NCBI RefSeq assembly: GCF_003334305.1
Contig: NZ_QOWS01000001.1
Source: Escherichia coli
Lineage (GTDB): Bacteria > Pseudomonadota > Gammaproteobacteria > Enterobacterales > Enterobacteriaceae
Strand: one strand, 5' to 3'
DNA: 64,000 nucleotides
Shown here: piece by piece, positions 1 to 64,000 of the stretch
How positions within the stretch are numbered: the first letter of the stretch is position 1
How the letters are laid out: each line of letters opens with the position of its first letter
Program-made: the position numbers and the translations under genes
The notes under the pieces: model-generated
Seen by the model: only the letters and a program-made list of their open reading frames with translations
Database searches by the model: none
What the model was told of the DNA's origin: nothing

Positions 1-889
1 AACCCGCGACGGGCTGTACGTTTGCCTGCGTGAGGGCGAGCGCGAAGGGTGGGGGGAGATCTCCCCACTGCCGGGCTTCAGCCAGGAAACCTGGGAAGAG
101 GCGCAAAGCGTGCTGCTTGCCTGGGTAAATAACTGGCTGGCAGGCGATTGCGAGCTACCGCAGATGCCTTCCGTTGCCTTTGGCGTAAGCTGTGCATTGG
201 CGGAGCTGGCAGATACGCTCCCGCAGGCGGCCAATTACCGTGCGGCACCACTGTGTAATGGCGATCCTGACGATCTGATCCTCAAACTTGCTGATATGCC
301 AGGCGAGAAAGTGGCGAAGGTCAAAGTGGGATTGTACGAAGCCGTGCGCGACGGCATGGTGGTTAATCTGTTGCTGGAGGCAATTCCGGATCTGCATTTG
401 CGTCTTGACGCAAATCGCGCCTGGACACCGCTGAAAGGCCAGCAGTTTGCCAAATATGTTAACCCGGATTATCGCCACCGCATCGCGTTTCTCGAAGAGC
501 CGTGCAAAACCCGCGATGATTCGCGAGCGTTTGTCCGTGAAACCGGCATTGCCATTGCCTGGGATGAAAGCTTGCGCGAGCCGGATTTTGCCTTTGTGGC
601 TGAAGAGGGCGTGCGCGCGGTAGTTATCAAACCCACGCTCACGGGCAGTCTGGAGAAAGTACGCGAGCAGGTACAGGCGGCGCACGCGCTGGGGCTGACG
701 GCGGTGATCAGTTCTTCCATTGAATCGAGCTTAGGCTTAACGCAACTGGCGCGGATTGCCGCCTGGTTAACGCCGGACACCATTCCAGGGCTGGACACGC
801 TGGATCTGATGCAGGCGCAGCAGGTACGTCGCTGGCCGGGTAGCACGCTGCCTGTCGTGGAAGTTGATGCACTGGAGCGGTTGTTATGA
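1..889 (+). CDS. menC: o-succinylbenzoate synthase, 5' end truncated by window edge
   Basis: In-frame translation from position 2 ([26 protein letters not shown]...) matches recalled MenC; stop overlaps menE start (ATGA); menE immediately downstream. Confidence 0.9.
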
Positions 890-2241
890 TCTTCTCTGAC
901 TGGCCGTGGCGTCACTGGCGGCAAGTGCGGGGAGAAGCCATCGCCTTACGTCTTAATGACGAGCAACTTAACTGGCGCGAGCTTTGTGCTCGCGTCGATG
1001 AATTAGCCTCAGGCTTTGCGGCGCAGGGCGTTGTTGAGGGCAGCGGCGTGATGTTGCGGGCGTGGAATACGCCGCAAACGCTGCTCGCCTGGCTGGCGTT
1101 ACTGCAATGCGGGGCGCGGGTGTTGCCCGTGAACCCTCAGCTGCCGCAACCGTTGCTTGAAGAATTGCTGCCCAATCTGACGCTGCAATTTGCGCTGGTG
1201 CCGGATGGGGAAAACACGTTTCCGGCGTTAACGTCGCTGCACATTCAGCGGGTTGAAGGCGCACATGCCGCTACGTGGCAGCCGACGCGTCTGTGCTCAA
1301 TGACGTTGACCTCGGGTTCTACCGGGTTGCCGAAAGCCGCTGTCCATACTTATCAGGCCCATCTTGCCAGTGCCGAAGGGGTGTTATCGTTGATTCCGTT
1401 TGGCGATCACGATGACTGGTTGCTCTCTTTACCGCTGTTTCACGTCTCCGGTCAGGGAATTATGTGGCGCTGGTTATACGCTGGTGCGCGGATGACGGTG
1501 CGTGATAAACAGCCATTGGAGCAAATGCTGGCAGGCTGTACTCACGCTTCACTGGTGCCAACACAACTCTGGCGTTTGCTGGTTAACCGCAGTTCCGTTT
1601 CCCTGAAAGCGGTGTTACTTGGCGGCGCGGCTATCCCGGTCGAGTTGACGGAACAGGCGCGCGAGCAGGGGATTCGTTGCTTTTGCGGCTATGGTCTGAC
1701 CGAGTTTGCCTCCACGGTGTGTGCGAAAGAAGCCGACGGCCTGGCAGACGTTGGTTCGCCGCTGCCGGGTCGGGAAGTGAAAATCGTTAATAATGAAGTG
1801 TGGCTGCGGGCTGCCAGTATGGCAGAAGGTTACTGGCGTAACGGGCAACTGGTTTCACTGGTTAATGACGAAGGCTGGTACGCTACGCGCGATCGCGGTG
1901 AGATGCATAATGGCAAGCTGACCATTGTCGGACGTTTAGACAATCTGTTCTTCAGTGGCGGTGAGGGTATTCAGCCGGAAGAAGTCGAGCGTGTTATTGC
2001 TGCACATCCTGCGGTTTTGCAGGTGTTTATCGTTCCCGTTGCCGACAAGGAGTTTGGTCATCGGCCGGTAGCGGTGGTGGAGTATGACCAGCAAACCGTT
2101 GATCTTGGCGAATGGGTGAAAGATAAGCTGGCTCGTTTTCAACAACCGGTGCGCTGGCTGACTTTACCGCCGGAGCTTAAAAACGGCGGTATTAAAATTT
2201 CACGTCAGGCGCTAAAAGAGTGGGTGCAACGTCAGCAATAA
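886..2241 (+). CDS. menE: o-succinylbenzoate-CoA ligase
   Basis: 451-aa ORF with acyl-CoA synthetase motifs ([10 protein letters not shown]); synteny menC-menE-pmrD. Confidence 0.93.
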
Positions 2242-2350
2242 TTAACCCTCCGTTTCACTTCTCATTTCTGCCATTCCATTGCCGTTGATAAAGAGTTTAT
2301 CTGTTAATCTGTAAATTGATGTGAAAACTCTTAGCAAACAGGATAATGCA

Positions 2351-2617
2351 ATGGAATGGCTGGTCAAAAAATCGTGCTGCAATAAACAAGATAACAGACA
2401 TGTACTTATGCTCTGCGATGCTGGCGGCGCGATAAAAATGATCGCCGAAGTGAAGAGTGACTTCGCCGTGAAAGTGGGGGATTTACTCTCGCCTTTGCAG
2501 AATGCGCTTTATTGTATTAATCGTGAAAAGCTGCATACGGTGAAAGTCCTCTCGGCAAGCAGTTATAGCCCCGATGAGTGGGAACGGCAGTGTACAGCGG
2601 CAGGGAAAACTCAGTAA
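2351..2617 (+). CDS. pmrD: signal transduction protein PmrD (88 aa)
   Basis: ORF 2321..2617; recalled PmrD starts [15 protein letters not shown] at residue 11 of the track ORF. Confidence 0.85.
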
Positions 2618-2997
2618 CGTTGTTTTGTCGTGGGCAGGAAAATCAGCATCAACCCGCTCATAATACAGGCTACTCCCAGTAGTGCTTTCAGCGAAAAAGT
2701 CCCTTCCCAGCCGGGAAGTACCATTGAAGCAATCCATACCAGCACATAACTCATACTGAGCAAGGCATAGGCTTTGCTTAGCGCAAGTTTATGTAGCGTT
2801 TTATACCAACAAAAAACGGAAAGCAGATAACCCAGCAGCCCGAGTAACAGTATCCGGGCATCCAGGCCAAAAGCTAACAGAGCCGCGATAAAATCCCATA
2901 AGTGCGTCATCGGCGGCAGATGACTTGCCGCAAAACCCAGGCTTAATTGCGCAACTGAGGCAATAATGACGCTGAATAATCCCCATATCAGGCCCAT
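2611..2997 (-). CDS. arnF: undecaprenyl-phosphate-aminoarabinose flippase subunit ArnF (128 aa)
   Basis: Start MGLIWGLFS at residue 95 of track ORF 2611..3279; small multi-TM protein; 1-nt overlap with arnE. Confidence 0.85.
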
Positions 2998-3332
2998 TAC
3001 ACCGTACTCCCGAGGATCACAATGCCACCAATAATGAACGCCACCCCACACCAGTGACGCGGCGATACCGGTTCGTGCCACAGTTTTACTGCAGCCAGCG
3101 TCACCCAGACAAAATTCAGACTTAACATCGGGTAGGCAATGCCTACCGGTACGTTCTGCAAGACCAGCAGCCAGAGCACCATGGCAAGACCAAGACAAGC
3201 CAGCGCCAGTCCCAGCCACAGCACGATATGTTTGCGCCGTTTGTTTATCGCCACAAAGCAGGTTGCCTGTTTCTGACACAACTGCCCGGCAACGCTAAGC
3301 AAGCTGGCAAAGACTAATGTTAGCCAGATCAT
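2997..3332 (-). CDS. arnE: flippase subunit ArnE (111 aa)
   Basis: 111-aa hydrophobic ORF between arnT and arnF; overlaps arnT stop. Confidence 0.88.
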
Positions 3333-4981
3333 TTGGGACGATACTGAATCAGCACCAGACGCTCCTGACGATCGATGGCATCTGCGGGCGGAATGGCGAG
3401 ACTGTTGATATCTTCATCGCGGTCAACCGAAAGCACGAGAGTAATAATCCCCTCCTGACGATGTTGATTAAGCCAGTTTGCGAACTCATCACCGCTGACA
3501 AATCTCCCTTTCGCATCCGGATAATTAAGGCCGTATTTCAACTCACCTGTCTGGCGATACATGATGATGTCATCGCGTTGCAGGCTCCATGCCAGACCTG
3601 CGGCAACACCGACGCTATCAGTAAGAATATAGCGGCTTGGCTGAAGTGATTCTTGTGTCATCTCGACAAAAAATTGCGGATGTTTTCCTTCCATAACTCT
3701 GTCAGGAATTGAAAATCCTACCAGCAACGCCAGCCCCAGCGGGCAAAGCGCGGCAAAAGGCCAGGTCTTTTCGACGTTTGTTAAGGTGTACCAGCCGAAA
3801 AATGCCCATAGCGAAAAAATCGACCAGGCACAAAAGACTTTATAGCTCTCGAAGGTTTGCCACACCGGCGTGTTCATTGGTCCCCACGGGGAGACCACAA
3901 ATGTGGCAATAATGCCAGTGACGCCAAAAGCGATGTTAATCCAGCCATTAATCCGCAGCGCCAGAGGATTATTTTTTGCTGCCAGCAAAGCGTAATGCGC
4001 CATCAGCATTGCCAGAGATGCAAAGCAGGAAAGAATATAGGTGGGCAATTTACCTTTAGCGACGGAGAAAAACAGCAGCGGCATTATCGTCCAGCTCAAC
4101 AAATAGACGGTTGCGGAATGCTTGCGGTTTTTCCAGCCTGTGTACAGTGCACCGGGGAGTAATCCCAGCCACGGCAGGCTACCGGCAATGATGACCGGCA
4201 CGTAGTACCAGAACGGAGCTCTATGTTGGGCATCATCCAGTGCAAAGCGTTGAATATGCTCAACCCAGAAAAAATAGTGCCAGAAGTCAGGCTCCCGCTG
4301 CGCTATCGCCAGTCCCCAAGGGAGAACCGTCAGTACGCAACTGATAACCGCCAGCCAGCCGTAAATAAAGAGATCTTTCCAGCGTTTTTGCGTCGCTACC
4401 CATGGCAGCACGCTTAATACCGGCACGGCAAGGGCGAGAAAACCTTTGGTCATCACCCCCATGCCGCAGGTGATTCCCAGCAGTAAAAATCCTGCGCTTT
4501 TGCCTTTCCACGTCTGTGCCTGCATTGCCAGCCAGAAGCTGCACATTCCCGCCACCAGCCAGAATGCAATAAACGGATCGAGCACGGCATAAGTGCCGAT
4601 GGCATAGACAATAAACAATGAGAGATAAATTACTGTGGCGAGTAGAGCCAGACGTTTATCGCGCCATAAGCGCAGAGTAAACCAGGTCACCAGCGCGGCA
4701 GTTAACAGGGTCGCAAAGATAACGCCTGCCCGCACACCAAAGTTATTCGCGCCAAATAGCCATTGCCCAATGCTGTTAATCCAGTATCCGGCAATGGGTT
4801 TTTCGAAATAACGTAGCCCTAACAGATGGGGCACAATCCAGTCGCCGGATGCCAGCATTTCTCGACTGATTTCCGCATAACGCGTTTCATCGGGTTGCCA
4901 GAGCAGACGCGTGCTGATCGGTAACAGGTAATAGCAGGCAATAAACGCGAAGAGGCCGATAAGGTAACGTACCGATTTCAT
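3329..4981 (-). CDS. arnT: undecaprenyl phosphate-alpha-L-Ara4N transferase (lipid A modification)
   Basis: 550-aa polytopic membrane ORF; synteny in arn operon. Confidence 0.93.
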
Positions 4982-5871
4982 CAGCGACTACCCGCAATTT
5001 GTTGGCAACCCAGCCAGCCTTCACGTCCGGCAATATTTCCGCGAACAACTTGTCCGAGCGGCAACGTCTCTGATAACAGTTCGCTTAAAGGGCAAAATGT
5101 CACGCCTTCCTGAGCTGCGCGTTTGAGGAGATCCACAAAATTATGCTGATAAGCGCAGCCTTCAACTTCTGCATGAATGGTATAAACCGGCGTGCCTTTA
5201 TCTCGCAGGATGCGGTTGAGTAACCAACCGTTAAAATCTTCTGCTTTCACATCCCGACCAATCACTTCATCCCAGGTGGGTAAGGTCACCGGAATTTGCG
5301 CAGTGCCAGGGTTTCCTGATTCGAGCAATGGACGGAACGGCATGGCCCCACGACAATCGCTGTTGTAGCGCAAATGGAACGCTTCTTTTGCTTCGATCAC
5401 CTTCTGGTCGGCACGCCAGCCCGCAGCGGCAGAACAGGTTACCGGTTGACCGATAATCTCTTCCAGAGTGCGAAGACCGCGTGCAATATCGTCGATCATT
5501 GTTTGCCGATCCCAGTTACTGCTACGGGCTTGCCAGGCATGGTGATCCCAGGCGTGCAGGCCGACTTCGTGATGTTTAGCCGCTTCACGAATGATATCGG
5601 CATTGGCATGACCAATCTCTTTACCTGGCCAGGCCGTACCTGCCAGTAAAATATCCCAGCCATAAAGCGATGCCGCATTTGAGCGCAGCATCTTCCACAA
5701 AAACTGTGGCTTCACCAGTCGCCAGAGATGGCGGCCCATATTGTCCGGGCCGACGCTGAAAAAAATGCTGGCCTGAATATTATGCTTACTCAAGATTTCC
5801 AGCAGACGCGGCACGCCTTCACGGGTGCCACGAAAGGTATCGACATCAATGCGTAAGCCTACTTTGGTCAT
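4981..5871 (-). CDS. arnD: 4-deoxy-4-formamido-L-arabinose-phosphoundecaprenol deformylase
   Basis: 296-aa ORF, polysaccharide deacetylase-like; overlaps arnT start and arnA stop. Confidence 0.92.
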
Positions 5872-7849
5872 GATGGTTTATCCGTAAGATCAACGGTGCG
5901 CAGGAAGAAATCCAGCGTTTCGTCGATGGTTTCCTGCATATCAATTTTCGGCTCCCAGTCCAGGCAGCGGTGGGCATTGCGGATGCTCGGTTTACGATGC
6001 TCTACGTCCTGATATCCTTTGCCGTAGTAGCTGCTACTTTCGACAACGCGAAAGCCCGCAAACGGTGGGAAATGATGGCGCAGCGGATGTTTTTCGAAGC
6101 TCGCCAGCAGCATCTCGCCCAGTTCCTCAATGCTCGCTTCGTTCTCAGGATTGCCAATGTTGATAATTTCACCGTCGCAGCGATTTCCCGCATTTTCGAT
6201 AATGCGGTATAACGCCTCGATACCATCGCGAATATCAGTAAAGCAGCGTTTTTGTTTTCCGCCATCAATCAGCTTAATCGGTGAACCTTCTACCAGATTG
6301 AGAATGAGTTGCGTAATAGCGCGGGAGCTGCCGATTCGTGCCGCATTAAGGTTATCCAGTCGCGGTCCCATCCAGTTAAACGGGCGGAAGAGGGTGAACT
6401 GTAAACCCTCTTTTTCGCCATAGGCCCAGATCACCCGATCAAGTAATTGTTTTGATACCGAATAAATCCAGCGTGGTTTATTCACCGGGCCGACGATTAA
6501 ATTAGAATGGTCCTCATCGAAGTATTTATCGCTACACATCCCATAAACTTCTGAAGTTGACGGGAAGATGATTCGCTTACGGTACTTCACGCAGTAGCGG
6601 ATAATGCGCAGATTCTCTTCAAAATCGAGTTCAAATACGCGCAGCGGGTTGCGGGTATATTCAATCGGCGTGGCTATCGCCACCAGCGGCAAGACGACAT
6701 CACATTTTTTGACATGATACTCAATCCATTCGGAATGAATACTGATATCGCCTTCAACAAAGTGAAAATGCGGATGATTCAGAAAACGGCTTATCGCATC
6801 GCTGCCAATATCCAGACCGTAAACTTCATAATGATCTTCGCGCAGCAGGCGTTCTGTCAGATGGTTGCCAATAAAGCCATTCACCCCGAGGATGAGTACC
6901 CGGGTACGGCGTCGGGCGGTGCAGGCAGGCTGGCTATTCAAGCGTGAACCTTGCACCAGGCCCAGCGTCTGCGCTAATTGCGAGCCCTGCATAGTAATGC
7001 CGTCGCCCGCCTGTCCGGTGACGATTTCCAGCGCGCCATCGCCACAGGCAATCAGCAGTGGCGCAACAGAAATCACGCTCCCCGGCTGTGCTTTGCTGGC
7101 ATGAGGATGAACACGCGACGACCAGACGGTGAATTTCTGATTGCCAACATAGCTGAAGGCACCCGGCCACGGATCGGCAACGGCACGTACCATGTTGTGC
7201 AGTACGGATGCCGGTTTATGCCATTCAAGGAAACTGTCATCCGGCGTTCTGCGACCAAAACAGGTGGCTTCGTTTTCGCGCTGGGCGATTTCCAGAATAT
7301 TACCGTGTTTAATGGCGGGTAATGTCTGTTCCAGTAGCTGGCGCGCGGCATGGCACAATTTATGATGCAGCGTAATAGCGATATCGTCTGGCGCAATGGC
7401 AATGCGCAGTTGCGCCACAATGGCCCCGGCATCGGCACGTTTCACCATTCGGTGCAATGTAACGCCAGTTTCCGTTTCACCGTTGACCAGCACCCAGTTC
7501 AGCGGCGCGCGACCACGATATTTTGGTAACAGCGAACCATGCAGATTAAATGCACCTGCGGGAGCGAGCTGCAAAATTTCGTCGCAAATAAGATGGCGAT
7601 AATAAAAAGAGAAAATCACATCTGGCGACAGTTGGGCAATGCGTTCCACCCACAGCGGATGATTAACGTCATCCGGCGCATAAACCGGAATGCCTCTTTC
7701 CGCTGCCAGACGAGCCACCGAACCATAAAAGGCTTTTTCACCGGGATTATCGGTATGGGTAAAAATGGCGCTAATTTCGTAACCGGCAGCCAGCAGAGCT
7801 TCAATACCGAGGCATCCCATATCGTGGTAGGCAAAAACGACGGTTTTCA

Positions 7850-7850
<1 letters not shown>
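5868..7850 (-). CDS. arnA: bifunctional UDP-glucuronate decarboxylase / UDP-Ara4N formyltransferase
   Basis: 660-aa ORF with N-terminal formyltransferase and C-terminal NAD-dependent dehydrogenase regions. Confidence 0.94.
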
Positions 7851-8821
<971 letters not shown>

Positions 8822-9979
8822 TTATTGTCCTGCGAGTTGCTGAAGGGCTGTGATGACACGGTCGGCATCGGCGGTAGTCATATCCGGGAACAGCGGCAAA
8901 GAACAGATGCGTTCGCTATTCCATTCGGTATTCGGTAACGACAGCGTGGGAAAACGCTCGCGATAATATTTTTGTGTGTGAGCGGCGCGGAAATGTAACC
9001 CGGTACCAATGCCTCTTTCTTTTAACGCTTCCATCAACGCATCGCGACTGATACCACAACGTTGTTCATCGACACGAATAATAAACAGATGCCAGGCGTG
9101 AACGTGCGGCCAGGCGGGAAGGCTTAATGGCTGAAAGGGGAGAGCTGCCAGTGCTTGCTGATATTGCTGGGCAATTTCGCGCCGACGGGTGTTGAGGTGC
9201 TCTAATTTTGCTAACTGTGTCAGGGCAATTGCGGCGTTAATATCGGTCAGATTGTACTTATAGCCCGGTGTTAAGACTTCAGCCTGCGGTGCACGGCCCC
9301 AGGTTTGTCTGTCATAGGCATCGACACCCAGACCGTGAAATTTCAGCATCCGTAGCTGGCGGGCAAGGTTTTCATTATCAGTTACAATCAGGCCACCTTC
9401 CGCACAGGTAATATTTTTAATGGCATGAAATGAAAAAATAGCGGTACCTTTTGCGCCAATATGTCGCCCTTTGTAATACGTACCGACGGCATGGGCAGCA
9501 TCTTCGATAACTGCGATGCCGTAACGTTCGCCAATGGCGCGAATGGCGTCAATATCTGCTGGCGCACCGGCATAATGCACCGGAATGATGGCTTTAGTGC
9601 GTGGCGTTATGGCTGACTCGATCGCTTCAGGCGTGACCATCAGCGTATCGCGGTCGACATCCACCATTACCGGCGTTGCACCCAACAAGGAAATCATATT
9701 GAGGGTTGAAACCCAGGTCAGGGAAGGCGTAATCACTTCATCGCCCTTGCCAATTTCCAACGCCATTAGCGTGATATGCATTCCAGCGGTGGCTGAACTG
9801 ACCGCGATGGCATGCTGATTTCCCGTCAACTGGCAAAAGGCTTGCTCAAGCGCCTGATTCTTCGGACCGGTTGTGATCCAACCGGATTCGAGAACCTCTT
9901 TAACTGCAGCGAGTTCCTCCACGCCCATTGCTGGTCGCGAAAAAGGCAAAAATTCTGACATTGCTTTTCCTTCCGCCAT
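8822..9979 (-). CDS. arnB: UDP-4-amino-4-deoxy-L-arabinose--oxoglutarate aminotransferase
   Basis: DegT/aminotransferase-like ORF; start taken at [10 protein letters not shown] (residue 6 of track ORF). Confidence 0.9.
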
Positions 9980-10059
9980 TGAATACCTGTCCACTTATAT
10001 TTGCTATAAAGAGTGTTGTGTATATTTTGCCATTTGGAGCGAAATTTTAAGGATAGAAT

Positions 10060-10076
10060 ATTAACTTAACCTTAAG
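10060..10076 (-). promoter_or_regulatory. putative PmrA(BasR) box in arnB promoter: CTTAAG-N5-GTTAAT on arnB strand
   Basis: Direct hexamer repeat cttaag/gttaat with 5-bp spacer about 80-95 bp upstream of arnB ATG; resembles recalled PmrA half-site repeat. Confidence 0.45.
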
Positions 10077-10268
10077 AAACTAATATTAGACGTAAATATT
10101 GAAATTTTTATATTTTTTCTTATTTAGGCTTTGCATTTGGCAAAATTTTGAGGCATTTTGCCGACATCGTAGGATTTTTAATATTACACCAACTGCTAAT
10201 TATCGCCAGAAATGTCGCTCAATTTTACGGTAATTGTCTGGTTGCGCTTGTCTATAGGTGGAGTTTAC

Positions 10269-10871
10269 GTGTTAGCTTTTTGCCGCTCATCATTGAAGTC
10301 AAAAAAATATTTCATCATTTTACTGGCGCTCGCTGCAATTGCCGGACTGGGTACTCATGCCGCCTGGAGTAGCAATGGTTTGCCACGTATCGACAATAAA
10401 ACATTGGCCAGACTGGCACAGCAGCACCCGGTTGTCGTTTTGTTTCGCCATGCTGAACGTTGCGATCGTTCAACCAATCAATGCTTGTCAGATAAAACAG
10501 GTATTACGGTTAAAGGTACCCAGGATGCCCGTGAACTGGGCAACGCTTTTAGCGCTGACATCCCTGATTTCGATCTTTATTCCAGTAATACCGTCCGGAC
10601 CATTCAGTCGGCGACCTGGTTTTCCGCGGGTAAAAAGCTGACGGTAGATAAACGACTTCTTCAGTGCGGTAATGAGATTTATAGTGCAATTAAGGACTTA
10701 CAAAGCAAAGCGCCTGATAAAAATATCGTTATTTTCACCCATAATCATTGCCTGACATATATTGCTAAAAATAAGCGTGATGCGACATTTAAACCTGATT
10801 ATCTGGATGGTTTAGTCATGCATGTGGAAAAAGGCAAAGTTTATCTGGATGGGGAATTCGTTAACCACTAA
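10269..10871 (+). CDS. ais: lipopolysaccharide core heptose(II)-phosphate phosphatase Ais (200 aa, GTG start)
   Basis: Matches recalled Ais from [18 protein letters not shown]; histidine phosphatase motif RHAER; divergent from arnB. Confidence 0.88.
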
Positions 10872-10881
10872 ATTTTCAATC

Positions 10882-10903
10882 TGACAGCCAGTGATGGCTG
10901 TCA
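10882..10903. terminator. hairpin between convergent ais and nudI (possible bidirectional terminator)
   Basis: Inverted repeat tgacagcca/tggctgtca with 4-nt loop in the 38-bp convergent intergenic gap. Confidence 0.4.
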
Positions 10904-10909
10904 TCATTG

Positions 10910-11335
10910 TTAAAGAAGACCTTTCAAACGTAACGTTTTTCGGGTGGCAACATTTAAATCATAATGCACCAGATCTTCAGGTTTTACCCACGCGTAGTCC
11001 TGAAACTCTTCGTTTATTTTCACTTCTCGGTTGGCAGAAACGCAGTCAAAAATCAGGTAAATCATATAAATCTCTTCCTTGCGACCATCTGCATACGTCT
11101 TGGTGCGAATATCATCGCTGAAGGTCCACGGCGTGATTTCTGTCAAAAGCAGCTGTTCTCCCAGTTCTTCGCGAATTTCGCGGCGTAGTGCCTCTTCAAT
11201 TCGTTCGCCAGACTCCACGCCGCCACCCGAAAGCGCCCATTGACCGGGGAAAACGCCGCGATCGTCGGCCATTTTACACAGCAAATAAGCACCATCATTT
11301 TGAATCAAAGGGCATACAATAGTCCGTTGTCGCAT
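10910..11335 (-). CDS. nudI: nucleoside triphosphatase NudI (Nudix, 141 aa)
   Basis: Start [12 protein letters not shown] at residue 33 of track ORF; Nudix box [14 protein letters not shown]. Confidence 0.9.
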
Positions 11336-11613
11336 AGGGGTATTCCTTATAAATAAAAAGAAACCATGAGAATACGGTAACTCAGAAATATGTGAAAGTG
11401 ACAGTAATCTCTTTTGCAATGATAACTGCACTTATTATTATTTTTGTGTGTATCGGTAAAGTGTGTTTATTTTTTCGGCGTTTAATTATTTAAGAAGTAT
11501 TTAGTTACAATAAGTGACTAGATCCCTTTTTTCGCTCATTGAATCCTCTGTGCCAGGCAGTACAATCCCGCAGCTTTGGGAATTTTGATTAATTGCTTGT
11601 GGGAAAGGGGATA

Positions 11614-12156
11614 ATGAAAAAAATTGCGCTAGCAGGTCTGGCCGGAATGCTGTTGGTTTCTGCATCGGTCAATGCAATGAGCATCAGCGGCCAGGCGGGT
11701 AAAGAATACACCAATATTGGTGTCGGTTTTGGGACTGAATCGACGGGCCTGGCTTTAAGCGGTAACTGGACACATAACGACGACGACGGTGACGTCGCGG
11801 GCGTGGGGCTGGGGTTGAATCTGCCTCTCGGGCCGTTAATGGCGACCGTTGGCGGAAAAGGCGTTTACACCAACCCGAATTACGGCGATGAAGGTTATGC
11901 CGCAGCGGTAGGAGGTGGTTTGCAGTGGAAAATTGGCAACAGCTTCCGTTTGTTTGGCGAGTATTACTACTCTCCGGATTCGCTCTCCAGCGGTATTCAA
12001 AGTTATGAGGAAGCGAATGCTGGCGCGCGTTACACCATTATGCGTCCAGTCAGTATTGAGGCGGGTTATCGCTACCTGAATCTGTCGGGTAAAGACGGTA
12101 ACCGCGACAACGCCGTGGCTGACGGCCCGTATGTTGGGGTTAACGCCAGTTTCTGA
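11614..12156 (+). CDS. yfaZ: outer-membrane protein YfaZ (180 aa)
   Basis: Signal peptide MKKIALAGLAGMLLVSASVNA, C-terminal aromatic residue (F), synteny. Confidence 0.85.
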   Translation: MKKIALAGLAGMLLVSASVNAMSISGQAGKEYTNIGVGFGTESTGLALSGNWTHNDDDGDVAGVGLGLNLPLGPLMATVGGKGVYTNPNYGDEGYAAAVGGGLQWKIGNSFRLFGEYYYSPDSLSSGIQSYEEANAGARYTIMRPVSIEAGYRYLNLSGKDGNRDNAVADGPYVGVNASF

Positions 12157-12164
12157 TCCCTTCC

Positions 12165-12185
12165 GGCGCGGCATTCTGTCGCGCC
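12165..12185 (+). terminator. putative yfaZ terminator hairpin
   Basis: ggcgcg / cgcgcc stem with 9-nt loop just downstream of yfaZ stop, followed by moderately T-rich tract. Confidence 0.4.
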
Positions 12186-12255
12186 ATTCAGTTTCTTACT
12201 ACGCCTTATCTCCCTTTGCGTTATAGTGATTCGATAACAAAAGCAGGAGATAACC

Positions 12256-13458
12256 ATGTTAAAAGTGGAAATGCTATCCACCGGGGATGAAGTGTTACAC
12301 GGGCAAATCGTTGACACTAACGCTGCCTGGCTGGCCGATTTTTTCTTTCATCAGGGGCTGCCATTATCTCGCCGCAATACGGTGGGGGATAACCTTGATG
12401 ACTTAGTCACCATTCTTCGCGAACGTAGTCAGCACGCCGATGTGCTGATCGTTAACGGCGGGCTGGGACCGACCAGCGATGATTTAAGCGCACTCGCCGC
12501 TGCGACAGCAAAAGGTGAAGGCATGGTGCTGCATGAAGCCTGGCTCAAAGAGATGGAACGCTATTTCCACGAACGTGGACGAGTAATGGCACCGAGCAAC
12601 CGTAAACAAGCGGAGCTGCCTGCCAGTGCTGAATTTATCAATAACCCGGTAGGCACCGCCTGTGGTTTTGCCGTGCAGCTTAATCGTTGCCTGATGTTCT
12701 TTACTCCCGGCGTACCGTCAGAATTTAAGGTGATGGTCGAGCACGAAATCCTGCCGCGTCTGCGCGAGCGTTTTTCTTTACCACAGCCGCCGGTTTGTCT
12801 GCGTTTAACTACCTTTGGTCGTTCGGAAAGCGATCTGGCACAAAGCCTGGACACTCTACAACTGCCGCCGGGCGTAACAATGGGCTATCGCTCTTCAATG
12901 CCGATTATCGAACTGAAACTCACCGGACCGGCAAGCGAGCAACAGGCGATGGAAAAACTGTGGCTGGACGTTAAACGTGTTGCCGGACAGAGCGTGATTT
13001 TCGAAGGCACCGAAGGACTGCCCGCGCAGATCAGTCGCGAATTGCAAAACCGCCAGTTCAGCCTGACGTTGAGCGAGCAATTCACCGGTGGTTTATTGGC
13101 TTTGCAACTTTCTCGCGCAGGTGCTCCATTGCTGGCGTGTGAAGTGGTTCCTTCACAGGAAGAAACCCTGGCGCAAACTGCGCACTGGATTACAGAACGG
13201 CGGGCCAACCATTTTGCCGGGCTGGCACTGGCTGTTTCGGGTTTCGAGAACGAACATCTCAACTTTGCGCTAGCCACACCAGACGGCACTTTCGCTCTGC
13301 GTGTGCGTTTCAGCACTACGCGCTACAGCCTGGCTATCCGTCAGGAAGTGTGCGCAATGATGGCACTGAATATGCTGCGCCGTTGGTTAAACGGCCAGGA
13401 TATCGCCAGTGAGCATGGCTGGATTGAGGTTATTGAGTCCATGACCTTATCTGTCTGA
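12256..13458 (+). CDS. yfaY: CinA-like competence/damage-inducible family protein (400 aa)
   Basis: 400-aa ORF starting MLKVEMLSTGDEVLHGQIVDTN, molybdopterin-binding CinA-like N-terminus; synteny. Confidence 0.88.
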   Translation: MLKVEMLSTGDEVLHGQIVDTNAAWLADFFFHQGLPLSRRNTVGDNLDDLVTILRERSQHADVLIVNGGLGPTSDDLSALAAATAKGEGMVLHEAWLKEMERYFHERGRVMAPSNRKQAELPASAEFINNPVGTACGFAVQLNRCLMFFTPGVPSEFKVMVEHEILPRLRERFSLPQPPVCLRLTTFGRSESDLAQSLDTLQLPPGVTMGYRSSMPIIELKLTGPASEQQAMEKLWLDVKRVAGQSVIFEGTEGLPAQISRELQNRQFSLTLSEQFTGGLLALQLSRAGAPLLACEVVPSQEETLAQTAHWITERRANHFAGLALAVSGFENEHLNFALATPDGTFALRVRFSTTRYSLAIRQEVCAMMALNMLRRWLNGQDIASEHGWIEVIESMTLSV

Positions 13459-13518
13459 TTCCGCCACTCTGTGCCGGTTTACTGCACCGGCACATTCCCC
13501 CTCCGGCAAAACTTGTCC

Positions 13519-27516: not shown

Positions 27517-30500
27517 ATGCGGATTATCTTTCTACGCAAGGAGTATTTATCTCTACTCCCGTCAATGATTGCATCTCTTTTCTCTGCTAACGGTGTCGCG
27601 GCGGCCATTGATTTATGCCAGGGATATGATATCAAAGCGAGTTGTCACGCCAGCAGGCAAAGCCTTTCAGGCATTACGCAGGACTGGAGTGTCGCCGATG
27701 GGCAATGGCTGGTTTTTTCGGATATGACCAATAATGCCAGCGGAGGAGCCGTATTTTTGCAACAAGGAGCGGAATTTTCACTATTACCAGAAAATGAAAC
27801 TGGAATGACTCTGTTTGCCAATAACACCGTTACAGGAGAATATAATAACGGCGGGGCCATATTTGCTAAAGAAAACTCAACGCTGAATCTTACTGATGTT
27901 ATTTTTTCCGGTAACGTCGCAGGCGGCTATGGTGGCGCAATCTATTCTTCTGGTACTAACGATACTGGTGCCGTCGATTTACGTGTCACTAACGCCATGT
28001 TTCGCAATAACATCGCTAATGATGGCAAAGGTGGCGCAATTTATACCATTAATAATGACGTTTATTTAAGTGATGTTATTTTTGATAACAACCAGGCATA
28101 TACATCAACAAGTTACAGTGATGGCGATGGCGGGGCAATCGATGTTACCGATAATAATAGCGACAGCAAGCATCCTTCAGGTTATACGATAATAAATAAC
28201 ACTGCCTTTACAAATAACACTGCCGAAGGTTATGGCGGGGCGATATATACCAATAGCGCGACGGCTCCCTATCTTATTGATATTTCTGTTGATGACAGCT
28301 ACAGCCAGAACGGCGGCGTGTTAGTGGATGAGAACAACAGCGCAGCAGGCTATGGAGATGGTCCTTCCACTGCGGCGGGTGGCTTTATGTATCTCGGCTT
28401 AAGTGAAGTTACCTTTGATATTGCCGACGGAAAAACGCTGGTTATTGGCAATACAGAGAATGACGGAGCTGTTGACTCTATTGCTAGTACCGGGTTGATC
28501 ACCAAAACAGGTTCCGGCGATCTGGTACTTAATGCAGATAACAATGACTTTACTGGTGAGATGCAGATTGAAAACGGTGAAGTTACCCTGGGTCGCAGCA
28601 ACTCCCTGATGAATGTCGGCGATACGCATTGCCAGGACGATCCGCAAGACTGCTACGGTCTGACGATAGGGAGTATTGATAAGTACCAGAATCAGGCAGA
28701 GCTAAACGTTGGCTCCACCCAACAAACCTTTGTGCACTCATTGACGGGCTTTCAGAATGGCACTTTAAATATCGATGCTGGTGGCAATGTTACTGTTAAT
28801 CAAGGCAGTTTTGCTGGCACCATCGAAGGTGCTGGTCAGCTCACCATTGCGCAAAACGGCAGCTACGTGCTGTCGGGGGCGCAGTCGATGGCGCTAACCG
28901 GCGATATAGTCGTTGATGATGGTGCGGTGCTTTCGCTGGAAGGCGACGCGGCAGATCTTACCGCTCTCCAGGACGATCCGCAGTCGATCGTGTTAAACGG
29001 CGGTGTGCTCGATCTCTCTGATTTCTCCACCTGGCAGAGTGGCACATCATACAACGATGGCCTTGAAGTCAGCGGCAGCAGCGGAACGGTTATCGGCAGT
29101 CAGGATGTGGTAGATCTTGCAGGTGGAAACGATATGCATATCGGCGGTGACGGGAAAGATGGCGTCTACGTGGTGGTCGATGCGGGCGACGGGCAGGTAA
29201 GTCTGGCAAACAATAATAGTTATTTGGGCACAACACAAATCGCCTCCGGTATGCTGGAGGTGAGCGACAACTCACAGCTTGGAGATACCCACTATAACCG
29301 CCAGGTTATCTTTACCGATAAGCAACAAGAAAGCGTGATGGAGATTACTGCCAATGTCGATACTCGCTCTACGACGACTGAGCATGGGCGTGATATTGAA
29401 ATGCGCGCCGACGGTGAAGTGGCAGTTGATGCGGGGGTAGACACGCAGTGGGGCGCTCTGATGGCTGACAGCAGCGGGCAGCATCAGGATGAGGGTAGCA
29501 CATTGACTAAAACGGGGGCGGGTACGCTGGAGCTGACCGCCAGCGGTACAACGCAGTCGGCGGTACGTGTCGAAGAAGGCACCCTGAAAGGCGATGTCGC
29601 GGATATCCTTCCTTATGCTTCGTCACTGTGGGTCGGTGATGGGGCGACGTTCGTTACTGGCGCGGATCAGGATATTCAGTCTATCGATGCTACTTCCAGC
29701 GGCACTATCGATATCAGCGATGGTACGGTTTTGCGTCTGACCGGGCAGGATACTTCCGTCGCCCTTAATGCCTCATTGTTTAACGGCGATGGGACGCTGG
29801 TGAATGCTACCGATGGCGTGACGTTGACAGGTGAGCTTAATACCAACCTTGAAACTGACAGCCTGACCTATCTTGCCGACGTGACGGTTAATGGTGATCT
29901 GACCAATACGTCCGGTGCGGTTAGCCTGCAAAATGGCGTCGCTGGCGATACGCTGACGGTAAACGGTGATTATACCGGCGGCGGTACGCTACTGTTCGAC
30001 AGCGAATTAAACGGCGATGACTCGGTAAGCGATCAATTGGTGATGAACGGTAATACTGCTGGCAACACAACTGTGGTGGTTAACTCCATTACAGGGATTG
30101 GTGAGCCGACATCGACAGGCATTAAAGTGGTTGATTTCGCAGCTGATCCCACGCAGTTTCAAAACAATGCACAGTTCAGTCTGGCTGGCAGTGGCTACGT
30201 CAACATGGGAGCGTATGACTACACGCTAGTGGAAGATAACAACGACTGGTATCTGCGATCGCAAGAAGTAACGCCGCCATCGCCACCTGATCCAGACCCT
30301 GACCCAACACCCGATCCTGACCCAACACCCGATCCAATCCCCGCTTACCAGCCGGTGCTGAATGCCAAAGTTGGCGGTTATCGCAATAATCTGCGGGCGG
30401 CAAATCAGGCGTTTATGATGGAGCGACGCGATCATGCAGGTGGCAATGGTCAGACGCTGAATTTACGTGTTATCGGCGGACGTTATCATTACACGGCGGC

Positions 30501-31251
30501 AGGGCAACTGGCTCAGCATGAAGACACTTCTACGGTGCAGCTTAGCGGTGACCTGTTTAGCGGGCGCTGGGGCGATGATGGCGAGTGGATGCTTGGGGCG
30601 GTTGGTGGCTACAGTGATAATCAGGGCGAGAGCCGCTCGAATATGACCGGAACTCGCGCCGATAACCAGAACCACGGTTATGCCGTTGGGCTGACCTCAA
30701 GCTGGTATCAGCACGGTAATCAGAAGCAGGGGGCCTGGCTGGATAGCTGGCTGCAATACGCGTGGTTTAACAATGATGTTTCCGAACAAGACGATGGCAC
30801 AGATCATTACCACTCGTCGGGGATTATCGCCTCGCTGGAAGCCGGGTATCAGTGGTTACCGGGGCGTGGTGTGGTGATTGAACCGCAGGCGCAGGTGATT
30901 TATCAGGGCGTGCAGCAGGATGATTTTACCGCCGCTAACCATGCGCGCGTGTCACAATCGCAGGGGGATGATATTCAGACGCGGCTGGGTTTACACAGCG
31001 AATGGCGTACCGCGGTTGGTGTCACACCAACATTAGATCTGAATTATTATCACGATCCCCATGCGACGGAAATTGAAGAAGATGGCAGCACTATCAGTGA
31101 CGATGCGGTGAAGCGACGGGGTGAAATAAAAGTGGGAGTCACGGGCAATATCAGTCAGCGAGTGTCCCTGCGCGGCAGCGTGGCGTGGCAGAAAGGGAGT
31201 GATGATTTTGCCCAGACGGCAGGGTTTTTGTCGATGACGGTGAAATGGTAA
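27517..31251 (+). CDS. yfaL: AIDA-I-type autotransporter adhesin YfaL (1244 aa)
   Basis: N-terminal signal peptide, repeated GGAIY/GGAI passenger motifs (beta-helix), Pro/Asp/Thr linker, C-terminal beta-barrel ending in W. Confidence 0.92.
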   Translation: MRIIFLRKEYLSLLPSMIASLFSANGVAAAIDLCQGYDIKASCHASRQSLSGITQDWSVADGQWLVFSDMTNNASGGAVFLQQGAEFSLLPENETGMTLFANNTVTGEYNNGGAIFAKENSTLNLTDVIFSGNVAGGYGGAIYSSGTNDTGAVDLRVTNAMFRNNIANDGKGGAIYTINNDVYLSDVIFDNNQAYTSTSYSDGDGGAIDVTDNNSDSKHPSGYTIINNTAFTNNTAEGYGGAIYTNSATAPYLIDISVDDSYSQNGGVLVDENNSAAGYGDGPSTAAGGFMYLGLSEVTFDIADGKTLVIGNTENDGAVDSIASTGLITKTGSGDLVLNADNNDFTGEMQIENGEVTLGRSNSLMNVGDTHCQDDPQDCYGLTIGSIDKYQNQAELNVGSTQQTFVHSLTGFQNGTLNIDAGGNVTVNQGSFAGTIEGAGQLTIAQNGSYVLSGAQSMALTGDIVVDDGAVLSLEGDAADLTALQDDPQSIVLNGGVLDLSDFSTWQSGTSYNDGLEVSGSSGTVIGSQDVVDLAGGNDMHIGGDGKDGVYVVVDAGDGQVSLANNNSYLGTTQIASGMLEVSDNSQLGDTHYNRQVIFTDKQQESVMEITANVDTRSTTTEHGRDIEMRADGEVAVDAGVDTQWGALMADSSGQHQDEGSTLTKTGAGTLELTASGTTQSAVRVEEGTLKGDVADILPYASSLWVGDGATFVTGADQDIQSIDATSSGTIDISDGTVLRLTGQDTSVALNASLFNGDGTLVNATDGVTLTGELNTNLETDSLTYLADVTVNGDLTNTSGAVSLQNGVAGDTLTVNGDYTGGGTLLFDSELNGDDSVSDQLVMNGNTAGNTTVVVNSITGIGEPTSTGIKVVDFAADPTQFQNNAQFSLAGSGYVNMGAYDYTLVEDNNDWYLRSQEVTPPSPPDPDPDPTPDPDPTPDPIPAYQPVLNAKVGGYRNNLRAANQAFMMERRDHAGGNGQTLNLRVIGGRYHYTAAGQLAQHEDTSTVQLSGDLFSGRWGDDGEWMLGAVGGYSDNQGESRSNMTGTRADNQNHGYAVGLTSSWYQHGNQKQGAWLDSWLQYAWFNNDVSEQDDGTDHYHSSGIIASLEAGYQWLPGRGVVIEPQAQVIYQGVQQDDFTAANHARVSQSQGDDIQTRLGLHSEWRTAVGVTPTLDLNYYHDPHATEIEEDGSTISDDAVKRRGEIKVGVTGNISQRVSLRGSVAWQKGSDDFAQTAGFLSMTVKW
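30286..30340 (+). repeat. tandem 18-bp repeat cctgacccaacacccgat (x2 plus degenerate copy) encoding PDPDPT linker
   Basis: Perfect copies at 30298..30315 and 30316..30333, confirmed by periodicity in the antisense ORF (IGCWVR x2). Confidence 0.8.
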
Positions 31252-31273
31252 TCACTGTCTAGTCGGCACGGTT

Positions 31274-31355
<82 letters not shown>

Positions 31356-31378
31356 ATTGGCTCGGCCAAACAACAACC

Positions 31379-32101
31379 TCACTTATTCTGCGTGTGCAGC
31401 ATATAGTTCACATCCACGCCGGGGCCGAGTTTAAAAGTATTAGTGATCGGGTTGTAATGTAGCCCGGTTATATGTCGCTCTTTAAGGCTTGTCTGATCTA
31501 CCCAGCCAAGCAGTTCTGCCGGTTTAATAAACTTCTTCACATCATGCGTGCCTTTGGGCACCATGCGCAAAATATATTCCGCGCCAACCACCGCCATCAG
31601 CCATGACTTGCCGTTGCGGTTAAGCGTCGAGAAAAAGACATCGCCGCCCGGTTTCACCAGTTGCGCACAGGCTCTGACCACTGACTGCGGATCGGGGACG
31701 TGCTCCAGCATCTCCATGCAGGTCACCACATCATACTGCCCGGCATGTTTTGCCGCGTGCTCTTCCACGGTTTCCTGCACGTAATCCACCTGAATGCCGC
31801 TTTCCAGTGCGTGCAGTTTTGCCACCTGCAATGGCTCAAAGCCCATATCCAGACCGGTCACCGTCGCGCCTTCGCGCGCCATACTCTCGGCCAGAATGCC
31901 GCCGCCACAACCGACATCGAGCACCTTTTTGCCAAATAAACCGCCAGCACGCTCGGCAATATAGCCCAGACGCAGCGGGTTAATGCGGTGCAGCGGTTTG
32001 AACTCACCTTCCAGATCCCACCAGCGGGAGGCGACGGCTTCAAATTTAGCGATCTCTTCGTGGTCTACGTTATGGTTTACCGGCGATTTTTCGGCATTCA
32101 T
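31379..32101 (-). CDS. ubiG: ubiquinone biosynthesis O-methyltransferase (240 aa)
   Basis: Start [20 protein letters not shown] at residue 17 of track ORF; SAM-binding motif VLDVGCGGG. Confidence 0.93.
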
Positions 32102-32247
32102 TAGCACTTCTACTCCGTAATTGGCAAGACAAACGAGTATATCAGGCATTGGATGTGAATAAAGCGTATAGGTTTACCTCAAACTGCGCGGCTGTGTTAT
32201 AATTTGCGACCTTTGAATCCGGGATACAGTAGAGGGATAGCGGTTAG

Positions 32248-34875
32248 ATGAGCGACCTTGCGAGAGAAATTACACCGGTCAACATTGAGGAAGAGCTGAA
32301 GAGCTCCTATCTGGATTATGCGATGTCGGTCATTGTTGGCCGTGCGCTGCCAGATGTCCGAGATGGCCTGAAGCCGGTACACCGTCGCGTACTTTACGCC
32401 ATGAACGTACTAGGCAATGACTGGAACAAAGCCTATAAAAAATCTGCCCGTGTCGTTGGTGACGTAATCGGTAAATACCATCCCCATGGTGACTCGGCGG
32501 TTTATGACACGATCGTCCGTATGGCGCAGCCATTCTCGCTGCGTTACATGCTGGTAGACGGTCAGGGTAACTTCGGTTCCATCGACGGCGACTCTGCGGC
32601 GGCAATGCGTTATACGGAAATCCGTCTGGCGAAAATTGCCCATGAACTGATGGCCGATCTCGAAAAAGAGACGGTCGATTTCGTTGATAACTATGACGGC
32701 ACGGAAAAAATTCCCGACGTCATGCCAACCAAAATTCCTAACCTGCTGGTGAACGGTTCTTCCGGTATCGCCGTAGGTATGGCAACCAACATCCCGCCGC
32801 ACAACCTGACGGAAGTCATCAACGGTTGTCTGGCGTATATCGATGATGAAGACATCAGCATTGAAGGGCTGATGGAACACATCCCGGGGCCGGACTTCCC
32901 GACGGCGGCAATCATTAACGGTCGTCGCGGTATTGAAGAAGCTTACCGTACCGGTCGCGGCAAGGTGTATATCCGCGCTCGCGCAGAAGTGGAAGTTGAC
33001 GCCAAAACCGGTCGTGAAACCATTATCGTCCACGAAATTCCGTATCAGGTAAACAAAGCGCGCCTGATCGAGAAGATTGCGGAACTGGTAAAAGAAAAAC
33101 GCGTGGAAGGCATCAGCGCGCTGCGTGACGAGTCTGACAAAGACGGTATGCGCATCGTGATTGAAGTGAAACGCGATGCGGTCGGTGAAGTTGTGCTCAA
33201 CAACCTCTACTCCCAGACCCAGTTGCAGGTTTCTTTCGGTATCAACATGGTGGCATTGCACCATGGTCAGCCGAAGATCATGAACCTGAAAGACATCATC
33301 GCGGCGTTTGTTCGTCACCGCCGTGAAGTGGTGACCCGTCGTACTATTTTCGAACTGCGTAAAGCTCGCGATCGTGCTCATATCCTTGAAGCATTAGCCG
33401 TGGCGCTGGCGAACATCGACCCGATCATCGAACTGATCCGTCATGCGCCGACGCCTGCAGAAGCGAAAACTGCGCTGGTTGCTAATCCGTGGCAGCTGGG
33501 CAACGTTGCCGCGATGCTCGAACGTGCTGGCGACGATGCTGCGCGTCCGGAATGGCTGGAGCCAGAGTTCGGCGTGCGTGATGGTCTGTACTACCTGACC
33601 GAACAGCAAGCTCAGGCGATTCTGGATCTGCGTTTGCAGAAACTGACCGGCCTTGAGCACGAAAAACTGCTCGACGAATACAAAGAGCTGCTGGATCAGA
33701 TCGCGGAACTGTTGCGTATTCTTGGTAGCGCCGATCGTTTGATGGAAGTGATCCGTGAAGAGCTGGAGCTGGTTCGTGAACAGTTCGGTGACAAACGTCG
33801 TACTGAAATCACCGCCAACAGCGCAGACATCAACCTGGAAGATCTGATCACTCAGGAAGATGTGGTAGTGACGCTCTCTCACCAGGGCTACGTTAAGTAT
33901 CAGCCGCTTTCTGAATACGAAGCGCAGCGTCGTGGCGGGAAAGGTAAATCTGCCGCACGTATTAAAGAAGAAGACTTTATCGACCGACTGCTGGTGGCGA
34001 ACACTCACGACCATATTCTGTGCTTCTCCAGCCGTGGTCGCGTCTATTCGATGAAAGTTTATCAGTTGCCGGAAGCCACTCGTGGCGCGCGCGGTCGTCC
34101 GATCGTCAACCTGCTGCCGCTGGAGCAGGACGAACGTATCACTGCGATCCTGCCAGTGACCGAGTTTGAAGAAGGCGTGAAAGTCTTCATGGCGACCGCT
34201 AACGGTACCGTGAAGAAAACTGTCCTCACCGAGTTCAACCGTCTGCGTACCGCCGGTAAAGTGGCGATCAAACTGGTTGACGGCGATGAGCTGATCGGCG
34301 TTGACCTGACCAGCGGCGAAGACGAAGTAATGCTGTTCTCCGCTGAAGGTAAAGTGGTGCGCTTTAAAGAGTCTTCTGTCCGTGCGATGGGCTGCAACAC
34401 CACCGGTGTTCGCGGTATTCGCTTAGGTGAAGGCGATAAAGTCGTCTCTCTGATCGTGCCTCGTGGCGATGGCGCAATCCTCACCGCAACGCAAAACGGT
34501 TACGGTAAACGTACCGCAGTGGCGGAATACCCAACCAAGTCGCGTGCGACGAAAGGGGTTATCTCCATCAAGGTTACCGAACGTAACGGTTTAGTTGTTG
34601 GCGCGGTACAGGTAGATGACTGCGACCAGATCATGATGATCACCGATGCCGGTACGCTGGTACGTACTCGCGTTTCGGAAATCAGCATCGTAGGCCGTAA
34701 CACCCAGGGCGTGATCCTCATCCGTACTGCGGAAGATGAAAACGTAGTGGGTCTGCAACGTGTTGCTGAACCGGTTGACGAGGAAGATCTGGATACCATC
34801 GATGGCAGTGCCGCGGAAGGGGACGATGAAATCGCTCCGGAAGTGGACGTTGACGACGAGCCAGAAGAAGAATAA
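32248..34875 (+). CDS. gyrA: DNA gyrase subunit A (875 aa); QRDR wild-type at Ser83 (TCG) and Asp87 (GAC)
   Basis: Matches recalled GyrA from [47 protein letters not shown]; active-site Tyr122 region; acidic C-terminal tail. Confidence 0.97.
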
Positions 34876-34896
34876 TTTTACTTCTTCATGCCAAAA

Positions 34897-34953
34897 GGGA
34901 GCTATCTCCCTTGTTTGAATTGAAAAGTCCAGGCTGCAAAGTCTGGGCTTTTG
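34897..34953 (+). terminator. putative gyrA terminator region (hairpin gggag-ctat-ctccc followed by ttgttt)
   Basis: Stem-loop 22 nt after gyrA stop followed by T-rich tract; second weaker hairpin and T-run downstream. Confidence 0.45.
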
Positions 34954-35023
34954 TCGTATTAGGGCACGGTAAAGTTTGGCTGTGCCCGTAAAAAATGGCT
35001 GGCTATACACAAGGAATGTGGCA

Positions 35024-41870
<6,847 letters not shown>

Positions 41871-43520
41871 GTGAACTGGCGCAGAATCGTCTGGCTATTG
41901 GCGTTGGTTACTCTGCCAACGCTTGCGGAGGAGACGCCGTTACAACTGGTGCTGCGCGGTGCGCAGCACGATCAACTGTATCAGCTGTCGTCATCAGGCG
42001 TGACCAAAGTCTCAGCATTACCTGACTCGCTCACCACGCCGTTAGGGAGTTTGTGGAAACTGTATGTTTACGCCTGGCTGGAGGATACCCATCAACCGGA
42101 GCAGCCCTACCAGTGTCGCGGAAACTCCCCGGAAGAGGTTTATTGTTGTCAGGCTGGGGAGAGCATAACGCGCGATACCGCGCTGGTACGTTCCTGTGGG
42201 CTCTATTTTGCGCCGCAGCGGTTGCATATTGGCGCAGATGTGTGGGGGCAATACTGGCAACAGCGTCAGGCACCTGCGTGGTTAGCGTCTCTGCCTACGC
42301 TGAAGCCAGAAACCTCGGTAACGGTTAAATCGCTGCTTGATTCATTAGCGACGTTACCCGCGCAAAACAAAGCTCAGGAAGTCTTACTGGATGTGGTGCT
42401 GGACGAGGCGAAAATCGGTGTCGCATCCATGCTCGGTAGTCGGGTACGGGTGAAAACCTGGAGCTGGTTTGCCGATGATAAACAGGAAATCCGTCAGGGT
42501 GGTTTTGCTGGCTGGTTAACCGATGGTACACCGCTGTGGGTTACTGGCAGTGGCACCAGCAAAACGGTACTAACCCGTTATGCGACGGTGCTTAATCGGG
42601 TTTTGCCAGTGCCGACGCAGGTTGCCAGTGGGCAATGTGTAGAGGTGGAGCTGTTTGCCCGCTATCCGCTGAAGAAAATCACAGCGGAGAAGAGTACGAC
42701 GGCAGTAAAACCCGGCGTACTTAATGGGCGCTATCGTGTGACGTTTACCAATGGTAACCACATTACGTTTGTCAGCCACGGTGAGACGACCTTACTGAGC
42801 GAAAAGAGCAAACTGAAATTGCAGTCGCATCTCGATCGTGAAGAGTACGTTGCCAGAGTTCTGGATCGCGAGGCGAAAAGTACGCCCCCTGAGGCAGCGA
42901 AAGCCATGACCGTGGCGATTCGCACTTTTTTACAGCAAAACGCCAATCGGGAAGGCGATTGCCTGACCATCCCCGACAGCAGCGCCACGCAGCGTGTTTC
43001 TGCTTCGCCAGCGACCACGGGGGCGCGAACGATGACCGCCTGGACGCAGGATCTCATCTATGCAGGCGATCCGGTTCATTATCATGGCAGTCGCGCTACC
43101 GAAGGGACACTTTCCTGGCGGCAAGCCACGGCCCAGGCGGGGCAGGGGGAGCGTTACGACCAGATACTCGCGTTTGCTTATCCCGACAACAGCCTTAGCC
43201 GCTGGGGAGCGCCACGCTCAACCTGCCAGTTATTACCCAAAGCGAAAGCCTGGCTGGCGAAAAAAATGCCGCAGTGGCGGCGTATATTACAAGCTGAGAC
43301 GGGGTACAACGAACCAGACGTGTTTGCGGTTTGCCGTTTAGTCTCAGGTTTCCCCTATACCGATCGGCAGCAGAAACGGCTGTTTATTCGTAACTTCTTT
43401 ACGCTTCAGGATCGGCTGGATTTAACCCATGAGTATCTGCACCTGGCCTTTGATGGTTATCCCACCGGGCTTGATGAGAACTATATCGAAACGCTGACCC
43501 GACAATTATTAATGGACTAA
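41871..43520 (+). CDS. yfaQ: DUF2300-family secreted protein YfaQ (549 aa, GTG start)
   Basis: GTG start directly after yfaS stop with aggtga SD; signal peptide MNWRRIVWLLALVTLPTLA. Confidence 0.85.
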   Translation: MNWRRIVWLLALVTLPTLAEETPLQLVLRGAQHDQLYQLSSSGVTKVSALPDSLTTPLGSLWKLYVYAWLEDTHQPEQPYQCRGNSPEEVYCCQAGESITRDTALVRSCGLYFAPQRLHIGADVWGQYWQQRQAPAWLASLPTLKPETSVTVKSLLDSLATLPAQNKAQEVLLDVVLDEAKIGVASMLGSRVRVKTWSWFADDKQEIRQGGFAGWLTDGTPLWVTGSGTSKTVLTRYATVLNRVLPVPTQVASGQCVEVELFARYPLKKITAEKSTTAVKPGVLNGRYRVTFTNGNHITFVSHGETTLLSEKSKLKLQSHLDREEYVARVLDREAKSTPPEAAKAMTVAIRTFLQQNANREGDCLTIPDSSATQRVSASPATTGARTMTAWTQDLIYAGDPVHYHGSRATEGTLSWRQATAQAGQGERYDQILAFAYPDNSLSRWGAPRSTCQLLPKAKAWLAKKMPQWRRILQAETGYNEPDVFAVCRLVSGFPYTDRQQKRLFIRNFFTLQDRLDLTHEYLHLAFDGYPTGLDENYIETLTRQLLMD

Positions 43521-43524
43521 TGCT

Positions 43525-44301
43525 ATGCGAAAGATTTTTCTTCCGTTGTTACTGGTGGCACTTTCGCCTGTCGTTCACAGTGAAGGTGTGCAGGAAGTCG
43601 AGATTGACGCACCGCTCTCTGGCTGGCATCCGGCAGAGGGCGAAGATGCCAGTTTTTCACAATCGATCAATTACCCGGCGTCGTCCGTCAACATGGCAGA
43701 TGATCAAAATATCTCAGCGCAGATCCGCGGCAAAATAAAGAATTATGCTGCGGCGGGTAAAGTTCAGCAGGGCCGGCTGGTGGTCAACGGTGCCAGTATG
43801 CCGCAGAGAGTTGAATCCGATGGTTCATTTGCACGCCCTTATATTTTCACTGAAGGCAGCAACAGCGTGCAGGTCATCAGCCCGGATGGGCAAAGCCGAC
43901 AAAAAATGCAGTTTTACTCAATGCCGGGTACAGGAACGATTCGTGCACGTTTACGGCTAGTTCTCTCGTGGGATACGGACAATACCGATCTCGATCTCCA
44001 TGTTGTCACGCCCGATGGCGAACACGCCTGGTACGGTAACACCGTGCTGAAAAACAGTGGTGCACTGGATATGGATGTCACGACGGGGTACGGACCCGAG
44101 ATTTTCGCCATGCCAGCACCAGTTCACGGGCGCTATCAGGTGTATATCAACTACTATGGTGGGCGCAGCGAAACGGAATTGACGACCGCCCAACTGACGC
44201 TGATCACCGATGAAGGATCGGTCAATGAGAAACAGGAAACATTTATTGTACCGATGCGTAATGCTGGCGAGCTGACGCTGGTGAAAAGTTTTGACTGGTG
44301 A
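43525..44301 (+). CDS. yfaP: DUF2135-family secreted protein YfaP (258 aa)
   Basis: Signal peptide MRKIFLPLLLVALSPVVHS; 4-nt gap after yfaQ. Confidence 0.85.
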   Translation: MRKIFLPLLLVALSPVVHSEGVQEVEIDAPLSGWHPAEGEDASFSQSINYPASSVNMADDQNISAQIRGKIKNYAAAGKVQQGRLVVNGASMPQRVESDGSFARPYIFTEGSNSVQVISPDGQSRQKMQFYSMPGTGTIRARLRLVLSWDTDNTDLDLHVVTPDGEHAWYGNTVLKNSGALDMDVTTGYGPEIFAMPAPVHGRYQVYINYYGGRSETELTTAQLTLITDEGSVNEKQETFIVPMRNAGELTLVKSFDW

Positions 44302-44355
44302 TCCATCCCTTCACACAACCTGGCTCTCTCTTTTTTCAGATAAGACTGCTGGGCG

Positions 44356-44399
44356 ATCTGCCGACGCCAGGATATAACCATTAACAAGCGTCGGCAGAT
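44356..44399. other. 12-bp perfect inverted repeat hairpin (atctgccgacgc ... gcgtcggcagat, 20-nt loop) in yfaP-rcsC intergenic region
   Basis: Coordinates confirmed by offset from yfaP stop; lies where K-12 carries the ato operon. Confidence 0.6.
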
Positions 44400-44575
44400 T
44401 GGTCATTTCTTATTTTTCGTACTGAGAACTGTCCATCTACTCCGGCTTTCCTGGTTAAGGCAATGGTTTCTAAGCGATACGCATTATTGCAATGGTGACA
44501 GAACATTGCGGTAACACGCTTTTACCGCTACCTTAACCACACTCCATCGGTCACCTGAGGCGGAGCTTCGCCCCT

Positions 44576-47414
44576 TTGAAATACCTTGCTTCTTTTCGTA
44601 CAACCCTGAAAGCCTCGCGCTACATGTTCAGAGCATTGGCGTTAGTGCTCTGGCTGTTGATTGCTTTTTCATCCGTTTTTTACATCGTTAATGCGTTACA
44701 TCAGCGAGAATCGGAAATTCGTCAGGAATTTAATCTGAGTTCCGATCAGGCTCAGCGCTTTATTCAACGCACCTCTGATGTGATGAAAGAGCTGAAGTAC
44801 ATCGCCGAAAATCGCTTATCGGCAGAAAACGGTGTGCTTTCCCCGCGTGGACGAGAAACGCAGGCGGATGTGCCTGCGTTTGAACCGCTGTTTGCCGACT
44901 CCGATTGTTCCGCAATGAGTAACACCTGGCGAGGTTCTCTGGAGTCATTGGCGTGGTTTATGCGCTACTGGCGCGATAATTTTTCTGCGGCTTACGATCT
45001 CAACCGGGTATTTTTAATCGGCAGTGATAACCTCTGCATGGCCAATTTCGGTCTGCGTGATATGCCAGTGGAACGCGATACCGCGTTGAAAGCTTTGCAT
45101 GAACGCATCAATAAATATCGAAATGCACCACAAGATGATAGCGGCAGTAACCTCTACTGGATCAGCGAAGGTCCGCGCCCTGGCGTCGGGTATTTTTACG
45201 CGTTGACGCCAGTTTATCTGGCGAACCGGTTGCAGGCGCTTTTGGGTGTCGAGCAGACCATCCGGATGGAGAACTTTTTCTTACCGGGTACGTTGCCGAT
45301 GGGGGTTACCATTCTTGATGAAAATGGTCATACCCTGATTTCGCTTACCGGACCAGAAAGTAAAATTAAGGGCGATCCTCGCTGGATGCAGGAACGCTCC
45401 TGGTTTGGCTATACGGAAGGGTTCCGGGAGCTGGTGCTGAAGAAAAATCTGCCACCCTCATCGCTAAGCATCGTGTATTCGGTGCCGGTTGATAAGGTGC
45501 TGGAACGCATTCGCATGTTGATCCTTAACGCAATTTTGCTGAATGTGCTTGCCGGAGCTGCATTGTTTACTCTCGCACGGATGTACGAGCGACGTATTTT
45601 CATTCCGGCGGAAAGCGACGCCCTGCGACTGGAAGAACATGAGCAGTTCAATCGCAAGATTGTCGCCTCCGCGCCAGTGGGTATCTGCATTTTGCGTACC
45701 GCTGATGGCGTCAATATTTTAAGTAACGAACTGGCGCATACCTATCTCAATATGCTTACGCATGAGGACCGCCAACGACTGACGCAAATTATCTGTGGGC
45801 AGCAGGTCAATTTTGTTGATGTCCTGACCAGCAACAATACCAATCTGCAAATCAGCTTCGTCCATTCGCGCTATCGTAATGAAAACGTGGCCATTTGTGT
45901 GCTGGTGGATGTTTCTTCGCGCGTGAAGATGGAAGAGTCGTTGCAGGAGATGGCACAAGCAGCGGAACAGGCGAGCCAGTCAAAATCGATGTTCCTTGCC
46001 ACCGTCAGTCATGAGCTGCGAACGCCGCTGTATGGCATTATCGGTAACCTGGATCTGTTGCAAACCAAAGAGTTACCGAAAGGCGTCGATCGGCTGGTGA
46101 CGGCAATGAACAACTCTTCCAGCCTGTTGTTGAAAATTATCAGCGATATTCTCGATTTCTCGAAGATTGAATCGGAACAGTTGAAGATCGAACCGCGTGA
46201 GTTTTCACCGCGTGAAGTGATGAACCACATCACCGCCAACTATTTACCGCTGGTGGTACGCAAGCAGTTAGGCTTGTACTGCTTTATTGAACCGGATGTG
46301 CCAGTGGCCTTAAATGGCGACCCGATGCGTTTACAGCAGGTCATCTCCAACCTGTTGAGTAACGCCATAAAATTCACCGATACCGGCTGTATAGTTTTGC
46401 ATGTCCGCGCTGATGGCGATTATCTCTCTATCCGTGTTCGCGATACCGGCGTGGGGATTCCGGCGAAAGAAGTGGTGCGCTTGTTTGATCCCTTCTTCCA
46501 GGTCGGAACGGGCGTACAGCGAAACTTCCAGGGGACCGGTCTGGGTCTGGCGATTTGTGAAAAACTGATCAGCATGATGGACGGCGATATCTCGGTAGAT
46601 TCAGAACCGGGAATGGGCAGCCAGTTTACCGTGCGTATTCCGTTGTACGGCGCTCAGTACCCGCAGAAAAAAGGCGTGGAAGGGTTGAGTGGTAAACGCT
46701 GCTGGCTGGCGGTCCGCAATGCGTCGCTCTGTCAGTTCCTGGAAACCAGTTTGCAGCGCAGCGGCATCGTCGTTACAACATACGAAGGGCAGGAACCGAC
46801 TCCCGAAGATGTGTTAATTACTGACGAGGTAGTGAGTAAAAAATGGCAGGGTAGAGCGGTAGTGACCTTCTGTCGTCGCCATATTGGTATTCCGCTGGAG
46901 AAAGCGCCAGGGGAGTGGGTACACAGTGTGGCTGCCCCGCATGAGCTACCGGCATTGTTGGCGCGTATTTATTTGATCGAGATGGAGAGCGACGATCCTG
47001 CTAACGCTCTGCCGTCGACGGACAAAGCGGTCAGCGATAATGACGATATGATGATTCTGGTCGTGGATGATCATCCGATTAACCGACGTCTGCTGGCAGA
47101 TCAGTTGGGATCGTTGGGCTATCAATGTAAAACCGCGAATGATGGTGTCGATGCGCTTAATGTACTTAGCAAGAATCATATTGATATCGTGCTTAGCGAC
47201 GTCAACATGCCAAATATGGATGGTTACCGCTTGACGCAACGCATTCGTCAGTTGGGACTGACGTTGCCGGTAATCGGAGTAACTGCTAATGCGTTGGCTG
47301 AAGAGAAGCAGCGGTGTCTGGAGTCCGGTATGGACAGCTGCCTGTCGAAGCCGGTAACGCTGGATGTGATAAAACAGACGCTGACGGTATATGCCGAGAG
47401 GGTCAGGAAATCGC

Positions 47415-47425
<11 letters not shown>
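44576..47425 (+). CDS. rcsC: hybrid sensor histidine kinase RcsC (949 aa, TTG start)
   Basis: MKYLASFRTTLK N-terminus, HisKA/HATPase motifs, C-terminal receiver domain (VVDDHPINRRLL...DVNMPNMDG). Confidence 0.96.
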
Positions 47426-47618
<193 letters not shown>

Positions 47619-47624
47619 AGGTGA

Positions 47625-48275
47625 TTAGTCTTTATCTGCCGGACTTAACGTCACAGAAGAGAGATAATTCAGCAGGGCGATATCGTTCTCGACACCCAGC
47701 TTCATCATCGCAGATTTCTTCTGGCTACTGATGGTTTTAATACTGCGGTTCAGCTTTTTAGCGATCTCGGTCACCAGGAAGCCTTCCGCAAACAGGCGCA
47801 GAACTTCACTCTCTTTTGGCGAGAGACGCTTGTCACCGTAACCACCAGCACTGATTTTTTCCAACAGGCGAGAAACGCTTTCCGGGGTAAATTTCTTCCC
47901 TTTCTGCAGCGCGGCGAGAGCTTTCGGCAGATCGGTCGGTGCACCTTGTTTCAGCACGATCCCTTCGATATCCAGATCCAATACCGCACTAAGAATCGCC
48001 GGGTTGTTGTTCATGGTCAGAACAATAATCGACAGGCTTGGGAAATGGCGCTTGATGTACTTGATTAAGGTAATGCCATCGCCGTACTTATCGCCAGGCA
48101 TGGAGAGATCGGTAATCAACACATGCGCATCCAGTTTCGGCAGGTTGTTGATCAGTGCTGTAGAGTCTTCAAATTCGCCGACAACATTCACCCACTCAAT
48201 TTGCTCAAGTGATTTGCGAATACCGAACAAGACTATCGGATGGTCATCGGCAATAATTACGTTCATATTGTTCAT
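47625..48275 (-). CDS. rcsB: response regulator RcsB (216 aa)
   Basis: Start MNNMNVIIADDHPIVLFGIRKSLEQ at residue 16 of track ORF; LuxR-type HTH C-terminus. Confidence 0.96.
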   Translation of the reverse strand: MNNMNVIIADDHPIVLFGIRKSLEQIEWVNVVGEFEDSTALINNLPKLDAHVLITDLSMPGDKYGDGITLIKYIKRHFPSLSIIVLTMNNNPAILSAVLDLDIEGIVLKQGAPTDLPKALAALQKGKKFTPESVSRLLEKISAGGYGDKRLSPKESEVLRLFAEGFLVTEIAKKLNRSIKTISSQKKSAMMKLGVENDIALLNYLSSVTLSPADKD

Positions 48276-48291
48276 GTAATAGGCTACCTTG

Positions 48292-50964
48292 CTACAGCAA
48301 GCTCTTGACATAACTGTCAATGTCGCTGATGTATTTTTCTATTCCTGGAACATCCTTCTCACGAATCAGATGTTCCAGCGTTTCACATAACTGCTTGCCG
48401 GGTACCAGATTTAGCATGGCAAATACGCCTTTAAGACGATGAGCCGTTTGGGCTAACGCAGCAAAGTCACTGGTTGCTGCTTCAGTATACAGCCTCTTAA
48501 CATCATCCGGTACTGTGTCTACAAAGAGCGCATAATAGCCGCTGGCATGGAGTTGCGCATTTTCATCTCCGCCCAGAGGCGATTCTGTCACCTCTTCCTG
48601 CGCCAGTTGCACTTCAATTAATTGTAAGACCGCTTCCTGCATAGCGTTGCTCATATTGAAGTTGACGCACAATTGACCAGGCCCAATTTCCCGTACGCCA
48701 GACTCATCATCGCTTAAAAGCAAGCCAGAGGCAGTAAGATTAGACGGATTATCCGTTAAAAAGATATCATAATCTTGACTAATTAATCTTTCATCGGGTG
48801 TGATACAGGTTGCACCCCAATTTTCTAACTGGCGAGTGACAATATTCCGAATTTCTGCCGAAGTAACATCCACCATTACGCAGACATCATCCAGTAAACG
48901 CTCTTCTTCCTCTTCAACTTCCGGGTCAGCGGCGAGCATTTTGATATGCACAGAGTAGCGTGTACCAAGCCCATCCCGCGTTTTGATGTTTAAATGACCG
49001 CCCAGTTTACGCGCCAGTTGATCGCTCAGCCAGAATGCCAGCGGGTCCGCCTTGCCATAGCGATCGTTTTGGGTCTGGTTGATAAACGGGAAGTGCAAAT
49101 TATCCATTTCATGAATACTTACGCCTTCTCCGGTGTCCAGAATGCGGAATGTCAGGCGGTCTTCAGAGGACTCATCCTGATCAACCTCAAGGGTGATTTT
49201 TCCCAATTGCGTTGAGGTCACGGCATATTGCATCAGTAGCAGCAAAATACGTCGTAAGGCATCGCGATCGCCGCGGCGCATATCGTGTGCTTTCAGATGA
49301 TTGTTAATCAGCAGTTGCAGACCTTTACGCTTGATGGCAGGCAACACTGAAGGCACAACTTCATCAATTAAATCCTGCACGGAGAACAGCACCGTCTCAC
49401 TTTTCCAGCTATCATCCGCAAGCATGTTCGCTAACTGTATTTCATCAACCAGCCGCACCAGCACATCTGCCTGATTCGCCAGTTGTTTGCTTTCCGGGGC
49501 GTTGAGTTTAGCCGCGCTCTCCGCCAGGGACTGTGCAGGTTCTTTCAGCGCATCGCCAATGTTTTTCATAAAGGTCATCCGGCCCTGCTGGTTTTTCTCA
49601 TACAGACGCTGCGCCTGCTTGAGTTTCTTGTTTACCAGCACTTCGCGATCCTGATCGCGAATAATGAAAATTTGTGTGCGCGGCGCGACCTGGCTGCGGA
49701 ACATGCGGATCTCATACAGCTCGTTATTGATCGTCGCCTGAATAATCCCCTGATGCTGTTCCGCCATGGTGGTGATGTTTTGCAGATTCAAATGCGGCAG
49801 CAAATGATCGGCAATTTTGTTACTTATGACAGTGCGGTTCGATTCCTGATCGTGAACCAGCAGGCCGAGCGGCAGCAGTGAGACTATCTCTTCATTAATT
49901 GCCCGTAAAATGCGCAATTCGTTATTGACCGCCGTGCTGGGTAGACTTTCTGTACTGCGGCTGGAGAAATGGCGGAATGTGGTATAGCCAAATAACGCCA
50001 GCGCCAGCAAACCGATGTTCAGCAGCAGTGGCAGCAGAATGTTTTGCAACGTATCCAGCAATAAGGTGCCATAAGGAACCTGCCAGACCAGGCGCATATC
50101 GGTAGAGTTGAGTGCCGAGGAGATTTCAATCTTCGTACTGTTAAAGTGGATACTGACGCTATCCGTCCCTTCTTTCTCATTATCATTGTTTCCCGTTGCC
50201 GTCGCGTCTGGCTCAAGGCGGAAACTGTCCAGCGGCATACCCGGTGGGATCAAATCATTAATCGGCAGATCAAAAGCCACGACCGTTGCCAGATGTCCTG
50301 GCTGGTTAAAGGTAGTACGCAAGGTAAAGTAATGACCGTTCTGCCAGGCCAGGCGGCGCATGTTAGAAAAGCTTTCGCGTTCATCGAGGGCGTTGGCCTG
50401 TTGCAACATCTCTGCACGACGTGAATCAACAATGTCGCTGACGGTCGATTCTTTAAATCCGGAGGTGAGATCTTTAAGGGGTAGGGTTGAGATCAGCACC
50501 AGACTGTTATCCTGACCATTCAGGTAATACATCGACCACGGTACATTTTCTGCGCCCCACAATGTATCCAGATAAGTGGACATCCGCTGAGTCATCTCAA
50601 GCGTTGAGTTGTCGTGAGAGCCAAAGATTAACGCTTCCGTTTTGCGGCGTGGTTTCTCCAGATAGTAGACATCCTGTTTCAGGCGCGTCTCTTGTAAACC
50701 TTCGCCGGAGGAGGGGGAGGTCGTCGCGGCAATGTTGTCGTAGATCTGCCAGGTCACGTAACGCCAGTTATCGACGCGCTTTTGGATAGCATGGGTAATG
50801 TCGACAATCTGGTAACTTTTATCTTTCAGCCAGGCGTTAACGGCGCTTTGTACCATTACACCCATCGTCACCAGTAACACAATGATCAACAGTAAAAAGA
50901 AGCGGGTAATGCTCCTCGGTAGGAGTGAAAAGCGGGTCGTGGCCGTTGTCTCTTTCTGACGCAT
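48292..50964 (-). CDS. rcsD: phosphotransfer intermediate protein RcsD (890 aa)
   Basis: 890-aa ORF with N-terminal TM segments and C-terminal HPt domain; immediately upstream of rcsB. Confidence 0.95.
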   Translation of the reverse strand: MRQKETTATTRFSLLPRSITRFFLLLIIVLLVTMGVMVQSAVNAWLKDKSYQIVDITHAIQKRVDNWRYVTWQIYDNIAATTSPSSGEGLQETRLKQDVYYLEKPRRKTEALIFGSHDNSTLEMTQRMSTYLDTLWGAENVPWSMYYLNGQDNSLVLISTLPLKDLTSGFKESTVSDIVDSRRAEMLQQANALDERESFSNMRRLAWQNGHYFTLRTTFNQPGHLATVVAFDLPINDLIPPGMPLDSFRLEPDATATGNNDNEKEGTDSVSIHFNSTKIEISSALNSTDMRLVWQVPYGTLLLDTLQNILLPLLLNIGLLALALFGYTTFRHFSSRSTESLPSTAVNNELRILRAINEEIVSLLPLGLLVHDQESNRTVISNKIADHLLPHLNLQNITTMAEQHQGIIQATINNELYEIRMFRSQVAPRTQIFIIRDQDREVLVNKKLKQAQRLYEKNQQGRMTFMKNIGDALKEPAQSLAESAAKLNAPESKQLANQADVLVRLVDEIQLANMLADDSWKSETVLFSVQDLIDEVVPSVLPAIKRKGLQLLINNHLKAHDMRRGDRDALRRILLLLMQYAVTSTQLGKITLEVDQDESSEDRLTFRILDTGEGVSIHEMDNLHFPFINQTQNDRYGKADPLAFWLSDQLARKLGGHLNIKTRDGLGTRYSVHIKMLAADPEVEEEEERLLDDVCVMVDVTSAEIRNIVTRQLENWGATCITPDERLISQDYDIFLTDNPSNLTASGLLLSDDESGVREIGPGQLCVNFNMSNAMQEAVLQLIEVQLAQEEVTESPLGGDENAQLHASGYYALFVDTVPDDVKRLYTEAATSDFAALAQTAHRLKGVFAMLNLVPGKQLCETLEHLIREKDVPGIEKYISDIDSYVKSLL

Positions 50965-51275
50965 TCGTGTTTATGACCTGTTAAAACTTCGCGAAGTGAT
51001 AGGGCAGTATAAAGGGTACAGTGTGAAATTCCAGACTCTTACCTGATTGATGATTCTCTATTCTCCCGTGATATTTATCATCCTGCATTGGGGGAAATAG
51101 ATGTACAAGCGCCATTTTGCTGTACAAATAACCTACAAAAATCCCAACAAAAATAATTGCAAATAAACAAAGATTGCTGGAAATTATGCGGATGTTAATT
51201 ATTTGTGAAATAGTTAACAAGCGTTATAGTTTTTCTGTGGTAGCACAGAATAATGAAAAGTGTGTAAAGAAGGGT

Positions 51276-51368
51276 AAAAAAAACCGAATGCGAGGCATCC
51301 GGTTGAAATAGGGGTAAACAGACATTCAGAAATGAATGACGGTAATAAATAAAGTTAATGATGATAGC
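51276..51368 (-). ncRNA. micF: MicF antisense sRNA (93 nt)
   Basis: Reverse complement reads GCTATCATCATTAACTTTATTTATTACCGTCATTCATTTCTGAATGTCTGTTTACCCCTATTTCAACCGGATGCCTCGCATTCGGTTTTTTTT, with terminal hairpin and U-run; divergent from ompC. Confidence 0.95.
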
Positions 51369-52806
<1,438 letters not shown>

Positions 52807-52825
52807 TCTCGATTGATATCGAACA

Positions 52826-52848
52826 AAGGGCCTGCGGGCCCTTTTTTC
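52826..52848 (+). terminator. ompC rho-independent terminator
   Basis: agggcc-tgcg-ggccct stem-loop followed by T6, 20 nt after ompC stop. Confidence 0.85.
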
Positions 52849-52917
52849 ATTGTTTTCAGCGTACAAACACAGTTTTTTGGTGTACTCTTGCGACCGTTCG
52901 CATGAGGATAATCACGT

Positions 52918-53973
52918 ATGGAAATAAGCTTTACCCGCGTGGCACTGCTGGCTGCCGCGCTCTTCTTTGTTGGTTGCGATCAAAAACCACAACCCGCCAA
53001 AACCCACGCTACTGAAGTTACCGTTCTTGAAGGCAAAACCATGGGTACCTTCTGGCGTGCCAGCATCCCGGGCATTGACGCCAAACGCAGTGCCGAACTT
53101 AAAGAAAAGATTCAGACCCAGCTGGATGCCGACGATCAGCTGCTTTCGACCTATAAAAAAGATTCCGCGCTGATGCGCTTTAACGACTCGCAAAGTTTGT
53201 CGCCGTGGCCGGTAAGTGAAGCGATGGCCGATATCGTCACCACCTCGCTGCGCATTGGCGCAAGGACCGATGGTGCGATGGATATAACCGTCGGGCCGCT
53301 GGTGAATCTGTGGGGCTTTGGCCCGGAACAACAGCCGGTTCAAATTCCGAGCCAGGAACAGATCGATGCGATGAAAGCCAAAACCGGCTTACAGCACCTG
53401 ACGGTCATCAATCAGTCGCATCAGCAATATCTGCAAAAAGACCTGCCGGATTTATATGTCGATCTCTCCACCGTCGGTGAAGGTTATGCGGCGGATCACC
53501 TGGCACGCTTGATGGAGCAGGAAGGGATTTCCCGCTATCTGGTGTCGGTGGGCGGCGCGCTGAACAGCCGTGGTATGAACGGTGAAGGCCAGCCGTGGCG
53601 GGTAGCGATTCAAAAACCAACCGATAAAGAAAACGCGGTTCAGGCTGTGGTGGATATCAACGGTCATGGGATTAGCACCTCTGGCAGCTACCGTAACTAT
53701 TACGAACTGGACGGCAAACGTCTTTCCCATGTTATCGATCCGCAAACCGGGCGTCCCATCGAACACAATCTGGTATCCGTGACGGTGATTGCTCCGACGG
53801 CGCTGGAAGCCGATGCCTGGGATACTGGCTTGATGGTACTCGGGCCGGAGAAAGCCAAAGAGGTTGTTCGCCGGGAAGGGCTGGCGGTTTATATGATCAC
53901 CAAAGAAGGCGATAGCTTTAAAACCTGGATGTCACCACAGTTTAAAAGCTTCCTTGTCAGCGAAAAAAATTAA
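52918..53973 (+). CDS. apbE: FAD:protein FMN transferase (ApbE/Ftp lipoprotein, 351 aa)
   Basis: Lipoprotein signal (LFFVGCDQ), ApbE-family sequence, synteny ompC-apbE-ada. Confidence 0.92.
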   Translation: MEISFTRVALLAAALFFVGCDQKPQPAKTHATEVTVLEGKTMGTFWRASIPGIDAKRSAELKEKIQTQLDADDQLLSTYKKDSALMRFNDSQSLSPWPVSEAMADIVTTSLRIGARTDGAMDITVGPLVNLWGFGPEQQPVQIPSQEQIDAMKAKTGLQHLTVINQSHQQYLQKDLPDLYVDLSTVGEGYAADHLARLMEQEGISRYLVSVGGALNSRGMNGEGQPWRVAIQKPTDKENAVQAVVDINGHGISTSGSYRNYYELDGKRLSHVIDPQTGRPIEHNLVSVTVIAPTALEADAWDTGLMVLGPEKAKEVVRREGLAVYMITKEGDSFKTWMSPQFKSFLVSEKN

Positions 53974-54046
53974 AGCGCAAGATTGTTGGTTTTTGCGTGA
54001 TGGTGACCGGGCAGACTAAAGGCTATCCTTAACCAGGGAGCTGATT
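53960..54046 (+). promoter_or_regulatory. ada promoter with Ada box AAANNAAAGCGCA (aaagcgca at 53972..53979, overlapping apbE stop)
   Basis: Sequence aaattaaagcgca matches the established Ada-binding consensus about 70 bp upstream of ada ATG. Confidence 0.7.
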
Positions 54047-55111
54047 ATGAAAAACGCCACATGCTTAGCTGACGATCAACGCTGGCAATCTGTCTTAGCC
54101 CGCGACCCGAATGCCGACGGCGAATTCGTTTTCGCCGTGCGCACCACAGGCATCTTTTGCCGTCCGTCTTGCCGCGCCAGACATGCCTTGCGGGAAAATG
54201 TCTCCTTCTACGCAAATGCCAGCGAGGCACTCGCCGCCGGATTTCGCCCCTGCAAACGCTGCCAACCTGATAAAGCCAATGCCCAGCAACATCGGTTGGA
54301 TAAAATCACCCACGCGTGTCGACTGCTGGAACAGGAAACGCCTGTAACGTTGGAAGCCTTAGCCGACCAGGTGGCGATGAGTCCATTTCATCTACATCGG
54401 TTGTTTAAAGCGACTACCGGAATGACGCCTAAAGCCTGGCAACAGGCCTGGCGCGCTCGCCGTTTGCGCGAATCGCTGGCGAAAGGGGAGAGCGTGACGA
54501 CGTCTATTCTTAACGCCGGATTCCCCGACAGCAGCAGTTACTACCGCAAAGCCGATGAAACGCTGGGCATGACGGCTAAACAATTCCGTCACGGTGGCGA
54601 AAATCTGGCGGTGCGTTACGCGCTGGCTGATTGTGCGCTGGGTCGTTGCCTGGTGGCAGAAAGCGAGCGGGGGATTTGCGCGATATTGCTGGGCGATGAT
54701 GACGCGACACTAATCAGCGAGTTGCAGCAGATGTTTCCCGCTGCCGACAACGCGCCTGCCGATCTGATGTTTCAGCAACATGTGCGTGAAGTGATCGCCA
54801 GCCTCAATCAACGCGATACGCCGCTGACGTTACCGCTGGACATTCGCGGCACTGCTTTTCAGCAACAAGTCTGGCAGGCACTGCGCACGATACCTTGCGG
54901 TGAAACCGTCAGTTATCAGCAACTGGCTAACGCCATCGGCAAACCGAAAGCGGTACGGGCCGTTGCCAGCGCCTGTGCCGCCAACAAGCTGGCTATCATA
55001 ATACCCTGTCATCGGGTGGTCCGTGGTGATGGCACACTTTCCGGTTACCGCTGGGGCGTGTCGCGTAAAGCGCAACTGCTGCGCCGCGAAGCTGAAAATG
55101 AGGAGAGGTAA
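54047..55111 (+). CDS. ada: bifunctional transcriptional regulator / O6-methylguanine-DNA methyltransferase Ada
   Basis: 354-aa ORF with N-terminal Cys cluster (FCRPSCRARHAL..PCKRCQP) and C-terminal PCHRV active site. Confidence 0.96.
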   Translation: MKNATCLADDQRWQSVLARDPNADGEFVFAVRTTGIFCRPSCRARHALRENVSFYANASEALAAGFRPCKRCQPDKANAQQHRLDKITHACRLLEQETPVTLEALADQVAMSPFHLHRLFKATTGMTPKAWQQAWRARRLRESLAKGESVTTSILNAGFPDSSSYYRKADETLGMTAKQFRHGGENLAVRYALADCALGRCLVAESERGICAILLGDDDATLISELQQMFPAADNAPADLMFQQHVREVIASLNQRDTPLTLPLDIRGTAFQQQVWQALRTIPCGETVSYQQLANAIGKPKAVRAVASACAANKLAIIIPCHRVVRGDGTLSGYRWGVSRKAQLLRREAENEER

Positions 55112-55761
55112 TGTTGGATCTGTTTGCCGATGCTGAACCGTGGCAAGAGCCACTGGCGGCTGGAGCGGTAATTTTGCACCGTTTTGCTTTTAACGCTGCG
55201 GAGCAACTAATCCGCGATATTAATGACGTTGCCAGCCAGTCGCCGTTTCGCCAGATGGTCACCCCCGGGGGATATACCATGTCGGTGGCGATGACCAATT
55301 GTGGGCATCTGGGCTGGACGAGCCATCGGCAAGGTTATCTCTATTCGCCCATTGATCCGCAAACAAATAAACCGTGGCCCGCCATGCCACAGAGTTTTCA
55401 TAATTTATGTCAACGTGCGGCTACGGCGGCGGGCTATCCAGATTTCCAGCCAGATGCTTGTCTTATCAACCGCTACGCTCCTGGCGCGAAACTGTCGCTG
55501 CATCAGGATAAAGACGAACCGGATCTGCGCGCGCCAATTGTTTCTGTTTCTCTGGGCTTACCCGCGATTTTTCAATTTGGTGGCCTGAAACGTAATGATC
55601 CGCTCAAACGTTTGTTGTTGGAACATGGCGATGTGGTGGTATGGGGCGGTGAATCGCGGCTGTTTTATCACGGCATTCAACCGCTGAAAGCGGGGTTTCA
55701 TCCACTCACCGGCGACTGCCGCTACAACCTGACATTCCGTCAGGCAGGTAAAAAAGAATAA
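55111..55761 (+). CDS. alkB: alpha-ketoglutarate-dependent dioxygenase AlkB
   Basis: 216-aa ORF overlapping ada stop (TAATG); HxD...H Fe(II)/2OG motifs. Confidence 0.95.
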   Translation: MLDLFADAEPWQEPLAAGAVILHRFAFNAAEQLIRDINDVASQSPFRQMVTPGGYTMSVAMTNCGHLGWTSHRQGYLYSPIDPQTNKPWPAMPQSFHNLCQRAATAAGYPDFQPDACLINRYAPGAKLSLHQDKDEPDLRAPIVSVSLGLPAIFQFGGLKRNDPLKRLLLEHGDVVVWGGESRLFYHGIQPLKAGFHPLTGDCRYNLTFRQAGKKE

Positions 55762-55836
55762 AAATAAGAATTATTATTGCTGTGCGCGCGAAGATGTTTA
55801 AACTGCGGGCTGTAATTCATTGTCCGGGTTTTCTGC

Positions 55837-57480
55837 ATGGAACTTCTTGTACTTGTCTGGCGGCAGTATCGCTGGCCATTTATCAGTGTGATGGCGCTAA
55901 GCCTCGCCAGTGCGGCATTAGGCATTGGCTTAATTGCTTTTATCAATCAGCGCCTTATCGAAACGGCGGATACCAGTCTGCTGGTATTGCCGGAGTTTCT
56001 GGGATTATTGCTGCTGTTGATGGCAGTCACTCTCGGATCGCAACTGGCGCTCACCACTTTGGGGCATCACTTCGTTTACCGACTGCGTAGTGAATTTATC
56101 AAGCGGATTCTGGATACCAACGTCGAGCGCATTGAACAACTCGGTAGCGCCTCGTTGCTGGCGGGATTAACCAGCGATGTGCGCAATATCACCATTGCTT
56201 TTGTGCGTCTTCCGGAACTGGTGCAGGGGATCATTCTCACTATCGGTTCCGCGGCGTATCTGTGGATGCTGTCGGGCAAAATGTTGCTGGTAACGGCTAT
56301 CTGGATGGCGATCACCATCTGGGGTGGTTTTGTACTGGTGGCGCGGGTGTACAAACATATGGCGACCCTGCGTGAAACCGAAGACAAGCTGTACACGGAT
56401 TTTCAAACCGTACTCGAAGGGCGCAAAGAGCTGACTCTGAACCGGGAACGCGCCGAGTATGTGTTTAACAACCTCTACATCCCCGATGCGCAAGAGTATC
56501 GCCATCATATTATTCGCGCAGACACCTTCCATCTTAGCGCCGTGAACTGGTCAAACATCATGATGCTGGGCGCTATCGGCCTGGTGTTCTGGATGGCGAA
56601 CAGTCTCGGTTGGGCTGATACCAACGTTGCTGCGACCTATTCGTTGACGCTGTTATTCCTGCGTACGCCGCTGCTTTCGGCGGTTGGCGCATTGCCGACG
56701 CTGCTGACGGCGCAGGTGGCGTTTAACAAGCTGAACAAATTCGCGCTCGCGCCTTTCAAAGCTGAGTTTCCGCGCCCGCAGGCTTTTCCCAACTGGCAAA
56801 CGCTGGAGCTGCGTAACGTGACGTTTAGCTATCAGGATAACGCGTTTTCCGTTGGGCCGATTAACCTCACCATTAAACGTGGCGAGCTGCTGTTTCTGAT
56901 TGGTGGCAACGGTAGTGGAAAATCGACGCTGGCGATGTTGCTGACGGGCTTGTACCAGCCACAAAGCGGCGAAATCTTGCTGGATGGCAAACCTGTCAGT
57001 GGCGAACAACCGGAAGATTATCGCAAACTGTTTTCGGCAGTGTTTACCGATGTCTGGCTGTTTGATCAACTGCTGGGGCCGGAGGGTAAACCCGCTAACC
57101 CGCAACTGGTTGAGAAGTGGCTGGCGCAGCTGAAAATGGCTCATAAGCTTGAGTTAAGCAACGGGCGTATTGTTAACCTGAAGTTATCAAAAGGGCAGAA
57201 AAAACGCGTGGCGCTGTTGCTGGCGCTGGCAGAAGAACGCGATATTATCCTGCTGGATGAATGGGCGGCGGATCAGGATCCACACTTCCGTCGTGAGTTT
57301 TATCAGGTGTTGCTGCCGCTGATGCAGGAGATGGGTAAAACTATTTTCGCTATCAGTCATGATGATCATTACTTTATCCACGCCGACCGCCTGCTGGAAA
57401 TGCGCAATGGGCAACTTAGCGAGCTGACGGGCGAAGAGCGCGATGCCGCTTCGCGTGATGCCGTTGCCCGGACGGCATAA
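55837..57480 (+). CDS. yojI: ABC transporter (fused permease/ATPase) YojI, microcin J25 efflux
   Basis: 547-aa ORF with N-terminal TM domain and Walker [10 protein letters not shown], signature LSKGQKKR, Walker B ILLDEWAA. Confidence 0.92.
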
Positions 57481-57685
57481 TATTACGACGCTGACCTGGC
57501 GGACTGCTGCCGTCAGGTCAATATGCTAAAAATCCCTTCATTTCTAATAACCCTATAATTAATCAACGAAATTATAATGTTTCTAAAATTAGAATATAAT
57601 TTATAAACATTATTTAAATGTTGTTACTTAAGTGTTACCGTTGATGCCGCGCAAATCTCACCTGCAATAAAGCGACTAAAAGTAA

Positions 57686-59344
<1,659 letters not shown>

Positions 59345-59347
59345 TGA

Positions 59348-59475
59348 TGTGCCACATCCGGCATGGTATGCCGGATGTGGCGTATGCTGATAAGACGCGC
59401 CAGCGTCGCATCAGGCACCGGCTCGGGCGTTAGATGTCGGATGCGGCGTGACCGCCTTATTCGGCCTACGGGGTG
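59348..59475. repeat. REP element cluster (BIME-like) between mqo and eco
   Basis: Multiple palindromic units (gccggatgtggcgt..., gataagacgcgccagcgtcgcatcaggc, gtcggatgcggcgtgaccgccttattcggcctac). Confidence 0.75.
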
Positions 59476-59492
59476 CCGCACTTCACAGCATT

Positions 59493-59981
59493 TTAGCGAA
59501 CTACCGCGTTGTCAATTTTCTCTTCCGCCTTCCAGACGCGGTACTTCACATCTACATTGTCTGGCGTATACACCACGATCGGCAGCTTGCTGTTGTAACG
59601 CAGCATTCCAGCATCGCCCAGATACGCGGTGACAAATTTCTTCTCTTTCTTGCCATCCGGGCAGGCCATCATCGTCGAAACCGGGGAACTGACTTTATCA
59701 AAGACATAATAATCATAGCCCCAGCCTTCCAGCGTTTTGTTTTCCAGCTTCCCGCCGAGACGATGCAAATTGCAATCGACTTCCAGCGTCTGACCGATTA
59801 ACAGTTCTACTTTCAGGGTAGATTCATCTTCTTGCGGGGTTAACTGAATCACCTGACGCTTCATCCCTTTTTCAGCTTGTGGATAAGGCGCGATTTTTTC
59901 CAGTGGCTGGACGCTTTCTGCCGCCCAGGCGGAAGTGGTAGCGAAAGCGGCAAACAATACTGCAGGTAGAATGGTCTTCAT
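59493..59981 (-). CDS. eco: ecotin, periplasmic serine protease inhibitor (162 aa)
   Basis: Start [20 protein letters not shown] at residue 8 of track ORF. Confidence 0.95.

Positions 59982-64000: not shown

Follow-up and report, generated by a model that had tools for sequence, protein, structure and literature searches.

The yfaL (ehaC) gene of Escherichia coli can carry two head-to-tail copies of an 18-bp unit in the part that encodes a proline-rich linker of this autotransporter. Such an array raises the question whether the number of copies changes in natural populations and, if so, whether the changes switch the gene, adjust its product under selection or simply drift. We analyzed the array in a 64-kb stretch of E. 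coli DNA (64,000 nucleotides; hereafter, the window) and in the alleles of complete E. coli genomes.

The identity of the gene is supported by its sequence and by its position. The product matches the NCBIfam equivalog model NF007285 with 2780.6 bits (cut-off 1459) over residues 1-1244 of 1244, as expected of a yfaL/ehaC orthologue, and RefSeq annotates the same DNA as yfaL in 5,420 of the 5,426 complete E. coli genomes; both results uphold the gene name given in a preliminary description of this DNA. The gene is flanked by nrdA (minus strand) on one side and by ubiG (minus strand) and gyrA (plus strand) on the other, as in K-12 (NCBIfam). The order nrdA, yfaL, ubiG, gyrA is common to the window, K-12 DH1 and 20 other genomes, and the farther neighbours, yfaA and onward to rcsC, rcsD and ompC, are also those of K-12.

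Several other features of the window are recorded here. The atoSC-atoDAEB operon is absent: only 275 bp (44301-44576) lie between the yfaP-like open reading frame and rcsC, where K-12 DH1 has ~7.3 kb between yfaP and rcsC. The alpha-2-macroglobulin-like gene in the yfaS position (37251-41870) is an intact open reading frame of 1539 codons, while an internal stop interrupts its K-12 DH1 counterpart, annotated as a pseudogene; no NCBIfam model matched this reading frame at E <= 1e-20. Two RNA features were identified with Rfam.

47425-47615, plus strand: two adjacent matches to naRNA4 (REP-type), just past rcsC
51276-51369, minus strand: MicF small RNA, 114 bits, upstream of ompC

Within yfaL itself, no Rfam match was found, and the list of open reading frames of the window contains no antisense frame of 100 or more amino acids. 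The coding sequence and the domains of its product are the following.

27517-31251, plus strand: yfaL/ehaC coding sequence for a type Va autotransporter adhesin, 1244 amino acids plus stop (open reading frame list, NCBIfam, RefSeq)
27814-28392, plus strand: N-terminal passenger with PMP-type repeats, residues ~100-292 (motif scan, TIGR01376, Pfam)
29896-30258, plus strand: autochaperone or pertactin-like C-terminal end of the passenger, residues 794-914 (Pfam AC_1, Pertactin)
30274-30342, plus strand: spacer rich in Pro, Asp and Thr, PPSPPDPDPDPTPDPDPTPDPIP, residues 920-942 (translation, composition)
30364-30408, plus strand: predicted alpha-helix through the barrel pore, residues 950-964 (AlphaFold model, helix 160-174 of the fragment)
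30454-31248, plus strand: outer-membrane beta-barrel translocator, residues ~980-1244 (Pfam PF03797, TIGR01414, AlphaFold)

The passenger contains six motifs of the GGAI(Y/F/D) type between residues ~100 and 292, each preceded by FxxN. The TIGR01376 model (POMP_repeat) reaches 40 bits (cut-off 15), and the Pfam matches to Chlam_PMP are mostly weak. According to Pfam the passenger repeats are of the PMP and PATR types, and the same scan found no AIDA repeat family. The AIDA-I model NF033176 (auto_AIDA-I) yields 67 bits against a cut-off of 1200, which places the passenger outside the AIDA type. The GGAIY-type motifs noted in the preliminary description are therefore real, but they resemble those of Chlamydia PMP proteins and are not the repeats of self-associating autotransporters; the proposal of a self-associating adhesin is not borne out. 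YfaL has been classified in group 8 with MisL, ShdA, IcsA and EhaA (PMC9289746). Constitutive expression of yfaL increases biofilm formation, and this phenotype requires the artificial constitutive expression (PMC3764049), while yfaL mutants of O157:H7 lose adherence to HEp-2 cells (PMC7864753). Autoaggregation or self-association by YfaL was not found in this literature, which reports biofilm formation and HEp-2 adherence.

The spacer lies between the passenger and the translocator, as had been proposed from the DNA, and Pfam boundaries, structural homology and a structural model agree on this placement. The matches to PF18883 AC_1 (4.6e-18) and PF03212 Pertactin (2e-08) both end at residue ~914, and a WYLRS motif follows at residues 911-915. 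On the other side, the barrel domain PF03797 (4e-34) starts at residue 983, TIGR01414 scores 374 bits, and the region homologous to the AIDA-I transport unit 4MEE has Y944, directly after the proline-rich stretch, as its first residue. The AlphaFold model (residues 791-1244, alignment of 17 sequences, mean pLDDT 80) has beta-strands up to residue ~917, then coil without regular secondary structure at residues 919-945 (pLDDT below 50), followed by the helix at 950-964 and by the barrel strands, with pLDDT mostly 80-97. The product thus combines the two features of type Va autotransporters, a beta-barrel with a preceding pore-spanning helix and an autochaperone or pertactin-like domain at the C-terminus of the passenger. 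The spacer, 23 residues with 57% Pro and six Asp, is predicted to be a tether that joins the folded passenger to the helix plugging the barrel.

The repeat units within the spacer were read directly and, for the full units, also detected by Tandem Repeats Finder.

30286-30297, plus strand: truncated degenerate copy, CCTGATCCAGAC, 12 nt, encoding PDPD
30298-30315, plus strand: repeat unit 1, CCTGACCCAACACCCGAT
30316-30333, plus strand: repeat unit 2, CCTGACCCAACACCCGAT, identical to unit 1 at every base

Tandem Repeats Finder reports the array at 30298-30335 with period 18, 2.1 copies, 100% matches and score 76. It is one of two arrays with a score of at least 50 in the window and the sole perfect one; the other, at 59975-60014, is weak, with 1.9 copies of a 21-bp unit (78% identity, score 52). 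The chance of a perfect 18-nt tandem copy is ~4^-18 per position, and hence 64 kb should contain none by chance, even with the codon bias of Pro and Asp. The frame of the yfaL reading frame across the array is ...WYLRSQEVTPPSPPDPDPDPTPDPDPTPDPIPAYQP..., each unit encoding PDPDPT, so that this hexapeptide is encoded twice in frame; the translated stretch, ...DWYLRSQEVTPPSPPDPDPDPTPDPDPTPDPIPAYQPVLN..., is exactly the peptide quoted previously. The sequence at 30286-30297 shares 8 of its 12 bases with the beginning of the unit. The two perfect copies of the preliminary description are thus confirmed, while its degenerate upstream copy is a truncated piece of 12 nt and not a full unit.

To describe copy numbers we used 5,426 complete E. 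coli genomes, a sample clonally biased towards STEC and clinical isolates. Queries comprised exact matches filtered by E-value and 32-nt junction sequences lacking any 28-mer common to other copy numbers. The counts were as follows.

Two copies, exact 48-mer (6-nt flank, two units, 6-nt flank): 990 genomes
Two copies including near-exact forms: about 1,180 genomes (1,189 matches minus the ten three-copy genomes)
One copy, exact junction: 16 genomes
One copy, CCG variant of the unit: 6 genomes
Exactly three copies: 10 genomes
Four copies: none of the 5,426 genomes

The number of units is therefore not invariant among strains: one, two and three copies occur in 22, about 1,180 and 10 genomes, respectively. 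Unit 2 (30316-30333) is gone in the one-copy alleles and duplicated once more in the three-copy alleles. The variants amount to 32 of ~1,210 genomes of the window allele type (~2.6%), a frequency that is not a population estimate because of the clonal bias of the collection, and each of them differs by a single unit. One candidate one-copy allele, that of TUM11353 (31 of 32 positions at the junction), proved to have two copies with a GAC variant and was left out of the count.

In 20 retrieved alleles the linkers differ from that of the window by clean whole units, with the exception of GPEC60-12-649. All retrieved one- and three-copy alleles are in frame through the linker, with tethers of 17, 23 or 29 residues for one, two or three copies. 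The allele of GPEC60-12-649 has a 7-bp tandem duplication (TGACCCA) in unit 1 (window 30300-30306), which causes a frameshift, and is annotated as a frameshifted pseudogene; the duplication may reflect true slippage or a mistake in the assembly. The three-copy yfaL of OkiPb01681 also carries a pseudogene annotation, with an internal stop in another part of the gene.

Recurrence of the changes was assessed from the flanking sequences of 21 alleles, compared at 5,916 ungapped sites with the linker masked. The one-copy strain O111:H8 TW05614 and the two-copy strain O111:H- 11128 have no differences at these 5,916 sites. The three-copy strain 2313 has 2-3 flank differences from two-copy O26 and O111 strains, and three-copy VG35A2 has 3-5 from one-copy 2012EL-2448 and O91:H21 FWSEC0008. 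The alleles of MDP9-27, MLI107, YZLc4-1, OkiPb01681, the RM11911 group, the SMN152SH1 group and HCP6S3_I2 are each on their own flank type, at a distance of 22 to more than 200 differing sites from the others. Altogether, copy-number variants are found on at least nine distinct flank backgrounds. Judged from these sequences, this distribution implies six putatively independent gains and three to five putatively independent losses, at least nine events in all. For the one-copy alleles carrying the CCG unit (the SMN152SH1 group and HCP6S3_I2), the single copy could be the ancestral state and not the result of a deletion. In the three-copy allele of the RM11911 type, a diverged first unit is followed by two identical units, and therefore the identical unit is the one that duplicates.

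Indels are otherwise confined to two sites in the same ~6-kb alignment of the 21 sequences: a 13-bp indel in the yfaL-ubiG intergenic region (window ~31365), present in 5 of the 21 compared strains, and a 3-bp in-frame insertion in the barrel-coding part (window ~30573) of the SMN152SH1/2014C-3011 allele. Identical head-to-tail units with recurrent whole-unit differences among near-identical haplotypes are the marks of a variable-number tandem repeat (VNTR). Since the changes are of whole units, occur on near-identical flanks and apparently arose in at least nine independent events, we consider the array a genuine low-rate slippage site. The preliminary description had expected a hotspot of slipped-strand length variation; copy number does vary on near-identical flanks, but at a low rate (~2.6%, one to three copies) that does not make the array hypermutable.

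The linker varies more widely across E. coli. The K-12-type linker, PPSPPDPDPTPDPDPTPDPDPTPDPEPTP, is 18 bp longer than that of the window allele and ends with DPEPTP, whereas the window linker ends with DPIP. It contains three to four copies at the protein level, which carry synonymous differences and of which none are identical in DNA. This synonymous divergence indicates an older array that has lost its substrate for slippage. In an evenly spaced sample of matches, ~65% have the K-12 length (window plus 18 bp), ~22% the window length, ~8% the K-12 length plus 6 bp and ~3% the K-12 length minus 24 bp, and a few have even longer linkers. Across E. coli there are at least six linker length classes. 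No length variant was seen among the evenly sampled matches with at least 98.8% identity, which number only 23.

A protein homologue search retrieved mainly fragments of E. coli and Shigella YfaL and a handful of distant homologues. The latter (an E. coli paralogue and proteins from Citrobacter, Stenotrophomonas and metagenomes) have stretches of the PDPT, PEPT, PVDP or PGPG type, 15-64 residues long, in the same place between W-Y-L-(R/T/S)-S and (Y/L)-R-P-E. A tether of variable length, usually rich in proline, is therefore a trait of the subfamily.

Larger changes of the linker region were also observed. In E. coli VTB97022v, yfaL has a 168-bp in-frame deletion (window ~30130-30300) between two copies of the 11-nt sequence CTGATCCCACG, which is found once in the autochaperone domain (FAADPTQ) and once in the K-12-type linker; the deletion takes away the last part of the autochaperone domain together with the WYL motif and the first repeat of the linker. 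In a metagenomic protein, a different deletion joins GAYDYT to PAYQP, and the whole linker is gone. Many partial YfaL records from Shigella sonnei draft contigs, some representing hundreds of sequences, break inside the linker (window ~30300-30345). The N-terminal fragments stop at ...PDPDPTPDP and the C-terminal ones begin with APTPAYQP, with ~15 nt of linker absent between them. These draft contigs suggest an insertion at the S. sonnei yfaL linker, probably of an IS element.

The array is, with high probability, a small in-frame VNTR in the YfaL/EhaC spacer that gains and loses units by slipped-strand mispairing, with near-neutral drift of length and no switch. The window allele type would have been born by duplication of the 18-bp unit encoding PDPDPT. 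During replication, the nascent strand may then mispair by exactly one unit, which is possible because both copies are identical at every base, and would thereby lose a unit (from two to one) or gain one (from two to three). Slipped-strand mispairing appears to be the most likely mechanism given the pattern of the variants; unequal recombination between sister chromosomes would be expected to give the same products. Each change is of 18 bp, or six codons, which preserves the reading frame and would alter just the length of a flexible or extended tether, acidic and rich in proline. An extended polyproline II helix has a rise of about 3.1 Angstrom per residue; if the tether adopts this form, each unit would add roughly 1.9 nm. 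The length of the spacer would be loosely constrained and drift near-neutrally, where neutrality is our assumption, as a trait of the whole autotransporter subfamily. Some of the length changes could nevertheless have been selected, given that yfaL is listed among the positively selected genes of E. coli (PMC9110714).

A stronger role for selection is an unlikely reading. Here the length of the linker would be under adaptive tuning, for example so that the passenger reaches beyond O-antigen or capsule layers of differing thickness, or would serve antigenic variation of a surface-exposed epitope, an idea put forward earlier for the proline-rich repeat regions of pertactin. Gains and losses do recur on many backgrounds, E. 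coli has at least six linker length classes and homologues a wide range of spacers, and the listing of yfaL as positively selected (PMC9110714) and the different numbers of proline-rich repeats in pertactin alleles (PMC8931430) point the same way. However, only 32 of ~1,210 genomes carry a variant, always of one unit more or less, no lineage shows an expansion, and no association with serotype or source is apparent. Moreover, an internal stop makes one of the three-copy alleles a pseudogene, which suggests drift, and the biofilm phenotype of yfaL depends on artificial constitutive expression (PMC3764049). It is just as doubtful that the tether is a selectable "length dial" on which recurrent gain and loss of PDPDPT, along with the six or more linker length classes of E. 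coli, set passenger projection through the O-antigen or capsule layer or vary an exposed epitope; were this true, copy number would track the type of surface glycan or the host.

Errors in public genomes are a much less probable source of the differences in copy number. Repeats can be mis-assembled, the polishing quality of some "complete" WGS chromosomes is unknown, and the 7-bp insertion of GPEC60-12-649 might be such an error. An array of 36-54 bp is, however, far below any read length, and the alleles differ by exact whole units. One variant recurs in the separately sequenced relatives RM11911, RM13745 and RM13752, another is common to the separately sequenced SMN152SH1, SMN013SH2, SMN197SH3 and 2014C-3011, and the one-copy form is also present in independent protein records. 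Least probable of all, and highly so, is a phase-variable contingency locus at which slippage turns the expression of YfaL on and off. A tandem repeat in the gene of a surface adhesin would suit such a locus, and the 7-bp duplication in the first unit of GPEC60-12-649 does shift the frame, but that is a different, single event in one assembly. A change in the copy number of a contingency locus shifts the reading frame or the promoter spacing. In yfaL the unit of 18 bp is a multiple of three, all 32 copy-number variants are in frame, and known contingency loci have many more copies than two. Gain or loss of a six-codon unit cannot switch expression, and the array is not a contingency locus. The slipped-strand VNTR with near-neutral drift remains our preferred explanation.

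The repeat is a real but ordinary small length polymorphism, with no new system or mechanism. A short perfect repeat in the spacer of a known adhesin varies in nature, which is of little importance beyond bookkeeping. The locus is a possible minor marker for strain typing within B1/STEC-type lineages. The tethers of 17, 23 and 29 residues form a natural series for relating spacer length to autotransporter display; YfaL as a surface-display scaffold is attributed to Ko et al. 2012, as cited in PMC9289746. A literature search for yfaL as a tandem repeat, MLVA or VNTR locus, for the unit sequence and for PDPDPT found no paper on this repeat within the searchable library. The gene, its architecture and the general phenomenon are already known, and the census is a small new fact on a known kind of thing.

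Among known systems, YfaL/EhaC of K-12 and O157:H7 (NF007285) is the same gene at the same locus between nrdA and ubiG-gyrA, with the same order of PMP-type/PATR repeats, autochaperone, proline-rich spacer, helix and barrel. The K-12-type allele differs in having the linker longer by 18 bp with copies that are not identical in DNA, whereas the two copies in the window allele are identical. The helix and barrel of the AIDA-I transport unit 4MEE are homologous to those of YfaL (E = 1.1e-28), and the match opens at YQP/YRP, right behind the spacer. In contrast, the passenger of YfaL is not AIDA-like, and no homology was detected across the spacer itself.

The closest described parallel to the YfaL repeat is provided by the proline-rich repeat regions (R1/R2) of Bordetella pertactin, likewise a classical autotransporter, whose copy number differs among alleles and changes slowly between strains, not within an infection (PMC8931430). 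The pertactin repeats are described as large loops of the beta-helix passenger (PMC8931430), whereas the YfaL repeat is part of the tether that follows the autochaperone domain; the units also have different sequences, and for YfaL there is no evidence of immune selection. With the short in-frame VNTRs of bacterial surface proteins, the YfaL array has in common identical head-to-tail units, gain and loss of whole units and recurrence on unrelated backgrounds. It differs from them in being very small (one to three copies) and in its low frequency of variants (~2.6%).

Follow-up and report, generated by a model that had tools for sequence, protein, structure and literature searches.

Wild-type quinolone-resistance-determining region in a chromosomal gyrA of Escherichia coli

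The segment 32488..32508 of the 64,000-nt stretch of E. coli DNA analysed here (the window, which covers the chromosome from menC to napG) is, with near certainty, the core of the quinolone-resistance-determining region (QRDR) of the chromosomal gyrA gene in its wild-type state, encoding a GyrA that should be drug-sensitive and in which the S83L step has not been taken. The segment reads GGT GAC TCG GCG GTT TAT GAC, i.e., G81 D82 S83 A84 V85 Y86 D87. The quinolone-target segment of this gyrA is the reference wild-type allele, a state that is already known and routine.

State of the QRDR

The preliminary description of this DNA had placed TCG at codon 83 and GAC at codon 87 and had concluded that S83L and D87N/G are absent. 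Codon n of the gene starts at 32248 + 3(n − 1), and by this count both the coordinates and the codons are right (Table 1): Ser83 and Asp87 can be read directly, and the encoded protein equals K-12 GyrA. A misassigned numbering had been named as the possible refutation; the numbering holds, as the protein aligns without gaps, residues 1–875 to 1–875, to the solved E. coli chain 6rks_A (875/875 residues identical) and is 100% identical over its whole length to GyrA of K-12 MG1655 (b2231, NP_416734.1). Chain A of the solved structures 6rku, 6rkv and 6rkw likewise agrees with it at each of the 875 residues. The peptide at residues 78–94, described before as unaltered, is indeed the K-12 peptide. 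The motif HPHGD occurs a single time across the six-frame translation of the window, within these same residues.

The wild-type claim extends beyond the two codons to the complete QRDR, whose limits (Ala67–Gln106) follow bioRxiv 10.1101/372086, and to the whole GyrA protein. Substitutions at S83 (L/W/A/V), at D87 (N/G/Y/H) or at other reported resistance positions were looked for and none was found, with 0 amino-acid differences from K-12.

Table 1. Coordinates of gyrA, its landmarks and other features of the window
Feature	Coordinates	Strand	Remarks
gyrA CDS, DNA gyrase subunit A	32248..34875	+	ORF of 875 codons plus stop, ATG at 32248
Probable gyrA promoter −10, TGTTATAAT	32195..32203	+	perfect −10 hexamer after TGn; direct reading, 45 nt upstream of ATG
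QRDR, codons 67–106 (Ala67..Gln106)	32446..32565	+	40/40 residues identical to K-12
Residues 78–94, previously quoted peptide	32479..32529	+	single occurrence among the window's six frames
Codon 83	32494..32496	+	TCG = Ser, wild type (S83L would be TTG)
Codon 85	32502	+	GTT (K-12 GTC), synonymous; between codons 83 and 87
Codon 87	32506..32508	+	GAC = Asp, wild type (D87N would be AAC; D87G GGC)
Tyr122, active-site tyrosine	32611..32613	+	TAT, within AAMRYTE
GyrA box QRRGGKG, residues 560–566	33925..33945	+	inside first PF03989 repeat, residues 538–584
Terminator-like hairpin	34895..34912	+	20 nt after gyrA stop
Antisense ORF over gyrA, including the QRDR	32330..32605	−	91 aa
Antisense ORF over gyrA, including the QRDR	32410..33381	−	323 aa
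Region of 3,863-bp deletion relative to K-12	13459..14023		junction at 13522; K-12 2358504..2362366
Aldolase pseudogene remnant	13522..13983
Two short pseudogene fragments	21938..22279		between inaA and glpQ; A7 annotation
Alpha-2-macroglobulin family gene	37251..41870	+	downstream of yfaT; start as annotated in A7 = 37356
naRNA4/CssrE (REP-type), first copy	47425..47501	+	rcsC–rcsB intergenic; 76 bits (Rfam)
naRNA4/CssrE (REP-type), second copy	47539..47615	+	rcsC–rcsB intergenic; 63 bits (Rfam)
MicF antisense RNA	51276..51369	−	upstream of and divergent from ompC; 114 bits (Rfam)
napA CDS	61133..63619	+	G>A at 61364

Drug target and determinants outside the window

Residues 81–87 belong to the N-terminal DNA breakage-reunion domain of GyrA and are near its catalytic Tyr122, and in the drug–enzyme–DNA cleavage complex a chelated Mg2+ bridges the fluoroquinolone to Ser83 and Asp87 via water. 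According to published work, the keto-acid at C3/C4 of the quinolone chelates Mg2+, two of the four water ligands of the ion form hydrogen bonds with Ser83 and Asp87, and these two residues anchor the water–metal ion bridge in E. coli gyrase (PMC9917921). Ciprofloxacin-induced cleavage by the wild-type enzyme is maximal at 10 uM, the S83L and D87N enzymes attain roughly half the wild-type maximum even at 500 uM, and the S83L/D87N double mutant is essentially insensitive to the drug (PMC9917921). With Ser83 and Asp87 intact, the GyrA encoded here should be fully drug-sensitive, because it does not differ from the wild-type enzyme used in studies of this kind; this expectation is drawn from sequence identity. 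S83L is the commonest and usually the first mutation, with a median 24-fold rise in MIC, and the triple mutant gyrA S83L/D87N plus parC S80I reaches an increase of ~1,500–2,000-fold (bioRxiv 10.1101/372086). Both residues are present in a protein identical to that of K-12 and, therefore, this usual first step has not been taken.

Of the other readings, the one that survives best is that the strain has reduced fluoroquinolone susceptibility solely through non-target determinants outside the window, GyrA being fully wild type; we regard it as improbable. The candidates are plasmid-borne qnr, aac(6')-Ib-cr, qepA or oqxAB-type pumps, up-regulated efflux and porin loss. The window is 64 kb of a genome of ~4.8 Mb, and MIC can be up to 250-fold higher without any mutation in gyrA or parC (bioRxiv 10.1101/372086). 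Against this reading stands what can be seen in the window and in the complete genome nearest to it. The window is identical at 63,999 of 64,000 positions to the chromosome of E. coli A7, an isolate from orangutan faeces (NZ_CP028767.1 3164999..3228998, reverse strand), and the corresponding 64 kb of A7 has no annotated parC, parE, gyrB, qnr, aac(6')-Ib, qepA or oqxAB. The porin gene ompC is an intact ORF of 367 codons in the window. In A7, taken as a proxy and not as the window's own genome, ParC has S80 (AGC) and E84 (GAA), and ParE has L416, L445 and S458, all wild type, as would be expected of a lineage whose target genotype is fully susceptible. Moreover, target mutations in E. coli normally begin with gyrA S83L (bioRxiv 10.1101/372086), which makes a parC mutation without S83L unlikely.

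The remainder of GyrA and its flanks

Substitutions at A51, A67, A84, Q106, A119 and A196 of GyrA have also been reported to give resistance. This raises a second reading, in which gyrA confers resistance through a change elsewhere, be it at other QRDR positions, outside the QRDR or by altered expression. Rarer resistance substitutions have been described at G81 and D82 as well (bioRxiv 10.1101/372086). However, all eight of these positions (A51, A67, G81, D82, A84, Q106, A119, A196) are wild type here, and the identity of the protein with that of K-12 rules the reading out at the protein level. As for expression, the 146-bp ubiG–gyrA spacer, which includes TGTTATAAT, is the same as in K-12 apart from a single base at 32103, and the 110 nt that follow the gyrA stop codon are identical to K-12, hairpin included. 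Taken as a whole, a resistance change elsewhere in gyrA is barely credible next to a wild-type gene.

TGTTATAAT is the probable −10 element of the gyrA promoter; it went unreported in a consensus promoter scan because a −35 match is demanded there as well. The base at 32103 is A here and G in K-12, two bases upstream of the ubiG start codon and far from the gyrA −10. No Rfam family or tRNA was found in or beside gyrA. The two antisense ORFs that overlap the gene, including its QRDR (Table 1), are annotated neither in K-12 nor in A7 and were taken as mechanical.

Identity of the gene

The ORF is gyrA, a member of the GyrA family on each feature tested. The protein scores 1310 bits with the NCBIfam equivalog model TIGR01063 (gyrA), which passes its cut-off of 877, and 1258.6 bits with NF004043 (cut-off 902). 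In Pfam terms, the N-terminal breakage-reunion domain PF00521 covers residues 32–507 (E = 8e-163), and six C-terminal PF03989 repeats, the blades of the beta-pinwheel, extend over residues 538–839. Tyr122, the established catalytic residue, is present. The GyrA box, a hallmark that tells GyrA from ParC, is also found, and the gene order yfaL-ubiG-gyrA-yfaA-yfaT is the same as at the K-12 gyrA locus. ATP-dependent negative supercoiling together with GyrB is the activity we infer for the product, since it is identical to the E. coli enzyme that has been characterised in biochemical and structural work. The 2,628-bp ORF matches the annotated gyrA of 5426/5426 complete E. coli genomes, many of them at 100% DNA identity. 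A chance test has no place for an exact match with a gene that is universally present.

ParC (topoisomerase IV subunit A) has a homologous PF00521 domain, the motif HPHGDS.(V/C)Y(D/E) with its QRDR residues at S80/E84, and the same water–metal ion bridge logic as GyrA (PMC9917921); parC is a separate gene, ~0.88 Mb from gyrA in A7. That the gene is this paralogue, or that a misnumbering puts residues 83 and 87 away from the resistance positions, is scarcely conceivable: the two motifs are similar enough to be confused by eye (HPHGDSACYEAMVLMAQ in A7 ParC), but the gapless alignment to 6rks_A, the K-12 identity and the family scores rule it out (all parC models stay under their cut-offs; TIGR01062, parC_Gneg, gives 580.3 bits, under its cut-off of 628.9, vs the 1310 bits of TIGR01063), as the GyrA box and the neighbours ubiG and yfaA do from their side.

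Silent differences from K-12 and allele frequencies

At the DNA level gyrA differs from that of K-12, while the protein is the same: there are 12 nucleotide differences, all synonymous, at codons 85, 91, 100, 111, 156, 198, 468, 498, 535, 540, 815 and 852. Four of them (codons 85, 91, 100 and 111) fall within or adjoin the QRDR, and codon 85 holds the sole DNA difference from K-12 inside 32488..32508. The exact DNA allele of the window occurs in many complete genomes. The silent pattern at codons 85/91/100/111 is presumably a known lineage polymorphism; a full-text literature search for this pattern returned nothing relevant. The T at 32502, lying between codons 83 and 87, could upset probe-based QRDR genotyping assays built on K-12.

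Frequencies were obtained from 5,426 complete E. coli genomes with six 34-nt probes, namely wild type, S83L and S83L+D87N, each with V85 as GTT or GTC; each possible 28-nt megablast seed word must cover codons 82–88 exactly. The commonest single state is the wild type, despite the bias of complete genomes, which are enriched for resistant clinical clones (Table 2). GTT, the form of the window, is the commoner of the two wild-type forms. Genomes that escaped all six probes presumably have different substitutions or further silent variants. Resistant alleles (S83L and S83L+D87N) are found in the same gene with the same flanks on both V85 backgrounds, with TTG at codon 83 and AAC at codon 87, whereas the window has TCG and GAC.

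Table 2. Core of codons 82–88 of gyrA in 5,426 complete E. coli genomes, a sample biased towards resistant clinical clones
Core	V85 GTT	V85 GTC	Total	Share
Wild type	2,014 (window form)	639 (K-12 form)	2,653	48.9%
S83L only	413	72	485	8.9%
S83L + D87N	1,371	331	1,702	31.4%
None of six probes matching			586	10.8%

In the same collection, one gyrA copy (S83L+D87N core, GTT background) comes from a record with a plasmid label, and gyrA is present at two places in at least one genome; these may reflect a mislabelled replicon or a duplication.

Other features of the window

The sole difference between the window and A7 is the G>A at 61364 in napA. It is non-synonymous: GGC (Gly) at codon 78 of NapA becomes AGC (Ser), within the motif DPDAPVNR[G>S]LNCIKGYF. 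A 34-mer carrying the Ser allele is found in 0/5,426 complete E. coli genomes, and its Gly version has an exact match in 4,768. Gly78 presumably belongs to the N-terminal Fe-S cluster segment, which is conserved in molybdopterin oxidoreductases. The Gly78Ser change may be either a private mutation or an error of sequencing.

Compared with K-12, the window has a 3,863-bp deletion in the L-rhamnonate utilisation cluster: yfaU/rhmA has lost its 5′ part, yfaV, rhmD and yfaX are missing entirely, and an aldolase pseudogene remnant is left (Table 1). Of the two short fragments between inaA and glpQ, one is a LysR-family remnant that corresponds to K-12 yfaH and the other is hypothetical. The alpha-2-macroglobulin family gene is a single intact ORF in the window as well as in A7, whereas its K-12 counterpart yfaS (b4500) is an annotated pseudogene, with a 98.6% gapless match over the 4.5 kb compared. 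The Rfam hits include MicF near ompC and two naRNA4/CssrE elements between rcsC and rcsB (Table 1).

Significance

The wild-type gyrA state is common to about half of complete E. coli genomes; its presence here is unsurprising, says little about mechanism and amounts to routine genotyping. If true, neither a disturbance of assays by the base at 32502 nor a reduced susceptibility from non-target determinants would be new biology. A wild-type gyrA QRDR alone does not establish that a strain is susceptible, as non-target mechanisms can raise the MIC, and susceptibility is not deducible from the window because it does not include parC, parE, gyrB, the efflux regulators (marR/acrR/soxR) or any plasmid genes. 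What the finding does mean for this E. coli is that it has not acquired the target mutation that comes first and matters most for fluoroquinolone resistance, which makes high-level resistance unlikely.

Follow-up and report, generated by a model that had tools for sequence, protein, structure and literature searches.

The interval between yfaP and rcsC was analysed within a 64-kb window, the whole stretch of DNA under study. The yfaP gene, which was the last gene of the yfa (alpha-2-macroglobulin) cluster, and the rcsC gene, which encodes the sensor kinase of the Rcs phosphorelay, were both located on the plus strand, and yfaP was transcribed towards rcsC. The yfaP ORF ended at 44301 and the rcsC ORF began at 44576, leaving a spacer of 274 bp, as the first-pass annotation had measured. 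In the identical region of strain CFSAN064035, the RefSeq annotation contained a YfaP family protein and rcsC, with no gene between them. The flanks matched the K-12 order, with yfaQ-yfaP on one side and rcsC-rcsB-rcsD on the other side. The corresponding K-12 interval, measured between the yfaP stop and the rcsC start, was 7,490 bp in length and contained atoB, atoE, atoA, atoD, atoC, and atoS on the opposite strand, which confirmed the K-12 gene order that the first-pass annotation had given. The features of the window at this locus were as follows.

43525–44301, plus strand: yfaP, an ORF of 258 residues.
44302–44325, no strand assigned: left breakpoint zone, 24 nt without detectable homology to the K-12 yfaP–atoB intergenic region or to ato.
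44326–44406, minus strand: atoS relic (codons 23–49), frameshifted, without a usable start context, and severed from the rest of the gene.
44350–44405, plus strand: hairpin with an RNA stem of 14+3 pairs (44350–44352 and 44354–44367 paired with 44388–44401 and 44403–44405).
44406–44417, plus strand: U-rich tract TTTCTTATTTTT, which adjoins the 3′ end of the extended stem and has T at 10 of 12 positions; a terminator-like tail.
44407–44496, no strand assigned: degenerate atoS start (codons 1–5) and atoS promoter/intergenic region, assigned by alignment to K-12.
44497–44575, plus strand: rcsC upstream block, the presumed promoter and leader, at the right edge of the allele-specific DNA.
44576–47425, plus strand: rcsC, an ORF of 949 residues.

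On the yfaP side, the window was homologous to K-12 with 97.9% identity up to position 44302 (blastn). On the right side, the homology restarted at 44497 with 99.8% identity, and the 194 bp between these two ends were specific to the allele. The RcsC protein shared 99.8% amino-acid identity with K-12 RcsC (tblastn). The rcsC upstream block was 96–99% identical in K-12, Escherichia sp. MOD1-EC7003, strain E69, and E. whittamii, and was common to ato+ and ato-minus genomes. When the six K-12 Ato proteins were used as tblastn queries, no intact ato gene was found within the 64-kb window. AtoB, AtoE, AtoA, AtoD, and AtoC gave no ato-gene match across the window, and the only matches of AtoS and AtoC outside the relic were at the level of paralogues, to the kinase and receiver domains of RcsC. 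A consensus promoter/terminator scan detected no sigma-70-like promoter in the spacer, and its only terminator calls were a hairpin within the conserved rcsC leader and another within rcsC.

The atoS relic and the breakpoints

The spacer retained a recognisable part of atoS. Positions 44327–44391 matched the 5′ coding region of K-12 atoS with 78.5% nucleotide identity over 65 bp (blastn, E 9e-6), and the minus-strand translation of 44406–44326, MTNLPTLVNGYILASADRPAVLSEKRE, was identical to AtoS residues 23–49, MVIVPTLTIGYIVETEGRSAVLSEKEK, at 14 of 27 positions (tblastn, E 9e-6). The statement of the first-pass annotation that the spacer held no ato-like coding sequence in any frame was contradicted by this match. 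The relic was found in its native position and orientation, with the flanking genes as at the intact locus. The adjoining segment, 44407–44496, was 57% identical to K-12 and 82% identical to E. whittamii. In the alignment to K-12, a 52-bp deletion had removed codons 6–22 and a further deletion had removed 11 bp, and the relic and its upstream remains were 22–43% diverged from the K-12 atoS region. In K-12, approximately 7.18 kb with the yfaP/atoB bidirectional terminator occupied the place of the left breakpoint zone, whose identity in alignment was 50% to E. whittamii and 37% to K-12.

When the window was compared with the K-12 atoSC-atoDAEB locus, the flanks were the same, and the relic was aligned to atoS codons 23–49 and the atoS–rcsC intergenic region. 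In contrast, about 7.2 kb (from atoB to approximately codon 50 of atoS) and the yfaP/atoB terminator were missing from the window, and the 5′ end of atoS was frameshifted and diverged to the extent given above. Judged from its sequence, the spacer is a deletion allele with a decayed atoS relic and not an ancestral absence, because the decayed 5′ relic and the degenerate atoS upstream region remain in it, and an empty insertion site cannot hold part of the inserted gene. Alignment to the K-12 boundaries, which the first-pass annotation had proposed for choosing between ancestral absence and deletion, placed the left breakpoint within 44302–44325 and the return of K-12 homology at 44497, and the relic pointed to deletion.

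The spacer is very probably the scar of one ancient ato deletion, followed by decay of the relic and formation of the hairpin within it. A single deletion would have removed approximately 7.2 kb of the ancestral atoSC-atoDAEB, beginning directly downstream of the yfaP stop codon and ending near codon 50 of atoS. The leftover 5′ end of atoS and its promoter region would have decayed through the 52-bp and 11-bp deletions, a frameshift, and substitutions at 30–43%. The ato-minus allele would have persisted beside the intact ato+ allele in E. coli, and also in E. whittamii.

The opposite polarity, in which the short yfaP–rcsC spacer is original and K-12-like strains gained atoSC-atoDAEB by insertion, is very improbable. 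It would fit the yfaP homologues of some related genera (Superficieibacter, Citrobacter youngae), beside which neither ato nor rcsC was found, and the mobility of ato, which was sufficient for its presence in the LAA island, but not the atoS-derived sequence, which occupied the right place and orientation and carried the frameshift and internal deletions typical of decay. Two other Escherichia lineages also stand against an insertion. E. albertii possessed a K-12-type terminator distal to yfaP (58 of 61 nt identical, in a contig that ended 61 nt past yfaP), and E69, a divergent Escherichia labelled E. coli with an rcsC 87.7% identical to that of K-12, possessed the full ato cluster in synteny with 92–98.5% identity. 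Furthermore, the ato locus was present in 3,932 E. coli genomes with 98.0–100% identity to K-12, which is the normal range within a species. The intact ato state also looks old. The E69 sequences indicate an exchange of the ato+ haplotype between Escherichia lineages, because the ato cluster of E69 was far closer to K-12 than its rcsC flank was.

Distribution and age of the ato-less allele

All counts in E. coli were made in a sample of 5,426 complete genomes. The 1.1-kb yfaP–rcsC junction was contiguous in 1,538 of these genomes, and the 194-bp spacer was present with 95–100% identity in 1,537 (28%). Alleles intermediate between the relic and atoS were absent from the 5,426 genomes; each match was either a spacer at 95–100% or an atoS sequence at 60–80%. 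The carriers of the spacer included O157:H7, O55:H7, O145, O111:H8, and O104:H4, and the spacers of O157:H7, O55:H7, O104:H4, and O111:H8 were 99–100% identical to that of the window. The window carries the commonest form of the ato-less arrangement, which was found in more than one quarter of sequenced E. coli.

The absence of ato at this site is already known, ordinary strain variation. E. coli W lacks ato (PMC5909237), and three of four tabulated Shigella species are listed without AtoSC (PMC9496106). The ato-less E. coli (W, O157:H7/O55:H7, and O104:H4) and most Shigella belong to the same phenotype class, with no ato operon, and the window differed from them in nothing substantive. These reports agree with the first-pass description of ato as a known variable locus, and its view that the finding concerns strain typing and metabolic capability, not a new element, is supported. 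The atoS relic, its presence in E. whittamii, and the relic-borne hairpin were not mentioned in the literature searched. They refine a known polymorphism and do not amount to a new type of element; what they add is modest, and nothing here alters current understanding.

AtoDAEB and AtoSC are needed for the catabolism of acetoacetate and short-chain fatty acids (PMC9329746). Carriers of the allele are without the AtoDA acetoacetyl-CoA transferase, the AtoE transporter, the AtoB thiolase, and the AtoSC regulator. They are predicted not to use acetoacetate or butyrate by the AtoDAEB route, unless ato is supplied elsewhere, for example by the LAA island, and the allele is useful in this respect for metabolic modelling and strain typing.

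YfaP was used in a scan of GTDB species, from which E. whittamii, E. albertii, MOD1-EC7003, and E69 were recovered, but no E. fergusonii, E. marmotae, or E. ruysiae. The same arrangement, with the relic and the 52-bp and 11-bp gaps, was present in E. whittamii with 88–91% identity to the window. The flanking genes of E. whittamii were 88–91% identical to either the window or K-12, which was equal to the divergence of the relic allele. The flanks of the window itself were those of an ordinary E. coli, with 98.9–99.4% identity to K-12. In none of the 300-bp segments compared were the flanks of the window closer to E. whittamii than those of K-12, and the idea that the allele had recently been imported with its flanks was rejected on this ground.

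Because the allele is found in E. whittamii at species-level divergence, the simplest reading of these comparisons is a single event, one ancient deletion that dates from about the time when E. coli and E. whittamii split, or from before it, after which both alleles were retained. This timing is based on short sequences (81–194 nt) and on one outgroup species carrying the allele, and the two species would show a similar picture if the short allele had passed laterally between them long ago. As a datable deletion scar across species, the empty site offers a clean marker for studies of recombination and ancestry around rcsC–gyrA.

Other lineages have, to judge from their junctions, lost ato independently. 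In MOD1-EC7003, an atoB′–atoS′ fusion was found, with the terminator kept and a REP element gained. In strain PCP06171, IS1A was flanked by a truncated yfaQ on one side and by a 414-bp fragment of atoS on the other side.

The ato genes were also found outside their native site. In the O178:H19 strain 2012C-4431, a complete ato cluster was located away from rcsC, in an island at tRNA-Phe with an integrase, IS66 remnants, and iha. This island is the LAA pathogenicity island (Locus of Adhesion and Autoaggregation, at pheV), in which ORF6–11 are described as atoSC-atoDAEB (PMC5539235; also PMC6174562, PMC9729726), and in which ato is an accessory, transferable module of LEE-negative STEC (PMC5539235, PMC6174562). 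A search for the atoS/island junction found 48 LAA-ato carriers, all of them LEE-negative-STEC-like. At least five of them (STEC1587, ST130, MDP9-27, OkiPb01692, and OkiPb01697) also carried the ato-less yfaP–rcsC junction, and count arithmetic, 3,932 − (5,426 − 1,537), gave approximately 43 genomes with an ato-less junction and ato elsewhere.

Many LAA-ato strains share the ato-less junction of the window, whereas the window displays the empty chromosomal site alone. The best 24-kb match to the window was strain A7 (orangutan, NZ_CP028767.1) with 100% identity, followed by eight near-identical genomes, and the 48 LAA-ato carriers included none of these nearest complete genomes. On this comparison, the source strain probably lacks ato throughout its genome, although absence from the native site is no proof of it, because LAA can carry ato. 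The reservation of the first-pass annotation that ato might lie elsewhere in the same genome is a realistic one for E. coli at large, as 48 genomes had LAA-borne ato, although the nearest complete relatives of the window were absent from these 48.

Structure and origin of the inverted repeat

The relic contained a perfect 12-bp inverted repeat, ATCTGCCGACGC/GCGTCGGCAGAT, at 44356–44367 and 44388–44399, with a loop of 20 nt that formed at most one internal pair. The plus-strand RNA of the hairpin had a folding energy of −29.7 kcal/mol (z = −4.56), and 0 of 200 shuffled sequences were as stable. Perfect inverted repeats of at least 12 bp with a loop of 3–40 nt were found at four loci in the 64-kb window, compared with a mean of 0.07 in 100 shuffles; the other three loci were REP-like palindromes just past rcsC, rcsB, and an ORF of 548 residues ending at 59344. 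The inverted repeat exceeds chance expectation, and the perfect repeat that the first-pass annotation had recorded at 44356–44399 was upheld by the fold and by the shuffles.

No further copy of the repeat arm was found within the 64-kb window, and the hairpin was single-copy per genome, with 1,547 places in 1,542 genomes. The 86-nt segment of hairpin and tail was identical in 1,385 of the 1,537 ato-minus genomes (90%). A search of 44200–44700 on both strands with the Rfam 15 covariance models gave no match at E ≤ 1. A REP/BIME or MITE-type palindrome was rejected, as the arm occurred at one site of the window and the hairpin once per genome; the genuine REP-like elements of the window differed from the hairpin in sequence. 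The terminal inverted repeats of an IS or transposon, or an excision footprint, were likewise rejected, as the arms lay within atoS-homologous DNA and no transposase ORF was nearby.

The inverted repeat was located wholly inside the atoS-derived DNA, 30–70 nt to the right of the left breakpoint. It was not a junction scar, because it lay inside the relic at this distance. The homologous segment of K-12 atoS was not palindromic, with a folding energy of −14.1 kcal/mol (z = −0.09). On these grounds, and on its single copy per genome, the first-pass suggestion that the repeat was a remnant of the indel junction was abandoned.

The deletion as a recent, lineage-specific event, with the inverted repeat as its footprint (either the terminal repeats of a mobile element or a scar left by recombination where the ends were joined), is hardly tenable. 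Recent independent ato deletions do exist, IS1-mediated in PCP06171 and as the atoB′–atoS′ fusion in MOD1-EC7003, but the present allele was common to 1,537 genomes of several serotype lineages and to E. whittamii, its relic had reached the 22–43% divergence from atoS described above, and its inverted repeat lay inside atoS-homologous DNA, away from the left breakpoint. The uniqueness of the arm within the window, the single copy of the hairpin in genomes, and the lack of any Rfam match and of any IS or transposase nearby also speak against a footprint.

When the arms were compared with atoS alleles, differences were found at 6 of 12 positions in the left arm, some of them clustered as a TTT-to-ACG change, and at 3–4 of 12 in the right arm. 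Relative to K-12, the relic differed at 10 of the 24 arm positions, and every arm difference raised the complementarity. Changes that all run towards complementarity appear unlike random drift and fit hairpin-templated (quasi-palindrome) mutation or selection. The enrichment of substitutions in the arms relative to the rest of the relic was not significant (Fisher p = 0.18).

Under the reading of one ancient deletion, the 12-bp inverted repeat would have formed within the atoS relic after the deletion, through nine or ten substitutions, all towards complementarity, by quasi-palindrome template switching and/or selection. Quasi-palindrome template-switch mutagenesis, the hairpin-templated correction of imperfect inverted repeats, is known from the E. 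coli mutagenesis literature. The relic resembles it in that clustered multi-base changes in one arm turned an imperfect repeat into a perfect one. It differs in that the process is read here from end states alone, with no intermediate allele seen.

Possible roles of the hairpin

The hairpin stem was located 50 nt past the yfaP stop, on the sense strand of yfaP. In K-12, the 73-bp yfaP–atoB spacer contained a canonical bidirectional terminator, with a stem of 14–18 pairs flanked by A- and T-runs and a folding energy of −25.9 kcal/mol (z = −3.6), which was missing in the window. With the deletion, this terminator would have been lost, and the yfa operon would have come to face rcsC directly. The relic allele would represent a minor case from nature in which a perfect hairpin formed inside a defunct gene fragment, at the very site of a lost terminator.

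When the relic at 44326–44406 was compared with E. whittamii, 4 of 81 positions were mismatched (95% identity), whereas the identity was 82% in the next 90 nt, 50% in the left 24 nt, and 88–91% in the flanking genes. The probability of four or fewer mismatches in 81 positions was 5e-4 when the rate of the adjacent upstream non-coding DNA was applied, and 0.05 when that of the coding flanks was used. A covariation test on five distinct alleles, a small and shallow sample, gave no pair changed on both sides, five broken pairs, and one wobble pair. Uncompensated stem changes were observed in O145 RM9154, TUM18780, and E. whittamii. The tail was a degraded U-tract in MB51/ECZP248, where it read TTCTTGTTGTT, and in E. 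whittamii, where it read TTTCTCATTGTG.

There is about an even chance that the inverted repeat is a functionless by-product. In that case, template switching or drift would have perfected a weak quasi-palindrome within the defunct atoS fragment, and the repeat would be too young, in population terms, to have decayed. The six changes of the left arm, including TTT-to-ACG, all made this arm complementary to the right one, which is the outcome expected of a single templated event. The variants that break the stem without compensation, the arm substitutions that were not significantly concentrated, and the lack of a match to a known RNA family are also consistent with an absence of function. However, the hairpin was already paired at 10 of 12 positions in the common ancestor with E. 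whittamii, and neutrality does not predict a segment that is better conserved than the adjacent non-coding DNA.

A selected role for the hairpin and U-tract, as an intrinsic terminator or insulator or as a 3′-end stabiliser of the yfa operon, recruited from the atoS relic, is a serious possibility that falls short of being probable. The role could be that of a replacement, because the deletion removed the yfaP/atoB bidirectional terminator, and the hairpin with its U-tract may, as a tentative proposal, serve as a substitute 3′-end or terminator element in the alleles that lost it. As yfaP and rcsC are co-directional, read-through from yfaP would reach rcsC. The stability of the stem, the U-tract TTTCTTATTTTT that followed it at once on the yfaP strand, and the location of the other perfect inverted repeats of the window, all directly past gene ends, are in keeping with such a role. 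The same is true of the conservation of the segment, both its 95% identity to E. whittamii against 50–82% in the neighbouring non-coding DNA and its identity in 90% of the ato-minus genomes.

The hairpin shared with Rho-independent terminators, such as that of K-12 yfaP/atoB, a GC-rich stem and a U-rich tract past the last gene of an operon on the sense strand. Nevertheless, its 20-nt loop was outside the usual range of intrinsic terminators (about 3–8 nt, rarely more than 13), and the hairpin, with a loop exceeding 8 nt, was not called by the consensus terminator scan. It also had no A-tract partner. The U-tract was poorly kept in E. whittamii and MB51/ECZP248, and five pairs were broken among the variants with no compensatory change. 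The first-pass suggestion of a yfaP terminator is plausible on the strong stem and the U-tract of the window, and is weakened by the long loop, the erosion of the tail, and the lack of covariation. A terminator role is compatible with the origin of the spacer as a deletion scar and concerns the role of the inverted repeat only.

A wider proposal, which is rather unlikely as a whole, joins the hairpin to the history of the locus. Selection in both E. coli and E. whittamii would have preserved the atoS relic and tail at 44326–44417 as an exapted RNA element of the yfa operon, either a replacement terminator/insulator or a 3′UTR-derived sRNA. The ato+ and ato-minus alleles would form a trans-species presence/absence polymorphism under balancing selection on short-chain fatty acid use, and LAA-borne ato would complement the loss in some STEC.

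The notion that the relic still encodes a small protein, a 31-codon minus-strand ORF (MTNLPTLVNGYILASADRPAVLSEKRESQVV), was rejected as next to impossible, for although an ATG-initiated frame was present and the RefSeq annotation of MB51 called a 41-residue hypothetical protein there, the frame had no plausible ribosome-binding site spacing, its boundaries varied among E. coli alleles, and in E. whittamii it was cut by a stop codon at codon 15, as read from the alignment.

Island-borne ato genes and implied exchange of the ato+ haplotype

The LAA (Locus of Adhesion and Autoaggregation) pathogenicity island at tRNA-Phe of the E. coli O178:H19 strain 2012C-4431 contained a complete atoSC-atoDAEB cluster, which shared 98.2% identity with K-12 and was neighboured by an integrase, IS66 remnants, and iha.

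NZ_CP024289.1 4796289–4803539 (8001–15251 of the comparison locus L025): island atoSC-atoDAEB of 2012C-4431

The LAA-borne ato arrangement was found in 48 complete genomes. The ato-less yfaP-rcsC junction was present in ~43 of these 48 by count arithmetic, and in at least 5 as confirmed by accession. Since most of the LAA-ato genomes had the ato-less junction, the chromosomal loss of ato appears to be offset by the island copy in these genomes.

In E69 (GenBank 'E. coli', CP089930.1; L010 496–7911), the ato genes were 92–98.5% identical to K-12, whereas the adjoining rcsC was only 87.7% identical. The identity of E69 to K-12 is mosaic, which implies that the ato+ haplotype has been swapped between Escherichia lineages through homologous recombination.

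Independent ato losses in other strains

In E. coli PCP06171 (L026 1763–3584), IS1A was flanked by a truncated yfaQ on one side and by a 414-bp piece of the atoS 5' end on the other, and therefore yfaP was deleted along with ato. This loss is an independent event and evidently a recent one. In Escherichia sp. MOD1-EC7003 (L004 10784–11369), the final ~110 bp of atoB (78% identity to K-12) were fused with the 5'-terminal 302 bp of atoS (96%), and this fusion is a third, independent ato deletion. The yfaP/atoB terminator was kept, and a REP/BIME element was inserted 3' of yfaP.

Conserved blocks in the yfaP-rcsC spacer

Within the decayed atoS relic of the spacer, TTTTTCAGATAAGACTGCTG (window 44331–44349) was the same in the E. 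coli relic, the E. whittamii relic, and every atoS allele examined, and GATATAACCA in the hairpin loop was likewise unchanged. The remainder of the relic outside TTTTTCAGATAAGACTGCTG was 30–40% diverged. The identity of the two blocks may reflect a retained cis element, or may be coincidental (probability about 0.05 on a crude calculation).

The 79-bp block 5' of rcsC (window 44497–44575) was 96–99% conserved across E. coli, E. whittamii, MOD1-EC7003, and E69, compared with ~88% for the rcsC coding DNA. This block presumably represents the strongly constrained promoter and leader of rcsC, and includes a hairpin.

44508–44528: hairpin GCGGTAACACGCTTTTACCGC

Other features of the window

Apart from the relic hairpin, all perfect inverted repeats of 12 bp or longer that the window contains were REP-like palindromes.

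47444–47480: REP-like palindrome, rcsC-rcsB convergent gap
47583–47614: REP-like palindrome, rcsC-rcsB convergent gap
59351–59381: REP-like palindrome, just past a 548-aa ORF ending at 59344

The alpha-2-macroglobulin gene yfaS (window 37251–41870) was a single unbroken ORF, whereas yfaS of K-12 RV308 is an annotated pseudogene with an internal stop.
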